The notes under the pieces: generated by a model
What the model was told of the DNA's origin: nothing
What the model saw: the letters and a program-made list of their open reading frames with translations, nothing else
The model's database searches: none
Position numbers and translations under genes: made by a program
In this document: positions 1 through 64,000 of the stretch, piece after piece
Layout: every line of letters begins with the position of its first letter
Position numbering within the stretch: the first letter of the stretch is position 1
NCBI GenBank assembly: GCA_963663385.2
Contig: CAXXXD010000004.1
Coordinates: forward strand, 960,001 to 1,024,000
Length of the DNA: 64,000 nucleotides
Source of the DNA: Oceanispirochaeta sp.
Lineage (GTDB): Bacteria; Spirochaetota; Spirochaetia; DSM-2461
Reading direction: 5' to 3'

Positions 1-555
1 AAATCCATTGAAGAAGCGGATGTGATCCTTCTGCTGATTGATGTGAACGAAGGTCTGACCGAACAGGATAAGAAGATTACCCAGCAGATTGTGAAAAACG
101 GGAAGGGTGTTGTTCTTGTTCTGAATAAATGGGATACCACGGACAAGACCAAGGAAACATGGGATAAAACCAGGGATCGTGTGGAATTCCTCTTTCCCAT
201 TCTGCATTTTGCTCCGATCATGGCTGTTTCAGGACTGGAGGGAACCGGTATTGACAAACTGCTGGATGAGGTTATGAAAATCTACAGACAGCTGACCAAA
301 CGGATTGAAACAAGCGTTCTGAATGAAGCTCTTACGGACTGGGTGGATTTTAATCCCATTCCTGCGGTAAAAAACAAGCGCTACAAAATCCGTTATATCA
401 CACAGGTGTCCTCCCACCCTGTAAAATTTATAGCATTTGTTAACAGATCCTCCGGATTTCCCGATTCTTATAAGAGATACATCATGAATCAGATCCGTAA
501 AGAATTTGGAATGTCAAAAATTCCCATTAGCCTGGAATTGAAAGAGCGCTCCTGA
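1..555 (+). CDS. der: Ribosome biogenesis GTPase Der (EngA), 3' part; gene starts before the window
   Basis: Second G-domain NKWD motif, then KH-like C-terminal domain (KIRYITQV..PVKFIAFVN..SYKRYIMNQIRKEFG..IPI). Confidence 0.93.
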   Translation, partial: KSIEEADVILLLIDVNEGLTEQDKKITQQIVKNGKGVVLVLNKWDTTDKTKETWDKTRDRVEFLFPILHFAPIMAVSGLEGTGIDKLLDEVMKIYRQLTKRIETSVLNEALTDWVDFNPIPAVKNKRYKIRYITQVSSHPVKFIAFVNRSSGFPDSYKRYIMNQIRKEFGMSKIPISLELKERS

Positions 556-581
556 GTCTGATCTGATCCGGGAGAGTTGTT

Positions 582-1937
582 ATGGTGTGCCGAAAAGCGG
601 CCCTTCGGATTATATTATTCCTTTTCATAAGTTCCTCATTTTCTCTTTGGGGGCAAACATCCTTTTTCAGTGAGGAGCAGATTCTGGCCCGAGCCGGATT
701 TTACGAAAACACCGAGGTCCGGACAGGGATGAAGGAGGCCATAAATGCTCCTTTTTTCTCTCTTCTGCCAAGACAGAAAGAAATTCATGAGCAGGTACTG
801 TCTCCGGTTGCTGTGGAGTTCGAACTGCGGAAGTCTGCCGAATCCTTTTATCTCCTTTTCAAGAATGAGCAAAACTACCGCTATCCCGTTTGGGGCAGGG
901 GGAACTTTATTATTAAACGGGACTTGAAAACAGGGGCATTCCTTCAGGTAAAAATATTCCTCCAGAATGATGAAGACTCTTTTATCCGCCTTTTTCCTCT
1001 GGATGACGGGCGTTCTGTTCTGGATTTGATGCTTTACGGGGTACAGCTCTACTCTGATATTGTCATCCCTGTTTCTCTGGAGGATCTGTCGATCAGTTCT
1101 TTCTCCCGTTTGATGTATCTGACTCGCGGAACAGTCCGGTGGGACCTTCTTATGACAGACAGTTCCTATGCCGAGTGGGGGATCCTTTCATCCTTTGTCG
1201 AGACTGTAAGGGGAGAACTGGATACACTGCATGAAGCTGAAGACGGGGCTCAGGACAAGACGGGTCAATTTGTCCATATTGAAGATGGGAGCCCGCAGCA
1301 GGATAGGGGCGGTGTTAACTGTTCCGGTTTTGCCAAATGGGTTGCCGACGGGATGCTGAGAGGTAAGGATGACAGGGAGTTCCTTATTTCCATTGAAGAT
1401 CTTAAAACAGCTTCTGCGGAAGAAGAGGAACGCCTGGGGAATCCCTGGAGTACGACGCGGCAGGACCGGGATCCCTACTTCGGTCTGGACTGGACCCGGA
1501 ATCTGGCCCGGATACTGAAGCAGGCTCAGGGGGCTGCAGAAATGTCTTCTCCCCGGGAGATGGATGTTCGCAGTATGCCCTTTTTCAACTATATGGAAAA
1601 TATCGGTTATAATCTGGAAAATCTCAGGGCAGTGTTGTATCTTCTTGCAATAGAGAATCCCGGAGCATTTTATATGGGCGCTGTGAATTCTCAGTTCGGG
1701 GAGGATCCTGTTCTATGGCAGTATCATCATATTGTCCTGTTTTTCCCCTGGTTTACTTCAGACGGGGACTTCCGTCTGGCCGTGCTGGAAACCGGCAGGG
1801 AATCCTCTCTGGAGAATTTAAAGAGACGTTATCCGGATAGTTTCGTTCATCTTGTAAAGGTGGAGGGAGCCGATGATTTTATACCACCCGGGGGCACCCC
1901 GGCAGCAGAGGACGGCATGGCCGGTTCCGAAGAATGA
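582..1937 (+). CDS. Hypothetical exported protein with a possible papain-like Cys motif (GVNCSGFAKW)
   Basis: 451-aa ORF, signal-peptide-like N-terminus, GGAGAG RBS, co-oriented after der. Confidence 0.7.
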   Translation: MVCRKAALRIILFLFISSSFSLWGQTSFFSEEQILARAGFYENTEVRTGMKEAINAPFFSLLPRQKEIHEQVLSPVAVEFELRKSAESFYLLFKNEQNYRYPVWGRGNFIIKRDLKTGAFLQVKIFLQNDEDSFIRLFPLDDGRSVLDLMLYGVQLYSDIVIPVSLEDLSISSFSRLMYLTRGTVRWDLLMTDSSYAEWGILSSFVETVRGELDTLHEAEDGAQDKTGQFVHIEDGSPQQDRGGVNCSGFAKWVADGMLRGKDDREFLISIEDLKTASAEEEERLGNPWSTTRQDRDPYFGLDWTRNLARILKQAQGAAEMSSPREMDVRSMPFFNYMENIGYNLENLRAVLYLLAIENPGAFYMGAVNSQFGEDPVLWQYHHIVLFFPWFTSDGDFRLAVLETGRESSLENLKRRYPDSFVHLVKVEGADDFIPPGGTPAAEDGMAGSEE

Positions 1938-1955
1938 TTTAACAGGAGTGAATTT

Positions 1956-2606
1956 ATGTTGGATATTATTATAAAAGGCGGTCCTATTTTATGGATAATT
2001 ATGCTGCTCTCCGTTCTGGCAACAGCAATTATCATCGAACGCCTGCTGTACTTTAAAAAGATTAAGGTTGACGAGGAAAAGCTGTTTCTCAGGATCAAGG
2101 GAGCCGTGGAAAAGGAACACTTTGATGAGGCCCTCTCTATCTGCGATACCAATGTTTCTCCTCTGACAGGACTGATGAAAGTCGGTATCAATCACAGGGA
2201 TCAGCCAGATTATATTCAGAAGGAAGTTCTGAAAGATGCCGCCCGTCAGGAGATCCCCCAGCTGGAACGCTTTCTGACCCCTCTGGGAACCATCGCCCAT
2301 ATATCCCCTCTTCTGGGGCTGCTGGGTACGGTAACCGGTAATATTAAGTCTTTCGGAATACTGGGCGGCGGAATTTCCATGGGAGACCCTTCCATTCTGG
2401 CCAAGGGTATTTCAGAAGCCCTTATTACAACCGCTGCCGGTTTGATCGTTTCCATCCCGGCTGTTATTTTCTATAACTATCTGGTGAACAAGGTTGAAAC
2501 GATTCTGATTAAAATGGAAAACCAGGTGAATGAGATGATCCTGCTTCTGAAAGGCCGGGAATCGGAAGACAGTGAGAAAACGGCTTCGCTGGGAGATATC
2601 CTATGA
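1956..2606 (+). CDS. MotA/TolQ/ExbB proton channel protein
   Basis: Three TM segments; SPLLGLLGTVTG and GISEALITTAAGL motifs. Confidence 0.93.
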   Translation: MLDIIIKGGPILWIIMLLSVLATAIIIERLLYFKKIKVDEEKLFLRIKGAVEKEHFDEALSICDTNVSPLTGLMKVGINHRDQPDYIQKEVLKDAARQEIPQLERFLTPLGTIAHISPLLGLLGTVTGNIKSFGILGGGISMGDPSILAKGISEALITTAAGLIVSIPAVIFYNYLVNKVETILIKMENQVNEMILLLKGRESEDSEKTASLGDIL

Positions 2607-3019
2607 TGTTCGAACGGCGGCTGAAACCGCACATCAATGTGGATCTGACTCCGCTGATCGATGTGGTTTTTCAGCTGGTAATCTTTTTTATGATATCCAG
2701 CGTTTTCAATACGGCCCCCGGAATCACTCTGGATCTTCCCGAGTCTGCTACAAGTGAAAATGTGGAGATAACCGAACTCAGGCTTACGGTTCTTTCAGAG
2801 GATGAGATCTATGTAAACAAGGATTTATGTAATCTGAACTCTCTTGAAGAAACCCTTATCCTTGTCAAGGAGCGGGATGCTCTTGAAGATCCTGTGGTGG
2901 TTCTGGATGGCGAGAGGAGTATTCCCTATCAGCTGATGATCGAGATGCTGGATGTCCTGCGCCGTCAGGGATACGATGGGGTAAACCTGGTTACGAGCGA
3001 GAAGAATAAGGACAGCTGA
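2603..3019 (+). CDS. ExbD/TolR biopolymer transport protein
   Basis: DLTPLIDVVFQLVIFFMI motif; overlaps the exbB-like stop. Confidence 0.93.
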   Translation: MMFERRLKPHINVDLTPLIDVVFQLVIFFMISSVFNTAPGITLDLPESATSENVEITELRLTVLSEDEIYVNKDLCNLNSLEETLILVKERDALEDPVVVLDGERSIPYQLMIEMLDVLRRQGYDGVNLVTSEKNKDS

Positions 3020-3978
3020 TGACGGCCTATCAGATTGCCTGGCAGAAAAAGCGGATCCGCCGCAGTTTTCTGGCAGCTTTTTTACTGCATTTTCTGCTGA
3101 TTGGCGGCGCTCTGCTGTATAATCTCTTTTTTGTGGAAGATCTGGAAGACTTTTCCGGTCCTGTACTGATCAAGCTGGGAGAACCGGAAGGAGCCGATCT
3201 GCCCCTGCCTCCCGAGCCGGCAGATACTCCAGAACCTCCTGAAGAGACTGTTCCGGAAACCGCGGACCTCCCCGAGGAAGCCGAGGTTATCCGGGAAGCT
3301 TACGTGCCGGAAGAGACCCCGTCCAGTCTGCCGGATACAGCCGAAAAACCCGAGGTGGAAACTCCCTCTCAGAGCGATACCCCCCGAACGGAAACGGCCG
3401 CCGCACCCGAATCGGTTCCGGAGAAACCGGCCGAACCGGAGCCGGTTACCATCATGGGGTCGGAAGACGGGAATGCCCACGAAACGGTTTTCTCAACGGA
3501 AGAGGGTGTAATCGGCCGCAATGTGTATCTCCAGATAAACTGGTTTATGCCTCTTCCGTATAATCTGGATCAGAAATACTTTGATAATATTGAAGGTGAT
3601 GCTATCAATTCATCAGAGGATTTTAAACGTATAATTACAAGGTACTATTCAGACAATCCTGTGGGCAAGGGATTCTACCTGAATCAGGACGCAGCAGATA
3701 ATATGACCTATGAGGAACGGTATACCTGTTGGAGTATCCTTGAAAAAAGCGGTTATCCCCTTTCGGAGGCGGAGTACAAGAAAAACAGGACCCTCAAACC
3801 CGTTGTTCTGAGTTTTACAATAGAAGCGAATGCGGTCTATCCCCAAGAAGTGGAAGTCCTGAAATCCTGCGGTTACAGTGATATAGATGAAGCGGTCAAA
3901 TACGGATTTGGCGTGTCTCAGTACAGCAATTCAACGGATCGAAAAGTAAAGGGCCGTTTTACATACCGCTTTGACTAA
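3019..3978 (+). CDS. TonB/TolA-like energy transducer
   Basis: N-terminal TM with His (FLLHFLL), Pro/Glu-rich linker, TonB_C-like end (VEVLKSCGYSDIDEAV..F.YRFD); follows exbBD. Confidence 0.75.
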   Translation: MTAYQIAWQKKRIRRSFLAAFLLHFLLIGGALLYNLFFVEDLEDFSGPVLIKLGEPEGADLPLPPEPADTPEPPEETVPETADLPEEAEVIREAYVPEETPSSLPDTAEKPEVETPSQSDTPRTETAAAPESVPEKPAEPEPVTIMGSEDGNAHETVFSTEEGVIGRNVYLQINWFMPLPYNLDQKYFDNIEGDAINSSEDFKRIITRYYSDNPVGKGFYLNQDAADNMTYEERYTCWSILEKSGYPLSEAEYKKNRTLKPVVLSFTIEANAVYPQEVEVLKSCGYSDIDEAVKYGFGVSQYSNSTDRKVKGRFTYRFD

Positions 3979-4053
3979 GCAGAAACAGCTTGCAAATACC
4001 CTATCATTACGGTACTGTAGAGACAGCTTATTAATGGATGGTTTTGCTGATTT

Positions 4054-4722
4054 ATGCCTATTAAAGCGGTTGCCTTTGATATAGACGGGACCTTGTATCC
4101 CAACTGGAGAATGAAGTTCCACTCTATTCCCTTTCTGTTTTCTCATATTTCTCTTGTGCTGAACTTTTCTCAGGTGCGGAAGGATATCCGGAAAATTGAA
4201 AAAGTCGATCACTTTCGTGACCTTCAGGCCAATCTGATGTCACAGAAAACAGGAATGGATGTGGATACGGCCCAGGATGTTCTGGAACGGATTATCTATA
4301 AAAAATGGGAAAAGATCTTTAAGCGGGTAAGACCTTACTCCGGTTTGGATAAGGCTCTGGTTACCCTCCGGAAGAGAGGGTATAAGCTGGGTATCCTGTC
4401 GGATTTTCCAGTGGGGAACAAACTGAATTATTTTCGTGTCGACGGGCATTGGGATGTGACAATGTCTTCCGAAGAGACCGGGTATCTGAAACCCCATGCC
4501 GCTCCCTTTCTGGCTTTGGCCGAACGCCTGGGCTGTGCCCCGGAAGAGGTTCTGTATGTTGGAAACAGCATAGAATATGATGTAGCCGGTGCATCTGCAG
4601 CAGGAATGAAAACTGTCTATATCAACTGGAAGAAACAGGATCTGCCCTCTGCCGATCTTTCCATTACCTCATACAGGCACTTTGTCGATAAAATCGAATT
4701 CCTGCTGGCTGACGGGGAGTAA
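4054..4722 (+). CDS. HAD-family hydrolase
   Basis: FDIDGTL motif I, KPH and YVGNS..DV.GA..AGM motifs. Confidence 0.92.
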   Translation: MPIKAVAFDIDGTLYPNWRMKFHSIPFLFSHISLVLNFSQVRKDIRKIEKVDHFRDLQANLMSQKTGMDVDTAQDVLERIIYKKWEKIFKRVRPYSGLDKALVTLRKRGYKLGILSDFPVGNKLNYFRVDGHWDVTMSSEETGYLKPHAAPFLALAERLGCAPEEVLYVGNSIEYDVAGASAAGMKTVYINWKKQDLPSADLSITSYRHFVDKIEFLLADGE

Positions 4723-4725
4723 CAG

Positions 4726-7700
4726 ATGACTACCTTCAATACAGCCGATATTATTGTACTGGCCATTGTAGCCATTGTCCTTTTTCTCTATCGGCAGCTG
4801 GATAAAAATAACAGATCTCTGGAAAAGGTTCGCAAGTACGCCGATAAAGTCCGATTGGATCTGGATAAACTGACGAAAGAGAAGAAAACCGAGATTCACG
4901 ATCTGAATATCGATATTGAACTTCAGGAGAAAACCAACCGGGAAATCCTTAAAAGAATCCAGAGCGCCAACAGCGAAGCCCTTCAGCGTTCGGAGGAGCT
5001 GGATACGCTTCGTACTCAGCTGGACAAGGCATCCGGGCGTTTGTCCGATCTGGATGAGCTGACCCGCAATGTGGATGAGAATCTGCAGAGGATCCGGAAA
5101 GAGTCGGAGTATGTGGATTCCGTCGGGCTTCGCCTTAATGATCTGATAAAAAGAACAGAAGAACTGAAAGGCGGTATGGGTGAACTTGTAGGCGCCTTTA
5201 AAAAGAAGAATGCCGCCAGCATAGACGAGCTGAAGAGTGCCTTCAGCGGTGAAATGACCGTGGAGTACCGCCGTTTTGCCGAAGAGTTTCAGGGGCTTCA
5301 GGAAAAACTGGACAGTTTCCAGAGTTCCGTTACCCGGCTTGTTGAACAGCGTGACCGTCTGGCTTCCGAGAAGATGCAGGATTTTACCGAACAGCTGGCA
5401 GCGGTTGAAAATGATTATAATGTCAGGATTGAAAAAACCTCGCAGGAAGCCCTGGCTCTGGAATCTGATGTCTTTGCCGAATTAAAAGAACTGCTGGGAA
5501 ATCATAAAGATACCCTTCAGAGGGATTGGGACAGAACATCCTGTGATCTGTCTGCCAAAATGGAGAATACAAGCGACAATCTGGAAGACCGGATGACCTC
5601 TCTTCAGGAAGAAATGGACAAGATGGCTTCTCATCTCTCTCAAACAACGGGAGAGCAGGATCATGTGCTGTCCTCCATGAAAGAGGAGCTGGAGGTTATG
5701 CTCCAGGCCTTTACAACCTCCCGGACCAGTATGAGCCGGGTGAAGGAAGAGGTGGATCAGGAGCTGGAAAGAATGGAATCCCGTCTGACCGCTCATAAAA
5801 CAGATGTTGAAACCAGGCTGACCGATTTTTCCGAAACATTTACGGGTCGTATTGAGGAAACCGCGGAATCTCTGCAGCTGGAGTCTTTAAAAGCCATAGA
5901 GAAGAAGCTGAAGGAGTATGAAAGCGGATTCTTTCCCCGTTTTAACAGGCTGGAACAGTTTATGGCCGATATGGATGAACTGGAGGGATCCCTTCGTCAG
6001 ACCATGGACGAGGTTCAGACAGGTGTTCTGGAAGACTTCAGCCAGTTTGACCGCAGGATGCAGGACCTTCGTTCAGATGAGGAGAAAGAGACCGAAGAGC
6101 GTGCCGATAAACTGCGTCAGGCTATGAAAGAGCTGGAGCAGGGACTGGATGATCTGAAAAGCCGGGCCTATGATAATGTTTCAGAGCAGCTTCAGGTTTT
6201 TGAAGATGATTTTTTTGCAGATCTCAAAAAACGGGACAATACCCTGCAGTCCAGTTTGAAAGAGTGGCAGGATAATCTGAATATTCAGATTGGCGAAATG
6301 GCTGATCAGCAGAATCGGGACAGGGATGAAGTAGAAAGAACCTATACGGCCGAGATGAACAAGCGCCTGGGAGAAGTTCAGTCCAGGGTTTATCAGCAGC
6401 TTGAGAAATTTCAGGGGCAGGTGGAAGGATTCCGGGAAGCCCTTGACAGCGGTATGGCTGAGGGTACGGGCATGATGCGGCAGTACCATGAGAACCTCTC
6501 CGGTGAGATTGGAAAACTGCAGGACGAATCCATGTCCTATATGACGGGAATCCTGGAGAAGATGAAAACCCATCTTCAGGACAGGCTGGATAAAACACGC
6601 AGCGATTTCGGTCAGAATATGGATAGCCTTTTTGTGGAACTGGAACAGAACAGGAAGGATTTTCACAGCCAGAATGAAGCGGTTCAGTCTGATGTCACAG
6701 CCTGGCAGAACCGGGTTCTTCAGCAGATTCGTGATCAGGAAGCGGATATTACGGAGCAGTACGGCAACTTCAAGGATAAGGTCGCCGAACAGATACAGGA
6801 AGTCCAGGACGATTTCAAGTCCCAGAAAGAAGAGCTTATCCTTTCTACCAATGAAGAGCGTGCCGATCTGAAGCAGGATCTGGCTTCCATGGGTGAGAAA
6901 GTTTACCAGCTGCAGAATGATCTGAAGGATAAAACATCCCAGACCCTTGAGAAATTCAACAGTGATTATAATCTGTTTATCCTGGAGTTTCAGAAGAAGA
7001 TGCGGGACTCCCAGAATGATGCGGAGCTGAAGATCCGGGAGATGCGTCAGGGCGTTAACGATGCCCGGGAGAAAATGGAAGCTTTCCAGAAGAAGCTTTT
7101 TACACGTATTGAGGATGATTCCCGTCATCTGACGGAAAATCTGGAGGAGATTAACCGGAAACAGCAGGATTTTATCGCCCAGACCCATGTGTTTGAAAAG
7201 GCGGATCAGCTTAAGGAATCCCTTACCCGTGATTTGATGAGCCTGAAAACCGAAATCCAGCGTGTGGAAGGCAATATGGATCGGCTGCAGGAGTATCAGG
7301 ACGGATTTGTCCGGGTTCAGGATCAGTACAGGGAAGTTCTGGAGCAGATCAATCGTTTTATGGACGAAAAACAGAAGGTGGACGAACTGGAAGAGAAGAT
7401 ATCCCGTATGGTCAGCCTCTCCAAGTCGGTGGATCTCAAGCTGGATCAGGTTACTTCTTTCCATGATATGCTGCAGCAGTATCAGACCAGGGTTAAGGAA
7501 CTGGAAGATCAACACCATGCCATTGACGCCCGGTTTGCCCGGATTGAATCCAAGGCGAAGATGGTAGACCATACCGCCGAAAGCGTGGACCGTTATACTG
7601 TAGTTCTAAACAATATGGAACAAACCCTGTCCGAAATGAAAAGTGAGATCGATCCTCTGGCCGCCCGTATGGAAGGGGTCGAATCTAAAGATAGGATACT

Positions 7701-8064
7701 TATGGCCAACAGGGAACTGACTGACGAAATTTACGACCGGATATCTTCCCTTACGGCGGTTCTGGATGAACTGGATGAAAGAACGGAGAAAATTGACAAA
7801 GCCCGGGACTGGATTGCCAGGACCGAGACCCGTATGGACGGTGTGGTAAAACAGGCTCAGGATCAGGTTAAGCTGATCGGCAGGCTGGCAGAGAGGGATG
7901 GGCGTCCGGAAACGGCACGATCCGGCGGATCTCCCGATATGGACACCAGAGAAACAGTCCTCCGTCTGGCCAGACTGCAGTGGAAAACCGAAGATATCGC
8001 CCGGACCCTTAAACTGAGCCGGGGAGAAGTGGAACTGATTCTGGAAATTACACCCAAGGGCTGA
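4726..8064 (+). CDS. SpiroCoCo-family membrane-anchored long coiled-coil protein
   Basis: N-terminal TM + RQLDKNNRSLEKVRKY, about 1000 aa heptad-rich region, C-terminal HTH-like EDIARTLKLSRGEVELILE. Confidence 0.85.
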   Translation: MTTFNTADIIVLAIVAIVLFLYRQLDKNNRSLEKVRKYADKVRLDLDKLTKEKKTEIHDLNIDIELQEKTNREILKRIQSANSEALQRSEELDTLRTQLDKASGRLSDLDELTRNVDENLQRIRKESEYVDSVGLRLNDLIKRTEELKGGMGELVGAFKKKNAASIDELKSAFSGEMTVEYRRFAEEFQGLQEKLDSFQSSVTRLVEQRDRLASEKMQDFTEQLAAVENDYNVRIEKTSQEALALESDVFAELKELLGNHKDTLQRDWDRTSCDLSAKMENTSDNLEDRMTSLQEEMDKMASHLSQTTGEQDHVLSSMKEELEVMLQAFTTSRTSMSRVKEEVDQELERMESRLTAHKTDVETRLTDFSETFTGRIEETAESLQLESLKAIEKKLKEYESGFFPRFNRLEQFMADMDELEGSLRQTMDEVQTGVLEDFSQFDRRMQDLRSDEEKETEERADKLRQAMKELEQGLDDLKSRAYDNVSEQLQVFEDDFFADLKKRDNTLQSSLKEWQDNLNIQIGEMADQQNRDRDEVERTYTAEMNKRLGEVQSRVYQQLEKFQGQVEGFREALDSGMAEGTGMMRQYHENLSGEIGKLQDESMSYMTGILEKMKTHLQDRLDKTRSDFGQNMDSLFVELEQNRKDFHSQNEAVQSDVTAWQNRVLQQIRDQEADITEQYGNFKDKVAEQIQEVQDDFKSQKEELILSTNEERADLKQDLASMGEKVYQLQNDLKDKTSQTLEKFNSDYNLFILEFQKKMRDSQNDAELKIREMRQGVNDAREKMEAFQKKLFTRIEDDSRHLTENLEEINRKQQDFIAQTHVFEKADQLKESLTRDLMSLKTEIQRVEGNMDRLQEYQDGFVRVQDQYREVLEQINRFMDEKQKVDELEEKISRMVSLSKSVDLKLDQVTSFHDMLQQYQTRVKELEDQHHAIDARFARIESKAKMVDHTAESVDRYTVVLNNMEQTLSEMKSEIDPLAARMEGVESKDRILMANRELTDEIYDRISSLTAVLDELDERTEKIDKARDWIARTETRMDGVVKQAQDQVKLIGRLAERDGRPETARSGGSPDMDTRETVLRLARLQWKTEDIARTLKLSRGEVELILEITPKG

Positions 8065-8065
8065 C

Positions 8066-8866
8066 ATGTTTCATCACGGTTATATTTTTCAGACCATGCT
8101 GGCCGAAGCGGGACCGCTGAATGACGGCCAGGTTCGGCAACATGAGACTCTTCAACTCCTTTACGGCGTAAACAGACCCTTTCGTATCCGTTTGAATGAT
8201 GAGTGGCATAAGACCCGTTTATGCCTGTTATCTGAAGGGGTGCCTCACTATATCAATGGAGACGGGGACTGGCAGTACTGTTTTTATATCTACCCGGATT
8301 CTCATACGGGGTATCTGCTCAAGTCTTCCATTCTGAAAGATTCTCCCGTATCGGTCTTTTCGGGTGAAGAAAAATTGGGGAGGCTGAATGTTATGCCTTC
8401 TGCGGTACGTCCTATTCCTGCATTCGACCTGAAGATGCTTTTTGAACAGATTGTCTACTACTTTACGGGAAAACGCCCTTGTCTGCGTCCCGATCAGCCC
8501 CTTTTGAAAAAACTCAGGCATGGGATATATGGAGAAGGGATATTTTCTGCGGCGGATCTGTCAGAATTCTGCGGTATGGATAGTGGCGAGCTTGCTGACC
8601 AATTTAAACGGATGACAGAATTCAATCTGGATTCCTGGCTGCTGCATCAGAGGATGATGATTTTTTTTGACAGGCTGGAAAGAGCGGAACAGCGGTCAGA
8701 TGCCCAGCTGGATTCCCTCTGCCGCCAATCCGGATTTGCCGGTGTTGATGCTCTGGACAGACTGTTCTGCGATTTTTTCGGGATAACCTATACCAGATGG
8801 GCCGGGGCAAAAAGCCGGTCCGTTATTGTAACGGACCACAGATCGGAATTCCCCTGTTTTATGTAG
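8066..8866 (+). CDS. AraC-like regulator (divergent)
   Basis: Cupin-like N-terminus; C-terminal SGFA...LDRLFCDFFGIT resembles the second AraC HTH. Confidence 0.55.
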   Translation: MFHHGYIFQTMLAEAGPLNDGQVRQHETLQLLYGVNRPFRIRLNDEWHKTRLCLLSEGVPHYINGDGDWQYCFYIYPDSHTGYLLKSSILKDSPVSVFSGEEKLGRLNVMPSAVRPIPAFDLKMLFEQIVYYFTGKRPCLRPDQPLLKKLRHGIYGEGIFSAADLSEFCGMDSGELADQFKRMTEFNLDSWLLHQRMMIFFDRLERAEQRSDAQLDSLCRQSGFAGVDALDRLFCDFFGITYTRWAGAKSRSVIVTDHRSEFPCFM

Positions 8867-8887
8867 TATATTAAAGGAGGGTGCGGA

Positions 8888-9238
8888 TTATTCAGCGGAT
8901 TCCTTATCTTCCAGATCTGGTTCCTTTTCCGGTTCCAGTACTGTCTGAGTTTTTTTCTCAAGAGTTTCCAGTGATTTTAGACTTCGGGCCATTATATCGC
9001 CGGTAGTGGCGGAAAGTTCAAGAAGATTCAGCAGTATCTTTTCCTGTTTAATCAGGTTGTTGTTCTGCTCTTCGAGGGTCGATATCCTCTCGGCTTGTTC
9101 TCTGAGAGCTTCCACAAGGGGGTGAACGTATTCCGTATTCCCTTCTTCTTCCATTACAAGCATGGTATTTATTTTGCCATTTATATATACATTTCTTATC
9201 ATTGGTTTGATCCTAGCAGGTCTGAAGGAGAAAGACAA
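8888..9238 (-). CDS. Small hypothetical coiled-coil protein (start may be 9202)
   Basis: 116-aa ORF with heptad pattern, divergent from grpE. Confidence 0.55.
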   Translation of the reverse strand: MSFSFRPARIKPMIRNVYINGKINTMLVMEEEGNTEYVHPLVEALREQAERISTLEEQNNNLIKQEKILLNLLELSATTGDIMARSLKSLETLEKKTQTVLEPEKEPDLEDKESAE

Positions 9239-9363
9239 TCAACTTTTTCTGCAGATAATAAATAAAAAAGGAAAAACAAATTCTTGACGATAAATCACAA
9301 AAATTATTATTTTTGATTAAGAAAATAAATATACTAAAATAATCTGACTGGAAGGTTTAGCAG

Positions 9364-10008
9364 GTGGCAAATAATACAGGTGACGAGACTGCGGAAGAAA
9401 ACGTAAAGACGGGAGATGAAGCAGTAGAGGCAGTAACAGAAAACAATGTCGTTGATTTTGAAGCAGACGGCAGTATTGAAGAAGAGTCTGCAGAAGAAGA
9501 AAAACCCTCCGAGCTGGATGAAGCTCGTGCGGAAGCGGAAACTCTGAAAAAAGAGAACAGCGAATTAAAGGATCAGTATCTGAGAAAACATGCTGATTTT
9601 GAGAACTATCGCAAACGTATGGCCCGGGAAAAAGCGGATTCCGTTAGATACGGCAATCAGGAGCTCTTGAAGGATCTTATTGAGGTAATTGATAACTTTG
9701 ACAGAGCCATTAAATCTGCAGCGGATTCCCAGGATTTTGATTCCTTCAGAGAGGGGATCAGTATGATAGAGCAGCAGTTTACGGGAATGCTTCAAAGCAA
9801 GTGGGGACTGGAAAAAATGGAGTGCGAAGGAGCTGAATATGATCCCAACTCCCATGAAGCTCTAATGATGGAAGAATCTGAAGAACTGGAAGTGCCTACC
9901 GTACTTGAGGATTTTCAGGCCGGATACAAGTTGTATGAGAGGGTATTGAGACCCGCTAAAGTCAAAGTCGGCAAACCCGCAGCAGCGGCTGCTCCCGACG
10001 AAAAATAG
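9364..10008 (+). CDS. grpE: Nucleotide exchange factor GrpE
   Basis: [37 protein letters not shown]; directly upstream of dnaK. Confidence 0.97.
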
Positions 10009-10040
10009 AACGAAGAGAAAATCAGGTAAGGAGAACCGAA

Positions 10041-11975
10041 ATGGGACGAATAATAGGAATAGACCTTGGAACAACCAACTCTTGTGTTGCTGTAATGGAA
10101 GGGGGAGAGCCCGTAGTTATCCAGAATGAGGAGGGGCAGAGAACAACTCCTTCCATGGTGGCATTCACTGACAAGGACGAACGCCTTGTGGGGCAGCCTG
10201 CCAAAAACCAGATGGTAACCAACCCCGAACATACTATCTATTCTATCAAGAGATTTATGGGTCGTCACTACAACGAAGTAAGTGAAGAGTTGACCATGAT
10301 TCCCTATCATGTCACTGAAGGTGCCAATGGTGATGTCCGTGTTGATATAAACGGAAAACATCAGTCCCCTCCCGAAATATCTGCAGCGATTCTGCAGAAG
10401 ATGAAAAAAACGGCGGAAGACTATCTGGGTGAGACCGTAACCGAAGCGGTTGTTACCGTTCCGGCTTACTTCAATGACGCACAGAGACAGGCTACCAAAG
10501 ATGCCGGTCGTATTTCCGGTCTTGATGTAAAGAGAATTGTTAATGAGCCAACCGCAGCGGCCCTTTCCTATGGTTTCGGGAAGGAACACAAGGAACAGAA
10601 AATTGCCGTATACGACCTGGGTGGCGGTACTTTCGATATCTCCATCCTGGATATGGCGGAGGGTGTATTCGAAGTACGTTCTACCAATGGCGATACTCAC
10701 CTGGGCGGTGACAACTTTGACCAGAAGGTTATTGACTGGCTGGTTGGGGAATTCAAAAAAGATCAGGGGATTGATCTGTCTCAGGACAGGATGGCTCTGC
10801 AGAGACTGAAGGAGGCTGCGGAAAAGGCCAAAAAAGAGCTGTCTTCCACTCAGACTACGGATATAAACCTGCCCTTTATTACGGCAGATGCATCCGGTCC
10901 CAAACACCTTCAGTACAACCTGACCAGGGCAAAATTTGAACAGATGACTTCAGATCTTGTAGAAAGAACCAAGATCCCCTGTCAGAAAGCTCTGAAAGAT
11001 GCCGGTTATACCGCTGCCGATATTGACGAAGTTATCCTGGTAGGTGGTTCTACAAGAATCCCTGCTGTACAGGCGCTTGTGAAATCCCTGTTTCAGAAGG
11101 AACCCCACAAGGGTGTAAACCCCGATGAAGTTGTAGCCATGGGTGCTGCCATCCAGGGTGGAGTTCTGGGAGGAGATGTAAACGACATTCTTCTGCTGGA
11201 CGTTACGCCCCTTTCTCTTGGAATTGAAACACTGGGAGGTGTGTTTACCAAGCTGATTGAACGGAATACAACTATTCCTACCAAAAAGAGCCAGGTATTC
11301 TCTACTGCTGCGGATAACCAGAATGCCGTATCCATCCATGTAATGCAGGGAGAACGGGAGATGGCTTCCCAGAACAGAACTCTCGGTAAGTTTGACCTGG
11401 TTGGTATTCCTCCTGCACCACGTGGTGTTCCCCAGATCGAAGTAACATTTGATATTGACGCCAACGGTATTGTCCATGTATCCGCCAAGGACCTGGGAAC
11501 AGGTAAGGAGCAGAAAATCCGAATCGAGTCTTCATCCGGTTTGAGCGAAGACGAGATTGACAAGATGGTACGGGAAGCTGAGCAGAATGCCGAAGCGGAT
11601 AGGGCAATCCGGGAAAAAGCGGAAGTCACGAACGAAGCGGACAATCTGATTTATACCACAGAGAAGTCTCTGACCGATTTCGGCGACAAGGTTTCTGCGG
11701 AAGACAAGAGCAAGATCGAAGCTTCCGTGGAAGCTCTGAAAACCGCTGTTCAGGGAGGAGATCTGGAATCTATCAAAGCCAAGGTGGAAGAGCTGAAACA
11801 GGCTTCCTACAAGCTGGCCGAGGAGATGTATAAAGCCCAGGCTGCCGAACAGGGTGGACAGCCAGGCGCAGGCCCCGGACCCGATATGGGCGGCGCTCAG
11901 GATGCGGGCAATGCCTCTTCTGCAGGAAACGATGCGGAGGATGCAGACTACGAAGTTGTAGACGACGATAAATAA
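10041..11975 (+). CDS. dnaK: Chaperone DnaK
   Basis: [25 protein letters not shown] motifs. Confidence 0.99.
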
Positions 11976-11988
11976 GATAGACTACAAT

Positions 11989-12017
11989 ACAATACCCCCG
12001 TCTGCCGGGGGTATTGT
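11989..12017 (+). terminator. Hairpin between dnaK and dnaJ (terminator or mRNA stabiliser)
   Basis: ACAATACCCCCG-tctgc-CGGGGGTATTGT, perfect 12-bp stem. Confidence 0.7.
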
Positions 12018-12038
12018 TTATAAAGGAAGAGAAGATCC

Positions 12039-13163
12039 GTGTCAAAAAGGGATTATTATGAAGTTCTGGAGATCGAAAAGAACGCTTCTCCGGAGGAAAT
12101 TAAAAAAGCATACAGAAAGCTGGCGATAAAATATCATCCCGATAGGAATCAGAACAGCAAGGACGCCGAGCAGAAGTTCAAGGAAGCTACAGAGGCTTAT
12201 GAGGTTCTGTCGGATGCCCAGAAAAAACAGGCTTACGATCAGTACGGATTCGCTGGTGTGGACAACATGGGCGGACCCGGTTTCAACGCTTCGGCGTTTT
12301 CGGGGTTTGAAGATATTTTCGGCGGTGATTTTTCCGGTATCTTTGATTCTTTTTTCGGCGGCGGCATGGGCGGCCGCAGTTCCGGCGGTCGGCGAGGACC
12401 TGCCAGAGGCAGCGACCTTCGCTATGATCTGGAAGTGGATTTCAAGGATGCCGTATACGGTGATAAAGTAGAGGTGGAATTCTATCGTCAAACCTCCTGT
12501 GGCGTCTGCCACGGTTCGGGCGCTGCATCGGGAACGGGAACCAGAACCTGTCCCACCTGCGGCGGATCGGGTCAGGTAAGACGGAACTCCGGTTTCTTTT
12601 CCATTGCCTCCCCCTGTTCCACCTGTCATGGTGAGGGGACAATTATCGAAAATCCCTGTACTGTCTGTCATGGAAAGGGTGTTGTCAGAGAACGTCAGAA
12701 ACTGAAGGTCACCATCCCTGCCGGTATTGCGCCCGGTAAGAGGATCCGTCTCGACAGTCAGGGGGATGCCGGACCCAAGGGCGGCCCTGCGGGCGATCTT
12801 TATGTGTATGTACACATCAGAGATCATGAGTACTTTGAGAGAGACGGTTACGATCTGTATTGTGCCGTCCCGATCTCCTTTACCCAGGCCGCCATGGGCG
12901 GTGAGGTTTTTGTGCGGACTCTGGATGACAAGAAGATCAAACTGAAAATCGCAGCTGGAACACAGACCGGTAAGGTCCTGCGGATCCGGAACGAAGGTGT
13001 GCCCGTTCTGCATGGTTCCGGTCGGAAGGGCGATATGTATGTAAAACTGCAGATTGTAACGCCTAAAAAGCTGAGCACCAAACAGAAGGACCTGCTGAAG
13101 CAGTTTGCCGATAACTACGGGGTGGAATCTGAACCCGAACCGATTCGTTTGAAGGAACTGTAG
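12039..13163 (+). CDS. dnaJ: Chaperone DnaJ
   Basis: J domain HPD, G/F region, four CxxCxGxG repeats. Confidence 0.99.
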
Positions 13164-13181
13164 AACAGGATTCTACCGGAT

Positions 13182-13225
13182 AAAAGCCGTCTTGAACGCC
13201 ATTGGTGTAAAGGCGGCTTTTTTTT
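13182..13225 (+). terminator. Rho-independent terminator after dnaJ
   Basis: AAAAGCCGTC...GGCGGCTTTTTTTT stem with U tract. Confidence 0.7.
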
Positions 13226-13858
13226 AAGAACTGCAATCCAAACTCATTCAGCCCGGAGTAAGGCGTTTTAATCATAAACAGCTTACCTGCGTCTGAGCAT
13301 AGGCGCAGCTGTTCATCGCTGCACCCTTTTATTGCACTTGTGATGTAGAGATCTCCCTGACGGGTCAGGCACATGGATGTAGGGGATGGTACGGGAAGAG
13401 TATATTCTCTATCCAGGCAGCCGTCATTTCTGAAGCGGCTGATCCGGAATCCCTGCCAGTGTCCCATCCAGACTCCTCCCCTACCATCCAGTACTATGCC
13501 ATCGGGGTACCCCTTCTCTTCGGGAAGGGATAGGAATACCTCTCCCTGTGAAAAAATCCCTGTTTCTCTGTTATAGCGGTATTTCCGGATACAACTGCCG
13601 AATGTTTCCGCCAGGAAGAAGCTTTCACCATCCGGACTGAAAGGCCATTCCGTTGGGTAGGGCCCGATCGGGCAAACCCGGATCTGACTCCAGTTCAAAA
13701 TTCTCATTAAGCAGAAGTATCCTGTCCTGAAGCGGGCATATCCAGCCCCCGTTCTGCCGGAAACCCAGAGCCCGGGGATGTCCGGGGACCGGGTAGTTTC
13801 TGATTTCACCTGATCGGTTATCAAAGGAGCGGCAGGATGATGGCCAAAGTGGCTCCAT
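13220..13858 (-). pseudogene. SMP-30/gluconolactonase-family pseudogene (frameshift, apparent internal deletion)
   Basis: LPNGMAF in one frame continues as FSPDG..YPDGIVLDGRGGVW..PTSMC..LYITSA in another, junction near 13640; N-terminal half too short. Confidence 0.8.
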
Positions 13859-14392
13859 GGATGATGCTACTCCCATCCCGGGAATTGCCCCCCCCAGGGG
13901 TCTTTCCAGTGATGAAATCCTGAGTATGGAAGACCTTCCTGTCAGTATGACTATTATTGGCGGTGGCGTAATCGGCGTGGAGATGGCACTGATTTTTCTC
14001 TCTTTCGGTGTAAAAATCAATGTGGTGGAAATGGAAACCCGTCTTCTGCCTTTTATGGATAAATCCATATCCGTCTTTATTGAAAAACTACTAAAAAGAG
14101 AAGGGCGCCGGGATCTATACCGGTGTCCGTCTGGATAAGATCTGCGATACGGGAAAATCTGGTCCTGGATCTCTCCACGGGAGATAAGCTGGAATCGGAA
14201 AAGCCTCTCCTGTCCATAGGCTGTATACCGGATCTGAGTGTGCCGGGTGTTATGGATATTAAAACAGAAATAGAGAGCATTCTGGTTGATGAATATCAAA
14301 AGACCAGAATTGACGGTATCTATGCCGCCGGTGATATCACCGGTCAGAAGATGCTGGCCCATGCTGTACTCATCTGCCGAAGAAAAAAGTAA
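13857..14392 (+). pseudogene. Dihydrolipoamide dehydrogenase-like fragment, frameshifted
   Basis: IIGGGVIGVEMA in ORF 13857-14138 and GIYAAGDITGQKMLAHA in ORF 14123-14392; no N-terminal FAD/CxxxxC region or interface domain. Confidence 0.8.
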
Positions 14393-14547
14393 AATCGGCT
14401 GTCTGATCCTTAAAAAGAACTGTTTTGATTTGATAGGGCCATCTGCTGGACTCCGGTTCAATGGATGGCCCTCTTTTTTTTGACGGTTTAAAGAGAATTG
14501 TCTTTGCCTTGATACTATGCTATCTTTTGACTGATTGGGAGCTTTGA

Positions 14548-14892
14548 GTGATTCAGAAAGATCGGAATTTTCTAATTGAGGTTGCAAAAAAATACTATTT
14601 CGATGGTTGTTCGCAACAGGAAATAGCTAAGTATTATAATATCTCACGACCCAGCGTTTCAAATATCCTGAAACAGTGCAAGGAAGAGAAAATTGTCGAA
14701 ATCCGTATTCAGGAGAGCGAATCCTCACTGGTGCGGGCATTGGGTGAAAGGCTGAAAAATATTCCGGAGGTAATCGGAGTGGCGTGCGGTTCGGAAAAAG
14801 CCGATGCCATATCGGGAGCTATCAATGGCGGCCTTGTGAATTCCATAGTCACCGATGAGAATACAGCACTTCGAATCCTGAGCCGTTCATGA
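14548..14892 (+). pseudogene. SorC/DeoR(LsrR)-type sugar-binding regulator with internal deletion
   Basis: N-terminal HTH (YYFDGCSQQEIAKYYNISRPSVS) joined directly to the family C-terminus (VIGVACGSEKADAI..IVTDENTA); 114 aa versus about 310 typical. Confidence 0.8.
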
Positions 14893-14903
14893 TAATATAA
14901 CCC

Positions 14904-16751
14904 ATGCCGAAAATCCCCGAAACAATCGGAAAATATAAAATTCTCTCCTGCCTGGGAGAAGGCGGCACCAGTATCGTGTACTCTGCTACCCATCCCACTC
15001 TCAAGCGGAAGGTTGTCCTGAAAAAACTGAATCTCCGTGGAAACCGGCAGCATTACGAGCGTTTCCGGCAGGAAGCCGCTCTGATGATGGATCTGAATCA
15101 TGATAACATCGTCCGGGTTTATGATCATTTTAAAGAGGGGAGCAAGCACTATATTGTCATGGAATTTGTGGAAGGCTGTTCCCTTGATACGATTCTGAAA
15201 AAAGGCGGTCCTCTGCCTCCCGGTGCCGCACGTTATGTGCTGGAAAGCTGCTGTCGGGCACTGGCTTATATTCATTCCAGAAATATCATTCACAGGGATA
15301 TTAAACCCTCCAATATATTTATCTCTGCTACAGGGGATGTCAAGCTGGGAGACTTCGGAATAGCCCAGCTGGAGAGTGCAAACGAATCCAGCGGTGAGTT
15401 TGTGCCGATCGGGACTCCATCCTATATGGCGCCGGAACAGTTTCTGCCCCATGCCAAAATCAGCAGCAGGACAGATATCTATGCCCTGGGGGTGACGCTT
15501 TATGAAATTCTTACAGGTAAAAAACTCTTTGACGGGGAAACTCTGGATGAATTGAAAAGGAACATTCTCCGATCGCACCATCCCTCTCTTTTTTCACTGG
15601 TTCCATCTATGGGGATTGTTCTATATCGGATTGTGGCAAAAAGTACCCGTAAAAGACCTGGTTTCCGATATGCTGCAGTTATGCCGGTCCGGAAACTGTT
15701 GAGGTTTGTGGCGCCAAAAGTAAAAAATCCGGATGCCGTCGCTGTCCTGCAGGTGCTGGCAGGGGCGGCAGGAGGAGGGAGTGTTTCCAGTAAGAAGAAA
15801 CCCTTACCGTCTCATCCTTCGATTCCCCATAAAGGAACCAGGTCTGTAAACACCCTGATTCTGATTCTTTTTTCTGTTGCTGTTTTGGCAGGTACATCTC
15901 TGTTCTTTGTCAGAACCGGAGCATTCTATCGAACCTTCTATTCCCGAAGCAAAGGGGCTCTTCAGATTCAGGTGCTTTCCGGTGATGAGTCATTTCCTCA
16001 TACGGGAGACTTGAACCTCTATAGGGATAAAGTGCGATATCTGGAGCCCATTCGGACATTGGACCTGTCAGAAAACAGGGGGTTTTCTGATATCTTCTAT
16101 CTTGATACCGGGAATTACCGGATTATGGTCCGCTGGGGGAGTCAGGTGGAGTGGATACTGTTCTACCTCCCTCCTATGGCACATCAGAAAGATGTGTTGA
16201 TTCTGGATGTGAACAGTCCGGTCATCCCCCGGAAGCCCCTGATCGTTCAAACCTGTATAAGCAATGCCATGACCAATCAGGATCTTGGTGAAAACTCTGT
16301 TGTTTCTGTCCAGTTCGAGGACGGCAAATGGTCTGAGTTGAAAAACCAGGAACTCGAAACCGGCCATGCCTACCGGTTGAAAGTAGAGTGCCCGGGCTTT
16401 TATCCGCGTTATCTGAATACTCCGTTGCAGTTTTATCAGGACAGGCTGGATCTGCAGGTTCAGATGATACCCCTGCCTGGTGTATTAAAAGTTGCTAATA
16501 GTGCGGATCGTTTGACTCTGCTTGTTAATGGAGAGAAATATCTGCCCGGAGGCGGAGAAAATCGTGATATCGTCAAATTCGGCAGAATCGAAGAGGGCGC
16601 CTGGGAGTGGGTGCTTTCCCCGGGTGTGTATAATCTGAGATGGAAAAGCGGAGAATCTGTCGTGGAAGAATCGCTTTCTGTTGAAACTTCCGGGATTTAT
16701 GAATACTCACTTCGTAAAATTGATGATAGACTCATTGTCGAGTCTGATTAA
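14904..16751 (+). CDS. Hanks-type Ser/Thr protein kinase, membrane-anchored, with beta-rich extracytoplasmic domain
   Basis: LGEGG, HRDIKPSN, DFG, GTPSYMAPE; TM near aa 320. Confidence 0.93.
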   Translation: MPKIPETIGKYKILSCLGEGGTSIVYSATHPTLKRKVVLKKLNLRGNRQHYERFRQEAALMMDLNHDNIVRVYDHFKEGSKHYIVMEFVEGCSLDTILKKGGPLPPGAARYVLESCCRALAYIHSRNIIHRDIKPSNIFISATGDVKLGDFGIAQLESANESSGEFVPIGTPSYMAPEQFLPHAKISSRTDIYALGVTLYEILTGKKLFDGETLDELKRNILRSHHPSLFSLVPSMGIVLYRIVAKSTRKRPGFRYAAVMPVRKLLRFVAPKVKNPDAVAVLQVLAGAAGGGSVSSKKKPLPSHPSIPHKGTRSVNTLILILFSVAVLAGTSLFFVRTGAFYRTFYSRSKGALQIQVLSGDESFPHTGDLNLYRDKVRYLEPIRTLDLSENRGFSDIFYLDTGNYRIMVRWGSQVEWILFYLPPMAHQKDVLILDVNSPVIPRKPLIVQTCISNAMTNQDLGENSVVSVQFEDGKWSELKNQELETGHAYRLKVECPGFYPRYLNTPLQFYQDRLDLQVQMIPLPGVLKVANSADRLTLLVNGEKYLPGGGENRDIVKFGRIEEGAWEWVLSPGVYNLRWKSGESVVEESLSVETSGIYEYSLRKIDDRLIVESD

Positions 16752-16775
16752 AAAATCTAGAAAATTGGAATAACC

Positions 16776-17462
16776 ATGGAGCATAAAAAAGTTATAGTCC
16801 CTATGATCTCATCTGTTTTTCCGGAACTGCTGAGTCCGGAAGAACTTGAAGCATTTAATCTGCAGTTTGATCAGTTGGGGCGGCCCCTGTCTGTAGACTA
16901 TCGTTCCTGGTCGGAATACCCGGACAGACCGGAAGTTTCTCTTCGAATTGCCTGCAGCAGCGAGTATCTGTTTGTAAAGTTTTATGTAAAGGAAAGGGAG
17001 ATCCTGGGGCGGTATGAGAACGATAATGAACCTGTGTATCTGGACAGCTGTGTTGAGGTTTTTCTCTCTCCCGACGGAACAGGTTACTATTATAATTTTG
17101 AATTCAACTGTCTTGGGAGCTGCCTGGCTCAGGTCGGGCAGAACCGTCAGAATCGCGAAGCTCTGGATCCGGTACTTCTGGAAAAGATTGTAAGGGTGCC
17201 TTCACTTGGACATAAAACATGTCATATCCGGAATGAGGGGCCCCTTGCTGAAGCCGAGCCCTGGAACCTGCTTGTCGCTATTCCTCTTTCCTGCTTTATA
17301 AAGGATGATATCGACAGCTTTAAAGGGCAGAAATTCAGGGGGAACTTTTACAAATGCGGGGATGACCTTTCGATTCCCCATTATCTGAGCTGGAACAGGA
17401 TTGAAACAGAGTTTCCGGATTTCCACCGGCCTGAGTACTTTGGGGAAGTCTGGATTAACTAG
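16776..17462 (+). CDS. Carbohydrate-binding family 9-like protein
   Basis: DSCVEVF, YYNFEFN, GNFYKCGD, PDFHRPEYFG motifs. Confidence 0.85.
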   Translation: MEHKKVIVPMISSVFPELLSPEELEAFNLQFDQLGRPLSVDYRSWSEYPDRPEVSLRIACSSEYLFVKFYVKEREILGRYENDNEPVYLDSCVEVFLSPDGTGYYYNFEFNCLGSCLAQVGQNRQNREALDPVLLEKIVRVPSLGHKTCHIRNEGPLAEAEPWNLLVAIPLSCFIKDDIDSFKGQKFRGNFYKCGDDLSIPHYLSWNRIETEFPDFHRPEYFGEVWIN

Positions 17463-17911
17463 ATCCTGTATTTTGAATCAATTGTAATTGTAACAGGGCC
17501 GTCATTGATCAGGGCTACTTCCATATGAGCTCCGAACAGGCCCGTTTCGACTCTGCCGTTCATCAGTTTATCCATAGTCTGAACAAACTGGTCAAAGAGA
17601 GGGATTGCTGTCTCGGGAGGAGCCGACAGGCTGAAGGAGGGGCGGTTCCCTTTTTTTGTACTGGCAAACAGGGTAAACTGGCTTATTAGAAGAACCTCTC
17701 CCTCTATATCCTGAACGGAAAGGTTCATCTTGTCTTCGCTGTCTGTAAAAATCCGCATTCCGCTTATTTTACGGGAGAGCCACAGGATATCTTCTTCCGT
17801 GTCGTCGGGAGAAATTCCCAGCAGGACAAGCAGGCCTTTCTCTATGCTGCGTCTTTCCCCGCCATTAATGACAACTGAAGCTTCGCTGACTCTCTGAAGA
17901 ACTGCTTTCAA
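17459..17911 (-). CDS. dtd: D-aminoacyl-tRNA deacylase
   Basis: MKAVLQRV, SQFTL, NDGPVT motifs. Confidence 0.97.
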   Translation of the reverse strand: MKAVLQRVSEASVVINGGERRSIEKGLLVLLGISPDDTEEDILWLSRKISGMRIFTDSEDKMNLSVQDIEGEVLLISQFTLFASTKKGNRPSFSLSAPPETAIPLFDQFVQTMDKLMNGRVETGLFGAHMEVALINDGPVTITIDSKYRI

Positions 17912-17919
17912 AGCGGTCT

Positions 17920-18294
17920 CTACTTTATTGCAACAGCTTCGATCTCTATTTCGCCATCCAGGGGGAGCCTGGCTGCCTGTACAAGGGAACGTGCCGGTTT
18001 GTGATCGGAAAAGAAACGGGCGTATACTTCATTTATTTTTCCAAAATTATCCATGTCCTTGACAAAAACGGTTACTTTAACAACTTTTGCCAGACAGCTT
18101 CCTGCTTCTTCCAATACAGCTTTAACATTATTTAATGCCTGTTCTGTCTGTTTTTGAATGTCCCCTGTCAAGAGCTTTCCGGTGGCTGGGTCTATGGGAA
18201 GCTGACCGGAGGTAAATACCAGGCTTCCGGTATCAATCCCCTGGGAATACTGTCCTACCGCCGAAGGGGCTTTGTCTGTAGATACGGGTTTCAT
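17920..18294 (-). CDS. ridA: RidA/YjgF enamine deaminase
   Basis: AVGQYSQG, FTSGQLP, PARS, IEIEAVA; start placed at MKPV after a GGAG RBS. Confidence 0.92.
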   Translation of the reverse strand: MKPVSTDKAPSAVGQYSQGIDTGSLVFTSGQLPIDPATGKLLTGDIQKQTEQALNNVKAVLEEAGSCLAKVVKVTVFVKDMDNFGKINEVYARFFSDHKPARSLVQAARLPLDGEIEIEAVAIK

Positions 18295-18421
18295 ATGAAT
18301 TCTCCTTGCTGATTCCTCTCTGAACAGAGGCATCAAGTGGAAATTAATCTATCATTTCCTGTTTAAAAAAGCAAATACGTCAATTGACACTGTTCGACTT
18401 TCCGGGGAATAATTTAGGCCC

Positions 18422-20044
18422 ATGAAGAAGTACATTTTTGTTACCGGCGGAGTCTGTTCCAGTCTTGGAAAAGGTTTGGCCTCCGCCTCCTTGGGAACTT
18501 TGTTGGAAAGCCGCGGCTTTTCTGTCTGTATGATAAAAATTGATCCGTATATTAATGTTGACGCTGGCACAATGAGCCCCTATCAGCACGGGGAAGTATA
18601 TGTAACCGATGATGGCGCTGAAACTGATCTGGATCTGGGGAATTATGCACGGTTCACCAACTCTCCCCTCAGTGCGGCCCACTCCATCACTACCGGTCAG
18701 ATTTACGATACGGTTATCCGGAAAGAGCGGGAAGGAAAATTTCTCGGCAAGTGTGTTCAGGTTGTTCCGCATATTACTGACGAAATTAAAAGACGGATTA
18801 TCTCACTGGGTGAAAAACCTGAGATTGATGTAACCATAGTTGAGATCGGCGGAACTGTCGGGGATATTGAATCCATCCCCTACCTGGAAGCTGTTCGGCA
18901 GATCATTCATGAGAAAGGTCATGAAAATGCTCTTTCCGTTCATCTGACACTCGTTCCGACTGTAACTGGCGGGGAAGTGAAGACTAAACCCACTCAACAC
19001 TCTGTTAAGGATATGCGGGAAATCGGTATTCAACCAGATGTTCTTCTGTGCCGCTGTCAGGAAGAACTTCCTGCTGATCTTAAACGAAAAATAGCCCTGT
19101 TTACCAATATCGATTTTGACTGTGTTCTATCTGCTCATGATGTGGATACTACTATCTATGAAATCCCTGTAGTGTATCATGCTCAGGGAATGGATGAAGT
19201 CGTATGCCGAAAGATGGGCATACGGGGACGGAAGTCTCGTATCTCTGCATGGGAGAAGATGGCTGATATTCATAAGAATGCGGATCAGGCTGCGAAAATA
19301 GCTATGGTTGGCAAGTATATTGAGCTGGGTGATGCCTATAAATCTGTGGATGAAGCTCTTGTTCATGGCGCATTGTCGAATAAGGTCCGTCTGGATCTGG
19401 AAAAAATCGATTCAGAATTGATTGAGAAAAAAATTGCTGCCGGGGAAGACCTTTCTGAAGTATTCAACGGTTTTGACGGAATTCTTATTCCCGGAGGATT
19501 CGGTTCCCGCGGAATATTGGGGATGGTTCAGGCAGCACAGTATGCCCGTGAAAACAAAATACCCTGTCTGGGAATCTGTCTGGGGCTTCAGATTATGGTT
19601 ATTGAATATAGCCGGAATGTGCTGGGCATTGCCGATGCAGACAGTTCAGAATTCCGTCCCGAGGGTGATAATTCTGTTGTTTCTCTTCTGGAAGAACAGG
19701 TTGATGTTACAGCTTATGGCGGGACTATGCGGCTGGGACTTAGTGAATCTGTTGTTAAAGAAGGAACAAATATAAATAAAGCTTATGGCAGTACATCCAT
19801 ATTTGAAAGGCATCGGCATCGTTATGAGGTCTCCAATACCTATAGGGAAAGACTGGCGGAGGCCGGGCTGATCATTTCGGGTACTACTTCCGACAAGTCC
19901 CTGGTTGAATCCGTCGAGTGGCCGGATCACCCATGGAGTGTCGGGGTTCAGTTTCATCCGGAGTTTTGTTCTTCCCCTTTGAAACCGGGGCCTCTATTCA
20001 GGGATTTTATCTACCATAGTTTAAAGAACAGTAATAAAATCTGA
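18422..20044 (+). CDS. pyrG: CTP synthase
   Basis: TGGVCSSLGKG, KTKPTQHSV, GICLGLQ, QFHPEF. Confidence 0.99.
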   Translation: MKKYIFVTGGVCSSLGKGLASASLGTLLESRGFSVCMIKIDPYINVDAGTMSPYQHGEVYVTDDGAETDLDLGNYARFTNSPLSAAHSITTGQIYDTVIRKEREGKFLGKCVQVVPHITDEIKRRIISLGEKPEIDVTIVEIGGTVGDIESIPYLEAVRQIIHEKGHENALSVHLTLVPTVTGGEVKTKPTQHSVKDMREIGIQPDVLLCRCQEELPADLKRKIALFTNIDFDCVLSAHDVDTTIYEIPVVYHAQGMDEVVCRKMGIRGRKSRISAWEKMADIHKNADQAAKIAMVGKYIELGDAYKSVDEALVHGALSNKVRLDLEKIDSELIEKKIAAGEDLSEVFNGFDGILIPGGFGSRGILGMVQAAQYARENKIPCLGICLGLQIMVIEYSRNVLGIADADSSEFRPEGDNSVVSLLEEQVDVTAYGGTMRLGLSESVVKEGTNINKAYGSTSIFERHRHRYEVSNTYRERLAEAGLIISGTTSDKSLVESVEWPDHPWSVGVQFHPEFCSSPLKPGPLFRDFIYHSLKNSNKI

Positions 20045-20065
20045 TTTTATCCGTTTGCAGTTTCA

Positions 20066-20095
20066 GGGCTGATTCCCAGGGGAGTCAGCCTTTTT
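20066..20095 (+). terminator. Terminator after pyrG
   Basis: GGCTGATTCC..GGAGTCAGCC followed by TTTTT. Confidence 0.75.
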
Positions 20096-20319
20096 CTTTA
20101 TAAGGTAAAACAGATTGAATCGAAATCTTCCATTTCTGAAAAAGCGTAAGGAAGGTAATTTTTTTATATCCATTCTCATTATCTGTCAGGTATAGGTTGT
20201 GATAGTTGGACGGTCGCTGATAAACAGAAAAAAACAATAAGTTTAAACTGTTTAATTATTGTATTGTAATAGTTTAAGTATTTCTGGCCTATTTTAAAGA
20301 TATTTTTTTTAATATTCGG

Positions 20320-20406
20320 TTGACAAAAAAGCGCGATAAGTTATATATTCACGGAGCGCTCGGGGCGATAAGCTGCGAACCGCACAGAACTAAATGTTCT
20401 TTTACA
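20320..20406 (+). promoter_or_regulatory. rrn operon 1 sigma70 promoter and boxA-like antitermination site
   Basis: TTGACA 20320-20325, TATATT 20344-20349, AT-rich upstream; TGTTCTTTACAA at about 20395-20406. Confidence 0.65.
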
Positions 20407-20669
20407 AAGGAATTAGAGAAGGGAAATTGAAGTATTTGACGAGAGTCAAGACTGCTGCGTACCGGAGGCCCGAAGGGCTGAGGAACGCAGTAACTGGTAG
20501 AAATGTTCAAATCTTGAAACTTTACGGTTGAAGGGTTTGTCCTAGACGTTAGTTTTCTTTAGAGATAAAGGGACTGACTTTCGCTTTTAGCTGTTCAGGA
20601 TGATTACATCCGCTTTGCAATGGCTGAGGGTTTTGGTAGAAAGTTATCCACCTTGTGTGGATAAATTAT

Positions 20670-22211
<1,542 letters not shown>

Positions 22212-22408
22212 AGCGTGAAAGGTATAAGTCTTGAGGTTTGTACGCCTTGAGCAGTGAGTCACTATTTATAGTGCCTATCAGTAGTTACGTTCCTCGGTCT
22301 TTGACCTGTGGTACGTAACTTGCTTGATTCTCGTCAACTACTTCTAATTTCCCGTCAGATAATTCCTTAAAGGGCTTTAGGCGATTTGAGTTTAAGGCCA
22401 AACAATTA

Positions 22409-22482
<74 letters not shown>

Positions 22483-22616
22483 TAAAATTAAGTTTGTATC
22501 TTGAACAGGATCAAACTTTTTTTACGCCGAATTGCTTGCAGTGAGGCGGGAGATGCGGGAGGCTTTACTCTTGCGGATCTTTGAAAAGGTAATAGCGAAG
22601 GGATAAATAATAATAT

Positions 22617-25541
<2,925 letters not shown>

Positions 25542-25647
25542 TATTATTATTTATCTCTTCGTTTACAACGATAGGATTGAAAATTGATAAATCTAATTTG
25601 AAGTCCTTGACATAAAGTGATGTTACTCAGTAGAGTGATTATCGCAA

Positions 25648-25756
<109 letters not shown>

Positions 25757-25761
25757 TATCT

Positions 25762-25790
25762 GCCCCTTGCAAATCAGCAAGGGGCTTTTT
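25762..25790 (+). terminator. rrn operon 1 terminator
   Basis: GCCCCTTGC-aaatca-GCAAGGGGC-TTTTT. Confidence 0.85.
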
Positions 25791-26083
25791 AAAGCACATA
25801 ATCGTCAATTTTTTTACTGACCTGATAAAGTAGTATTACAGGTTGGTTTATCTTTTGATTTTCACTTTGATTTTTCCGTCATTAACAGAAAAATGTTAAC
25901 TGGAAAAAGTTGTTTCCAGTTTTAATCTGGATTTTGCTTTAAAAAAAAGAAATATGTAAAAAAATCCTGAAAAGGGTTTACATAAAAGATGATATCGAAT
26001 AGTATCATCCTCACGCCCGTCAAACAGGCGTGAATGACTAAATAACGGCATAGAAAAGAATTAAAATATTTTCTAAAATGCTG

Positions 26084-26113
26084 TTGACAAGAAACAGCAT
26101 ATACTGCTATAAC
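26084..26113 (+). promoter_or_regulatory. rrn operon 2 sigma70 promoter
   Basis: TTGACA 26084-26089, TATAAC 26108-26113; boxA-like GCTCTTTTAAA downstream. Confidence 0.65.
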
Positions 26114-26419
26114 TTGTATCACATTGGCACGGAAGTTGCTAATGGCTCTTTTAAAGATGAATTAGAGAAGGGAAATTGAAGTATTTGACGAGAGTCAAGA
26201 CTGCTGCGTACCGGAAACCCGCAGGGTTGAGGAACGCAGCAACTGGTAGAAATGTTCAAATCCTGAAACTTTACGGTTGAGGGGTTTGTCCTAGACGTTA
26301 GTTTTCTTTAGAGATAAAGGGACTGACTTTCGCTTTCAGCTGTTCAGGATGATTACATCCGCTTTGCAATGGCTGAGGGTTTTGGTAGAAAGTTATCCAC
26401 CTCGTGTGGATAAAATTAT

Positions 26420-27961
<1,542 letters not shown>

Positions 27962-28201
27962 AGCGTGAAAGGTATAAGTCTTGAGGTTTGTACGCCTTGA
28001 GCAGTGAGTCACTATTTATAGTGCCTATCAGTAGTTACGTTCCTCGGTCTTTGACCTGTGGTACGTAACTTGCTTGATTCTCGTTAAATACTTCCAGTTT
28101 CCCTTATTTAAATAGAAATCCGTCAATGGACGGTCGGTTTGAACAGCTTGCTGGTTAAATTGTTTTTACATAGGTAATAGCGAAGGGATAAATAATAATA
28201 T

Positions 28202-31126
<2,925 letters not shown>

Positions 31127-31236
31127 TATTATTATTTATCTCTTCAGTTTTATATAAATTGCAATCGCTTTGGAAGCTAGGAATACTTCTGGAGAGTGAA
31201 TGCTTCTTGTCAGGGTAAGACTTGATAAGATTATTA

Positions 31237-31345
<109 letters not shown>

Positions 31346-31350
31346 TATTT

Positions 31351-31380
31351 GCCCCTTGTCTTAGGATGAGGGGCTTTTTC
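31351..31380 (+). terminator. rrn operon 2 terminator
   Basis: GCCCCTTGTC-ttag-GATGAGGGGC-TTTTT. Confidence 0.85.
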
Positions 31381-31516
31381 TTTTATAACCTCATTCCTTG
31401 GTTTAACTACGAATAATTTAAAATAAATACTTTTTTTGACTTGAATCCGTATGTTAGGTGCTTAAAATTAAACTTGTACTTTCTAAAAAAATGGAGAATA
31501 TAAGAGGAGCTCTCTC

Positions 31517-33499
31517 ATGAGATTGAAGGATCTAAGTATTGGAAAAAAACTATTCTACGGCTGCAGTATGTTACTGGGGTTTATGGGTTGCCTCGGAATT
31601 TTTAATCTTATCAGTATTCAGAATATTCAGGTTATCAACGATGAAATAGCCGAAATAAATTATTCCAAATACAGTCTTTCCGAAGCAAGGCAGGATGGTT
31701 TGAAACTTTTATATACAGGGAATGCTTCGAATACCGCGGCTTCTCAGGAAGATCTTTCCATAGCTTTGCAATCCGTAGCGAATATGCTGGATATTAATAA
31801 AAAATCCAGAAATTTCAATAAACAGGCAGAGCTGGATGGATTGGAATTCCAGAAGAATCTTAAGGATTATATTAGTTCCATAAGTGCTATCGATCAGGCT
31901 TTAAAGGAGAAAAAACAAATAGAACTATCCCTTGAAAAAGATTCAGATTCCATAATGGCTCTACTGGACGGATTGGAACAATTCGGTGTAGATACTGTTG
32001 CAAAAGTATATGAAAGCGGCAACAGGGAGTTGGGAAGCAGATTGTTAAATGAAAATCTTATCCTGGTCTATGAAATGTCTGCCCTGTGGGAAAGAATGGA
32101 TGGCTATATGCTGGCCTATACAAAGGATTCAACCGAAGAGAACCTCACTGTGATCAAAGACAGTCTGGATGAAATGGAACAGCTTTTTAGAAGGGCCGAT
32201 TTGATTTTTGCGACTGAAACCGGACGAAAAACAATTAATGAAGTGCGTGAGCCCTTTCATCAGTATATTGATATGATCCAGTCTTATATAGAAGTTGTCA
32301 GGAATGAAACGGAGACTGTTTCAAAAGGAAGTGCGTCCGGGGCTGTTGCCGCCCAGTTTGCCGCAGCAACAACCGATGTTCTGGGGGTATCAGTTGTTGA
32401 AATAACAAAAAAAACCATTTTCCTTACTATTCTTTTTACAATATCGGCCGTTCTGTTTGGTGCCGTAGCGGCTACATTTATAACTCAGGGAGTAAGAAAG
32501 CCCATTATTCAATCCCTTGATTTTGCAAGTGCTCTTTCCAAAGGTGATTTTTCTGTTCGTCTTGCAATCGACCAGAAGGACGAAGTCGGTCGATTGGCAA
32601 GCGCCTTGAATGAGATGGTTTATAAAGTAAAAGATGTTCTGGAGGGGATTCAGGAATCTTCCGGACAGGTTACAAATGCCAGTAGTCAGATTTCCTCTTC
32701 AGCTCAATCTATTTCCAGCGGTACCAATGAACAGGCTGCCAATATGGAAGAGATTTCAGCTTCTCTTGAGGAACTGAACAGTAATATTCAGCAGAATTCG
32801 GATAACTCGCAACAGTCAAATGTTATGACAAAAACAATAGCCAGGGAATCCGGAGAAGGGGCTGTTGCAGTACGGGATACAGTCAATGCCATGAGGGATA
32901 TTTCAGAGAAAATTAATGTCATTGAAGAAATCGCCCGGAGTACAAATATGCTTGCACTGAATGCGGCTATTGAAGCGGCCCGAGCCGGAGATGCCGGAAA
33001 AGGATTTGCCGTAGTGGCTGCTGAGGTACGGAAGCTGGCTGAGAACAGCGGGTCGGCTGCCAAGGAAATTACAACTATTACCAAGGAGAGTGTTAAAAGA
33101 GCAGAACAGGCTCTGGAGATGATTGAACAGATTGTTCCTTCTATGAACAAGTCTGCCGATATGATTGAAGAGATTTCCTATGCCAGTCAGGAACAGTCAA
33201 AAGGGGCAGAGCAGATTAACACGGCTATGATAACCCTGGATCAGGTTGTACAGCAGAATGCCAGTGCCGCAGAGGAGTTGGCTTCCATGGCTGAGGAGCT
33301 GGATGCCCAGTCCAGGAGTATGAATGAGGCCATCGGTTTTTTTAAGCTTGGGAATACAATTCGGAGACGACAGGAACAGGTTGAATATAAGCCGGTAGAA
33401 CAGAACAATGTATACGGAACTCAGACCTCGCCAGAAGTTAAATCAATCAAGGCTGATACAATTAGCTATAATCAGGATGAGGCGTTTGAAGATTTTTAA
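31517..33499 (+). CDS. Methyl-accepting chemotaxis protein
   Basis: Two TMs, periplasmic helical sensor, HAMP ([14 protein letters not shown]), [26 protein letters not shown]. Confidence 0.97.
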
Positions 33500-33587
33500 A
33501 TGCTCCTTCCGGAATCCCGCATATGGTATACCAAGACGTTGTAGGGGACTATTTCGATAAAAGTAATGCATGGCTAATCTTTCAATT

Positions 33588-33608
33588 CAGCCCTCAGTCT
33601 GAGGGCTG
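33588..33608. terminator. Hairpin between convergent genes
   Basis: CAGCCCTCAG-t-CTGAGGGCTG. Confidence 0.6.
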
Positions 33609-33653
33609 TTTCCATCTGTTGAAAAGGTGAACCATGATGAGTTTTAAAACGTT

Positions 33654-35654
33654 TTATGGAGCAGTCAGCCAGTCTATTTCATAAATTTTCAGTCCTGCGG
33701 AAGTTGCCAGATAGGCGTAGGAACCCATAACAGCTACATCATAAGCGGTACAGGCTCCGTCATTGACTGTGGAGGCTAGATTAATATTTACATTGGCATA
33801 GCTTCCGATTCCCTGTATCCCGCTGTAAACAGCATAATCCCCCAGTGCAATTATATTATGAATGGGACCGGGCTCATTTGTATCCAGGTTTTCACCCGAA
33901 GTTCCTGTTGATGAACCGGGGTAAAGATTGCTGGATATATCAAAATACTCTATTATGATATCCCCTTGATACTTTCTGATAAAATGGAGTGTTGAATCTG
34001 AATAAGACATACGCCCAAGGTAATGAGGGAAAGAGGGATCTGTATAACCGGCTGTTAAATTGGAACTGGGGGTTTCGTTAATCAGAAAAAGGGGACTGTT
34101 TATTTCTAAGTATTTTAGGCTGTCGACATTATTGATCAGGGCAATATTTTTTCCCGAAGTATAGTGATGGATAAAGAACATATCCCCAGATTCAGGGAAA
34201 TTGGCGTTATAGCCCAAATATTCGGGAGCTGACGGGTCTGATATGTCATACATGCCCCATAATGTCTGATATCTGTTATCACTGTCTCCGTCATCCAGGC
34301 CATTGTATGTTGTATCCAGATAGTAATCCATAAGCATATAGAGATAGTTTCCGTAAAGGAAGGATCTCAGACCGAAATAGGGGTGTGTTCCCGAGGATTC
34401 ACTTAACTTCACCGGGGTGGCGGGATCACTCATATCCAGAATAATAAGGTCGGGTGCTGTTGCATCAAATCCTTTACAGGTTAGAAATCCATATATGCCA
34501 TTAATGGTAAAATGTATGGGTTCTGCTCCTGTCTGACTGAAACTTCCTGCGGATGCGGGAGAAGCGGGATTCGTTATATCAATGATCTGCAAACCGGAGC
34601 CTGTACAGGAATAGGCATAATTACCGGAAACAGTGATACTCTTAAAATCTCCGGCGAACAGGCCCTTATAGTTTAATTGATTGAGGTGTTCTCCCGTTTC
34701 GGCTCCTCCCTGAGTACAGGCCATCTTTTCTATCAGTTCTTCCTCAACGGGTGCTTCCGTACTATAGGGATAAACATGATAGTAATAGGGGATCGAAGGG
34801 GTTTCGGGGTAGTGGAGATAATTTTTGGCAGTTATTCCAATCGTTTCCCATGTTCCGTCAAGGGACGTTGCCCGTTGTACAACATACTTGTCGGCATCCG
34901 TCAGTTCTGGCCAGAGCAGATCTGTCGAATCTGAATTCAGTGTAATAACGGGTGTACAGTTGAGAGGGGAGAGAGGCATCATATCCTTAATGGAAGAGGT
35001 AAGGATGGTATCATCGGATGCAGATTGCGCATAAATGTAGAAACTGTAGTTCTTTCCATTATCAAGATTTTTCCAGGTATAGGAGTTTTCCTGTTCATTC
35101 GATTCAATCTCAACTGTACCCAGGCCATAGTACAGCTCTTTTATCGAATAGACGTACGACCCGTCTGTATCAATCCCGTCCCAGGAAAGGGTGAGCTCAC
35201 CATTACCTCTTTCAATGGAAAAGTTGGTGATTTCACCGTCAGCTTTGGCATAGTTCAAATTCTCTTCTGTTATATTCCCATTCCAGTCGGTGGCTGTCAG
35301 TTTGACTGTAATCGGTCCGGAGTAGGTATCACCGTAGGTCATCAGTTCTCCGGAAGAAAAACTTCCGTCATCTTCGATTGTGAGGGTGATCGGATCGGTG
35401 ATGTCGACGATTTCCAATGTTAATGTACTGATCTTTCCACTTTCCCCATTGGCATCCAGATCGGTTACTGTTCCGGAAATACTGGTATATGCTCCATAAG
35501 CGTATCCGTCTTCAGGAACTAAATCAGTAAACTCTGGCGCAATATCATCATGGGCTTTTGAGAGCATCTCATCGCTTACAGTTGGTACACAGGATGAAAG
35601 AAGGACGGCAGATCCCAGAGAAATTACCAATATGATTCTGTTAAAGCTTTTCAT
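33654..35654 (-). CDS. Lipoprotein with Ig/FN3-like domains and LVIVD-like repeats
   Basis: Lipobox LLSSC; LTLSWD..YTWKNLDNGKNYSF (FN3-like); ITVSGNYAY..GLQIIDITNPASP (LVIVD-like). Confidence 0.8.
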   Translation of the reverse strand: MKSFNRIILVISLGSAVLLSSCVPTVSDEMLSKAHDDIAPEFTDLVPEDGYAYGAYTSISGTVTDLDANGESGKISTLTLEIVDITDPITLTIEDDGSFSSGELMTYGDTYSGPITVKLTATDWNGNITEENLNYAKADGEITNFSIERGNGELTLSWDGIDTDGSYVYSIKELYYGLGTVEIESNEQENSYTWKNLDNGKNYSFYIYAQSASDDTILTSSIKDMMPLSPLNCTPVITLNSDSTDLLWPELTDADKYVVQRATSLDGTWETIGITAKNYLHYPETPSIPYYYHVYPYSTEAPVEEELIEKMACTQGGAETGEHLNQLNYKGLFAGDFKSITVSGNYAYSCTGSGLQIIDITNPASPASAGSFSQTGAEPIHFTINGIYGFLTCKGFDATAPDLIILDMSDPATPVKLSESSGTHPYFGLRSFLYGNYLYMLMDYYLDTTYNGLDDGDSDNRYQTLWGMYDISDPSAPEYLGYNANFPESGDMFFIHHYTSGKNIALINNVDSLKYLEINSPLFLINETPSSNLTAGYTDPSFPHYLGRMSYSDSTLHFIRKYQGDIIIEYFDISSNLYPGSSTGTSGENLDTNEPGPIHNIIALGDYAVYSGIQGIGSYANVNINLASTVNDGACTAYDVAVMGSYAYLATSAGLKIYEIDWLTAP

Positions 35655-35657
35655 TTA

Positions 35658-37823
35658 TTACTCCTCTTCATCCAGAAAGATAATCTGCTCTTCCTGCTGT
35701 TCTGCCGCCCTTGTCGCGGAGTCTCCGGATGACACGGAGGCCAGATAGGAGTATTCCGCTGTTTTTTTCCTATCAATGGCCTCGGCAGACTTGAAATACT
35801 CGTTGGCTTCGCTGAAGTGTTCCATGGCGTAATGGGCTTTGGACAGGTTCAAATTTACAATCAAAGCGGCATTGCTTCTGCTTCTGCCCTGTTTTTCCAG
35901 AATCGAAAGGGTTATATTAAGCTGTTCAATGGCTTTGTTGAAGCGGCTGTTCAGGTATTCCAGATTGGCCAGATTAACCCGGGGGCTCAGGTAATTTCCA
36001 TCCAGAGCGATGGATGACAGGAAGGCTTCTCTTGCTTTATCCAGACTGTTGAATTCTGCCAGGGCGATTCCCAGTCTGTTGAAATTCTGTTTTGTTTCTT
36101 TCTCGGCAACCTTTTTATAGAATTCAGCCAGCACAAGATCGGTAATCCCGCTCATATCTTTACGGAATGCCATACTGATGCTCTCGCCGCTGCCGTATTG
36201 AAGCCCCAGGTCTGTTTCGGTCAGTCCGATGGGCCGGAATACCTTCTGCGCTTCTGCTGTTATATACAGCCGTCTTTTCTCTGGAGTATCCTCCAGTTTG
36301 TTCCATTGTTCCGCCCCGTTCTTCCAGGCTTCCAGAAAGCCGGTCTTACCCAGCAGGGTTATCTCCAGAGGGATCCATAACTCACCGTCAATATTGATTG
36401 TCATATCCCTGTCGGGATGAATCCTGCCGAAGGATCGGGCATCAGCTCCTGTGTTGAATGCCGTATAGATATGACCGGGGACCGTGATAAAGGCTGTAGG
36501 GATGCCGATTGTTTCCAGGAGACTCAGATACATAACGGTCAGGTCGTCGCAATCTCCCGTCAGTTTCGAAAGGGTTCGTCGGGAAAGGCTGACCGAATCA
36601 ACAATCATGTTCTCTGTATCCGATACGGAGGCAAAGGGCTGCAGGGGATCGGCCTGATAGATACAGCCTATTTCATTCAGGGCATGGTAGATCTGAACGG
36701 CACCCTGCAGTTTTTCGTTGTAGTTTGGAATCTGATCTTCCTTGCAGCTTTTTCGTATAAAACTGGTGTAGTTCTGCAGGGCGCTGTCGGCGGGTGTTAT
36801 AAAAGCTGCCACCTTTGTATCGTCATCCCATATCAGGGATGTTTTATCATACAGGTCGTAAGATACCGGGTAGGTCTGTTCTACTGGTCTGTTATTGAAT
36901 GTGTAGGAAACTTTTACCTCTCCCGTCAGGGGCGTAATCCCTTCTGTCAGAAAAATCTCCTTGTTAAAAACTGCTGTGAGGGGAACTGACAGGGGTTCTC
37001 CCTTTTCCAGACTATCGATTTTTTTTACAATAGTGGGACCGTCCATAAATCCGGACTGAAAAAAGGATATAGTCAGATCCCTGAGGGAGGATTTTCCTGT
37101 GTTTTCAATCGTGATGCTTCCCAGAGGATTGTCCCTGTAGTAACTCTGCATGGCCGCAAAGAGGGGCTGTATGTCCGGATCGGAAAACCGGATATTTTTT
37201 ACGGCTGCATCGGGAGAGTCCGGGTCTTTACCGAAACGGAAGGATATGGTTCCGCCTATTCCGAAAAAAAGGCCGTCCATTTCTTTAAAAACAGGATCCA
37301 GGGAGTATTGGTACCGAAGGGCCGGAACCAGTTCTATACTCATGTTATAGGAGGGACTGAGGCCTATATGGATGCTTCCCTGTCCCAGGGCGTATCTGAC
37401 ACCCGCCGGATCATCGTCCAGGTTCTCGTATATCCCCTGGGCCATCCCTCCGCTTAATCCAAGGCCGAATTCGAAGGTTTTGGATGTTTTATGATTGAGC
37501 CGGAATCCTCCAAGGCCAAAGTAATTCACGCTGTCCCATTTATCCGGTTCCAGAGTGTTCTGGCTGTCGAACTGGCTCATGCCTCCGGACAGTTCTGCCT
37601 GCAGAAGCGGCAGAGCTTTGAAGGTATAGCGTACATTGCCGGAGAGGTCGAATATATTGTAGGGGGTTCCCGTTTCGATTCCGGACAGGGGATTGAAAGC
37701 CGTGTAGTTCAGCCCAAGGGAAAAAGGGGTTCTGTAGTAGGCTGTATTATTGATTTTGCCGTCCTGGGAATAGAGGAAGGAACCGATTAGCAGTATACAA
37801 GCCAGAAGACTGATTCTCTTCAT
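35658..37823 (-). CDS. Exported protein: beta-barrel-like N-terminus, transglutaminase-like domain, C-terminal TPRs
   Basis: Signal peptide; GDCDD..PGHI..WIPLEIT; TPR-like helical repeats. Confidence 0.75.
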   Translation of the reverse strand: MKRISLLACILLIGSFLYSQDGKINNTAYYRTPFSLGLNYTAFNPLSGIETGTPYNIFDLSGNVRYTFKALPLLQAELSGGMSQFDSQNTLEPDKWDSVNYFGLGGFRLNHKTSKTFEFGLGLSGGMAQGIYENLDDDPAGVRYALGQGSIHIGLSPSYNMSIELVPALRYQYSLDPVFKEMDGLFFGIGGTISFRFGKDPDSPDAAVKNIRFSDPDIQPLFAAMQSYYRDNPLGSITIENTGKSSLRDLTISFFQSGFMDGPTIVKKIDSLEKGEPLSVPLTAVFNKEIFLTEGITPLTGEVKVSYTFNNRPVEQTYPVSYDLYDKTSLIWDDDTKVAAFITPADSALQNYTSFIRKSCKEDQIPNYNEKLQGAVQIYHALNEIGCIYQADPLQPFASVSDTENMIVDSVSLSRRTLSKLTGDCDDLTVMYLSLLETIGIPTAFITVPGHIYTAFNTGADARSFGRIHPDRDMTINIDGELWIPLEITLLGKTGFLEAWKNGAEQWNKLEDTPEKRRLYITAEAQKVFRPIGLTETDLGLQYGSGESISMAFRKDMSGITDLVLAEFYKKVAEKETKQNFNRLGIALAEFNSLDKAREAFLSSIALDGNYLSPRVNLANLEYLNSRFNKAIEQLNITLSILEKQGRSRSNAALIVNLNLSKAHYAMEHFSEANEYFKSAEAIDRKKTAEYSYLASVSSGDSATRAAEQQEEQIIFLDEEE

Positions 37824-37979
37824 TATTTGACTCCCGAAAATGAGATTAAGAGGTTCTTCTTTTGTGCCTGAAACAGATTGAGACGAAGTCTTGGAATCCT
37901 CTTTTTTACTATTTTATACCATGTTTCGGGAAAATGCCCGGAAGGAATGGAAAATCCTGTTTTTTCCGGGCATAGTATA

Positions 37980-39584
37980 TTATGACAGTTTACCGACCGG
38001 CTCCGGAGTTCCGGTTGGTGCATTTTGCTCTGTTTCCTGAAACCTGTCATATTTCCAGGGTTTCCTCATAATCACCATCAGGGAGATGATGCTGAAAATC
38101 CCCAGAAACAGGGCCGGGAATCCACCCAGGTAGGACATCATCTTTATCCCGTCCAGACCGAGAGTGGTAATGAATACCAGGGAAACGGAACCGACAATGA
38201 TCCCCCAGAGTATTTTTATCAGAAGGGGCGCTTCCTGTCCTCCATCCTGAATACCTTTTGTGCAGATACCGGCCATGGCATTGGTGGTTGAGTCGGTGGC
38301 TGTGATGAAAGAGATCATGACAGCCACAAGGTAGAGAGCTATGATGAGACCGGAAAAGGGCAGTTCTCCCAGAACAGCATAGGCAGCCGCTCCAGATCCC
38401 TGTTCATTCATAACCGCAAGGATGTCCACCCGGCCTGTCATCTGGAAATTGAGAGTTGTGCCGGAAAGGATGGTCATCCATATGGTGCTGAAAATACTGG
38501 GTATAATGAAATTCATGGTTACAACTTCCCGTATGGTATACCCATAGGCAATTCTGGCCAGGAATACCGCGGAAACCGGGGCCCAGGCCATCCAGTTCGA
38601 CCAGTAGAACATTGTCCATCCCGAAGCCCATCCGTCTCCGGCAGCCGCACCGGTAAACAGGGCTTTGGAGAAAAAGTTGTCCAGAAAGCCGCCGAAAGCT
38701 TCTGTTCCCAGGCTGAAAAAGTACATGGACGGTCCGAGAAGAAGAAGCAGAGCAATAATGACGTAGTAGATATAGACGTTTATATCCGAAAGAATCCGTA
38801 TCCCCTTCATAAGTCCAGTTCCGGAAGAGATTATGAAGGCGGCAGTACCAGTTAGAGTGATCATGATCCAAAGCCCCTGGCTGTTATCAAGACCCAGAAG
38901 GGCATTCAGCCCGCCGCCCATATTCATGACAGCCGTTCCGAAGGAAGATGAGATCCCGGCCGCTACGGTGAAAAGTACTACCGCATCGATAATTCCGTTG
39001 ATTTTCTTCTGACGTCCTGCTGTTACAAGGGGGGCTATCTGTGATCCGACACTGAAGGTGCGGCGCATATTATAATAGGAAAAGGCAAAGACAATAACGG
39101 GAACCGCATAGATCGCATAGGGAATGAAGGTCCAGTGAAGGAACATGGTTTCCATGGCAAATTTGGCAGCCTCTGCCGATAGGGGTTCTATCCCCAGGGA
39201 TTCCGGCGGGTAAGCCAGGTGCCACATGGGTTCCGCCGTTCCCCAGAAGAGGATCCCTGCGGCTATGGTGGTACAAAGGGTGACGGCAAACCATGAGGTT
39301 TTTTTCAGGAGAGGTTTGGCATCAGGTCCTCCCAGTTTGACATTCCCGATGGGGGAGAAGTAGGTAAAAACACAGACAATTACACACAGGATTCCTGTTA
39401 TGCTGAACAGCCAGCCCATATCGGTGACCATAAAGTCTTTGGACAGGGTGGTAATACGGATAAACGCATTATAGTCGACAAAACTTAAAATAATGGTTAA
39501 TGCAAGAAGAACAAACGAGGGATAGAAAACCCATGGCCTTAATTTACTGAACGTATTGTCTCCTTTAATACTACGGTTTTGCAA
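37980..39584 (-). CDS. BCCT-family (betaine/carnitine/choline) transporter
   Basis: About 12 TMs; GILFWGTAEP, FLHWT, WTMFYWSNWMAWAP, FITATDS. Confidence 0.92.
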   Translation of the reverse strand: MQNRSIKGDNTFSKLRPWVFYPSFVLLALTIILSFVDYNAFIRITTLSKDFMVTDMGWLFSITGILCVIVCVFTYFSPIGNVKLGGPDAKPLLKKTSWFAVTLCTTIAAGILFWGTAEPMWHLAYPPESLGIEPLSAEAAKFAMETMFLHWTFIPYAIYAVPVIVFAFSYYNMRRTFSVGSQIAPLVTAGRQKKINGIIDAVVLFTVAAGISSSFGTAVMNMGGGLNALLGLDNSQGLWIMITLTGTAAFIISSGTGLMKGIRILSDINVYIYYVIIALLLLLGPSMYFFSLGTEAFGGFLDNFFSKALFTGAAAGDGWASGWTMFYWSNWMAWAPVSAVFLARIAYGYTIREVVTMNFIIPSIFSTIWMTILSGTTLNFQMTGRVDILAVMNEQGSGAAAYAVLGELPFSGLIIALYLVAVMISFITATDSTTNAMAGICTKGIQDGGQEAPLLIKILWGIIVGSVSLVFITTLGLDGIKMMSYLGGFPALFLGIFSIISLMVIMRKPWKYDRFQETEQNAPTGTPEPVGKLS

Positions 39585-39612
39585 AATTTCCCCCTTAATT
39601 AATTAAAATGCT

Positions 39613-39660
39613 AAAAAACGGTAAAACAGGAAATCCTCGATTTTCCTGTTTTAACCGTTT
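39613..39660 (-). terminator. Terminator after the FGGY kinase gene
   Basis: AAACGGTAAAACAGGAAA..TTTCCTGTTTTAACCGTTT long stem; U tract on the minus strand. Confidence 0.65.
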
Positions 39661-39680
39661 CCCAATGTAATTAAATGATG

Positions 39681-41117
39681 CTAACGATTGAAAATCTCGT
39701 GGGACCTTCTCAGAATATCATCTGTATCATCGGCCAGTCGACTGTAGACTTTCTCGTTGATCTCTTTATACAGAGCAACATTTTCCGGAATGGGAGAAAA
39801 GGTATCTCTTCTCCGTACCATATTATCAATGGCTTCCTGCCGGTCTTTATAGATTCCCAGGGCAAGGGCCGTACAAATAGCGGCGCCCATGCTGGCAGAT
39901 CCGTTTACAACATTTCTGTGGGCCGGAACACCGAAGACATCGGCGAAGATCTGCATAAACAGCTCTCCGTTGGAACCGCCTCCGCTGACAACGATGTTCG
40001 TCAGTTCCACTCCCCGTTCATCGCACATGGCCTGAGCGTGGTTCTTCATGGTCATGGCAATTCCTTCCAGGACGGAACGGAACATATGCGGTCCTTTATG
40101 GGTTCCGTTAAATCCTATCATCATACCCCGTTCATGGAGGTGAGTAGGGCGGGCCAGCCAGTTCAGAACGGTATACAAGCCGTCGCAGCCTGCAGGAATA
40201 TCTGCTCCCAGTTCATTCAGGTAAGCTTCCGGCGATATCCCTCTTTTTTCCGCTTCCCTTACAATGTCACTGCCCAAAAGATCTTTAATCCATGTTACGG
40301 TAGCCATGCCCCGCCGTATCCCGCTGCTTTCATAGAGGAATTCACCCGGTGTGGCTCCAGGATTACTCCAGTAGGCAACCGTATCCGGGTTGTTTTCTTC
40401 TCCCACCATCATGGATGTAATGTAGGTTCCAAGGGAGACGAGAACAGTCCCGTCATTAACCAGACCCGCTCCCAGTCCTTCAACAGCTTTGTCGTTGGAG
40501 GTAGAGACCACCGGAACCCCCTCCGGAATACCGGTCGCTTCAGAGGCAAATGCGTTCACTGATCCCATTACGGTAGAAGGATCAACCAGATCGAACAGCA
40601 TTTCCCTTGGCGTTGTGAAGGAATTGAAAACCTCTTCATCCTCATGCCACTCCAAAGTTGCTGTATCAATGGGCCAGGGGCCGACATAGTTGGATCGGGT
40701 ATCCTTTGTTTCTCCGGTCATCCGGTGAGTCAGGTATCCTGTCGTGGTTGTAACATAACGAACGCTGTCGTCCTCATGCTCATAGGGTCTGGAGAGCCTG
40801 AGGTCCATCCAGCTTTGTACGGGAGCCGCCAGATTTCCATCTTCCCTGATGAGGGCCCGGCAGCACCTGATGGAGCCCAGTCCGACACCCACAATATCCT
40901 TTCTATCGCCATGAAACTTTTTAAACATCTTTTGGCAGGCTTCTTTCAGGCTGTCCCAGAGATCATCCTCAGGATGTTCGGCTCTGCTGTCGCCATAGAG
41001 TTCAATGGGTCTCAATTTTACCGTATGGGAGCAGATTTCCGTTCCCGCCAGATCAAATATGGCTACTTTTGTACTCTGTGTGCCACCGTCAATGGCAATG
41101 ATATATTTATTTTCCAT
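39681..41117 (-). CDS. FGGY-family carbohydrate kinase (YgcE-like)
   Basis: IAIDGGTQSTK, SWMDLR, SLGTY, SGGGS..QIFADVFG. Confidence 0.92.
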   Translation of the reverse strand: MENKYIIAIDGGTQSTKVAIFDLAGTEICSHTVKLRPIELYGDSRAEHPEDDLWDSLKEACQKMFKKFHGDRKDIVGVGLGSIRCCRALIREDGNLAAPVQSWMDLRLSRPYEHEDDSVRYVTTTTGYLTHRMTGETKDTRSNYVGPWPIDTATLEWHEDEEVFNSFTTPREMLFDLVDPSTVMGSVNAFASEATGIPEGVPVVSTSNDKAVEGLGAGLVNDGTVLVSLGTYITSMMVGEENNPDTVAYWSNPGATPGEFLYESSGIRRGMATVTWIKDLLGSDIVREAEKRGISPEAYLNELGADIPAGCDGLYTVLNWLARPTHLHERGMMIGFNGTHKGPHMFRSVLEGIAMTMKNHAQAMCDERGVELTNIVVSGGGSNGELFMQIFADVFGVPAHRNVVNGSASMGAAICTALALGIYKDRQEAIDNMVRRRDTFSPIPENVALYKEINEKVYSRLADDTDDILRRSHEIFNR

Positions 41118-41141
41118 ATGCTTGCTCTTATCTCTTTTTTA

Positions 41142-41921
41142 TTACCGCATCAGGTATCCGCCGTCGACGGTGAGGACGGTTCCGTTAACATAATCGGAAG
41201 CTGTACTTGAGAGGAAAATGGTCGCTCCCATGAGGTCTGCCGTATCGCCCCATCTGTTGGCAGGGATATGGGCCAGGATTTCCGCATTCCGTTTCTCATC
41301 TTTTCTGGTCATTTCTGTCAGGGGCGTGGCGTAGTAACCGGGGGCAATCGCGTTTACCTGAATATTCCACTGTCCCAGTTCGTCGCACATTGCCTTGGTC
41401 AGACCTACTATTCCATGTTTGGTGGAGGCGTAGGCCGGTGACCACTGCCCGCCCAGGAAGGAGTAGAGAGAAGCAATATTGATAATCTTTCCGCTTTCCT
41501 GTCTGATCATGAATTTGCAGGCTTCGTGGATCATTTCAAAAGCGGCTGTAAGATTGATGGAAACCATTTTGTCCCACTCTTTCCGGGTGTACTGCGTTAC
41601 ATCCCGTACATTGATGCTTATACCTGCACAGTTTACAAGTATATCGATGCTTCCCCATGTTTCTACACATTCTTCAACGATTCTCTTGCATTCGCCGTCT
41701 CTGGTTATATCGGCTTCGAGGAATTTGTACTCAACACCGCAGCCTTCCACCAGCTTTTTTGTCGTTCCGTCATCGTCCACCAGACTGGGTACCATTACAT
41801 TGGCGCCCGCTTTGGCAAGGGCTGTACAGAAAGCCTGACCCAGACCTCCGTTACCGCCGGTTACGACCGCATTTTTTCCTTTTAATGAAAAAAAATCCAT
41901 ATTGAAATCTGTTACATCCAT
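41142..41921 (-). CDS. SDR oxidoreductase (YgcW/KduD-like)
   Basis: TGGNGGLG, NCAG, YASTK, VDGGY. Confidence 0.92.
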   Translation of the reverse strand: MDVTDFNMDFFSLKGKNAVVTGGNGGLGQAFCTALAKAGANVMVPSLVDDDGTTKKLVEGCGVEYKFLEADITRDGECKRIVEECVETWGSIDILVNCAGISINVRDVTQYTRKEWDKMVSINLTAAFEMIHEACKFMIRQESGKIINIASLYSFLGGQWSPAYASTKHGIVGLTKAMCDELGQWNIQVNAIAPGYYATPLTEMTRKDEKRNAEILAHIPANRWGDTADLMGATIFLSSTASDYVNGTVLTVDGGYLMR

Positions 41922-41932
41922 ATTATCCCTCC

Positions 41933-42877
41933 TTAAGATGTCTCTTCCATTATTTTATTTGTCAATTTTGTTATAAACGTGCTGGCATCGCCTTCTACCA
42001 CAATATCCGACAGGCTGCAGATCGGGGCGTTTCTGTTGGTATTGACGGAGATGATGTAATCCACATTCTTCAGGCCTTCCACATGCTGAATAGCCCCGTT
42101 GATGCCCACTGCAAAATACAATCCCGGACTGACCGTTTTTCCCGACTGCCCTACCTGTATGCTGCGGGGGACAATCCCCTTGTCTACAATGGCACGGCTG
42201 GCGGACACCTGTCCTCCCAGAGCCTGTGCCAGCGGTTTCAGACTGTCAAAATCTCCTGATATGCCTCCGCCTCCGGAAATGAGAACGCCGCTGTCGCGTA
42301 TATCGTACTCAATGATTTTTTCCTCACAGCCCAGCAAATTTATGCCCCCCCTCCGGTAAGGTAATTCGTCCGCTTCGATGATTTCGGTATGGACCGCTTT
42401 TTTCTGTTCATACGTAAAAACTCCGGAACGGACGGTCATCATGACCGGCCCGTCTCCCGTAACGGTTATCCCTGCCATGATTCTTCCGCTGTAGGCGGGG
42501 CGAACCAGTTCCAGCCGGTCTTCCGTCCGGTAAATTTCCGTTACATCAGCCACAATCCCGGTTTTAAGGCGCATTGCCACCCTGGGAGCCAGCATTCTCC
42601 CCCGGGGGGAAGCCGGCATCAGTATGCTGTCAAACTTATACCGACTGTGCAGACCGGCTATGATGTCTGCTGCGGCAGTTAGATCATAATCCCTGATATT
42701 ACTATCGCTTAATCGAATTACCGCATCGAACAGGCTCATCAGATCTTTCCCGTCTGCATTCATTACAAGAGCATATGTTCTATAAGGTTCCTCGCCGTAA
42801 ATCTGCCTGACTGTTTCAAGCAGGTCCACAGCATCATTCTGATAATCCTGTTCCGTAAAAATTAATGCTCTTTTCAT
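41933..42877 (-). CDS. Electron transfer flavoprotein alpha subunit
   Basis: QVGQSGKTVSP.LYFAVGINGAIQH..INTNRNAPI. Confidence 0.95.
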   Translation of the reverse strand: MKRALIFTEQDYQNDAVDLLETVRQIYGEEPYRTYALVMNADGKDLMSLFDAVIRLSDSNIRDYDLTAAADIIAGLHSRYKFDSILMPASPRGRMLAPRVAMRLKTGIVADVTEIYRTEDRLELVRPAYSGRIMAGITVTGDGPVMMTVRSGVFTYEQKKAVHTEIIEADELPYRRGGINLLGCEEKIIEYDIRDSGVLISGGGGISGDFDSLKPLAQALGGQVSASRAIVDKGIVPRSIQVGQSGKTVSPGLYFAVGINGAIQHVEGLKNVDYIISVNTNRNAPICSLSDIVVEGDASTFITKLTNKIMEETS

Positions 42878-42878
42878 A

Positions 42879-43673
42879 TCAGATGAATCTTTTCTCTTTC
42901 AGAAAAGAGAAAACCGCATCAACACCCTTTCCGTCAGCGCTGACAAGCAGCTTTTCCCTTTCCTGGTACTTTTTCGTATAAGTCCTGGACACTTTTGTAA
43001 GGGAGCCCTTTAGTCCGACCTCGTCCTTGTGAAAGCCCAGTGTTTCATTATTAATCCGGTTTAATCTGTGTGCGACATCCATTTTCTGATTCTTGTATCT
43101 CACATAGGGCAGTCTGTAAGCGCTCTCCCTTGTCAGACTCAGGATGGCTGGAAGCTCCACCTTATAGGTCGCCCTTGAACGGTCATCCTCTACTTCTACC
43201 ACAGCGGATGAACCGTGGAATCCTTCCTCATCAATGCGGGAAATTCCCGACAACTGGGGGATATTCAGTAATTCCCCCAGCTGGGACGGGACGTGGGACG
43301 TGTCCCCATCGACGGCATGGGTCCCTGTCAGGATGCAGTTATACCCGGCAGTACTCAGGTATCTGCCGAGTATCCGGCTTGTTGCATAGGTATCGCTGCC
43401 TGCGTACAGCCTGTCCGTTATAACTGTTCCCCGGTCTACATCCACTCTCAGTATGTTCTCCACAAGGGGGATGACCGAGTCCGGCGCCATGGTAACCACT
43501 TCAATGAATGTTTCCGGATTTCTCTTTTTCATATTCAGGGCAAAACCAATGGCACAGGCATCATCGGGGTTGATCAGCATTTTACTGTTCTCTCGAATCA
43601 GCACATGTTTTTCATGGTCATAGCTGAAGTTGTCCACATCCGGCACGAACTTTACAGCACAGATTATTTTCAT
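42879..43673 (-). CDS. Electron transfer flavoprotein beta subunit
   Basis: ICAVKFVPD, INPDD, GSDTYAT, DGDTSHV. Confidence 0.95.
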   Translation of the reverse strand: MKIICAVKFVPDVDNFSYDHEKHVLIRENSKMLINPDDACAIGFALNMKKRNPETFIEVVTMAPDSVIPLVENILRVDVDRGTVITDRLYAGSDTYATSRILGRYLSTAGYNCILTGTHAVDGDTSHVPSQLGELLNIPQLSGISRIDEEGFHGSSAVVEVEDDRSRATYKVELPAILSLTRESAYRLPYVRYKNQKMDVAHRLNRINNETLGFHKDEVGLKGSLTKVSRTYTKKYQEREKLLVSADGKGVDAVFSFLKEKRFI

Positions 43674-44965
43674 TAAGCTTCCTGTACTTTCAGATTTTCC
43701 GCTTCCGGTCTGTTCAATCTGTTGTAAACCAGGGCGATGGCAATACCTGCCAGACCCAGTATACCGCTGACGATAAAATAGGCATTATACCCACCGTTGG
43801 GGCCGAAAGTATTCCACAGGAAGGTGTTTAACTGGGGCAGAATGATATCGGGCAGATATCCGATAAAAGAGATCAGACCGATAGCGGTTCCCATCATGGC
43901 CGCCTCAATTTTCGATTGTCCCAGAAGAGACCAGTAGGTCCCGCGGATGGCATAGAGAAAAGCGCCGAGGACAACAATAAGGACGGTAAACAGCCTGGGA
44001 GACGTTGTTACGGGAACAACGGCTGTCAGTCCCAGGAGAACTGCCGCACCGAGCAGAGCTCCGCTGATGGTTTGGGTCCTTCCGAATTTATCCGCCAGAA
44101 AACCGCCGATGAAACCGCCCACAGGCCGCATCCAGAGGACCACAACCATGATTGTACCAACAGTTACGGCATCAATGCCTACGTTGGACTGCAGAAAGCC
44201 GCCCAGGTAGTAAACGGTCCAGAAAACGGCGTATCCCATAAAGATTATTCCGCCCATGAGATAGACGTATTTGTTTTTAAGGAGTTTCCCCACATCTTTG
44301 AGGTGGAATTTTTCCGCTTCCGAGCGTTCTCCGCTGTTTTCCGCGTGTTCCGCCAGTTTTTCATCGCTTTCTACAAAGATCATAATCAGGACAGCTGTAG
44401 CCAGAACAATGGAAGAATAAAGATAGATAACAGAAGTCAGGGCGGAGGTTTTGTCTGCCATGGCTGAGCTTGTACCGAGGATGGCGGCAAAGACGGCCAG
44501 TCCTACTGTTCCCATCAGGGCCTCCACAACACCGCGTCCGCCGTCGAGGATTCCGAAAAAACGGCCTTCTTCACTGGCTTTGGCCAGCATTTTTACAACC
44601 TTCATATGGGAGCTCCAGAAGGTGAATACGGAAAAGAATCCCCAGAGTACAAAGATTATATTAACGGCACCCAGAGTCGGAACCTGGGCAAACCAGAAAC
44701 CGCAGAGGGCCGTACCTGTCAGGGAAATGGCGATAAGCCATTTTGCCGAGAAGCGGTCACTTAACAGTCCGCTGGGAATGTATCCGAGAACAAACGCCAT
44801 TCCCATCATGGAATAGAAATTATTCATCTGGGGCAGGGTCATGTTGAATACTTCGAGAATTGTTTCCTGATAGTTGGTTTTAAGGTAAATTACGGGATAG
44901 ATGGCTCCCGCTGCCAGCACAATCAGAAAAAACTGAAAATAACGCCTGAAATTCTCCTTTTGCAT
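43673..44965 (-). CDS. MFS transporter (YqcE-like)
   Basis: 12 TMs; GLLSDRFS and GGFLADKFGR loop motifs. Confidence 0.92.
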   Translation of the reverse strand: MQKENFRRYFQFFLIVLAAGAIYPVIYLKTNYQETILEVFNMTLPQMNNFYSMMGMAFVLGYIPSGLLSDRFSAKWLIAISLTGTALCGFWFAQVPTLGAVNIIFVLWGFFSVFTFWSSHMKVVKMLAKASEEGRFFGILDGGRGVVEALMGTVGLAVFAAILGTSSAMADKTSALTSVIYLYSSIVLATAVLIMIFVESDEKLAEHAENSGERSEAEKFHLKDVGKLLKNKYVYLMGGIIFMGYAVFWTVYYLGGFLQSNVGIDAVTVGTIMVVVLWMRPVGGFIGGFLADKFGRTQTISGALLGAAVLLGLTAVVPVTTSPRLFTVLIVVLGAFLYAIRGTYWSLLGQSKIEAAMMGTAIGLISFIGYLPDIILPQLNTFLWNTFGPNGGYNAYFIVSGILGLAGIAIALVYNRLNRPEAENLKVQEA

Positions 44966-45077
44966 AGTAACTCCATTTATATATAGTATTGTATTTTCAT
45001 CAGCAGGAAACAGATACCCTCCAGCACTGTCCCCCGCGGATAAACTGATTCAGCCGTACCATACGGTACCATGTCTT

Positions 45078-46553
45078 TTACCAGATGTACTTTTTGATCC
45101 CTTCTGTTTCGGGGAAGATAGTTCCGTAGTTCATAACACCCTTCGGATCAAAGGCTTTCTTGAGTTTTTCCAGCATATAGAATGCCGATCCGTGCTCGTC
45201 CTTTGCCCATTCGCTCCTGTATTTTCCGATGCCGTGGTGATGACACATGGAACCGCCGTGTTTCAGGGTTTCTTCCACGATGATCTTCTGAATCGGATGG
45301 TGGTAGATCACCATTTCATCTTCGGGCTCGCAATGGATTTTGTAGTTGTAAACAAAATACATATTTGTTCCGTTCAGATAACTATGGGAAGAGTGCCCGC
45401 CCAGCATGGTAAGATCTTCCGCACGTTCGAACTCGCTACGGACCCTGCTTATTACGCTGTTGTAGATTTTGGGAATTGTTTCCCAATCCGCCGAAATCTC
45501 GGTTGTGAATCCGGAATGGGAGTCCCCGGCTTCCATTTCGGCAAATTCATCATCAATGTCCTGCTGGGACCAGTTCAGGTGGTTGAACCAGTCTTCAATC
45601 AGTTTACTGTCCACCTGTTTGATAATGCCGTCCCGGAATTTTTCCACCCCTTCCTCAATGGCCTGACCGGTGGCTTCTACAATCCCTTTGGGGCCTTCCG
45701 CCATAAAAAGCAGAACGCATTTGTTCTCATGGAAATGATAGAAATGCTGGGCCGCATCCTCCTCCGAGTAGGTACGGGCGACAGAGGGTCTGAAGCCGTT
45801 AACCATTACTTCACGCAGTACACTGATCCCTGTTTCCACATCTTTAATCAGGTAGCCGTAAAACTTGTTGTTGTCAGGGTAATACTTGAAAATTTTGACT
45901 GTTACTTCGGTGATATAACAGAGGGTTCCTTCGTTACCGATGGCTATATGCCGGATATCAGGGCCGCCCGACCGTCTGGAAACATTTTTGATTCTGGCAA
46001 TATGCCCGTCGGGAAAAACACATTCCAGGCCCACGACCATATCTTCAATTCCTCCGTAAAGGGTGGAGAACTGACCGATACTCCTTGTGGCCACCAGACC
46101 GCCGTATTTGGCAACCGGTTTTGACTGGGGAGAGTGGCCGGCTGTATAGCCGACTTTTCTCAGCTCATCCTCCAGATCCTGAAGGGCCACTCCTGCCTGA
46201 ATGGTAGCCTGGGAGTTGTAGGTGTCAATTTTCAGGATTTTGTCCATTTTAAGAGCATCTATGACAATTGTTGCATCCTTCCAGTTTTCAAGTCCCCCTT
46301 CTGTGGCAGTCTTTCCGCCCCGTGGAATAACATTTATCTCATTTTCATTACAGAACCTGAGGAGGCGGCTGACCTCATCCCTGTTGTCGGGGTAGACAAT
46401 GGCAATGGGGGAAGGGGTATCCAGTACCTTCCTGGCTTTGGCAAATTTTTTATACCTGTCCGCTGAAGCATCGTACAGATCATCAGCATTTGTGTTTATC
46501 TGATCTGCGGCAACTATCTCTGCTATCTGATTCAGAATTGTTTTAGGATCCAA
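45078..46553 (-). CDS. VAO/PCMH FAD-binding oxidoreductase (YgcU / alkyl-DHAP synthase-like)
   Basis: IPRGG, GHSPQS, GQFSTLYGGIEDMV, HSSHSY, HHHGIG, DPKGVMN. Confidence 0.92.
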   Translation of the reverse strand: MDPKTILNQIAEIVAADQINTNADDLYDASADRYKKFAKARKVLDTPSPIAIVYPDNRDEVSRLLRFCNENEINVIPRGGKTATEGGLENWKDATIVIDALKMDKILKIDTYNSQATIQAGVALQDLEDELRKVGYTAGHSPQSKPVAKYGGLVATRSIGQFSTLYGGIEDMVVGLECVFPDGHIARIKNVSRRSGGPDIRHIAIGNEGTLCYITEVTVKIFKYYPDNNKFYGYLIKDVETGISVLREVMVNGFRPSVARTYSEEDAAQHFYHFHENKCVLLFMAEGPKGIVEATGQAIEEGVEKFRDGIIKQVDSKLIEDWFNHLNWSQQDIDDEFAEMEAGDSHSGFTTEISADWETIPKIYNSVISRVRSEFERAEDLTMLGGHSSHSYLNGTNMYFVYNYKIHCEPEDEMVIYHHPIQKIIVEETLKHGGSMCHHHGIGKYRSEWAKDEHGSAFYMLEKLKKAFDPKGVMNYGTIFPETEGIKKYIW

Positions 46554-46627
46554 TTATTTTTCCTCCTGATTGAATTGGTAAAGGAGATTAATTCAACTAA
46601 CCTCGGAATCTTTTTGGTTTTAAAAGA

Positions 46628-46719
46628 ATTGTAGGGGGATATTTTTCATCAGTCAAGAAAAAAATGGAAAATTTTCTATTAAGGTGTATTATAATATGTT
46701 TATTAGGAAAATTTTCCAT
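46628..46719. promoter_or_regulatory. Divergent promoter region with two palindromic operators
   Basis: Minus-strand TTGACT(46656-46651)-17-TACAAT(46633-46628); ATGGAAAATTTTCTAT 46664-46679 and GGAAAATTTTCC 46706-46717. Confidence 0.7.
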
Positions 46720-46786
46720 TTAGGGTATACAGTCTATTGTAAGAATGTTAGATTCAGGTTTATAAAATGGATAAGGTATAACCGTC

Positions 46787-47515
46787 GTGATTAATATTGA
46801 TTTCAATGTATTAAACTCCCTGGAGAAGGGGATCCATGAAACACTCAGTATACATAGTAAAACTGTTGACACCATACGAATAACCCGGGCGGCAGAGCTG
46901 TGCGGGTGTTCTGTATCAAAGATATCGAAGTTTACCAAGAAACTTGGCTTCACCAATTATAAACAATACCTTGATTTCCTGTATGGCAAGGATTTGGGAG
47001 TAACGGGCCATTCCTCCGAATTAACCAGAATCCAAAATTTTATCCGGGATTTTGACAGCAGAAAAGTGGACGAAATGATAGAGCTGATTGAAAATCATGA
47101 TAAGATTGTGCTGTTCGGCTACGGTCCTTCCCTTCTCTGTGCCCAGTATTTTGAATATCGCCTTCGGACATGTACCAATAAGGTTATTATTGCCGTACCT
47201 GATGATCTGTCTGTAGCCTCCATGACGGATGACAAGTCTCTGCTGCTGATTTTTACAGTAACCGGCACTTTTCAGTCTTTTGAAAATATCTACCACGATA
47301 CCAAAGAGAAAGGCTGTGATGTTGCTATAGTTGTTGAAGAGTACAATACGTCTCTGTTCGAGCAGTGTGATAAGATATTTCTCCTTGCCAAAGAACCTCA
47401 GCCGAGTCATCTGCTTGCCTATGAAAAGTCCAGAACCATCTTTTTTATTTTCATGGAAGAGGTTATTCAGCGTTTAACAGTGCAGCAGAAAGCAATCAAT
47501 CGCAGGCTGAACTAG
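46787..47515 (+). CDS. RpiR/MurR-family regulator (HTH + SIS)
   Basis: AELCGCSVSKISKFTKKLGF HTH; IVLFGYGPS SIS domain. Confidence 0.9.
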   Translation: MINIDFNVLNSLEKGIHETLSIHSKTVDTIRITRAAELCGCSVSKISKFTKKLGFTNYKQYLDFLYGKDLGVTGHSSELTRIQNFIRDFDSRKVDEMIELIENHDKIVLFGYGPSLLCAQYFEYRLRTCTNKVIIAVPDDLSVASMTDDKSLLLIFTVTGTFQSFENIYHDTKEKGCDVAIVVEEYNTSLFEQCDKIFLLAKEPQPSHLLAYEKSRTIFFIFMEEVIQRLTVQQKAINRRLN

Positions 47516-47563
47516 TTATAGAATCTGTTTTTACTGCCCTGATCCCATAAACTGTTCTTAGGA

Positions 47564-48478
47564 TCAGGCGCTGGTTGCAGCCTTTTCCAGAGGGAGAGTA
47601 TCCACCGGATCATAGCTGAACCCTTCGCCGAAAACCTCTCTTGTTACAGAGATAAAAACAAAGGCTTTGGGGTCCAGCTCCTGTACCAGTTTTTTGACAT
47701 GCAGCACATCCCTGCTTTTTAACACACTCATCAGAACAGGTCTCTCTTCTCCGGTAAATTTGCCGTAACCGACCAGTTCGGTTACGCCCCTGTTCAGTTC
47801 CTGCAGTATCCTCCGGGATATCTCTTCATACTCCTGAGAGATGATATACACCGTATTTGTGTAGTTAACGCCAATCAGAATGGCATCGATTACCCGGGCA
47901 GAAATAAAGATGGATAGGGCTGCATAAAGCATCAGGTCGTAGTTATGGAATACAATACCTGCTGTAAATACCACTGTGGCATCGATGGCCAGTAGTATCT
48001 GTCCAATGGAAAACAGAGGGATAAGTTTATGCACAACCTTGGCGATGATATCCGTTCCTCCTGTGGAACCGTCATAATGAAAAATAACCCCCAGACCTGC
48101 ACCGACCATGACTCCTCCGGCCAGAGAAGCCAGAAGGGGGTCTCTGGAAAAGGGGTCCATATACGAGGTCAGATCGATCAGGAAGGAGAGGGCAACGGTG
48201 GCATAGAAGGTTTTTATACCGAAAACCTTCCCCAGAATAAGGATTCCCAGCAGAAAGAGGGGAATATTCATAGCCAGGGAAAAAACTCCCACCGGCCAGC
48301 CGAAAAGGTGATAGAACACCGTGGCCAGTCCGGAGACGCCTCCTGCCGCAATTTTATTGGGCACGAAGAACAGATTGATTCCCAATGCGGTAAACAGGGC
48401 ACCAAGGGTAATCATTAAAAAATCCCGGAAATCTTTGCGGGTAAAACCGTTCTTTTTCAAAGCTGTAAGCATCATCAA
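47564..48478 (-). CDS. YitT-family membrane protein
   Basis: AGGVSGLA, NIPLF, GSTGGTDI, DPKAFV..VFGEGF. Confidence 0.92.
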   Translation of the reverse strand: MMMLTALKKNGFTRKDFRDFLMITLGALFTALGINLFFVPNKIAAGGVSGLATVFYHLFGWPVGVFSLAMNIPLFLLGILILGKVFGIKTFYATVALSFLIDLTSYMDPFSRDPLLASLAGGVMVGAGLGVIFHYDGSTGGTDIIAKVVHKLIPLFSIGQILLAIDATVVFTAGIVFHNYDLMLYAALSIFISARVIDAILIGVNYTNTVYIISQEYEEISRRILQELNRGVTELVGYGKFTGEERPVLMSVLKSRDVLHVKKLVQELDPKAFVFISVTREVFGEGFSYDPVDTLPLEKAATSA

Positions 48479-48601
48479 TTCCTTACTATTATAGTAGTAA
48501 CAATTGGGATATTTCTATCACAGGCAATCTGAAAGGGTAAAGCGGCCGAGAGGCTTTTTCCGGATTTTTTTCTTGATTTTTATGAATTGAATGACTTAAT
48601 G

Positions 48602-48633
48602 AAAGAAGGCTGCTTGTTACAGCAGCCTTCTTT
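48602..48633 (-). terminator. Terminator after the glutamate dehydrogenase gene
   Basis: AAAGAAGGCTGCT..AGCAGCCTTCTTT. Confidence 0.75.
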
Positions 48634-48642
48634 TGATATTTC

Positions 48643-51504
48643 CTAATTCTGATTCCGGATTATTTCTACTTCAGGGTGATGCAGGAATTCTTTATTAAAG
48701 AACTCCCTGGTTTCATCCGGAAGGGTTTCCGTTAATGCTTTTGCATCTTTTTCATCCATTTTGGATAATCCCGCTGCCAGTACCCTGAGCTGCGAATTGA
48801 TGAATCCCGCATCCTTCATGGACATCTGATGTTCCTCTGCATATCTGTAGTCCTCATTCACTGCAGAAAACATAATATCCCGAAGAATGGTGTTCCACAG
48901 GGCTGTTACCGTATCCGACTCTTCCTGACTGAGAACATCCTTTATCCTTCTTCTGAATTCCGGCATGATATAGCGGTCCATTACAGAGTCGTTGAATTCC
49001 TTTTCATAGATGACTTCCGCCTCATACCGGGCCCTCTGATAGAGGTTTCTGAGCCATTCAAAGTAGGATGCGGTAACACCGGCGCCATTGGCAAGGAAAT
49101 CATATACCACCAGAATGCCCCGTTCCTGAAGAATCTTTTCTGCTTTTGAGCTGTTGGAACCATTGGAACCGCATATTTCAATTTTCGTATTTATTTTTGG
49201 TGCATTCGCTTCGGTTACCGCATTTTCCAGAGCAGCCGGAAAGAGAATGTCACATTCCAGTTCAAGAATAGCTGAACCTTCTCCGGCTCCCATGATTTTT
49301 TCATTTACGTTTTTCTCTGCATGGATAACCGATGCCCGCAGAGCCCGGTCTTCCAGTTTCCGTGAATTCTCAACCGCTTCCAGAACCTCTTCGGGATCAA
49401 GATGATTTCCTATTACAGCTCCTCCCGCATCGGATATGGCAATCAGGTTAACGCCGAATACAGCCAGTTCGCGGATAATGGAACTTCCTACTTTACCGGA
49501 GCCCTGAACAACAATCTTTTTGTCCCTCAGCAGTTTGGGGTAGACCGTATCTCTGAGGATTTTCCAGTCTTCATCGCTTATGATATCGATCCCCTCTTTT
49601 TCAAGAATAAGGGGAACCGTGATGGCTGCTGTTTCCTTTAACAGAACCTCTTCCTTTTTCGTCAGTTTTTCGGAAGCTTCCCATTTCCCTTCCAGATACA
49701 GGTTGGTTACGGCGGACAGGGTGGCATAACATAGACCCCGTCCGGTGGCTCCGGTTCTGGCATTTATACCCATTCTGGGTTTTCCCGTGATCTGTGCTGC
49801 CACAACCAGTTCCAGGTAGTTCTGGTTTGCTCCCAATTCCTTCAGTATCCGGCTGTCGGTATGATCGATATTAAAGGCCTCTTTCAGGATCTTTCTGGCT
49901 TCTTCCAGTGATATTATCTGGTCTCCGATCATGGTTACATTATGCCGGACGCCGTACACCATCAGGGCAAGGTCTCTGAGGGCCGATTTGAATCCTTCGA
50001 ACATTCTTCCGATTTCATCTGCTCCGCAGCCGACGTCTCCGGCAGGTACGTCCCGTGCCGGACCGGTTACCAGAAAGAGGGAGCGTCCGAAGTTGCTGAG
50101 GGAATCGAAAAAGTCGATGCTTTTAGGGTCATATTCCCTGGGATTAAGCATCAGTCCTCCCTTCGCTCCACCGAAAAGGATGCGGCTGCGGGCGCTTTTC
50201 CAGGTCATCATAAAGGAGAGCGCGGCCACTTCGCAGAAGTTTACAATCGGATCAATTCGCAGGCCCCCTTTGGAGGCTCCTCTGATGGTACTGTGTTTGA
50301 TTCTGTAACCGGGAACATTCTGTGTTTCTCCGTCTTTCGGACAGGCTACAAAAAACTCGTCGAATTTTTCGAATCCCAGCAGGAGTTTCAGTATATGAGG
50401 ATTTTCAGCCAGTCCGGCTTTTCGGGCGGCTTCCATAAAGTCTGTTACACTGTTCAGATAGAAATTCCCTATTTCCGAACCGGGTTTGAGGTTTTCTCTG
50501 CACAGGAGGTTCAATTCATTTAAGTAGCTTTTTAGAGATTCCTCTTCAAGGGGAGCGGAAATCTTCCTGATAAGGTTTTCGATTTTATACTCAATACTGT
50601 CCTTTTTCGAGATAAAAGAGGCATTGCAGAATTCACTGAGTGTTTCCGTCAACTCTTTTTCAAGTTCTTTGTAATTTTTTGTAGGTTCATCAATATAGAA
50701 TGTGAACAGGCCGATCCTTTTTTCATCGTGTTCAAACAGATCGTAATAGCTGCGGTTCAGATTTATCTGCTCTTTTTTAAAATACCGCAGGGTTTTATCC
50801 AGGAATTTATCATGGGGGTTGTAACCGGCCATGGATATTCTCAGTACATCTTTGACGATGGCGGACTCGATGATCAATCCCTCCGACTTGGAAGCGGATT
50901 CATAAAGGTGAAGGTGCCGGAAAATTCTTTCGGGATAACGCTGAACGGACAGCTCTTCTCTCAGGTACTTGTTTGAGAGGGTTTGCAGAAACTCTTCTGT
51001 GTATTTCAGATGGTTTTCCCTGCCGTAGGTTTTGACATGGGCTCTCAGACTGTCGGCTCTTTCCTTCTCCTCATCCGACAGTTCCACATAGCTTTCGCCC
51101 CGTTTGTCTATAGTAACAATTCTGAGTCCGCTGGCAGTGGTTTCAGAATCAATGGCTACAATATCCATAGCCTGATTCTTGCGGACTACCCGGGAAAGGC
51201 GGCCGGGATAGTCCCGGCCCACATTGATAAAGTAGGTTTTTGACTGATTGTCCGCACCCGACTGGGACAGCATGTCGCTATTGGCATTGAGAAAGTGGGT
51301 CAGCATATATATGTGATGCGCTATAGTATCGGGGGTATTGCTGTAGAAGTACCAGGTAGGAAGGTAGCCTTCCGAAAAATACTCTTCAAGAATTTTGTCT
51401 TTTGTATTGATATCTATGCGGAACTGGTTCTCGAGGATTTCTCCCGTCTCCGCATAGATTCGTTTTAAATAATCTTCCTTAACTCCCATACTGAATTCTG
51501 ACAT
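48643..51504 (-). CDS. Large Glu/Leu/Phe/Val dehydrogenase (probable glutamate dehydrogenase) with long N-terminal extension
   Basis: SKGGLR, MTWK, GGAKGG, DVPAGDVG, ITGKP, ATGRG, VQGSGKVG, LANGAGVTASYFEW. Confidence 0.88.
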   Translation of the reverse strand: MSEFSMGVKEDYLKRIYAETGEILENQFRIDINTKDKILEEYFSEGYLPTWYFYSNTPDTIAHHIYMLTHFLNANSDMLSQSGADNQSKTYFINVGRDYPGRLSRVVRKNQAMDIVAIDSETTASGLRIVTIDKRGESYVELSDEEKERADSLRAHVKTYGRENHLKYTEEFLQTLSNKYLREELSVQRYPERIFRHLHLYESASKSEGLIIESAIVKDVLRISMAGYNPHDKFLDKTLRYFKKEQINLNRSYYDLFEHDEKRIGLFTFYIDEPTKNYKELEKELTETLSEFCNASFISKKDSIEYKIENLIRKISAPLEEESLKSYLNELNLLCRENLKPGSEIGNFYLNSVTDFMEAARKAGLAENPHILKLLLGFEKFDEFFVACPKDGETQNVPGYRIKHSTIRGASKGGLRIDPIVNFCEVAALSFMMTWKSARSRILFGGAKGGLMLNPREYDPKSIDFFDSLSNFGRSLFLVTGPARDVPAGDVGCGADEIGRMFEGFKSALRDLALMVYGVRHNVTMIGDQIISLEEARKILKEAFNIDHTDSRILKELGANQNYLELVVAAQITGKPRMGINARTGATGRGLCYATLSAVTNLYLEGKWEASEKLTKKEEVLLKETAAITVPLILEKEGIDIISDEDWKILRDTVYPKLLRDKKIVVQGSGKVGSSIIRELAVFGVNLIAISDAGGAVIGNHLDPEEVLEAVENSRKLEDRALRASVIHAEKNVNEKIMGAGEGSAILELECDILFPAALENAVTEANAPKINTKIEICGSNGSNSSKAEKILQERGILVVYDFLANGAGVTASYFEWLRNLYQRARYEAEVIYEKEFNDSVMDRYIMPEFRRRIKDVLSQEESDTVTALWNTILRDIMFSAVNEDYRYAEEHQMSMKDAGFINSQLRVLAAGLSKMDEKDAKALTETLPDETREFFNKEFLHHPEVEIIRNQN

Positions 51505-51644
51505 AATACCCTCCGTTACATTTAATACAGCATCTTACTATTTTAGTAGTTATACTGTTATTATTACTCTTTTTTGGAATATCGCAAGGTTTATTTTTTC
51601 GAAATCAGCAATTAATGGTTGGTTAATTCAGGGTTATGGAAATA

Positions 51645-52277
51645 TTAGCTCTCTATGGTTTCCAGAAATACAAGATTAAGCCCCCAGTTATCCCGGGGGG
51701 GGCCTCCGCACAATCCCTCTACATCCGTTTCAATGATTTCTTCATCCTTCCGGCTTATATTCCGTCCGATAACCATATGCCAGTTTACAGGGCTGTGTTC
51801 TTTTATAAACCGGGCTACTTCGTCCGGATTGTTTGTTTCATCCGTATACAGGATTATGCTCTCTTTACTGTCCAGGGCCGGAAGGATATTGCTCAGTTCC
51901 CGTCCATGAACGGAAATCTGGCGGGGGAGGGGGCTCTGCAGTCCCAGATAGGCTGAAAACACCTGAGCACTGCCTATGCCGGGAATGATTCTGTATTTCT
52001 CCCGGGGAAGTGTGCCGGTAAAGCGGCGGGAGAGGCTGAATATCAGAGGGTCTCCCGATACCAGAACGGCCAGTGTGAGAGAATCATCCATGGCTGCCAG
52101 TTTTCCGGGCAGTTCCGTCAGGGCTCCCTGGATGGACTCTCCTTTTTCTTCGGGAATTGCCATTTGCCGGAGGTGATGGGGAAAGGCATAAACCCTGTCG
52201 GCTTTTTCTATGATTTTTTTGGCTTTGTCCGTAATGTAATCCGGGTCTCCCGGTCCCATTCCTACCAGATATATCAT
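51645..52277 (-). CDS. cbiE: Precorrin-6Y C5-methyltransferase CbiE-like
   Basis: LVGMGPGDPDYIT, VLVSGDPL, IIPGIGSAQ, ISVHGR. Confidence 0.85.
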   Translation of the reverse strand: MIYLVGMGPGDPDYITDKAKKIIEKADRVYAFPHHLRQMAIPEEKGESIQGALTELPGKLAAMDDSLTLAVLVSGDPLIFSLSRRFTGTLPREKYRIIPGIGSAQVFSAYLGLQSPLPRQISVHGRELSNILPALDSKESIILYTDETNNPDEVARFIKEHSPVNWHMVIGRNISRKDEEIIETDVEGLCGGPPRDNWGLNLVFLETIES

Positions 52278-52671
52278 GTCAGTCTCCCTTGTATTGTTAT
52301 TTTCATCTTCATTAAAAGGACGGTTAATTGATCTGTATGATGATTGAACTGAAGGGTAGGTGTCAAGGTAAAAAAGGCAGGGGAGACTATCCTCAGAGCC
52401 GTTTTCGGGTATCGGGAAGGAGCCGGATATCTGTAGTACCTGTCTTTCAGTCAGATGTAGTACTTTTTCAAAATAAATCTGTTTAAAGTTATGGAATTCC
52501 GGGTAATTGCTATTGTACTATCCCTTGCGGAACCTGTTCTGCAATTGTCCGCCATGTACAGGAAGGGTAGGATTAATAGTGCCTCAGCTGCCATTGCGCC
52601 CCTTCTGCTTGTGTTTATTGCGAATCTGGTTCCTATCTGTTTTATCCGGCGGTTCGGGCTGCTGGCTGCTC

Positions 52672-53022
52672 TTAACTGGCGGCTGGCGGATTATATTGTC
52701 TGGCTATCAGATGATTTATTTCCTCCCGGGATAGTACATCCGGCAGTCGTTTTCTTTCCCTGATTCCGTTAAGTTTATATGGGCGCTCTTTTTTAAGGAC
52801 CAGTTTTTAGAACAGTTTTATGGCAGACCATGCCAGCCGTCGCTGTTCGCTGGTTTTCTGCTCTCTGTCGAGGAACTCTGCAATTCTTGCGTCCGGTTCC
52901 GGTTCCGTTTTTCTGTTGAAGCGAAGAAACTGATCCAGATACAGGCAATACTCCCGAATGGTATTGCGGGAATAACTCCTGTTTCTCATTTCCCTTCGGA
53001 AAATATCCAGATAATTCTGCAT
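52672..53022 (-). pseudogene. Tyrosine recombinase (integron-integrase/Xer-like) pseudogene: nonsense codon and loss of the catalytic domain
   Basis: SAM-like N-domain (MRNRSYSRNTIREYCLYLDQFLRF..AWSAIKLF); TAA at 52809-52807, then same-frame read-through KLVLKKERPYKLNGIRERKRLPDVLSREEINHLI, the typical LPxVLSxEE entry to the catalytic domain; no R..HxxR..Y found downstream. Confidence 0.85.
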
Positions 53023-53068
53023 AAATCACGTCCTTTTATCTGAAGAACAATGAATAATTATCCCCTGA

Positions 53069-53097
53069 TTGCATTTCCGTTAAAATAAATCTAAAAT
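53069..53097 (+). promoter_or_regulatory. Pc-like promoter facing the cassette array
   Basis: TTGCAT-17 nt-TAAAAT between the recombinase start and the first cassette. Confidence 0.6.
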
Positions 53098-53106
53098 AAA
53101 TCACGC

Positions 53107-53134
53107 AATGCGCATAATTGTAGTTATTTGTCAT
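53107..53134 (+). other. attI-like primary recombination site with dif-like architecture
   Basis: AATGCGCATAA-TTGTAG-TTATTTGTCAT; G/TT at 53123 begins cassette 1 and partly matches its 3' core (ACATAAC). Confidence 0.65.
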
Positions 53135-53148
53135 TCTTTGGAGACTTA

Positions 53149-53796
53149 ATGAAAGAAATAAATATACCAAAACTGTATAAACAATACTTTGTGGATAAAA
53201 ATGAGGAAAGAAAAGTTTTATTCGAGAAATTGAAGGATACGTACAAACCACAGAAAGGTATTTACCCAGGAAGTTTCGTGCATATCTCTCCTTCTTTTTA
53301 TATTCAAGAAATGCTTTATATCGATTCTGATAAGAGAATTACAAAATTTTTTGAAGATGAAAAAGTCTTAAAATATATAAACCTTAATAAAACTTATGAA
53401 GAAAAACCTAAAATTAAATCATTGCAAGCGGACTTTTCAATTAATTTACCAATTGATGAGAATTATTTCGATATTATGTTTTCCTTTTTTGCAGGTTTTA
53501 TATCACAATCCTGCAAAAAATATTTGAAAAATAATGGTATACTGGTGTGTAATAACAGTCATGGTGATGCGAGCATCGCTTATACTGACAAAGAATATGA
53601 ATTAGTTGCTGTAATAAAAAGAAATGGAAACAATTTCAGCATAAATGATAAAGATTTGGATGAGTATTTCATAAAAAAAGATGGAACCTCCATTGATACA
53701 GATAAAGTTCTAAGTAAGATGATAGGAGAAAATTTTACAAAAAAAGGGTATGCTTATGTGTTTAAATTTAACCGATACCCAAAAAACAACACATAA
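53149..53796 (+). CDS. Cassette 1: class I SAM-dependent methyltransferase-like protein
   Basis: GIYPGS, YIDSD, FDIMFS, KYLKNNGIL; GGAG RBS; stop TAA lies inside the core ACATAAC. Confidence 0.7.
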   Translation: MKEINIPKLYKQYFVDKNEERKVLFEKLKDTYKPQKGIYPGSFVHISPSFYIQEMLYIDSDKRITKFFEDEKVLKYINLNKTYEEKPKIKSLQADFSINLPIDENYFDIMFSFFAGFISQSCKKYLKNNGILVCNNSHGDASIAYTDKEYELVAVIKRNGNNFSINDKDLDEYFIKKDGTSIDTDKVLSKMIGENFTKKGYAYVFKFNRYPKNNT

Positions 53797-53870
53797 CAGC
53801 TAATATGCGGTTCCGCTTTGCTTCACTCAAATCGCCTGCGGCGACTTCGCATATTCGCGGAACGTTATAG
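53791..53870 (+). repeat. attC-like site 1 (intact)
   Basis: ACATAAC-a-gctAATATGCG...CGCATATTcgc-ggaac-GTTATAG. Confidence 0.88.
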
Positions 53871-53966
53871 GCAATAAGCGCCGGCAGAAATTGTTTCTTT
53901 TGTTGGAAGAACTCGCTATCCATGGCTCGTAATAACTTTAAAGTTATAAAGGAGTGTGATAATATA

Positions 53967-54620
53967 ATGAATATGACATTATCTATTATAGGATTCTTCG
54001 GTGGCCTTTTATGTGCTATAGCCGATATGTTATTGGATATCAAAGGTAAAGATAATCTAAAATGTGGTACTAAAAAAATCATGGACAGCAACTGGGTCAA
54101 AATGCCTTCGTGGCGTTTTATCACATCCATTATAATTGTAATGTTTGCAGTTCCGATGTATAGTATGGGAGTTCTCTCGTTAGCAAATCAAATTGCGCTA
54201 AATAATAAATCCCTCGGTGATTTACTTAAACTTTCAATTTTTATTGGAGCAATGGGAGGTTTTTTTATTCATACCCTTATTTGTATTGTTCCTATTATCT
54301 ACAAGGAAATTATGAAAGAAAATAATTTTGAGCTTGCAGATCGAGTAATTACCAATGTGTATAAAGCTGTTAAAATCCCATTTGTTGTACTGTATATTAT
54401 TTTAATATTGATACCTGCAATTATTGTAATTTTTTCAATTAATACAGGATTATTATATGTCCCTAAATGGTTCGTTCTTCTGAACCCGGTAACATTTCAA
54501 ATAATAGGATGGGTTCTTCGAGCAATAAAAAAGGATTGGTTTTATGAAGTTCCTTCTATTTTTATGGCTAGTCTTGGTTTAGCTATGTATGGAATTATTG
54601 GAATAGTTAATTTGATTTAG
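53967..54620 (+). CDS. Cassette 2: multi-TM membrane protein (DUF6796-like)
   Basis: GGLLCAIADMLLD..G, about 6 TMs; AAGGAG RBS at 53949. Confidence 0.7.
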   Translation: MNMTLSIIGFFGGLLCAIADMLLDIKGKDNLKCGTKKIMDSNWVKMPSWRFITSIIIVMFAVPMYSMGVLSLANQIALNNKSLGDLLKLSIFIGAMGGFFIHTLICIVPIIYKEIMKENNFELADRVITNVYKAVKIPFVVLYIILILIPAIIVIFSINTGLLYVPKWFVLLNPVTFQIIGWVLRAIKKDWFYEVPSIFMASLGLAMYGIIGIVNLI

Positions 54621-54685
54621 GCTTATTAACTGAATAATATACTGTGGCCGTTTGCCATCCATGGCTAACTGCTTTTAAATAATCT

Positions 54686-54777
54686 GGCACTTACTGCAAA
54701 TATATGTGGCGCCTTCGGCATAAGCTTCGCAACATTTTTGCTACGCAAAAAAGTCATATATTTGCAAAACACTAGAC
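54686..54777 (+). repeat. attC-like site 2 (left core deleted, right core GTT changed to ACT)
   Basis: Perfect 12-bp stem TGCAAATATATG/CATATATTTGCA, then aaac-ACTAGAC. Confidence 0.7.
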
Positions 54778-54969
54778 GCCATTTTTTTACTAGGGAATAC
54801 AAAATGAAAAATACCAAAATACTATTAATCATATTTACAGGCATTTCATTATACTTAGTAGCTTTTAAATTCCTTCTAATGTTTCAGGATCGTTCTGCTA
54901 CTGCAAAGTAAGCGGTAATTCTCTCCATCTTGCGTGATTTCGAAATGATTATATACTCCATGAAAAATC

Positions 54970-55266
54970 ATGGAGGAACCTAATATGACCAACTGGAATT
55001 GGCCTGAATTAATCGAAGAACAAAAACAGAGCGGGAAAACAATTTCTGAGTTCTGCGCAGATAAAGGAGTTCACTATACATCTTTCTACAAGAATCGAAA
55101 AAAATTAAAGAAAAGCAGTTTTATTGAAATCAAACAGAAAGCCCCGGTATTACAGCCACAAAACCCCACAATGATACTCAGATACAAGGATTTCTCATTG
55201 GATCTGGCATCAGGTTATAACAGGCAATCCCTGATAGATCTTCTGAAGATTCTGAGAGAGTTGTAA
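54970..55266 (+). CDS. tnpA: IS66 accessory protein TnpA
   Basis: W..LIEEQKQSGKTISEFC..GVHYTSFY HTH. Confidence 0.88.
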   Translation: MEEPNMTNWNWPELIEEQKQSGKTISEFCADKGVHYTSFYKNRKKLKKSSFIEIKQKAPVLQPQNPTMILRYKDFSLDLASGYNRQSLIDLLKILREL

Positions 55267-55610
55267 TGTTTGTTGACCTGAACGAATACCGGATCTTTCT
55301 GAGACCCGGCACGACAGACTTAAGAAAAGCGATCAACGGATTATCTCTGTTTATCCAGAATGAAATGAATCATGATTTATTCGCCAAATCGCTATTCCTC
55401 TTTTGTAACCGGCAGAGAAAACTTCTGAAAATTGTCTACTGGGATAATACCGGTTTTTGTCTCTGGCAGAAGAGACTGGAAGAGAACAGATATCCCTGGC
55501 CGGAAACAGATGAAGATGCTAAAGAGATCAGCATGGATGAATTGAAAATGCTCCTGACGGGAATAGACTTTTTCAAAGCGCATAAAAAATTATCATATTC
55601 CCGTATTTAG
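55266..55610 (+). CDS. tnpB: IS66 accessory protein TnpB
   Basis: TDLRKAINGL, LFLFCNRQR..LKIVYWD..GFCLWQKRLE. Confidence 0.95.
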   Translation: MFVDLNEYRIFLRPGTTDLRKAINGLSLFIQNEMNHDLFAKSLFLFCNRQRKLLKIVYWDNTGFCLWQKRLEENRYPWPETDEDAKEISMDELKMLLTGIDFFKAHKKLSYSRI

Positions 55611-55649
55611 AGATTTTATAATTATAGAAACTTTGATAGAATTCCCCGT

Positions 55650-57212
55650 ATGGAGAATGAAGAACAGCATTTAAGAGAACAACTTGATGCACAAAAAATA
55701 GAAATTGCTGAACTGAAAAGACTTAATGCCATTCTCCAGGAGCAAGTAGCAAAACTGAACCTCCTGCACTTTGGAACAAAATCAGAGAAGATAACTGCCG
55801 AAGATAAGAAACAAGCTTCTCTCTTCAATGAAGCGGAAGATAGTGCTTTTGCTCAGAATGATGAAGAGCAGGAGAAAAATGTTATTGAAACGGTTGAGGT
55901 CGGTTCCTACAAGAAAAATATTAAAAAATCCGGCCGGAAACCTCTGCCGGCAGATCTGCCGAGAGAGATCGTGGAATATGATATTCCGGATAAAGATAAG
56001 ATCTGTGCCTGCGGAACAGAAAAGACCTGTATCGGTGAAGATGTTTCCGAGAGAGCAAAAATTATTCCGTCAAAAGTCGTTGTTATTCAGGAACGTAGAA
56101 AAAAGTACTCCTGCAAGAATTGTGAAGGGACGACTCTTGATGAAGCTGCTGTACAGACCGCAGAAGGAGCAAAGCATCTGGTCGCGGGCAGTATTGCCGA
56201 TGAAAGCCTGCTCGCTTGGAGTATAAGCGAAAAGTTTGAGTTCGCTCTTCCTTTCTACAGGCAATCAAAACGGTTAAACCAGATAGGCATACCGATCCCC
56301 CGGGCGACATTGAGCAATCTTACGATAAAATCGGCAACGGCATGTAAGCCTCTATATGATTTGCTGAAAGAAAACATTAAATCCGGTTCCATTATTAATG
56401 CCGATGAGACGAGAGTTCAGGTTCTAAAGGAACCGAAACGAAAAGCTTCAGATAAATCATGGATGTGGGTCTTTCTCAGAGGAGATCCCGATAAAAAATG
56501 TGTCATATTTCAGTATGAGCAAGGCCGATCCCATGCAATTCCGTTGGATTTCTTGGAAAATTACTCTGGCTGGGTTCAAACTGATGATTTTGAGGCCTAC
56601 CATACTGCCCGAAAAAAAGTTGATGGAGATATAAAGCATGTCTTATGCTGGGCCCATGCCAGAAGAAAGTTCTTCCAATATTGGGAATCAACCAAGAAAA
56701 AAGATGCAGAAGCAAAGCAAATTCTCGACCTGATAAAGGATCTGTTTGAACTGGAATCATTACGGGATAATTATTCGCTAAAAGGGTTTCATAAACAGCG
56801 ACAAAATAGAGCAGAACCGATACTAGATAAGTTACAGAAAAAACTGACGAAGCTTTATCCTCAAGTACCTCCTTCTTTAGAGTTCGGTAAGGCGATGAAG
56901 TATACATTGAGCAACTGGGAGCAGTTGGTTCTATATCTGAAAAATCCTGTTTTGACTCCTTCGAACAATAGCGCTGAAAATGCAATCAGACCCTTCGTAA
57001 TCGGGAGAAAAAACTGGCTTTTTGCCGGAAGCCCGAAAGGTGCTGAATCATCGGCAATTCTGTACAGTCTCGTTGAATCTGCGAAGATGAACAATCTTCC
57101 AGTTTATGCTTACTTGTACTTTATCTTCCGGGAATTGCCCTGCTGTGAAAAACAGAGTGATTATGAAAAATTACTTCCCTATAATTTAACTGCTGAAGAT
57201 ATTGCAATCTGA
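55650..57212 (+). CDS. tnpC: IS66 DDE transposase TnpC
   Basis: FGTKSEK, zinc finger, NADET, QTDD, CWAHARRKF, SNNSAENAIRP. Confidence 0.97.
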   Translation: MENEEQHLREQLDAQKIEIAELKRLNAILQEQVAKLNLLHFGTKSEKITAEDKKQASLFNEAEDSAFAQNDEEQEKNVIETVEVGSYKKNIKKSGRKPLPADLPREIVEYDIPDKDKICACGTEKTCIGEDVSERAKIIPSKVVVIQERRKKYSCKNCEGTTLDEAAVQTAEGAKHLVAGSIADESLLAWSISEKFEFALPFYRQSKRLNQIGIPIPRATLSNLTIKSATACKPLYDLLKENIKSGSIINADETRVQVLKEPKRKASDKSWMWVFLRGDPDKKCVIFQYEQGRSHAIPLDFLENYSGWVQTDDFEAYHTARKKVDGDIKHVLCWAHARRKFFQYWESTKKKDAEAKQILDLIKDLFELESLRDNYSLKGFHKQRQNRAEPILDKLQKKLTKLYPQVPPSLEFGKAMKYTLSNWEQLVLYLKNPVLTPSNNSAENAIRPFVIGRKNWLFAGSPKGAESSAILYSLVESAKMNNLPVYAYLYFIFRELPCCEKQSDYEKLLPYNLTAEDIAI

Positions 57213-57516
57213 TCCATCAGTCCTAAAATGCTGTCAATGTGGGAAGAATTACCGCTTACACTGCAAATCCCCCAGCAGTTTCTGTTTCAGCCAACTTAGT
57301 TGCATCGGCCCTGATTTTCATTTTTTTCTTCCTGGCTTCTATTCTTTTTTCCTTTAGTATTTTTACTTGTATTCAAATTTTAAAATTTAATATATTTCTT
57401 TTTATTGGCTATTCAATTTTGCTTTTCTTATCTGACTTCACTCTTGTCGGTATTTCATTTATAGCATTAGTAATTATATTAATTAGAGGCCTTTTACACT
57501 CAAAGCGTAAAAAACA

Positions 57517-57605
57517 GCGTATAAAAAAATATACGTTACGCTTTGCTTCACCCAAATTGGCCGATGGCTCTGTGGTTTGCTTCGTATATTCTCGAAACGT
57601 TAGGT
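57517..57605 (+). repeat. attC-like site 3 (left core degenerate)
   Basis: GCGTATAAA (GCGTCTAAC expected from the cassette start ACTAGACGC), AATATACG...CGTATATTctc-gaaac-GTTAGGT. Confidence 0.8.
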
Positions 57606-57662
57606 GTAATGCTTGACAGAAAAAAAAATCAAAAATAATCTTAAATGAACGGAGGATAAATA

Positions 57663-58289
57663 ATGAAAATTAAGGTTCTAATAGTTATTTTTACAGTTAT
57701 TCTTTTGGCTGGGTGTGCAAGTGGTCCAAAATCACAGGCATACGTATATAAAGATCAATATTGGGATGAGCTTATTTCGCGAAATAAGGTAGTTCAATTA
57801 CTTGATACTCGGTTTGAAGTGGCTTCTCAAGTTGGAAATACACAAAAAGGAGCTCCTTTAGAAAACATTGAAAAAGATGAAATAACTCCTATTGTTGTTG
57901 AAATTCTTAAGAAACATGATTTTGAAGTAAATGTTGTTGGTGGAATCCAATTAGTAGACTCAAATTATACTAACTTTCCACAGGAAAGAATACCCGAAGA
58001 GTCAAGAGATAAATTCTTTGTCCAGGCGTCTTCAATTTACCTTGATAGAAGTTCAACAAATTCAAATTACCAATCTATTTTTAAACTTTACTATGTAACT
58101 CCCGAAGGCGATATTATAAAATTAGGTTTTGGATTGTCAGAACAAAGAGTAGAACATTATGATTCCCTTAATGCTGATGATTTAATTCAAATAAAACAGA
58201 ATGTAAGTACTTCAGATGGTTTCGAAACAATAGTTCTTTCTGTTGTTAAATCTTCTATAGAAACGTTTTTAACCAAAAAAGAGCTCTAA
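57663..58289 (+). CDS. Cassette 4: hypothetical lipoprotein
   Basis: Lipobox LLAGC; GGAGG RBS; TTGACA-17-TAATCT at 57613-57641. Confidence 0.8.
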   Translation: MKIKVLIVIFTVILLAGCASGPKSQAYVYKDQYWDELISRNKVVQLLDTRFEVASQVGNTQKGAPLENIEKDEITPIVVEILKKHDFEVNVVGGIQLVDSNYTNFPQERIPEESRDKFFVQASSIYLDRSSTNSNYQSIFKLYYVTPEGDIIKLGFGLSEQRVEHYDSLNADDLIQIKQNVSTSDGFETIVLSVVKSSIETFLTKKEL

Positions 58290-58304
58290 ACCCCAAAGCA
58301 TTAC

Positions 58305-58420
58305 ACCTACCAGCAAATATACGCTGCGGCTTCGCCTTGGCCTTCGGCAAATAAACCCTTTGAATATATTCAAGCCCTCAAGGGGCCGGGGTTACTTCGT
58401 ATATTCTCGGAATGTTTAGG
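58305..58420 (+). repeat. attC-like site 4
   Basis: ACCTACC-a-gcaAATATACG...CGTATATTctc-ggaat-GTTTAGG. Confidence 0.85.
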
Positions 58421-58487
58421 CAATAAGCACTTTAATTTTTAATAAAATAGAGAAAATGCCACCCCGGCGGCTCGTATTGGAGGTAAA

Positions 58488-58892
58488 ATGAAACATTTAG
58501 GTTCGTGTCTTTGCGGAAATATCAAATATGAAATAAGAGGGAATTTTGAGAACTTTTTTTTCTGTCACTGTAAATCTTGTCGTAAAGATACTGGGTCAGT
58601 TCATGCTTCAAATCTTTTTTCAACAACTGCAACATTAAAATGGTTGAAAGGAGAGGAAAAAGTAAAAATGTATAACCACAAAAATTCAGGCCACATAAAA
58701 AGCTTCTGTCCTAACTGTGGCTCTGCATTACCTAATATTCAAATGGATAGTAAACTACTTGTTGTTCCTGCAGGAAGTCTTGATACAGATATAGAAATGG
58801 TTCCTACTGGTCACATCTATTTAAAAGAGAAAGCGAATTGGGATCACAATCTTGAGATGATTCCACACTATGAGGATTTGCCAAAAGAATAA
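58488..58892 (+). CDS. Cassette 5: GFA/CENP-V family Zn protein
   Basis: GSCLCG, CHCKSCRK, FCPNCGS. Confidence 0.93.
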   Translation: MKHLGSCLCGNIKYEIRGNFENFFFCHCKSCRKDTGSVHASNLFSTTATLKWLKGEEKVKMYNHKNSGHIKSFCPNCGSALPNIQMDSKLLVVPAGSLDTDIEMVPTGHIYLKEKANWDHNLEMIPHYEDLPKE

Positions 58893-58975
58893 AATGTGTA
58901 GAAATCTGAATTTACCGGAAATCAGGCATCGTTCGCCGCCATCTGCACACATTTCAATATATCAGAGCTTAATGC

Positions 58976-59061
58976 CTATAACAGCGTTTTATATGCGGTG
59001 CCTGCGACGTGGGCTTCGTAACAGCCTATAGCAAACGTCATATAAACGCGGAACGTTATAG
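58976..59061 (+). repeat. attC-like site 5 (intact)
   Basis: CTATAAC-a-GCGTTTTATATG...CATATAAACGC-ggaac-GTTATAG. Confidence 0.9.
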
Positions 59062-59134
59062 GCAATAAGCGGTTAGATTTTCTATAAGCAATAAGAATCC
59101 GCCATATATGGCGGATAAAAAAAATAAAAAAGTA

Positions 59135-59165
59135 TTGCAGTTGTCCCAACGTCAAGTTCTATACT
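59135..59165 (+). promoter_or_regulatory. MerR-type promoter with 19-bp spacer
   Basis: TTGCAG-19 nt-TATACT with an imperfect dyad TTGTC..GTCAA in the spacer, directly upstream of a MerR gene. Confidence 0.6.
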
Positions 59166-59210
59166 CCAAAGTGATGATCATCAATAACTGTAAAAGAATG
59201 GATATTAACT

Positions 59211-60131
59211 ATGAATGATTCTGTATCAATAAACGAGATTTCTTCTCTGTTAGGAGTAACAAGCAGAACTATAAGGTTTTGGGAATCGGAAGGTCTTTTT
59301 GAATGTAAGAGACATCCATATTCAGGTCATAGGCTTGTTGAAAACACTATGGTAAATAAAGTTAAACTTTGTTCAGAACTGCGAAATATTGGAATTTCAA
59401 TAAAAGATATTAAACGGATTTTCGAATCGCAATCACTAGCTTCTGTAACAAAAGTTATTGAAGAAAACCTTGCATCAATAGATGCCGATTCTCAAATCTT
59501 TGAGAATCGAAAAGCAATGTTAATAATGCTTTTTAATATTCTCAAAACAGAAGAAAAGATCGCTGCAGGTTCTTTCATTGATTTTCATTCTTTTCTAATC
59601 AATTTACTTCAAGAAAATAACTTGAAGAAATCACAGGAGAAGAAAATGATAAATAGTGACCTGAAAAAAGTGTATGAAATAGTAGAGCTTCCAAAAATGA
59701 GAGTGGTTTATAATATTTCAGTTAGTAAAAGTCCTGAAGATGAAGCAATAGAACCGATACTGGAATGGATAAAAGAGAAAGGGCTTCTTGGTGTATCAAG
59801 ATTGTTTGGTGGAAATGTGAAACCATTTCCCAAGGATTCAAATAGTGAATATGGCTATGGGATGTGTGCGTCAATACCGGCAGATATTGATGTTCCAGAT
59901 CATTTGAAAGAGATGGAAATCCCGGGTGGTTTATATGCACTACTCCCTAGCGATGATGATATTGCTGATTCATGGAAAAAGTTTATGAAAAGTTTTAAGA
60001 AGGATAAGAAGTATTGCTCCGATAGATCTAGATTGTGTTTTGAAGAGCATATTTATTATGGAAGGCCTGGCGATAGTGGGTACTCCTTTAAAATAAATTT
60101 ATTAGAACCAATAAAAGATGTTAATCAGTAG
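59211..60131 (+). CDS. Cassette 6: MerR-family regulator with GyrI-like effector domain
   Basis: SINEISSLLGVTSRTIRFWESEGL HTH; IVELPKMRV..GYGMCASIP..EIPGGLYA..CFEEH. Confidence 0.9.
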   Translation: MNDSVSINEISSLLGVTSRTIRFWESEGLFECKRHPYSGHRLVENTMVNKVKLCSELRNIGISIKDIKRIFESQSLASVTKVIEENLASIDADSQIFENRKAMLIMLFNILKTEEKIAAGSFIDFHSFLINLLQENNLKKSQEKKMINSDLKKVYEIVELPKMRVVYNISVSKSPEDEAIEPILEWIKEKGLLGVSRLFGGNVKPFPKDSNSEYGYGMCASIPADIDVPDHLKEMEIPGGLYALLPSDDDIADSWKKFMKSFKKDKKYCSDRSRLCFEEHIYYGRPGDSGYSFKINLLEPIKDVNQ

Positions 60132-60203
60132 ATAATATCTTTAGCAGAGAGGCCGTTCGCCATCCTTGGCTCACTACTTGTTATTCAACGCAGCGCTTAC
60201 TAC

Positions 60204-60293
60204 CTATAACAGAGTTTACAAGGTTGGGCCTACGGCCTCTCCCAAATTGTCTTGCTGAGCAAGACAACTTTCTGTAAAATCAAAACGTTAAGT
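60204..60293 (+). repeat. attC-like site 6 (intact)
   Basis: CTATAAC-a-GAgTTTACA...TGTAAAaTC-aaaac-GTTAAGT. Confidence 0.85.
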
Positions 60294-60378
60294 GAAATCT
60301 CGTTTTTTGACTGGAGACAGGATTTTTGATAAAATGATATCAATGAGGTTTGCATGATAATTTTCAAAGGGAAATAAC

Positions 60379-61227
60379 ATGAAAAAAGCAGTAAAATATT
60401 TCACTATTTGTATGGTATTAGTATTTACCATTTCAAGTTGCTCCAGAAAAGATGAAAAACTGTCTGTATTTCAATTAACCGGGGAATTAAGAATTACTGA
60501 GATTGAAAGCAATATATTTTTAGTTACGCACAGCTTTCCCTGGCCGGGTAATTCTTTGATGATTGTTATGGATAAAAAGAATATTCTCTGGATCGATACA
60601 CCATATACACCGGAGGCCACTGCTTTAGTATTGAACTGGATTGAAGAAAAGTATGGAAAAGGGTATTCAATTACAGAAATCAATACAGGGTTTCATATTG
60701 ACAATTTGGGTGGCAATCAAGAATTAGTAAAAAGAAATATACCAATATATGGCTCTAATTTGACGTGCGAGCTTCTTGGAACAAGAAGCAAAAACACGAT
60801 GCTGAATATGATGAATTGGCTAAAAGGGGAAAAATACGAAGATTACAGAAACGTGTATTCTGATTTTACATTTTACAGCCCTACTATTACTTTTAACATT
60901 CATGATGAACAAACAATTGTTTTTGGATCAAATGAAGTGATTATATATTATCCTGGACCAACACATACGTATGACAATCTGGTTGTCTATATACCAAGTC
61001 AAAAAATTCTTTTTGGAGGATGTATGATACTGTCCACCGATGCCGATAAAGTTGGTTATATTGAAGATGGGAACTTGGAAGAATGGGCAAATTCACTCAC
61101 AAAATTAGAAAATCGTTTTGATAATATAAGAGTCATTGTTCCTGGTCATGGAAATCCAGGAGACTCTACGCTAATAGCTCATACAAAAGACATCGTTAAT
61201 GCTTCTGGAGAAACGACAGAAGAATGA
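60379..61227 (+). CDS. Cassette 7: subclass B1 metallo-beta-lactamase, SPS-1/SPM-1-like, predicted lipoprotein
   Basis: IDTP, TGFHIDNLGG (G116-x-H118-x-D120), PTHTYDN (H196), FGGC (C221), PGHG (H263); lipobox ISSC. Confidence 0.85.
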   Translation: MKKAVKYFTICMVLVFTISSCSRKDEKLSVFQLTGELRITEIESNIFLVTHSFPWPGNSLMIVMDKKNILWIDTPYTPEATALVLNWIEEKYGKGYSITEINTGFHIDNLGGNQELVKRNIPIYGSNLTCELLGTRSKNTMLNMMNWLKGEKYEDYRNVYSDFTFYSPTITFNIHDEQTIVFGSNEVIIYYPGPTHTYDNLVVYIPSQKILFGGCMILSTDADKVGYIEDGNLEEWANSLTKLENRFDNIRVIVPGHGNPGDSTLIAHTKDIVNASGETTEE

Positions 61228-61238
61228 AAAATTATTTC

Positions 61239-61275
61239 GCCTAACAGCGAATATGCGGTTACGCCTCCGGTTCCA
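61239..61275 (+). repeat. attC-like site 7, left half only
   Basis: GCCTAAC-a-GCGAATATGCGGTTACGCCTCCGGTTCCAT, nearly the same as the left half at 62911, then runs directly into coding-like sequence. Confidence 0.75.
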
Positions 61276-61404
61276 TACTGTGATAGAGAAGAACTAGTTA
61301 AAATATTGAGTGATACAGAATCAATGAAATTTTATCCGGCACCGTTTAGCCATAAGAAAGTAGAGAACTGGATAAAATGGAATGAAATTTGTGAAATATT
61401 CTGA
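61276..61404 (+). pseudogene. Fragment of a RimJ/RimL-type GNAT acetyltransferase
   Basis: DREELVKILSDTESMKFYPAPFSHKKVENWIKWN; no start codon, early stop. Confidence 0.65.
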
Positions 61405-61512
61405 GAAAGAAGTTATGGGAGAAGCGGTTCGGGAAATACTCTAATGTATACACCGATGAAATGTTATATATCAGCAGAACATTCCGTCTGATTATCTTTG
61501 TAGAGATGTTAA

Positions 61513-61806
61513 ATGGAAAATATTGAAACATATAAAGCAACAGATGGTGAGAACATATTAGGATTTATCTCCTTACAGGATGAGTATCTTGCTGCCATTT
61601 TCGTGAGATCTGAATTCCAGGGGAGAGGGATTGGATCTTTATTATTAAACCATGCAATGGATCTCCGTAATAATCTGCAGTTAGAAATGTTCTGTAAAAA
61701 CCAAAAGAGTGTAGAATTTTATAAAACAAAAGGATTTTCTATAATTTCCGAATCAATAGATAATGAGACAGGAGAAAATGAGTTTGTCATGGGGTGGCAG
61801 AAATAA
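61513..61806 (+). pseudogene. GNAT acetyltransferase (YjaB-like), apparently N-terminally truncated
   Basis: ILGFISL..LAAIFVRSEFQGRGIGSLLL..NQKSVEFYKTKGF; only 97 aa. Confidence 0.7.
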
Positions 61807-61812
61807 AACCGG

Positions 61813-61877
61813 GCATAGCTCGAATATGCGATATCGATTCACCACAGTCAACTTCGAATATTTGTGGGATGTTATAT
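61813..61877 (+). repeat. Degenerate attC-like site
   Basis: GCATAGC-t-CGAATATGCG...ACTTCGAATATTTG-tgggat-GTTATAT. Confidence 0.7.
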
Positions 61878-61946
61878 CAAAATTCAAGTATAATTGTGTT
61901 AATTATACCGGAACAAACCGTGGTGCGGTAGTAGAAAGAAGAGTAA

Positions 61947-62840
61947 ATGATTAAATATACAGAAAATATTGAAGATGTTAAGAAATTTATCCAGGAGAAT
62001 TATAATCAAACCATTGATTTGAGTTCTTTAGCGAATGTTGCCTGTTTATCATCTTTCCATTTTTCTAGGATTTTTCGTTCGATTACGGGTTATACGCCTA
62101 TGCAATATCTAAAGAAAATCCGACTTGAAAAATCAATCTACTATCTGACACATAGTTCCTTAAATGTCTCCGAAGTTGCATATAAATGTGGTTTCAATTC
62201 AATATCAAGTTTCAATTCTTCCTTTAAAGCACAATATAATAGAAGACCGAATGAATTCAGAAACATACAAAAAAGCAAGATTAAGGAAGAATTCGGCAAT
62301 AATCAGAAAGAGTTTTCCATAGAGAACAAACATAATCTCAATAACTCGTTTTTAAGGAGAATTTGGGATATGAATGTGAATATCAAAGAACTGCCGGAAT
62401 ACAGAATTGCATTTTTCAGGCATGTCGGAAGTTATTTAAATACAGGAGAAAACTGGAATAAATTACTTAAATGGGTTGAAGCAAAGGATCTATTTAAAAC
62501 AAATCCATTGTTTATTGGAATATCACGAGATGATCCAGCAACAACAGAGGAAAATGCATGTAGACATGATGCCTGTGTAACTCTGCCGGGAGACTTTAAT
62601 GAAGAGGCCGATGGGAGTGAGGTCTTGTATGATAGAATAGCATCTGGAAAATACGCAATCTATGAGTTTTATGATACTATAGATAAGTTGGGATTAGTAT
62701 ACAGAAATCTTTTTATAGAATGGTTACCCCAAAGTGATTATGAAATGGATTGCAGGCCATGTTTAGAAATAAATTTAAATAATCCGGCTGATGATCCTGA
62801 AGGAAAAAGCAGATGTAACATCTGTATTCCAATAAAATAG
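61947..62840 (+). CDS. Cassette: AraC-family regulator with GyrI-like domain
   Basis: LANVACLSSFHFSRIF..VAYKCGFNSISSF; FFRHVGSY..DDP..CRHDAC..GKYA..WLPQS. Confidence 0.93.
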   Translation: MIKYTENIEDVKKFIQENYNQTIDLSSLANVACLSSFHFSRIFRSITGYTPMQYLKKIRLEKSIYYLTHSSLNVSEVAYKCGFNSISSFNSSFKAQYNRRPNEFRNIQKSKIKEEFGNNQKEFSIENKHNLNNSFLRRIWDMNVNIKELPEYRIAFFRHVGSYLNTGENWNKLLKWVEAKDLFKTNPLFIGISRDDPATTEENACRHDACVTLPGDFNEEADGSEVLYDRIASGKYAIYEFYDTIDKLGLVYRNLFIEWLPQSDYEMDCRPCLEINLNNPADDPEGKSRCNICIPIK

Positions 62841-62910
62841 TACCTATTTGGACCGTCTTAAAATACACCCTTGTATTTTGGGGGAATAAATGAAGTAAGC
62901 TATAATCTTC

Positions 62911-62992
62911 ATATAACAGGGAATCCGCGGTTACACCTTCGGCTCCATTCAAAGGATCTCCTGTAACTTAGCATATTCTCAGAACGTAAAAT
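62911..62992 (+). repeat. attC-like site (right core GTT changed to GTA)
   Basis: ATATAAC, complementary to this cassette's GTTATAT start, -a-GGGAATccGC...GCatATTCTC-agaac-GTAAAAT. Confidence 0.8.
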
Positions 62993-63016
62993 GAAATACC
63001 AGGGGGCGTAATCAAG

Positions 63017-63199
63017 TTGAAAAAGAAAATTCGGCGATATGTTTTAATACTTTTAGTTTTTATTCTATTTATCCCGGCAATCTATTTGGGGCTCTTGTTT
63101 TATATTCATGATTTTGATCATAATTTTTTAAAAATAGATCAATGTTTAGATAATGGCGGAAGATGGGATTATAACGATTGTGAATGTAAGCAGGAATAA
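63017..63199 (+). CDS. Cassette: small membrane protein with Cys motif
   Basis: One TM followed by IDQCLDNGGRWDYNDCEC; TTG start with AGGGG RBS. Confidence 0.6.
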   Translation: MKKKIRRYVLILLVFILFIPAIYLGLLFYIHDFDHNFLKIDQCLDNGGRWDYNDCECKQE

Positions 63200-63209
63200 G
63201 GCTGTAAAA

Positions 63210-63243
63210 AGATAACCGCCGCATATTTTCTGAGCCGTTAAAT
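63210..63243 (+). repeat. Collapsed attC-like site (internal deletion)
   Basis: AGATAAC joined almost directly to the right arm CGCATATTttc..GTTAAAT. Confidence 0.55.
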
Positions 63244-63270
63244 TAAATCCATTATTTTAGGGAAATAAAA

Positions 63271-63448
63271 ATGTTAAAAGAATTCATAGGAAAATCTGTT
63301 CATATATAGTGGTATCTACTCTTATTTAACCAACCCGGAGAAAGTTGTCATGATTGATGTTGATGAGAGCTGGTTAAAGCTCGAAAGTCGAAGCAAAATA
63401 ATACTGCCGGATGTAAATAAAATCAGCAAGGTTAAAACGAATAAATGA
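63271..63448 (+). pseudogene. Cassette: small beta-rich protein gene, disrupted
   Basis: MLKEFIGKSVHI* then VVMIDVDESWLKLE..KISKV in another frame; RBS AGGGA; followed by the right-arm remnant TATATTgttgaaat-GTTATAGGCAAT at 63472. Confidence 0.5.
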
Positions 63449-63506
63449 TGTATTTTATATATTGTTGAAATGTTATAGGCAATGATTCAGCTGGAGAAAA
63501 ACGTAC

Positions 63507-63986
63507 ATGAAATATATGTGTCCATTGATAGTTGTAAGTGATGTAAAACGCTCACGGGAATTCTATGAAAAGATTCTGAAACAGACTGTCAAATATGATT
63601 TCGGGGAAAATGTGACATTTGCTGGTGATTTCGCCATACATGAAAAAGCCCATTTTGAATCACTGATAAATAATGCTGAAATTAAAGAGAAATCGAATAA
63701 TTTTGAACTTTATTTTGAGCATGATGATTTGGAAGAGATGGTGGTTAGAATAAAGGAATCAGGGCTGGAGTTTGTACATGAAATAGTAGAACAGCCCTGG
63801 AAGCAGCAGGTTCTAAGGTTTTATGACTATGATAAAAATATGATAGAAGTCGGAGAAAGACTGGAGCATACAGCGTATAGATTATCAAAGCAGAATTATT
63901 CGATTGAAGACATATGCAGAATAACGTATCTGGAAAAAGAAATTGTTGAAAACGCGATAGATGAGTATTCGCATCTGGAGGGATAA
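63507..63986 (+). CDS. Cassette: VOC/glyoxalase-bleomycin-resistance family protein
   Basis: LIVVSDVKRSREFYEKIL, ELYFE, EQPWKQQVLRFYDYDKNMIEV. Confidence 0.9.
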   Translation: MKYMCPLIVVSDVKRSREFYEKILKQTVKYDFGENVTFAGDFAIHEKAHFESLINNAEIKEKSNNFELYFEHDDLEEMVVRIKESGLEFVHEIVEQPWKQQVLRFYDYDKNMIEVGERLEHTAYRLSKQNYSIEDICRITYLEKEIVENAIDEYSHLEG

Positions 63987-64000
63987 CTATTTTAAAAATA

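Follow-up and report, generated by a model that had tools for sequence, protein, structure and literature searches.

The window, a stretch of 64,000 nt from Oceanispirochaeta sp., contains a region (53.0–64.1 kb) where GC content is 0.30–0.39, down from about 0.47, before it climbs again beyond the window near ~64060. Here, next to what is left of the N-terminal part of a tyrosine recombinase and an attI-type site resembling dif, lie 12 AT-rich single-strand units. The cassette ORFs are single unrelated genes, all on the plus strand, and each of the 12 boundaries falls on the G that opens a GTT triplet, or on its counterpart in a mutated one, at the right-hand end of a site or the attI-like core: 53123, 53864, 54771 (ACT), 57599, 58414, 59055, 60287, 61463, 61871, 62986 (GTA), 63237 and 63472. 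The first-pass annotation had described a recombinase remnant, an attI-like site and AT-rich one-strand units, and this layout is borne out; reading of the sequence also shows that all 12 of the G/TT boundaries it claimed are real. The units are indeed single-gene and on one strand, but we count 12 of them rather than the approximately 13 claimed. It had also proposed a Pc-like promoter, for which a simple sigma-70-type scan of the plus strand from 52600 to 53400 gave no match. The features are listed below, with site scores in bits under covariance models R1 and R2.

52696..53022, minus strand: tyrosine-recombinase remnant, ATG at 53022, one in-frame stop at 52807-52809
53107..53134, plus strand: attI-like core, dif-like 11-6-11 layout, AATGCGCATAA / TTGTAG / TTATTTGTCAT
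53124..53874, plus strand: cassette 1, ORF 53128-53796, 222 aa, no Pfam match
53788-53874: site c1, R' G at 53864, 85.7 bits (R1), 80.8 (R2)
53865..54781, plus strand: cassette 2, ORF 53922-54620, DUF6796 (PF20599, E 7e-51)
54686-54781: site c2, degenerate, end triplets both mutated to ACT, 26.5 bits (R1), 35.6 (R2)
54782..57609, plus strand: cassette 3, split by an IS66-family element, 3' membrane-protein ORF 57239-57616
54970-57212: IS66 element in cassette 3, tnpA 54970-55266, tnpB 55266-55610, tnpC 55650-57212 (PF05717, PF03050, others)
57506-57609: site c3, 62.7 bits (R1)
57600..58424, plus strand: cassette 4, ORF 57663-58289, 208 aa, lipoprotein-like start
58302-58424: site c4, R'' ACC
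58415..59065, plus strand: cassette 5, GFA-family ORF 58488-58892 (PF04828)
58973-59065: site c5
59056..60297, plus strand: cassette 6, ORF 59211-60131, MerR and Cass2/GyrI-like regulator (PF13411, PF14526)
60200-60297: site c6, 78.8 bits (R1)
60288..61491, plus strand: cassette 7, ORF 60379-61227, metallo-beta-lactamase fold (PF00753, E 6e-9)
61236-61491: site c7, long and weak, R' G at 61463, 23.7 bits, E 0.056 (R2)
61464..61881, plus strand: cassette 8, short GNAT ORF 61513-61806 (PF13508)
61810-61881: site c8, weak, R'' AGC, 10.4 bits (R1), right half aligning with the site family
61872..62996, plus strand: cassette 9, ORF 61947-62840, AraC and GyrI-like/Cass2 regulator (PF06445, PF12833)
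62908-62996: site c9, R' GTA, 82.5 bits (R1)
62987..63482, plus strand: cassettes 10 and 11, the former with a 60-aa ORF (63017-63199), the latter with no ORF of 60 aa
G at 63237 and 63472: sites c10 and c11, right halves only, 10.8 bits (R1) for 63425-63482
63473..64000, plus strand: cassette 12, ORF 63507-63986, glyoxalase/bleomycin-resistance-like (PF12681, E 1e-41)
To ~64060, outside the window: last site, degenerate, after cassette 12

The first unit begins at G|TT (53123|53124) within the attI-like core, and site c7 contains, on reading of the sequence, an acetyltransferase-like fragment. Separately, the IS66 element of cassette 3 had a read depth about 9 times that of its flanks in run X3.

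Covariance model R1 was trained on six window sites, c2 being left out, and it scores seven sites in the window, the untrained c2 among them (E 4e-4); across the whole 5.3-Mb genome the model matches these same seven places only. A site is about 100 nt long. It opens with yATAAC and a single unpaired base, continues with an 11-bp stem that covaries and has a variable top, and returns along the second stem arm to five unpaired bases (GGAAC or GAAAC) and a final GTTAyr. In an alignment of 84 sites (A5), which was fitted to the model and draws on relatives that are not independent, 83.4% of cells are paired as against at most 39% when the pairing is slid, and 206 double changes are seen against 91 in shuffled alignments, with none of 500 shuffles as high; both stems covary. 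The ends are AAC in 77 and GTT in 81 of the 84 sites, and the R and L boxes are paired. The asymmetry of the hairpins, a point made at first reading, can be measured: the right side of the central loop has four unpaired bases more than the left in 68/84, and 44 sites have a 1x5 loop. No conserved bulge was found in the inner (L) stem, where the sole bulge column is filled in 6/84 sites. The hairpins are stable (median −15 to −17 kcal/mol). The bottom strand folds more stably than the top in 74/84 and, folded in silico, presents an R arm with ATAA|C at its end, followed by a 4-base bulge and a GCATAT-type L arm. True attC controls gave central loops of 4x3 and 3x2 (L025) and 6x7 (L044, where the longest run begins beyond that site's bulged base), and the one Treponema denticola attC site parsed (PMC3607928, Table S2) was read as 4x4. 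The roughly symmetric central spacer and the extrahelical L-box bases of integron sites are thus features that the sites of this family lack.

Several observations point to movement of the units as cassettes. The ends of each unit tend to complement one another, as had been noticed at first reading: own-end pairing exceeds pairing within the array in 50/62 cassettes, reaching at least 12 pairs in 19/62 (0/51 controls), and in cassette 4 the own ends pair over 15 bases as against 2 with the next cassette. At the amino acid level cassette 5 is 88% identical to a cassette from an array in a genome of another family (L103), and the nucleotide homology between the two begins at the GTT of the preceding site. 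Near-identical strains have contigs without cassettes 2–11 or without 9–10; in run X6 cassette 12 comes straight after site c1, and in run X7 one contig is without cassettes 9 and 10. Gene order, the fixity of which had been raised as a test, is therefore not fixed, with gain and loss of whole cassettes at G|TT. One joint lies inside sites instead: the strain difference from 61854 to 63220 does not break at G/TT but, at either end, within the right half of a site, so that site-to-site recombination by another route is possible. Position after ORFs and stable folding would also be expected if the hairpins were repeats of terminator or REP type, lying between genes acquired by horizontal transfer, with no recombination of cassettes as units. 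That reading fits poorly with the conserved AAC/GTT ends and fixed asymmetric loop, with cassette-specific complementarity between own ends, with one cassette occurring in the arrays of two families with its breakpoint at GTT, with strains that differ by whole cassettes and with the linkage of arrays to a recombinase, and we regard it as highly improbable.

A covariance model built from the window sites, a step that the first-pass annotation had suggested, found one-strand site arrays in 23/60 related genomes. The arrays adjoin a tyrosine recombinase that lacks the IntI insertion in 10 loci of eight relatives, and when metagenome loci were picked by recombinase homology alone, 19/80 held sites, with 45 of 46 site matches falling in just two layouts. 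No recombinase-family member at or above ~190 bits was found in 13 of the 23 array-bearing relatives, and no site in 13 of the 23 fetched recombinase loci, most of which lie at contig ends; one of the loci without a site (L122) has 8 kb of flank on either side. The array-linked recombinases are 265–380 aa long and keep the catalytic R, H-x-x-R, H and Y. The I2 insertion is a segment thought essential to integron integrases. All 23 recombinases fetched from relatives match a custom IntI profile in two pieces with positions ~274–331 absent, about 41 IntI alignment columns are absent from those beside arrays, and profile positions 285–320 are spanned by 0/80 metagenome homologues as against 70/71 true IntI. 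The array-linked proteins score 156–185 bits with TIGR02249 (cut-off 265) and 130–190 bits with the curated XerC and XerD models (cut-offs ~330). The best curated family is the XerA-type NF040815 (193–215 bits, cut-off 220), so that none passes a curated XerC, XerD or XerA model. The nearest solved structures by Foldseek are XerA 5hxy and IntI4 2a3v.

The remnant in the window corresponds to the N-terminal core-binding (SAM-like) domain (PF13495, 31.8 bits, cut-off 27) and matches positions 2–112 of 315 in TIGR02249 (38.3 bits, one stop) and only positions 94–209 of 411 in the custom IntI profile; profile comparison detected no catalytic domain in it. Its best tblastn matches are two insertion-less recombinases (L123 and L120; 59% over 103 aa, E 3e-33), each of which itself contains one in-frame stop, while the best locus flanking an IntI ranks 24th in the same search (42 bits). 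The profiles of the insertion-less family and of IntI score the remnant itself equally, at 26 bits each. By its sequence, the remnant is a member of the insertion-less recombinase family; as it does not include the region where the insertion would lie, this assignment rests on the 59% identity in the N-terminal domain.

The homologues were also placed on trees with XerC/D and IntI, as had been proposed. In these quick trees of 25 IntI, 14 array-linked and 16 metagenome recombinases, all 25 IntI fall in one clade (SH-aLRT 100) that contains 0/14 array-linked and 0/16 metagenome proteins, and the result is the same with the insertion columns kept or dropped. Rooted on host XerC/D, in the form of two long-branched sequences, the trees nest IntI among the insertion-less recombinases and place as its sister a mixed clade of array-linked recombinases from spirochaetes, metagenome recombinases whose loci hold sites, and proteins with a candidate-phylum annotation.

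Much about the platform resembles the sedentary chromosomal integrons, including those of Treponema (PMC3607928): a recombinase gene with a primary site and promoterless cassettes on one strand, imperfect palindromes with AAC...GTT ends and outer (R) and inner (L) stems, crossover at G|TT with both outer-stem halves in each cassette, divergent and co-directional layouts, and a cargo of GNAT, glyoxalase-like and Cass2 regulator genes. Unlike an IntI, the platform recombinase has no I2, scores short of the TIGR02249 cut-off and branches outside the IntI clade. The hairpin sites differ from those of integrons in a central loop of 1x5, where integrons have about 4x4 to 5x6, and in an inner stem that is without a conserved extrahelical base, and the primary site is dif-like.

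The array might nevertheless belong to an ordinary chromosomal integron that has lost intI, with lineage-specific attC sites served by a canonical IntI elsewhere and with the short recombinases as bystanders. IntI tolerates diverse attC sequences, and the sites of this family may still score as attC under the IntegronFinder model. An intact canonical IntI (381 bits) is encoded in the same genome on contig C2 and might act in trans on the window array, 29/60 relatives carry an IntI over the cut-off, and the end motifs, the R/L stem plan, the promoterless one-strand cassettes and the Cass2-type cargo are those of integrons. Against this, when 80 loci (793 kb) flanking canonical IntI genes were scanned, the site model gave no match. 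An IntI above the cut-off is absent from 12 of the 23 array-bearing relatives, including G020 and G024, whose genomes are single contigs, and in the other 11 the IntI is never near the array, lying on a different contig or no closer than 1.7 Mb. The remnant heading the array in the window is of the insertion-less family, and the sites are without the conserved bulged bases on which I2 docks. We therefore consider an ordinary integron served in trans unlikely. Arrays of cassette sites with no IntI nearby are known, and loss of intI and service in trans are listed as their possible origins; the window array differs from them in having a recombinase remnant of a non-IntI family.

The attI-like core has the 11-6-11 layout of dif, and 16 of 22 arm bases equal those of E. 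coli dif (sequence from PMC3025954, Methods); the dif-like character of the primary site, claimed at first reading, can thus be measured. Four further loci (L102, L109, L107 and L180) have a similar core, in each case upstream of the recombinase gene. This resemblance is also what would be seen if the folded sites were dif mimics used by the host XerC/D, as in CTX-phi/IMEX, the neighbouring recombinase being a dispensable Xer paralogue. An XerC/D pair was present in every genome searched, and the arrays persist and vary even though the local recombinase is dead in the window. However, a dedicated recombinase consistently adjoins the arrays in only two fixed layouts, the attI-like core adjoins the gene of that recombinase, and both trees put a long distance between the array-linked family and the XerC/D that the genome itself encodes. 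The core is away from any GC-skew switch, as the cumulative skew rises straight through the window; the turn was located on contig C3, so the core does not qualify as the single 28-bp site at the terminus that defines Xer/dif. Use of the sites by XerC/D is, in our opinion, a little less probable again than service by an IntI in trans.

The platform shares several features with CTX-phi/IMEX as described in PMC7790495. There too, a single-stranded hairpin mimics a dif-type core with an imperfect central region (here in silico), the recombinase is of Xer type without I2, and a block to second strand exchange is plausible. The platform differs from them in a recombinase that is dedicated and encoded beside the site, in tandem gene cassettes instead of a phage genome, and in a private attI-like core instead of the terminus dif. 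With archaeal XerA (5hxy, 4a8e; NF040815), the best match in both sequence and fold (192 bits; Foldseek E 6e-13), the platform recombinases share size and domain plan and the absence of the insertion, but they are bacterial, fall short of the NF040815 cut-off and are linked to cassette arrays rather than to chromosomal dif. A literature search found no paper on such a platform.

We favor the reading that the array in the window is a defunct copy of a cassette platform which resembles an integron without being a canonical one, and give it a probability of roughly 0.7. The first-pass annotation had argued for a distinct Xer-like platform for cassette capture, and the insertion-less recombinases and a site family that is absent beside 80 IntI genes largely support it. 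In working copies, such as those in related spirochaetes and in metagenomes, the platform would have three parts, namely a dedicated tyrosine recombinase near IntI and archaeal XerA and without I2, a dif-like double-stranded attI-type core adjoining its gene, and a one-strand row of promoterless cassettes, each ending in a hairpin site. The folded bottom strand would mimic a dif-type core with its 4-base central bulge on the strand to be cleaved, and the recombinase would recombine it with attI or another site at G|TT. We suggest that the bulge does the job that falls to the extrahelical bases and the I2 helix in integrons, marking the strand and blocking second strand exchange, and that replication resolves the junction. 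What we propose for the bulge, for the bottom strand and for replication is reasoned by analogy with what PMC7790495 says of I2 and of CTX-phi, where the unmatched central region of the hairpin blocks second strand exchange. The copy in the window has decayed: the recombinase is lost, an IS66 element sits inside one cassette, and several sites are degraded. With no more than the N-terminal ~108 residues of the recombinase left, the 12 cassettes would now be a stranded store.

The position of IntI in the trees raises the tentative idea that integron integrases descend from insertion-less recombinases of this array-linked kind, and that capture of cassettes by hairpins predates I2; we hold this to be possible, though doubtful. 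A bulged dif mimic would then have provided both the choice of strand and the block to second exchange, tasks that I2 and the extrahelical bases would have taken over later. If this is true, such platforms would be widespread, and they would be invisible to searches based on IntI.

We find in the window a cassette array whose anatomy, site geometry and traces of unit-wise mobility are plain, as is the linkage of such arrays to a family of tyrosine recombinases without I2, the insertion specific to the canonical integron integrase IntI. The genome is that of a spirochaete, with three FlaA (PF04620) matches above cut-off vs none in 14 control genomes. GC content falls from about 0.47 to 0.30–0.39 from 53.0 kb to about 64.1 kb, just beyond the window end, and the genes of this stretch are unrelated, single and on the plus strand throughout. 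The first-pass annotation, which read the region as an integron-like, Xer-like platform, placed unit boundaries at G/TT; all 12 positions are the G of a GTT or a mutated equivalent (ACT at 54771, GTA at 62986). Its figure of about 13 units comes down to 12 in our count.

Features of the array
53107-53134, attI-like core between the recombinase remnant and cassette 1, AATGCGCATAA TTGTAG TTATTTGTCAT
plus strand, 222-aa ORF of no family
plus strand, DUF6796 gene
plus strand, membrane-protein gene split by IS66 (tnpA/B/C)
plus strand, lipoprotein-like ORF
plus strand, GFA-family gene
plus strand, MerR-Cass2 regulator
plus strand, metallo-beta-lactamase-fold gene
plus strand, short GNAT
plus strand, AraC-GyrI-like regulator
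plus strand, 60-aa ORF
plus strand, glyoxalase/bleomycin-resistance-like gene

The hairpin sites closing the cassettes (numbered from c1 onwards) follow a common plan, read on the cassette-sense strand as yATAAC followed by AG and a stem arm (for example CGAATATGCG), a variable top, the second arm, CGGAAC and finally GTTAyrGGC. A covariance model of these sites and a scan of relatives had been proposed in the first-pass annotation. The model R1, trained on six window sites, matches only seven places in the 5.3-Mb genome, all in the window array, and gives 26.5 bits to the degenerate c2, which was outside the training set. It finds clustered one-strand arrays in 23 of the 60 same-class genomes, across many families, and no match in 57 IntI-flanking loci from other phyla, as expected of so specific a model. 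For a broader model, R2, we aligned 84 sites from the fetched regions. Pairing as proposed is seen in 83.4% of cells, vs at most 39% with the partners slid, and double-sided changes number 206 vs 91 in shuffles (0 of 500 shuffles reach 206), pairing statistics that carry the caveat of an alignment fitted to the model. Site ends are conserved (AAC in 77 of 84, GTT in 81), the inner stem is 11 bp long with a single possible bulge column, occupied in just 6 of the 84 sites, and the modal central loop is 1x5 (44 sites), the five bases being GGAAC or GAAAC. Exactly four more bases are unpaired on the right than on the left in 68 of 84 sites, so the asymmetry remarked on earlier in these hairpins is a real, family-wide trait. 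Of the two strands, the bottom one gives the more stable fold in 74 of 84 sites (medians −17.1 vs −15.3 kcal/mol).

Cruder searches were less informative. A naive attC scan by AAC...GTT and folding energy was useless, with 55 and 61 hits across the whole window; nhmmer profiles made from the site halves had no match beyond the array, and a crude right-end motif showed no clustering elsewhere. The naive scan gave the same hits (offsets 5,750 and 5,585 bases) in two near-identical copies of several kb at about 21500-25400 and 27300-31000, which suggests a tandem duplication that includes an indel. A second low-GC island (0.35–0.39) lies on the same contig about 55 kb past the window end (C4:1079001-1084000) and has no match with R1 or R2. 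Site c4 (58302-58424) is of a sub-type with a conserved top beginning GCTGCGGCTTCGCCTTGGCCTTCGGC that recurs in the fetched locus L109. In X3, a public sequencing run with near-identical strain contigs, coverage of c4 reaches about 959 vs about 40 for its flanks, so the sample has many copies followed by different cassettes. The IS66-family element (54970-57212, inside cassette 3) is multi-copy, with a contig depth in the same run about 9x that of the flanks.

The first unit boundary lies in the attI-like core, at G|TT (53123|53124). The core has 16 of 22 arm bases in common with E. coli dif (sequence as in PMC3025954), which bears out the earlier description of a dif-like primary site. The divergent locus of a distant relative has CAATGCGGATAAGTGTAGTTATGCG at the equivalent place, similar cores lie upstream of the recombinase in three fetched loci (L109, L107 and L180), and a strict core pattern is present in 7 of the 18 regions inspected, the window and two weaker cases included. 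As GC skew makes no turn there, the window core is not the chromosome's dif; the latter was looked for and not identified. The GCATA-to-GTT spacing is six bases for the core and for the left half of a site, against ten for the right half, so the bottom strand, when folded, mimics the primary site but has a 4-base bulge by the AA|C position.

Arrays in the fetched regions adjoin a tyrosine recombinase that matches the IntI profile in two pieces, about 93-273 and 332-410. When aligned with six IntI proteins these recombinases lack about 41 columns, exactly at the IntI signature segment, and they retain the catalytic R, H-x-x-R, H and Y. A profile of four of them (A4), searched over the 60 relatives, returned a family of 23 matches at or above about 190 bits, the XerC/D pair of every genome scoring 120–172 bits; one further match, at 183 bits, adjoins a XerC/D-type gene. 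The IntI-profile match is split in all 23 fetched family loci. An independent sample comprised 80 metagenome loci picked solely by recombinase homology (32–47% identity), and the insertion positions are spanned by none of these 80 homologues vs 70 of 71 IntI. The first-pass annotation had suggested looking for I2 in homologues and placing them on a tree; none, whether from relatives (23/23 split) or metagenomes (0/80 spanning), carries it. The family scores below cut-off with NF040815 (XerA-type; 193–215 bits, cut-off 220), TIGR02249 (156–185 bits in two stretches, cut-off 265) and the XerC and XerD models (130–190 bits, cut-offs about 330), and thus falls in no curated model. Its nearest solved chains by sequence are the Pyrococcus XerA-like 4a8e (192 bits) and IntI4 2a3v (165 bits, two stretches), and a predicted structure (mean pLDDT 77.6) best matches XerA 5hxy (E 6e-13) and 2a3v (E 1e-12). 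Members at three loci (L103, L114, L118) have an extra N-terminal domain of about 80–100 aa, for a total of 354–382 aa; the canonical Treponema-type IntI of the window's genome likewise has an N-terminal extension.

Sites lie 0.1 to 5 kb from ten recombinase genes, which belong to eight genomes in five families; five of these loci are divergent, as the window is, and in the other five the array follows downstream on the same strand. Thirteen other recombinase loci showed no site; most are at contig ends, but one (L122) has 8 kb on each side. Among the 23 array-bearing relatives, which as genomes are non-independent samples, 13 resemble the window's genome in having no family member at about 190 bits. 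Canonical IntI scores above cut-off in 29 of the 60 relatives. Of the 23 array-bearing genomes, 12 have none above it, among them the single-contig G020 and G024; where both occur (11 genomes), nine have IntI on a different contig and two (G013, G019) have it at a distance of at least 1.7 Mb. In the metagenome sample, R2 sites occur in 19 of 80 loci, and in 17 of the 41 that extend 2.5 kb or more on one side. Two layouts account for all but 1 of the 46 hits: 30 stand upstream of the recombinase gene on the strand opposite to it, and 15 follow it on its own strand. On 80 loci (793 kb) beside canonical IntI, R2 gave no match.

The window's own recombinase is reduced to a minus-strand ORF with its ATG at 53022, an in-frame stop at 52807-52809 and recognisable sequence to about 52696. 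This remnant matches PF13495 (SAM-like N-terminal domain; 31.8 bits, cut-off 27) and covers positions 2-112 of 315 in TIGR02249 and 94-209 of 411 in our own IntI profile, built from 71 IntI proteins; between it and the adjoining tetrapyrrole-methylase gene there is no trace of a catalytic domain. The best of its 67 tblastn matches are the loci L123 and L120 (59% over 103 aa, E 3e-33), whose recombinases are full-length except for one stop each and both without the insertion. L109 (38%) and then metagenome members follow, and the best IntI-flank locus ranks 24 (34%, 42 bits). The genome's own canonical IntI gave no tblastn match to the remnant at E 0.01, and a word-based search with the 71-aa remnant ORF, confined to longer proteins, returned none. 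Judged solely by its N-terminal domain, the remnant would belong to the insertion-less array-linked family. The array is now a stranded store, its recombinase dead and IS66 sitting in cassette 3; sites c2, c7, c8, c10 and c11 are degraded.

The intact canonical IntI of this genome is on contig C2 (408 aa, 381 bits vs cut-off 265), at C2:1687729-1688955 in the fetched region C2:1676000-1689000 (L001), outside the window. A very AT-rich block (GC 0.25–0.28) lies upstream of it, as do two copies of a 426-aa ORF whose N-terminal sequence resembles that of a group II intron reverse transcriptase. A crude scan, strict enough that its silence does not imply absence, found no symmetric attC-like hairpins nearby. 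The genome also has three identical copies of an element in which two tyrosine-recombinase genes lie side by side, with open frames of 422 and 363 aa, at C2:1864-1867 kb, C3:1641-1643 kb and C4:302-304 kb (L004-L008).

In two quick maximum-likelihood trees (LG+G4, support from SH-aLRT only), whether or not the insertion columns are included, 25 IntI form one clade with support 100, and none of 14 array-linked and 16 metagenome recombinases falls inside it. With the genome's own XerC/D as root, the insertion-less lineages form a paraphyletic group around IntI, whose sister clade consists of array-linked members and homologues annotated from Marispirochaeta, other spirochaetes and candidate phyla; as this root is two long branches, the order of events is suggested only tentatively. 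Recombinases of about 270 aa (P0018-P0120), annotated from Patescibacteria-type candidate phyla and Margulisbacteria and about 40% identical to the array-linked family, interleave in the tree with metagenome members having sites nearby.

Cassettes bear the traces of having moved as units. In 50 of the 62 cassettes with both ends defined, the far end pairs better with the cassette's own start than with that of the next cassette (medians 9 and 5; 5 in non-own controls), and at least 12 pairs are formed by own ends in 19 of 62 vs 1 with the next start and 0 of 51 controls. The long end complementarity noticed earlier is measurable; in the window, cassette 4 has 15 own-end pairs vs 2 with the next. 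The GFA cassette has 88% protein identity to a cassette in the array of another family's genome, and their nucleotide homology sets in at the GTT of the site before the cassette and weakens within the site after it.

Cassette order could have been fixed across relatives; instead, strain contigs, taken as Logan contigs of other public runs at least 99% identical over the overlap and some of low depth, differ by whole cassettes. In run X6, cassette 12 directly follows c1, with 9,620 bases skipped and 12 other letters between, and in run X7 cassettes 2-3 are replaced by 1,280 other letters at depth 2. Contigs of X3 and X8 diverge from the window straight after the GTT of c4. A 4,572-base contig of X7 joins 61854 to 63220 without cassettes 9 and 10; it extends 255 bases or more to either side of the joint, where no more than 2 letters are shared. 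This joint falls within the right halves of two sites, off G|TT. Some of the rearrangements may have arisen by a route other than the site-specific reaction. Two low-depth joints of X7 (53868 to 61242; 58096 to 59176) were too weak and were set aside. The public runs listed as carrying this sequence include no RNA run. The strain differences may be a relic of earlier activity, or may reflect an enzyme acting in trans. Species of the genus are about 70% identical with rearranged flanks, and the sole genome with both flanks collinear, the same-genus G008, has no array and a 5.3-kb GC-rich filler; synteny in the genus informs little on unit-wise turnover.

We suggest that the platform has, by analogy, the same workings as a sedentary chromosomal integron. 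The recombinase would bind the dif-like attI-type core as a duplex, and also the folded bottom strand of the cassette site, a mimic of the core; one strand would be exchanged at G|TT, and the junction resolved by replication, as in integrons. The central bulge would assume the part of the I2 helix and the extrahelical bases, selecting the strand and blocking a second exchange; in the CTX-phi hairpin, according to PMC7790495, an imperfect central region has that role for XerC/D. On the other hand, the platform departs from integrons in two defining traits: its recombinases differ from IntI in the insertion and in falling outside its clade, and its sites lack the symmetric spacer and extrahelical bases of attC. 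True attC sites beside IntI are near-symmetric, 4x3 and 3x2 at locus L025 and 6x7 at L044, where the longest run starts beyond that site's bulged base. Acinetobacter pdif modules have short double-stranded sites of alternating orientation. We dropped them as a comparison, the sites here being same-strand hairpins (compare the abstract of PMC10132070). In the T. denticola attC list (PMC3607928 Table S2), the single fully parsed site reads as a 4x4 loop, and one of its inner arms has additional bases.

Treponema is described, in the abstract of PMC3607928, as the only spirochaete clade with integrons, i.e. of the canonical kind, and searches of a limited literature set (including PMC3607928, PMC4889954, PMC8138268, PMC8352920 and PMC9024848) yielded no insertion-less integron-like platform. 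The I2 helix is presented in PMC7790495 as the innovation by which integron integrases safely recombine folded single strands. The window copy is itself inert, and its worth is that of a well-resolved member with strain-level variation. If our reading is true, IntI-keyed surveys undercount cassette platforms, and some arrays are maybe filed as orphan clusters. A natural and widespread platform with the layout of an integron and traces of unit-wise mobility, yet with an I2-less recombinase and hairpins of another shape, would then represent either an alternative answer to that problem or the ancestral answer, and the origin of integrons would become testable on living examples.

Follow-up and report, generated by a model that had tools for sequence, protein, structure and literature searches.

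The 28-bp sequence at positions 53107-53134 of the window (the whole 64,000-nucleotide stretch of DNA analysed here) is a real entry site of a variant integron plan. We consider it probable that this sequence is the attI equivalent of an integron-like cassette array and that its two XerC-like arms are likely both bound by the array's own tyrosine recombinase, a 266-aa enzyme without the I2 insertion that is broken here and intact in relatives. Sequence comparisons establish the conservation of the site, its fixed G/TT junction, the turnover of cassettes beyond it, a single XerC-type consensus for both arms, the absence of I2 and the strand bias of the predicted attC hairpins. The window copy is a relic, and the array in this genome is likely frozen and decaying.

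The entry site and the first junction of the array

The site reads AATGCGCATAA-TTGTAG-TTATTTGTCAT. Compared with the arms of E. coli dif, it matches at 9 of 11 positions on the left and at 7 of 11 on the right, with a 6-nt centre between them, and the likeness to dif noted in the preliminary description is therefore genuine. Scores of 16/22 or more occur at 38 positions in the whole genome (~10.6 million positions, both strands). Because such a score is uncommon but not unique, the weight of the observation rests on its coincidence with the first junction of the array. The left arm was not used to set this junction, which was located by complementarity: the cassette 1 end (CAACACATAAC, 53787-53797) matches the complement of the sequence from 53123 onwards, and 53123 is the single best site for this complement within the first 420 nt. 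The motif thus falls exactly where attI had been placed. The right arm (53124-53134, plus strand), being complementary to the cassette 1 end, is supplied by cassette 1, as had also been proposed. The left arm (53107-53117, plus strand) and the centre TTGTAG (53118-53123, plus strand) are borne by the platform, with the crossover after the G at 53123. Arm comparison and alignment with relatives identify the left arm as XerC-like, and by eye it matches the C arm of the A. haemolyticus dif given in PMC10132070 at 10 of 11 positions.

The proposed distinction between a 6-nt spacer here and a 7-nt spacer in attI1 has to be dropped. The top-strand crossover of attI1 is placed between both A residues of AAC (PMC4792948), which together with the G/TT cut gives a 6-nt overlap (ACAAAG) and the same 7-5-7 spacing as in the window. 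The attI1 overlap is also 6 bp, and therefore the spacer distinguishes nothing.

A candidate cassette promoter (TTGCAT-17 nt-TAAAAT, 53069-53097, plus strand) precedes the site. Its TTG and TAAAAT elements are conserved at equal spacing in the alignment of close relatives, and a consensus promoter scan returned 0 sites. On the minus strand, an inverted 28-mer at 53089-53116 overlaps the entry site and also scores 16/22 to E. coli dif, because the left arm carries a CGCA-A-TGCG repeat at its outer end. This 28-mer is possibly an accessory binding arm over the candidate promoter.

Conservation of the site across related loci

Dif-like sites recur beside such recombinase genes in 37 loci, which are kin and not independent samples. 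These loci were drawn from three sets of relatives (8, 7 of 80 and 22 of 30). The 7 of 80 encode short I2-less proteins and have the site visible beside the gene; for the other short proteins among those 80, a crude pattern found no site among the matches listed. Of the 30, eight were left out: four lay at contig ends, one repeated another locus, two were seen only by eye, and one had no site in its 55 nt of upstream sequence. Four further close loci from metagenomes were taken in (4/7). The junctions were picked by a cassette-start profile that is blind to the left arm; manual correction was applied to five, and in four of these the left arm guided it.

In the 37 kin loci, the left arms match the pdif C arm at a mean of 7.2 of 11 positions, compared with 4.1 of 11 at 204 other GTT sites. 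The centre is 6 bp long in 29 loci and 7 bp in 8. The complement test with the first cassette agrees uniquely with the profile in 20 of 28 loci, ties in 3 and differs in 5; three of the differing results correspond to a short first cassette's own junction and one to a mis-called first attC. The left arms of G015 (AATTCGCATAA) and G141 (AATTCGTATAA) are identical to C arms printed in PMC10132070. The recombinases of loci L169 and L170 are one residue apart; these near-identical platforms carry different first cassettes, and their sequences diverge right after GTTA. L171 and L172 share the centre TTGTAG of the window, and L171 carries another cassette. Related loci therefore keep the motif at the array start and the sequence changes after the same G/TT, so that the two outcomes that would have spoken against the site, a motif not kept in related loci or a displaced junction, are not borne out. 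In the loci examined, the motif always adjoins the local recombinase gene.

A second I2-less group (L131-L141 and L144, in genomes G066, G048, G103, G377, G208, G332, G180, G359 and G099) encodes N-terminally extended proteins, mostly of 340-380 aa, and has the entry site downstream of the stop codon, a same-strand layout shared with Treponema integrons. The centre is 7 bp in 6 of 9 cases, and in several a palindrome abuts the left arm. We also considered whether the left arm is generally preceded, back to back, by an extra arm, and rejected this: the extra arm is clear in few loci only, with a mean of 3.1/8 at the best axis (one row mis-indexed).

The recombinase is broken in the window and intact in relatives

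The broken short tyrosine recombinase gene (52705-53022, minus strand) lies upstream of the array and is divergent from the cassettes. It retains the N-terminal SAM-like domain (PF13495) and has lost the catalytic domain: a stop is present at codon 72 (52807-52809), similarity fades near residue 106, and a search of the genome found the catalytic half neither here nor elsewhere. The remaining part is 57% identical to the intact 266-aa protein of L171, compared with 25% to the genome's IntI. The intact close relatives, 266-aa tyrosine recombinases that are 56-61% identical to it over the N-terminal part, possess all catalytic motifs and show an alignment gap over the I2 region. Because the window enzyme has no C-terminal half, we infer its lack of I2 from these relatives.

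Short enzymes that retain every catalytic motif are found across many genera. The distance from the catalytic R to HxLRH is 91 residues in these enzymes, compared with 133 in most IntI rows. In a profile search they fell below the integron-integrase cut-off, with recomb_XerA_Arch as the best family. The predicted model of L012 (pLDDT 83.7) had VchIntIA (2a3v) and XerA (5hxy) as its top folds, with longer alignments to 2a3v than to 5hxy. Since the trees contain no characterised XerA sequence, kinship with XerA rests on these profile and fold scores. In a tree of 41 rows with XerC/D as outgroup, IntI forms one clade (100/99), and IntI together with the I2-less rows is separated from XerC/D (100/100). 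IntI joins the group of the window at 91/87 only, and the branch order inside the IntI/I2-less group is weak. Holding the 21 I2-less rows together was not rejected (AU p 0.318), and we therefore do not claim that IntI is nested inside them. With XerC/D as the outgroup, either tree shape makes the absence of I2 the older state under this inferred root.

A phage search with the L171 protein returned 381 records, of which the best 15 were all 28-32% identical. A same-genus copy (L024; G011:C11, upstream of 7581) is also broken, its open frame ending after ~125 residues. Its left arm is repeated directly 25 nt upstream, and its cassette 1 seems to contain a mobile insertion.

Cassettes, cassette arms and attC hairpins

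The array consists of ~12 same-strand cassettes from 53124 to about 63990. Cassette 1 (53124-53864, plus strand) contains an ORF (53149-53796) with no Pfam match. It is followed by ~11 further plus-strand cassettes (53865-63990; 8 found by profile and 3 read by eye), with junctions at 54771, 57599, 58414, 59055, 60287, about 61463, 61871, 62986, 63237 and 63472. Their contents include DUF6796, GFA, MerR-GyrI, metallo-beta-lactamase-fold, GNAT, AraC-GyrI and glyoxalase proteins, as well as unknowns. An IS66-family element, recognized by Pfam, inverted ends and an 8-bp target duplication, lies within cassette 3 (54908-57259, plus strand). In the protein encoded by the cassette at 60379-61227, a signal-peptide-like start precedes a metallo-beta-lactamase fold (PF00753). 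At the cassette end at 63200-63240, the right half-site follows TAAC almost directly, which gives the appearance of a deleted left stem and loop.

Sixty distinct cassette starts yielded the consensus TTA(T)RYG(A/C)AAT; part of these arrays had also served to train the profile, which was scanned with the attC side only. Position 7 is G in 45 of the 60, and the TTA of XerD at positions 6-8 is present in none. The mean match is 7.0 to the XerD arm and 7.55 to the reversed C arm (n = 60). As the left arm and the cassette arms are both XerC-like, the 28-mer is, judged by its letters, a pseudo-palindrome whose two arms suit the same recombinase.

Cassette 1 ends in an attC-like hairpin (53787-53864, plus strand) composed of TAAC, one A, an 11-bp stem, a loop, the returning stem, GGAAC and G. 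Among 48 stems chosen solely for pairing (10/11), 45 are preceded by (T/C)AACA. Thirty-seven distinct attC sites share the order AAC, A, 11-bp unbroken stem, loop, stem, 5 nt and GTT, with 1-versus-5 spacers and without extrahelical bases; in most stem columns, several pair types occur. In reconstituted attC sites, the bottom strand is predicted to be the more stable in 31 of 31, and pair 11 of the R arm is C.A on the top strand, corresponding to G.T on the bottom strand, in 27 of 28. Cassette ends match their own start at 4.5 of 5 positions, compared with 2.7 of 5 for the start of the next cassette (n = 31); the two ends of a cassette are thus complementary, as in integrons. The 3' arm of attC has the 11-6-11 geometry of attI, and the opposite arm loops out 4 nt.

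In the mechanism that we propose, the bottom strand of attC would fold so as to copy the 11-6-11 duplex; on the exchanged strand 4 nt would loop out, and the R arm would contain a G.T pair. The short enzyme would bind all four arms and exchange one (bottom) strand at the R box. A second exchange may be prevented by the loop-out or the wobble pair and not by I2, and replication would resolve the junction, as in integrons.

The hairpins depart from this model in places. The minimum-energy fold of the window attC1 is not exactly the model; only 1 of 8 window sites fits the strict model, and most window attC sites are degenerate. However, in the arrays of G033 and G129, which have intact enzymes, 0 of 10 attC sites fit in each. 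The attC architecture thus varies, and the decay in the window proves little; we rejected it as weak proof of a dead array. The CPR loci have a 1-versus-4 spacer. Within the genome, such attC sites are found in this array only, and a plasmid search with attC1 gave no match.

Which recombinase serves the site

Three other explanations were weighed. In the first, the site is an ordinary integron attI served by the canonical IntI of the genome, its likeness to dif reflects no more than the descent common to all tyrosine recombinase sites, with the short gene as either a bystander or a degenerate IntI. The spacing equal to that of attI1, the integron-like layout and G/TT junction, and the intact I2-bearing IntI on another contig are all consistent with it. 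However, the attC sites here are without the bulged base and the 5/5-6 spacers that we saw in canonical controls (10 sites beside I2-bearing integrases), no attC of the present kind is found near the genome's IntI, and the short enzymes are complete in their catalytic motifs in many genera and not nested inside IntI. We therefore regard this explanation as unlikely. The interval G000:C2:1685842-1688955 holds this IntI and, upstream of it, a 426-aa ORF that by eye resembles the reverse transcriptase of a group II intron; crude screens found no canonical attC beside the IntI. Elsewhere in the genome, three identical-scoring copies (G000:C2:1865491, C3:1641116 and C4:302774) of a unit with two recombinases are present, which is probably a recombinase-in-trio element.

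The second explanation is that host XerC/D recombine the site in the manner known from pdif modules and CTX phage, with or without the local enzyme, and keep the array usable once that enzyme is lost. The preliminary description had raised such a role for XerC/D. Both genes are intact and lie, like the IntI gene, on contig C2 (G000:C2:1528370-1531935, 1.7 kb apart on one strand). The identity of the left arms of G015 and G141 to published XerC arms also favours this explanation, as do the 10 of 60 cassette arms that reach 9-10 of 11 matches to the XerD arm, and phage dif mimics are described as able to carry a degenerate XerD arm (PMC3025954). Yet the TTA of XerD, constant in the pdif arms shown in PMC10132070, is absent from all 60 cassette arms, and the right arm, at 7/11 in the window, varies with the cassette. 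Since the 6-bp centre stays with the platform, exchange occurs at the right, XerD-side border, whereas CTX is described as using XerC only (PMC7790495). The motif also accompanies a local recombinase gene at every locus examined.

Position and history also speak against host XerC/D. The window is on contig C4, in a region of steady skew, and the skew switch is on C3; the entry site is at least 0.45 Mb from the switch and about 1.5 Mb from it in a balanced contig order (order inferred). It matches two published spirochaete dif sites (PMC3025954 supplement) at only 13/22 and 14/22, scores equalled at 14577 and 2642 genome positions, respectively. A sister strain differing at 15 of 1852 nt (0.8%) has the same stop, truncation, cassette 1 and cassette 2 start, so that the front of the array is frozen, and its left arm has drifted (G53110A; read from a single assembled contig of depth 2, the arm change recurring in another sample of that study). 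Host XerC/D are thus likely not serving this array, and we consider their action very improbable.

In the suggested search for the chromosomal dif by skew, the switch was located on C3, and an octamer-skew search found no dif. A genome scan with the E. coli arms found none either. With the two published spirochaete dif sites as query, the best match was 18/22 and none lay at the terminus, and a degenerate pattern applied to 38 genomes gave no excess over a reversed control. One candidate (C3:1379404) was rejected because it is present in only 1 of the 38 genomes. These searches thus located no dif-like partner site for xerC and xerD in this family.

The least probable explanation is that the short enzyme, like XerA, performs two exchanges on double-stranded dif-like sites only (attI and the left half of attC, itself an 11-6-11 site) and does not use the hairpins. 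XerA is its nearest named family. However, attI and the left half of attC point in opposite directions, so that a duplex reaction would invert DNA. The cassette borders are at the right-hand G/TT, where the spacer exceeds that of a duplex site by 4 nt, and the mismatches favour one strand (31/31).

Implications for the origin of integrons

The I2-less cassette system likely represents a living step between Xer/dif and integrons. An intermediate of this kind had been suggested for the window, and the suggestion stands as regards the XerC-like left arm and the cognate enzyme, an I2-less relative that groups with IntI; the spacer contrast with attI1 does not hold, and an action of host XerC/D is not supported. 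In the published view, cassettes cannot be captured without I2, integrons began when a Xer-like ancestor gained it, and there is no ancestor at hand in which this could be tested (PMC7790495). With natural I2-less enzymes and their own sites, the role of I2 and the sequence in which these steps occurred become directly testable. We give about even chances to a scenario in which I2-less Xer-like recombinases, dif-type pseudo-palindromic attI sites and dif-mimicking hairpins are surviving ancestral integrons, capture having preceded I2, and I2 and the bulged bases having arisen later on the IntI branch.

The cassette start TTATGTTCAAT, which matches the XerD arm at 10/11, recurs in the arrays of L025 (G015) and L033. 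Joined to the left arm of G015, it would rebuild a near-canonical dif, leaving room for cross-talk with host Xer.

A full-text literature search, which covered few subscription papers, found no cassette arrays run by I2-less recombinases and no dif-like attI. The I2-type insertion is described as not fully conserved in an integron-like subgroup (PMC8138268), and the portions consulted of PMC3607928, PMC4889954, PMC8352920 and PMC8371274 concern canonical integrons or XerA. Integron detection is described as relying on the IntI-specific domain (PMC4889954). Such detection would likely miss I2-less arrays, whose cassettes here encode regulators, acetyltransferases and metallo-beta-lactamase-fold proteins.

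Comparison with known systems

The present system shares with integrons (IntI1/attI1; VchIntIA, 2a3v) a recombinase gene beside attI, a row of same-strand cassettes, the G/TT junction, the 7-5-7 site with its 6-bp overlap and predicted bottom-strand hairpins, and divergent and same-strand gene layouts occur in both. It differs in that its enzymes are without the I2 insertion, as read in relatives (the window gene lacks that half), and in that its arms are XerC-like and conserved over 11 bp. Moreover, integron attC sites have bulged bases, whereas the attC stem here is unbroken with a 1-versus-5 spacer, and the cassette arm ends in (A/C)AAT, which is absent from 9 canonical controls (from GC-rich hosts).

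The 11-6-11 layout and a left arm matching XerC arms are shared with XerC/XerD at dif, pdif and CTX, and the mimicry of a duplex site by a folded single strand, described for CTX phage (PMC7790495), is likewise proposed for attC here. Unlike in those systems, both arms are of the XerC type, a dedicated recombinase gene lies beside the site, the crossover is on the XerD side and far from the terminus, and each new cassette brings a replacement for one arm. Single-subunit Xer recombinases (XerA, 5hxy and 4a8e; XerH) share the size, the fold and the best family match of the short enzymes, and one protein acts on both inverted arms, as is suggested here; XerA, however, resolves chromosome dimers at one fixed site.

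Follow-up and report, generated by a model that had tools for sequence, protein, structure and literature searches.

A putative decayed integron-like platform in Oceanispirochaeta and the cassette sites of its I2-less recombinase kin

Introduction

The cassette sites of classical integrons (attC) have spacers of 5 and 5–6 nt, and their left inner arm carries an extrahelical base. Two other groups that use dif-like sites work differently: pdif sites form no hairpins and are recombined by XerC/D as duplexes, and archaeal XerA serves chromosome dimer resolution. The site attP of the CTX phage has central regions of 12 and 7 nt (PMC3089051 Table II), and its second strand exchange is blocked for lack of homology (PMC3442271). 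The attC of veb1 has been treated in print as an inefficient attC and has not been assigned to another family; IntI1 recombines it precisely but at a low rate, being around 50-fold less active on it than on the attC of aadB (PMC3518468).

Here we analyse a stretch of 64,000 nt from Oceanispirochaeta sp., referred to as the window, together with related loci. We read the window as a probable decayed integron-like platform of a short, I2-less tyrosine recombinase related to Xer and IntI, which would use cassette sites folded from the bottom strand, and from comparison of sequences we give this reading a probability of roughly 0.75.

The recombinase remnant, attI and cassettes of the window

The short tyrosine recombinase gene (52696..53022, minus strand) matches Phage_int_SAM_4 and is broken, having 71 codons before an in-frame stop at codon 72; its homology runs out near codon 109 and the catalytic domain is gone. 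Intact kin are about 266 aa long, show 57–58% identity across the preserved part and have no I2 insert, the absence of which is read from these kin since the window copy stops upstream of the I2 region. As a protein query against longer proteins the 71-aa remnant gave no match at E<=0.001. The gene is adjoined by a dif-like candidate attI of 11-6-11 spacing (53107..53134, plus strand), comparable to sites upstream of the kin recombinases, at which the first cassette appears to be joined at G|TT. We infer a crossover between 53123 and 53124, which would make the right arm part of cassette 1. No sigma-70-like site that could serve as a Pc promoter was found in 52950-53200.

The cassettes that follow are in tandem and appear to be bounded by RYYYAAC and GTTRRRY cores with a G|TT crossover, and all of their open reading frames lie on the plus strand. 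Each site was scored by its best 11-bp helix, counting Watson–Crick (WC) pairs and bottom-strand G·T pairs. Cassette 1 (53128..53796) encodes 222 aa from a TTG start without a family match, and its Site A (53787..53874) is the sole clean site of the window, with AAC at 53795, 1 nt, an 11-bp stem at offset +4 with ten WC pairs and no G·T, 5 nt and GTT at 53864, as well as C at -11 and A at +11. Cassette 2 encodes a DUF6796 protein (53922..54620); Site B (54684..54781) has lost both core triplets and about 10 nt of its left side and keeps a perfect 11-bp stem at +4 (54692, 11+0). Within cassette 3 lies an IS66 element with tnpA, tnpB and transposase genes (54908..57259), flanked by an 8-bp target duplication (54900-54907 and 57260-57267), and Site C (57515..57609) has a whole right half (GTT 57599) and an eroded left half. 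The product of cassette 4 (57663..58289; 208 aa) has a lipoprotein-like start and no family match, and the two ends of this cassette are complementary over 15/16 nt; at Site D (58301..58424) the left core reads ACC and the stem at +4 has 9 WC pairs and one G·T (58309). Cassette 5, of the GFA family (58488..58892), is followed by Site E (58972..59065), which keeps the 1-nt/5-nt geometry with one additional T in its left arm and in fixed register scores 7 at +3 and 6 at +4 (58980).

Cassette 6 encodes a MerR helix-turn-helix joined to a GyrI-like/Cass2 domain (59211..60131), and both cores of Site F (60200..60297) are intact, with 8 WC pairs and one G·T at +4 (60208). The metallo-beta-lactamase fold of cassette 7 (60379..61227) scores 180.7 bits against the subclass B1 model, below its cut-off of 200. 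Site G is a left half-site only (61235..61276, half-site at 61243), and a GNAT acetyltransferase remnant (61513..61806) stands before Site G' (61808..61881), which has an eroded left core and 8 WC pairs at +4 (61816, 8+0); neither 61816 nor 61243 had been listed in a preceding sequence-only reading of the window. An AraC helix-turn-helix with a GyrI-like domain (61947..62840) precedes Site H (62907..62996), where the right core is GTA and the stem at +4 has 7 WC pairs and one G·T (62915). The array runs out through a right half-site (63452..63482, GTT 63472), a further eroded remnant near 63214-63240 and a last cassette-like frame, glyoxalase-like (63507..63986), past which the site search found no more sites of the 1-nt/5-nt type. 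With its recombinase broken and one of about nine sites clean, the window is a decayed example of its kind. CALINs are groups of attC that have no integron integrase close by; no IntI lies near the array, a recombinase remnant and attI adjoin it, and its sites are not canonical.

Geometry of the cassette sites

The sequence-only reading had placed hairpins of an unusual 1-nt/5-nt geometry in the window. They are present, and at 53795, 58309, 60208 and 62915 the best helix is indeed the one at +4. Three of its details also held: a single site (58980) has the extra T, the left half read on the bottom strand is CGCATAT-6 nt-TTAT (53795), and a 10-nt spacer in the bottom-strand right half was confirmed at a window site. 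A canonical fold, which it had proposed as the alternative to be compared, fits poorly, with 0/7 pairs at Site A and 1/7 at Site F. Within the window alone a strict scan found one site with at least 9/11 pairs at the 1-nt/5-nt spacing and no offset stood out, because most of the window sites are eroded.

The related loci give a clear signal. Among 117 loci with I2-less recombinases, a class that takes in contigs of short length, flanks from the wrong side, probable XerC/D and one recombinase (L289) that is linked to IS91 and has no sites, 63 sites were found at +4 (5.0 in shuffled sequence), 25 at +3 (3.0), 7 at +2 (1.3) and 2 in the canonical register, against 2.7 by chance, so that the canonical spacers and extrahelical base of classical attC are not a feature of these loci. 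The 72 true-IntI loci, in contrast, gave 0 sites at +4 (2.7) and 76 canonical ones (2.0), in agreement with the spacers known for classical attC. These loci are related by descent and the counts are therefore not independent events; two or more sites occur in only 19 of the 117 loci, and two of these (L060 and L069) may be repeats or noise. In the related loci the 1-nt/5-nt geometry is tied to tyrosine recombinases without the I2 insert of IntI. Sites chosen blind to pairing, by flanking letters only, gave the same picture, as did a blind alignment that penalises gaps. Among 165 unique pairs of such letter-chosen sites, 70 had at least 8 pairs (about 1.3 in shuffles), and of these 42 had their best helix at +4, 20 at +3, 4 at +2 and the remaining 4 at other offsets. 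The earlier claim of a 4-nt offset in every site thus stands as regards a non-canonical geometry far above chance and falls as regards invariance.

Covariation of the stems, also claimed earlier, is borne out. Most stem columns of 45 unique +4 sites show three or four WC pair types, and in an alignment of ten sites 7/11 stem pairs change on both sides, with 87.8% of cells pairing and 27–47% once the strands are slid. For the inner arm there is support as well for the absence of a conserved extrahelical base, which may be missing because the partner recombinase has no I2 insert. The sequence-only reading mentioned neither this lack of I2 nor the broken state of the window copy.

Marks that distinguish the bottom strand

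On the bottom strand the 1x5 loop is closed by G·T in 35/45 sites and by A-T in 9/45, and this wobble is predicted to shut the loop down to a pyrimidine bulge. The bulge proposed by the sequence-only reading is accordingly found on the folded bottom strand, with a size of 2–4 nt rather than a constant 4 nt, and the proposal that this folded strand rebuilds a dif-like site is supported. The outer stem is long: the start of a cassette pairs better with its own end than with its partner in the same hairpin in 32/43 cases (4 ties, 7 worse), and position 11 is WC in 0/43, giving a second wobble 11 nt out. The corresponding letters, A at +11 in 65/69 sites and C at -11 in 55/69, show a bias that is absent from 70 canonical sites. 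The loop-closing wobble with its pyrimidine bulge and this outer-stem wobble are new here.

Conserved G·T wobbles thus lie beside the core and at outer-stem position 11, and often also at inner-arm position 10, the last in only 25/69 sites and rarely in Spirochaetota arrays. The bulge appears from the sequences to be one of several strand marks beside these wobbles, and we infer that it may itself bear on strand choice. Stem mismatches comprise 38 bottom-strand G·T, 11 top-strand G·T and 25 others, and when both strands are folded the bottom strand has the lower energy in 53/69 sites, with a core pairing probability of 0.69 vs 0.33 for the top. A preference for the bottom strand would follow, since each conserved mismatch is a G·T wobble when that strand folds but an A·C mispair when the top strand does.

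The I2-less recombinases

All 20 aligned kin have the catalytic residues R-K-H-R-H-Y and lack I2, the gap against VchIntIA covering 178-247. TIGR02249 matches intact kin at 185 bits in two stretches (cut-off 265, not reached); the best sequence-family match is XerA at 202.5 bits (cut-off 220) and the top fold match is VchIntIA. In the tree all 19 IntI rows fall on one side of a 100/100 branch and 0/22 short recombinases lie inside; the extraction filter removed 11 of the 33 short loci and 3 of the 21 IntI loci that had been listed, and with one long-branch outgroup and an open base the tree gives no order of events. The position of VchIntIA W157 failed as a discriminator, R being the usual residue in the IntI rows as well. 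Candidate dif-like attI sites accompany 12 of the 30 listed recombinase rows (one genome counted twice), their spacing being less regular in Bacteroidota-like loci. On plasmids a Spirochaetota recombinase query had no match at 1e-45, whereas a Bacteroidota-like query did match, and phage records yielded one match, unannotated.

Comparison with known systems

With the classical integron, as represented by class 1, VchIntIA/VCR and Treponema-type IntI, these loci share an insertion site next to the recombinase gene, cassettes of one gene each in tandem, AAC/GTT cores, a crossover at G|TT, a 6-nt core on one strand, a better-folding bottom strand, the C-terminal SPL motif of the recombinase and VchIntIA as top fold match. 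They differ in that IntI has I2 and in placing their recombinases outside the IntI clade.

The closest analogue of the folded sites is the attP of CTXφ. In CTXφ attP(+) and IMEX, as here, two inverted dif-like sites make one folded site whose central strands differ in length (12/7 nt in CTX, 10/6 nt here), with a loop in the overlap, mismatched arms and no I2; what sets attP1 apart from attP2 is the second base of their XerC arms, which in position, polarity aside, is the inner-arm wobble seen here. The differences are a dedicated recombinase and attI in place of host XerCD and chromosomal dif, and many unrelated cassettes with arms that are free to vary in sequence. With pdif modules and archaeal XerA the likeness lies in the 11-6-11 dif-like sites and in XerA as best sequence-family match.

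The veb1 attC carries the same marks, namely C at -11, A at +11, cassette ends that pair 10/10 WC, A after AAC, AAACC before GTT, a +3 offset and the inner-arm wobble; it differs in one extra unpaired left-arm base and in being now resident in class 1 integrons. The sequence thus indicates that a site of this kind flanks blaVEB-1, a resistance gene of the clinic. Two further genes, blaVEB-3 and tet(X3), sit behind I2-less recombinases.

Cassette mobility, mechanism and alternative explanations

One cassette is found first at attI in one genome (G014) and internally in another (G015), with identity setting in at the first letter of GTT. Two of the 8 duplicated pairs had clean boundaries at either end, the others being paralogous or mis-anchored. 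No sequencing run was listed for an intact array. By this comparison the cassettes appear to be mobile units, running from TT through gene and hairpin to the next G, that insert at the dif-like attI by the recombinase gene.

In the mechanism that we propose, the bottom strand of a cassette would fold into a two-arm site with a central region of 6 nt on one strand and 8–10 nt on the other. The recombinase would make a single cut within the outer arm, at AA|C, and the strand cut would be the one with the pyrimidine bulge, which would follow two bases to the 3' side; the C:G pair would be the only one common to attI and the folded site. The 4 bp beside the inner arm vary freely, so a second exchange would lack homology and the junction would therefore be resolved by replication, as in CTX phage and attC. 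The G·T wobbles and bulge may stand in for the extrahelical bases read by I2, and in the Oceanispirochaeta genome, with its recombinase broken, the sites are eroding. Against this mechanism counts the view that I2 is necessary for recombination of folded sites (PMC4792948, PMC4889954).

It is improbable, in our estimation, that the host chromosomal XerC/XerD recombine these sites, as for CTX phage, with the short recombinase an accessory. The genome has two Xer-sized recombinase genes, attI and both half-sites are dif-like, and the right half equals the XerC arm of VGJ-type attP in 9/11 letters (PMC3089051 Table III); yet the outer arm differs from cassette to cassette, unlike an XerD arm, and the kin retain a catalytically complete recombinase gene beside an attI of their own, with one base pair only in common between attI and folded site. 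Decay, moreover, accompanies loss of the adjacent gene, albeit in one genome only. Less probable again is that they are ordinary drifted attC on which a classical IntI acts in trans, with the short recombinase as a bystander. A full IntI (C2:1688005-1688940, 381 bits) does exist on a different contig of the genome, where the search found no canonical site next to it, and IntI1 recombines the veb1 attC precisely at low rate (PMC3518468). Drift, however, would hardly conserve a geometry with covariation, nor would it leave +4 sites at 0 in the 72 IntI loci and 63 in the I2-less loci; in many genomes attI adjoins the short gene, and the window sites decay despite an IntI in the genome.

Double-stranded, pdif-like recombination between left halves, the hairpin being a mere inverted second site, would explain why left half and attI have equal 6-nt spacing. 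We think it very improbable, as junctions map to GTT of the right half, where the duplex spacer is 8–10 nt, the 6-nt spacers differ between sites and would leave two exchanges without homology, and compensatory changes with strand-biased G·T pairs only make sense for a folded single strand. Least credible of all is that the hairpins act as RNA, in the role of terminators or stabilisers, and stand between genes by chance, for which it may be said that in Spirochaetota arrays they come after stop codons. The better-folding strand follows attI polarity rather than transcription: Spirochaetota arrays have their genes on the top strand, whereas phage arrays with the same sites have theirs on the bottom strand. 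Junction mapping contradicts an RNA role, and Rfam families including Flavo-1 had no match to the sites (a search of five genomes gave 0, as did its controls).

Significance for integron evolution

Detection tools depend on a profile of I2 and on a model of canonical attC (PMC4889954), so I2-less arrays have probably been missed or filed as orphan clusters; we found no description of them in the openly accessible literature that was searched. Escudero et al. ask how attC was selected before the I2 domain existed, and point out that among Xer-like enzymes none is known to have a complete cassette system that works on single strands (PMC4792948). It is a tentative suggestion, which we hold at somewhat less than even odds, that these loci represent a surviving and widespread pre-I2 integron (Spirochaetota, Bacteroidota and phages), in which an Xer-like enzyme would read folded single strands by bulge and G·T wobbles alone. 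Such a system could be the missing step from Xer hijacking of the CTX type to IntI/attC; it could also be the source, upstream and so far unrecognised, from which clinical cassettes (veb1, probably tet(X3)) were drawn. As a matched set of enzyme, attI and cassette sites, the I2-less family would open the question of Escudero et al. to suicide-conjugation assays, and it may show the origin of integrons.

Array and recombinase remnant in the window

An AT-rich array of single genes, all in one orientation and with related imperfect palindromes between them, runs from 53107 to ~63990. A dif-like site with 11-6-11 spacing (53107-53134) lies between it and a divergent recombinase remnant, which reads for 71 codons to a stop and whose homology ends near codon 109; the third cassette is interrupted by an IS66 element. 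The hairpin sites at 53795, 54692, 58309, 60208, 61816 and 62915 have their best 11-bp helix shifted by 4 nt (+4) against the AAC/GTT cores, with 10, 11, 9, 8, 8 and 7 Watson–Crick pairs, respectively. Both cores are damaged at 54692, the left at 58309 and 61816, and the right at 62915. The site at 58980 has one extra T, and eroded sites keep a good right half only (57599, 63472) or a left half only (61243). The 1-nt/5-nt geometry described as conserved in the sequence-only reading is therefore present, but the window alone is insufficient as proof; a strict scan of it found one site and preferred no offset. The locus is a dead copy.

The metallo-beta-lactamase-fold cassette at 60379-61227 scores just under the subclass B1 cut-off, the platform neighbour is a cbiE-like cobalamin gene (51645-52277) and, past the end of the window, the array gives way to transporter-like genes. 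Elsewhere the source genome encodes a full IntI (G000:C2:1688005-1688940, 381 bits), with no canonical attC found in C2:1680000-1700000.

Partner recombinase

A family search found relatives of the remnant in 8 of 37 other genomes, with close kin in Spirochaetales/Spirochaetaceae assemblies, which makes a host among the Spirochaetota most likely. Intact relatives are ~266 aa long and score best against archaeal XerA (202.5 bits), while the integron-integrase profile gives 185 bits in two stretches, short of its cut-off of 265. Alignment with VchIntIA is broken at 178-247, the region of the additional domain of IntI (I2), and all 20 aligned kin lack the insert and keep R-K-H-R-H-Y. The top matches of the predicted structure (mean pLDDT 88) are VchIntIA and XerA. 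A 100/100 branch in a 42-row tree sets the 19 IntI rows apart, with no short enzyme among them; the base of the tree is open, the lone outgroup being on a long branch, so that a sister group and an ancestral grade are indistinguishable.

Many Spirochaetota I2-less recombinases (L027-L053) carry an N-terminal extension of ~100 aa, which the window's subgroup lacks. In L124 two tRNA genes (6965-7238) lie directly behind an I2-less recombinase that has an array. A related enzyme in Clostridium accompanies an IS91 transposase and no sites (L289:11953-13990), so the protein family extends beyond cassette arrays of this kind.

Site geometry tracks enzyme type

Spirochaetota genomes, metagenomes and viral contigs supplied the flanks of short (I2-less) recombinase and true IntI genes. 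Of 283 loci, 189 were assigned a type and counted; the other 94 were small duplicates or untyped. At fixed register, the 117 short loci (1.13 Mb) gave 63 sites at +4, 25 at +3, seven at +2 and two in the canonical (classical attC) registers, against 5.0, 3.0, 1.3 and 2.7 in shuffles, whereas the 72 IntI loci (1.07 Mb) gave none at +4, four at +3 and 76 canonical (shuffles: 2.7, 1.0 and 2.0). A blind alignment that penalised the 4-nt gap reproduced this split locus by locus. When sites were picked by flanking letters only, blind to pairing, 70 of 165 unique pairs from short loci had at least eight base pairs (42 at +4, 20 at +3, four at +2 and four elsewhere), as did none of 28 from IntI loci. 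Stem sequences vary freely and covary, in sites partly pre-selected for pairing and with kinship ignored. The non-canonical site is real, family-wide and matched to the I2-less recombinase. Only 19 short loci have at least two sites, so such an enzyme does not imply an array.

Site anatomy and strand asymmetry

Of 45 unique +4 sites, 44 have A directly after AAC, while GTT is preceded by C in 36 and by T in nine. On the bottom strand these two bases pair as G·T in 35 sites and as A-T in nine, which leaves a pyrimidine-rich bulge; on the top strand they face each other as A·C. The ends of one cassette pair over ~10 bp, never at position 11 (0/43), and then over ~5 bp more, as against ~7 bp in 31 canonical cassettes. 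Position 11 has A on one side in 65 of 69 sites and C on the other in 55, a second bottom-strand G·T that is absent from 70 canonical sites. The same wobble at position 10 of the inner arm (25/69) occurs mainly in phage and Bacteroidota-like arrays. Folding energy is lower on the bottom strand in 53 of 69 sites, and core-pair probability is 0.69 there versus 0.33 on the top strand.

In the phage arrays L216, L219, L222 and L230 the genes are on the bottom strand, so site polarity tracks attI, the dif-like site beside the recombinase gene, and not the genes. Viral contigs (L216, L219, L222, L226, L230, L211, L212) carry the same sites with genes inverted within cassettes, and +3 and +2 offsets are common in such phage-borne arrays. 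Bacteroidota-like loci have the array downstream of the recombinase on the same strand; arrays or cassette starts are so placed in L137, L144, L158, L286 and L291, where attI spacing is seemingly less regular (6-7 nt).

Cassette mobility

In sequence, the start of a cassette resembled that cassette's own end more than the end facing it in the hairpin for 32 of 43 cassettes compared. A 751-bp cassette shared by two genomes at 81% identity stands first at attI in one (G014) and inside the array in the other (G015), with identity running from the G of GTT to GTTA past its own hairpin. attI and the first gene have no hairpin between them; this argues for bottom-strand cutting at AA|C in the right core, the same cut as in integrons. 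Within one array a 2.3-kb unit is tandemly repeated (L013:6393-12601), possibly by repeated cassette duplication.

Resistance-gene cassettes

Relatives of a Bacteroidota-like family member occur in 88 plasmid records, and a Flagellimonas plasmid has a full +4 site. Truncated I2-less recombinases lie directly upstream of tet(X3), where the recombinase is named 'tpnF', and of blaVEB-3; each of the two resistance genes starts at a G|TT core that has A at +11. Beyond its core, tet(X3) is bounded on the other side by a left half-site that lacks its right partner (L284:5670-5860 and 7025-7080, NZ_CP041297.1). The veb1 cassette bears the marks of the I2-less site family (L292:1835-1985, NZ_CP033574.1; L287:7750-7860, NZ_CP083462.1): in a class 1 integron it has ends paired 10/10 by Watson–Crick, the position-11 wobble, A after AAC, a +3 offset and the inner-arm wobble, plus one extra unpaired base. 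In the blaVEB-3 context an I2-less recombinase and an attI-like junction precede it in place of attI1. With IntI1 the veb1 attC is ~50-fold less active than the aadB attC, for a reason that Aubert et al. left open in the available text (PMC3518468). A resistome study places 'XerD' beside tetX and catB11, its available text having no mention of attC (PMC11194056).

Proposed mechanism and relation to integrons

The folded bottom strand would present two 11-bp arms flanking a central region with 6 nt on one strand and 8-10 nt on the cleaved one, and for a single exchange the C:G pair would suffice. The four variable bp beside the inner arm would have no homology to attI; sealing of a second exchange would therefore fail, and replication would complete the process. 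CTXφ follows the same one-exchange logic, established there and probable for I2-less sites; in the available texts, its attP1 and attP2 centres are 12 and 7 nt (PMC3089051) and its second exchange is blocked by lack of homology (PMC3442271). The bulge, proposed earlier as a strand-selection signal replacing extrahelical bases, and the wobbles would by themselves set strand choice. Strand choice in classical attC already depends in part on the central spacer and terminal structure, and extrahelical bases are dispensable for recombination of some sites (PMC5027507, available text).

The sites have no Rfam match; Flavo-1 was considered (PMC2864571 and the available text of PMC9723704). A search of openly accessible articles found no description of I2-less cassette arrays, and prior publication is possible. 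In the available texts of PMC4889954, PMC4792948, PMC8352920, PMC8618304 and bioRxiv 10.1101/2022.02.06.479319, the defining feature is the additional domain or the canonical layout of attC, and cassette systems that lack I2 do not appear. Comparative evidence suggests that the I2-less system would work like an integron, with an enzyme and sites that fall outside IntI and attC as these are defined.

Follow-up and report, generated by a model that had tools for sequence, protein, structure and literature searches.

Does a spirochaete gene for a metallo-beta-lactamase (MBL) with Gly at the first zinc-binding position encode a carbapenemase, and did it reach its place in an array of small genes as a mobile cassette? 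The locus lies in a stretch of 64,000 nucleotides from Oceanispirochaeta sp. (contig CAXXXD010000004.1, positions 960,001 to 1,024,000), hereafter the window. A first-pass annotation of this DNA had proposed an SPS-1/SPM-1-like enzyme, carried as a self-promoted cassette and immobilised because the right half of its site is deleted. Comparison of the gene, its surroundings and its homologs leads us to a reading that we consider probable: the gene would encode an SPS-1-type Gly116 MBL, membrane-anchored and carbapenem-preferring, and would be a cassette that was inserted site-specifically behind an attC-like site and is now stranded. The features on which this reading draws are listed in Table 1.

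Table 1. Features of the MBL locus and its surroundings (window coordinates)
Feature	Position	Strand	Basis
Remnant (N-terminal part, broken) of a short tyrosine recombinase (~270 aa) that points away from the array	52702..53022	-	
Low-GC cassette array: seven full or near-full sites (model R1), half sites, IS66 at 54970-57212	53128..63986	+	
Intact attC-like site at the end of the upstream MerR/GyrI cassette; crossover between G60287 and T60288	60205..60293	+	fold z -3.63
60-bp leader piece carrying a sigma70-like promoter; missing from the closest homologous cassettes	60288..60347	+	
Likely worn relic of an older cassette start, ~33 nt before ATG	60347..60366	+	12/20 vs gene's own end; not significant alone
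MBL gene, Gly116, SPS-1-like, 282 aa, predicted lipoprotein (Cys21)	60379..61227	+	ORF, sequence and fold comparison
G-F-H-I-D motif (BBL 116-120)	60688..60702	+	sequence
Two extra helices, residues 127-161, counterpart of alpha3/alpha4 in SPS-1 and SPM-1	60757..60861	+	model; available text of 10.1101/336024
Cassette end, where the MBL gene's own attC keeps its R'' box (61239-61245) and left arm but no right arm	61226..61275	+	
Start-less GNAT-like fragment fused to the broken site	61276..61404	+	Pfam E 0.0037, below cut-off
Full-length attC-like site, the next one downstream; crossover triplet altered	62912..62992	+	weak fold (z -0.79)

The Gly116 enzyme and its kinship to SPS-1

The open reading frame confirmed the ligand pattern reported by the first-pass annotation, with His118, Asp120, His196, Cys221 and His263 present and the first Zn1 His replaced by Gly. 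Residues G104, H106, D108, H196, C215 and H257 of the protein correspond to BBL positions 116, 118, 120, 196, 221 and 263. The canonical B1 Zn2 ligands Asp120/Cys221/His263 are thus all in place (D108, C215, H257), and the canonical Zn1 triad His116/His118/His196 is interrupted by Gly104. Gly116 together with His118/His196 and a B1 Zn2 site is the combination that marks the SPS-1-like lineage (group B1-5). The second-shell residues Thr187/Asn192 (SPS-1 numbering) are present as T195 and N200, and W55 is kept as the counterpart of SPS-1 Trp48. Over 111 aligned proteins H106, D108, H196, C215 and W55 were invariant, and G104, N200 and H257 were at least 90% conserved.

An AlphaFold2 model built on these 111 proteins (mean pLDDT 93.7) bore out the extra helical segment noted earlier, as two helices (127-147 and 151-161, pLDDT ~90-95) that form an extended alpha3/alpha4 over the active site. 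A lipobox-like sequence was likewise seen, I-S-S-C21 after a hydrophobic stretch (by eye and by pattern). A similar Cys occurs in 8/11 of the nearest database proteins and in 20/59 of a wider set, and the enzyme is predicted from its sequence to be lipid-anchored at the membrane via Cys21. Its own genome holds no second copy of the gene.

The best PDB sequence match was SPS-1 (6CQS, 205 bits; the next reached 120), which was also the best fold match (E 1e-29, rmsd 1.3 Å, TM 0.95 by target, 40% identity); pairwise identity was 104/267 (39%). SPM-1 came next in the fold comparison, with 28-29% identity, and all 43 of the 43 fold matches among those listed were B1 beta-lactamases. The NCBIfam model bla_subclass_B1 scored the protein at 180.7 bits, below its cut-off of 200, the blaSPM model gave 116 bits against a cut-off of 500, and the protein fell far below the cut-off of each named MBL family model listed. 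Narrow MBL families are drawn at about 70% identity, and the protein lies outside the SPS and SPM families on these figures. Since the B1 and named models all stayed under cut-off, we regard it as neither a canonical B1 enzyme nor an SPS/SPM allele; by analogy, it should work like SPS-1. The label SPS-1/SPM-1-like therefore stands for SPS-1, and SPM-1 is not close.

The available text of 10.1101/336024 describes SPS-1 as binding two Zn, with Zn1 on two His and a water fixed through Gly96/Asn192, an arrangement enabled by Thr187. It reports hydrolysis of imipenem and meropenem and not of ampicillin, penicillin G, cefuroxime or cephalexin, an absence of captopril binding, and a steric role for Trp48. 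Imipenem was also hydrolysed by SPS-1 in E. coli, according to the accessible part of PMC5637372. If the analogy holds, Zn2 of the window enzyme would sit on Asp120/Cys221/His263, and Zn1 on His118, on His196 and on a water that the Gly116 backbone and Asn200 would fix and Thr195 would position. The pocket would be narrowed by the two extra helices and by Trp55, so that carbapenems would pass and bulky penicillins would not. From this we infer two-zinc carbapenem hydrolysis with a narrow spectrum.

Comparison with known systems placed the enzyme closest to SPS-1 of Sediminispirochaeta smaragdinae (as documented in 6CQS and in the available parts of the two sources above), with which it shares Gly116, the five Zn ligands, the second-shell Thr and Asn, the Trp of a shortened loop and the two extra helices. 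SPS-1 differs in having Tyr after Gly116, where the window enzyme has Phe, and in lacking a lipobox-like Cys. SPM-1 of Pseudomonas aeruginosa (2FHX, 4BP0) shares the B1 fold with a central helical insertion but has His116. IMP, VIM and GIM, from class 1 integrons, resemble the window gene in being MBL genes carried as cassettes, in records that adjoin intI1, but show ~30% identity, His116, complete sites and an intact IntI1, and lie on a separate branch of the tree. SPM-1, for its part, moves with ISCR4 and is not known as a cassette.

A protein search recovered 451 relatives at E 1e-20 or better. Among the query and 120 of these relatives, the matches listed, Gly116 was found in 119/121 and His in 2/121, and position 195 was Thr or Ser in 120/121; the two His116 proteins carry Ser/Ala and Gly/Asn at 195/200. 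On a quick tree of 60 rows, supported by SH-aLRT only and with SPS-1 not among the rows, the 38 Gly116 rows made up one side of a branch (SH-aLRT 83); shuffled labels needed 16 changes. Titled Gly116 records come from Spirochaetota, Bacteroidota, Bacillota, Ignavibacteriota, Planctomycetota, Actinomycetota and Thermodesulfobacteriota, and the nearest tree neighbours of the window enzyme are Bacteroidota, Spirochaetota and Bacillota records. Judged by these sequences, Gly116 is the rule in a large family across seven phyla, not a curiosity. The enzyme type is already known and the Gly116 lineage already in print: in the parts of these papers that were available, SPS-1 and G76 form group B1-5 (PMC5637372), 1N7 is a published member (PMC6598227), and a lineage without His116 is placed in Spirochaetia and Clostridia, with B2 enzymes falling within it at low support (PMC13616975). 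Near the window's own organism the gene is sporadic, being present in 0/10 same-genus and 1/37 same-family genomes; an MBL of this kind was found in 11/400 genomes sampled from the phylum.

A truncated cassette and its leader

The array around the gene has a GC content of ~0.34-0.35 against 0.46 for the genome, and its genes are co-oriented. Its seven full or near-full sites were detected with model R1, which was built from seven hand-picked sites, five from the window and two from genome G011, so that five of the seven array sites are training rows of the model. The site upstream of the MBL gene is a complete AAC...GTT hairpin whose fold was matched in 0/200 shuffles, and the MerR/GyrI cassette that it closes has ends matching at 16/20 positions. 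A single MBL ORF begins after the GTT crossover of this site, as in an integron cassette. The gene's own site (61239-61275) aligned to the left arm only and had no fold (z +0.22), leaving R''-L''-L'-R' incomplete; its R'' box and left arm are in register with the other window sites. The truncation is not an assembly slip, because a contig from another study spans 59970-61863 and crosses the junction without a gap or a joint, with 6 differences over 1.9 kb (depth 2.6). Joints were absent from the locus in 4 sequencing runs.

Several other observations were made in the window. A near-identical contig of run X6 stops matching at 61863 yet is 2.6 kb longer (depth 2.6), hinting at a different downstream arrangement in another strain. 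A palindromic motif of the GCCATCC-TGGC type recurs near cassette starts and directly after stop codons (window 53916, 54648, 58930 and 60157; locus L094 of genome G014, 2758 and 5759). A second promoter-like sequence, found by eye, lies at 57606-57640, directly behind a site and before a cassette for a 208-aa predicted lipoprotein. Outside the array, two long near-identical blocks occupy 20390-25769 and 26139-31358, ~5.6-5.75 kb apart.

The promoter pattern was found exactly as first annotated, with a -35 TTGACT at 60307-60312, a spacer of 17 and TAAAAT at 60330-60335, the TG-extended -10 covering 60327-60335. Over a 1.4-kb region such patterns occur at the rate of chance (5 found, 5.8 expected); within the 91-nt leader, a 10/12 site with TG arose in 29/5000 shuffles, and one without TG in 174/5000. 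The outer start at 60288 matches the gene's own end at 13/20 positions (144/2000 shuffles) and at 10/12 over the first 12. Intact cassettes of the same system match at 16-19/20 end to end. The first 12 nt of the leader piece are those with which two unrelated cassettes of G014 begin, and agree at 11/12 with a toxin-antitoxin-like cassette in G011. A search for its donor found the pattern in 0/37 other family genomes. The 60-bp piece looks added because five homologs begin ~33 nt before the ATG and a worn look-alike of such a start stands at that distance here. On this sequence evidence we lean towards a later addition, probably the head of another cassette (promoter capture). The cassette anatomy behind the term 'self-promoted cassette' stands, and its promoter was probably not part of the cassette from the outset.

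Homologous loci, recombinases and attC classes

Whether relatives are cassettes too was examined at 69 homolog loci (58 + 11), of which 14 were duplicates (including L130 = L009 and L131 = L012), leaving 55 distinct, 3 of them without upstream DNA. The end probe, the reverse complement of the window cassette end 61226-61245, matched the leaders of L001 (17/20; 78% identity, a Bacteroidota MAG that could be misbinned), L002 (15/20; 75%), L124 (15/20; 70%), L003 (15/20; 66%, Wukongibacter) and L126 (16/20; 62%). Each match was reached in at most 3/400 shuffles and lies 24-36 nt before the estimated start. Five of the six loci at 62% identity or above showed it (L004 fails), and none below. At L003 and L126 the match begins right behind an attC-like hairpin, of modest stability (z -1.85 and -1.75). 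L002 keeps the window's left arm (23/26, 0/1000 shuffles) and has a recombinase fragment ~2.5 kb away.

A second site model, R2, was built from 25 hand-picked sites in relatives' long-IntI arrays. Run on 56 loci, it detected a full attC directly upstream of L036, a 34% homolog in genome G081 (51 bits; a short hairpin after the gene, z -1.91), and of L135 in genome G487 (47.8 bits). The L135 protein is identical to 6CQS over residues 32-276, which makes it SPS-1's own gene; its downstream site looks incomplete. The proposal that blaSPS-1 be examined for flanking sites of the same kind was thus answered in part: a full attC is directly upstream, but it belongs to another class than the window's, being matched by R2 and not by R1. 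Cassette ends were in this way found at 7/55 distinct loci. Because the other 48/55 showed none with probes biased to the window's own ends, much of the Gly116 family may be ordinary chromosomal genes. Model R1 had L003 as its sole match on 58 homolog loci and none on the 11 further ones; it under-counts, since half sites and the L124 and L126 hairpins, seen by eye, were missed. Two candidates were rejected as cassettes: L127 (14/20, 8/400 shuffles, overlying the ribosome site) and L016, where a downstream AAC...GTT hairpin has a z of only -1.45.

Since SPS-1's gene and several relatives in other phyla carry cassette ends, this enzyme lineage has probably passed from one environmental bacterium to another in cassette form. 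At 3.9 kb from the Wukongibacter (Bacillota) gene there are genes for AAA_25, MobC, a relaxase and a serine recombinase, in a genome with no IntI match at E 1e-30. We found no account of a Gly116 enzyme as a cassette in the literature covered, which included the accessible parts of PMC8352920 and PMC10740994, most subscription papers and supplements being outside its scope; the comparative result on the mobility of the lineage is modestly new.

These loci offered further side observations. In G487 the SPS-1 gene belongs to a low-GC run of genes that share one orientation (L137:11559-18454), with two full attC sites and, upstream, a toxin-antitoxin-like pair; IntI is matched in that genome only by a 135-aa fragment far away. 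In Wukongibacter the module also occurs with an RloB/AAA_21 pair, with at least three attC-like sites nearby (L116:8774-15976 and L003). Many near-identical short cassettes follow one another at ~399-bp spacing in L083:9159-15773 (genome G020), and L094 has apparently gene-less cassettes with near-perfect ends (4609-4926 and from 6067).

The recombinase beside the window array is a broken remnant, and the array is accordingly not a complete integron. Relatives of it in genomes G016, G019 and G014 have open frames of ~270 aa (266-273 aa). The one aligned, from G016, is without the IntI-specific insertion and scored 185 bits against the IntI cut-off of 265; the insertion is defining for IntI and needed for integron recombination according to the available text of 10.1101/2022.02.06.479319. 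TBLASTN with a long IntI did not detect the window remnant, and no short recombinase was found in viral contigs. In G014 the short recombinase (L094:1810-2610) points away from an array of six sites that belong to the window's class (L094 3323-6072), where the end and start of four cassettes agree at 17-19/20. A member of the group is also found at L091:913-1713, and similar sites occur close to a short recombinase in G081 (L102) and to a second remnant in G011.

The window's own genome holds an intact 408-aa IntI on another contig, C2, which scored 381 bits, above cut-off, and has its own array. Model R2 had four matches in this array (L021/L024) and none in the window, and R1 the reverse; by these sequence models the C2 sites are of a different attC class from the window's. 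The C2 region (G000:C2:1651000-1689000; L021, L024) is a second, complete integron. Several reverse-transcriptase ORFs of 426 aa, identical to one another and read here as group II intron-like, follow directly on cassette genes there, on the opposite strand; some are cut by IS66. Sedentary integrons and CALINs of spirochaetes, as presented in the accessible parts of PMC3607928, PMC8352920 and 10.1101/2022.02.06.479319, resemble the window in their low-GC, co-oriented genes with AAC...GTT hairpins between. Unlike them, the window system has a recombinase of the 266-273 aa group without the IntI-specific insertion (one member aligned) and cassette ends complementary over ~20 nt.

Course of events, rival readings and significance

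The following course of events would account for the locus. The ancestral cassette would have had its start ~33 nt ahead of the ATG and a full attC at its end, and would have entered the window array recently, since 0/10 congeners have the MBL. The enzyme that inserted it was probably the short recombinase of which a broken remnant is left, proposed because it adjoins the array. The 60-bp promoter-bearing piece, probably another cassette's head, would then have come to lie in front, and a deletion would have taken the right arm of the gene's own site. The predicted outcome is expression independent of an array promoter and a cassette whose single excision is ruled out.

This reading has to be weighed against others, of which the one concerning the leader is the least improbable. 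The promoter could be original to the MBL cassette, with the start at 60288 and homologs that lost or replaced their leaders; the pairing of the outer start with the gene's end at 10/12 first positions and the failure to find a donor in 37 family genomes speak for this. We regard it as possible though doubtful, since the five homologs at 62-78% identity begin 24-36 nt before their estimated starts, two of them directly behind a hairpin, the first 12 nt recur at the starts of the unrelated G014 cassettes and, at 11/12, in the G011 cassette, and a match of 13/20 falls short of the 16-19/20 of intact cassettes. It is far less credible that the gene is not a cassette and was inserted otherwise into a decayed array. 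Its incomplete site and the lack of sites at most homologs would fit, but its R'' box and left arm line up with those of the other sites and the complementary start recurs in homologs; this complementarity of start and end largely rules that reading out.

Two further readings concern the activity of the enzyme and its present mobility, and both seem unlikely. The protein could be an MBL-fold hydrolase with another natural substrate, beta-lactam hydrolysis being weak or absent in this sub-branch. Identity to SPS-1 is just 39%, the NCBIfam B1 score is under cut-off, the family is frequent in anaerobic environmental genomes under titles that mostly read only 'MBL fold metallo-hydrolase', and the array neighbours are GNAT, glyoxalase and GyrI-type regulator genes. 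Against this, the fold matches listed were B1 beta-lactamases without exception (43/43), ligands and second shell are kept, and SPS-1 hydrolysed imipenem in E. coli (available part of PMC5637372). The gene could also still be mobile, if the C2 IntI excised it with downstream genes between the upstream site and a later one: the 408-aa IntI (381 bits) and the upstream site are intact, a full-length site stands at 62912-62992, and the near-identical contig leaves the window match at 61863. The fold of that later site, however, is poor and its crossover triplet altered, the sites of the C2 array belong to another attC class, and the 4 runs showed no joints. With the stranded cassette as the preferred reading, excision of the MBL gene as a single cassette should be impossible. 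The right half of its site is indeed gone, and 'immobilised' is likely to be right but should not be taken strictly, given the intact IntI in another part of the genome.

Of the idea that environmental spirochaete cassette arrays may be a reservoir of this carbapenemase lineage, the part that relatives are cassettes as well is supported, SPS-1's gene behind a full attC among them; its extension to clinical spread has so far no support, and 48/55 homolog loci gave no cassette ends with the probes used. Among 72,556 plasmids no homolog exceeded about 33% (best ~32%, the named ones among the 25 matches listed being His116-type), and no plasmid DNA matched window 60500-60900. There is no sign so far of clinical spread.

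The type of Gly116 enzymes is known; their probable mode of movement was not met with in the literature covered. More broadly, and tentatively, the Gly116 lineage, the root of B2 in a 2026 phylogeny, may be an unrecognised cassette-borne carbapenemase family of anaerobes. It may have moved across Spirochaetota, Bacteroidota and Bacillota via two attC systems, of which one would depend on a short recombinase that lacks the IntI-specific domain, may have reached a conjugally mobilisable element in a Gram-positive, and may repeatedly have become fixed when a promoter was captured and its own site lost. Should Gly116 enzymes be active carbapenemases and spread in cassette form, they would constitute a reservoir missed by motif- and cut-off-based screens; the window enzyme itself falls under the NCBIfam B1 cut-off and would be passed over in this way. 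The sole studied member, SPS-1, fails to bind captopril, and its Zn1 site is shifted, and the Gly116 set offers a testable series for the B1-to-B2 transition and for the fixation of cassettes.
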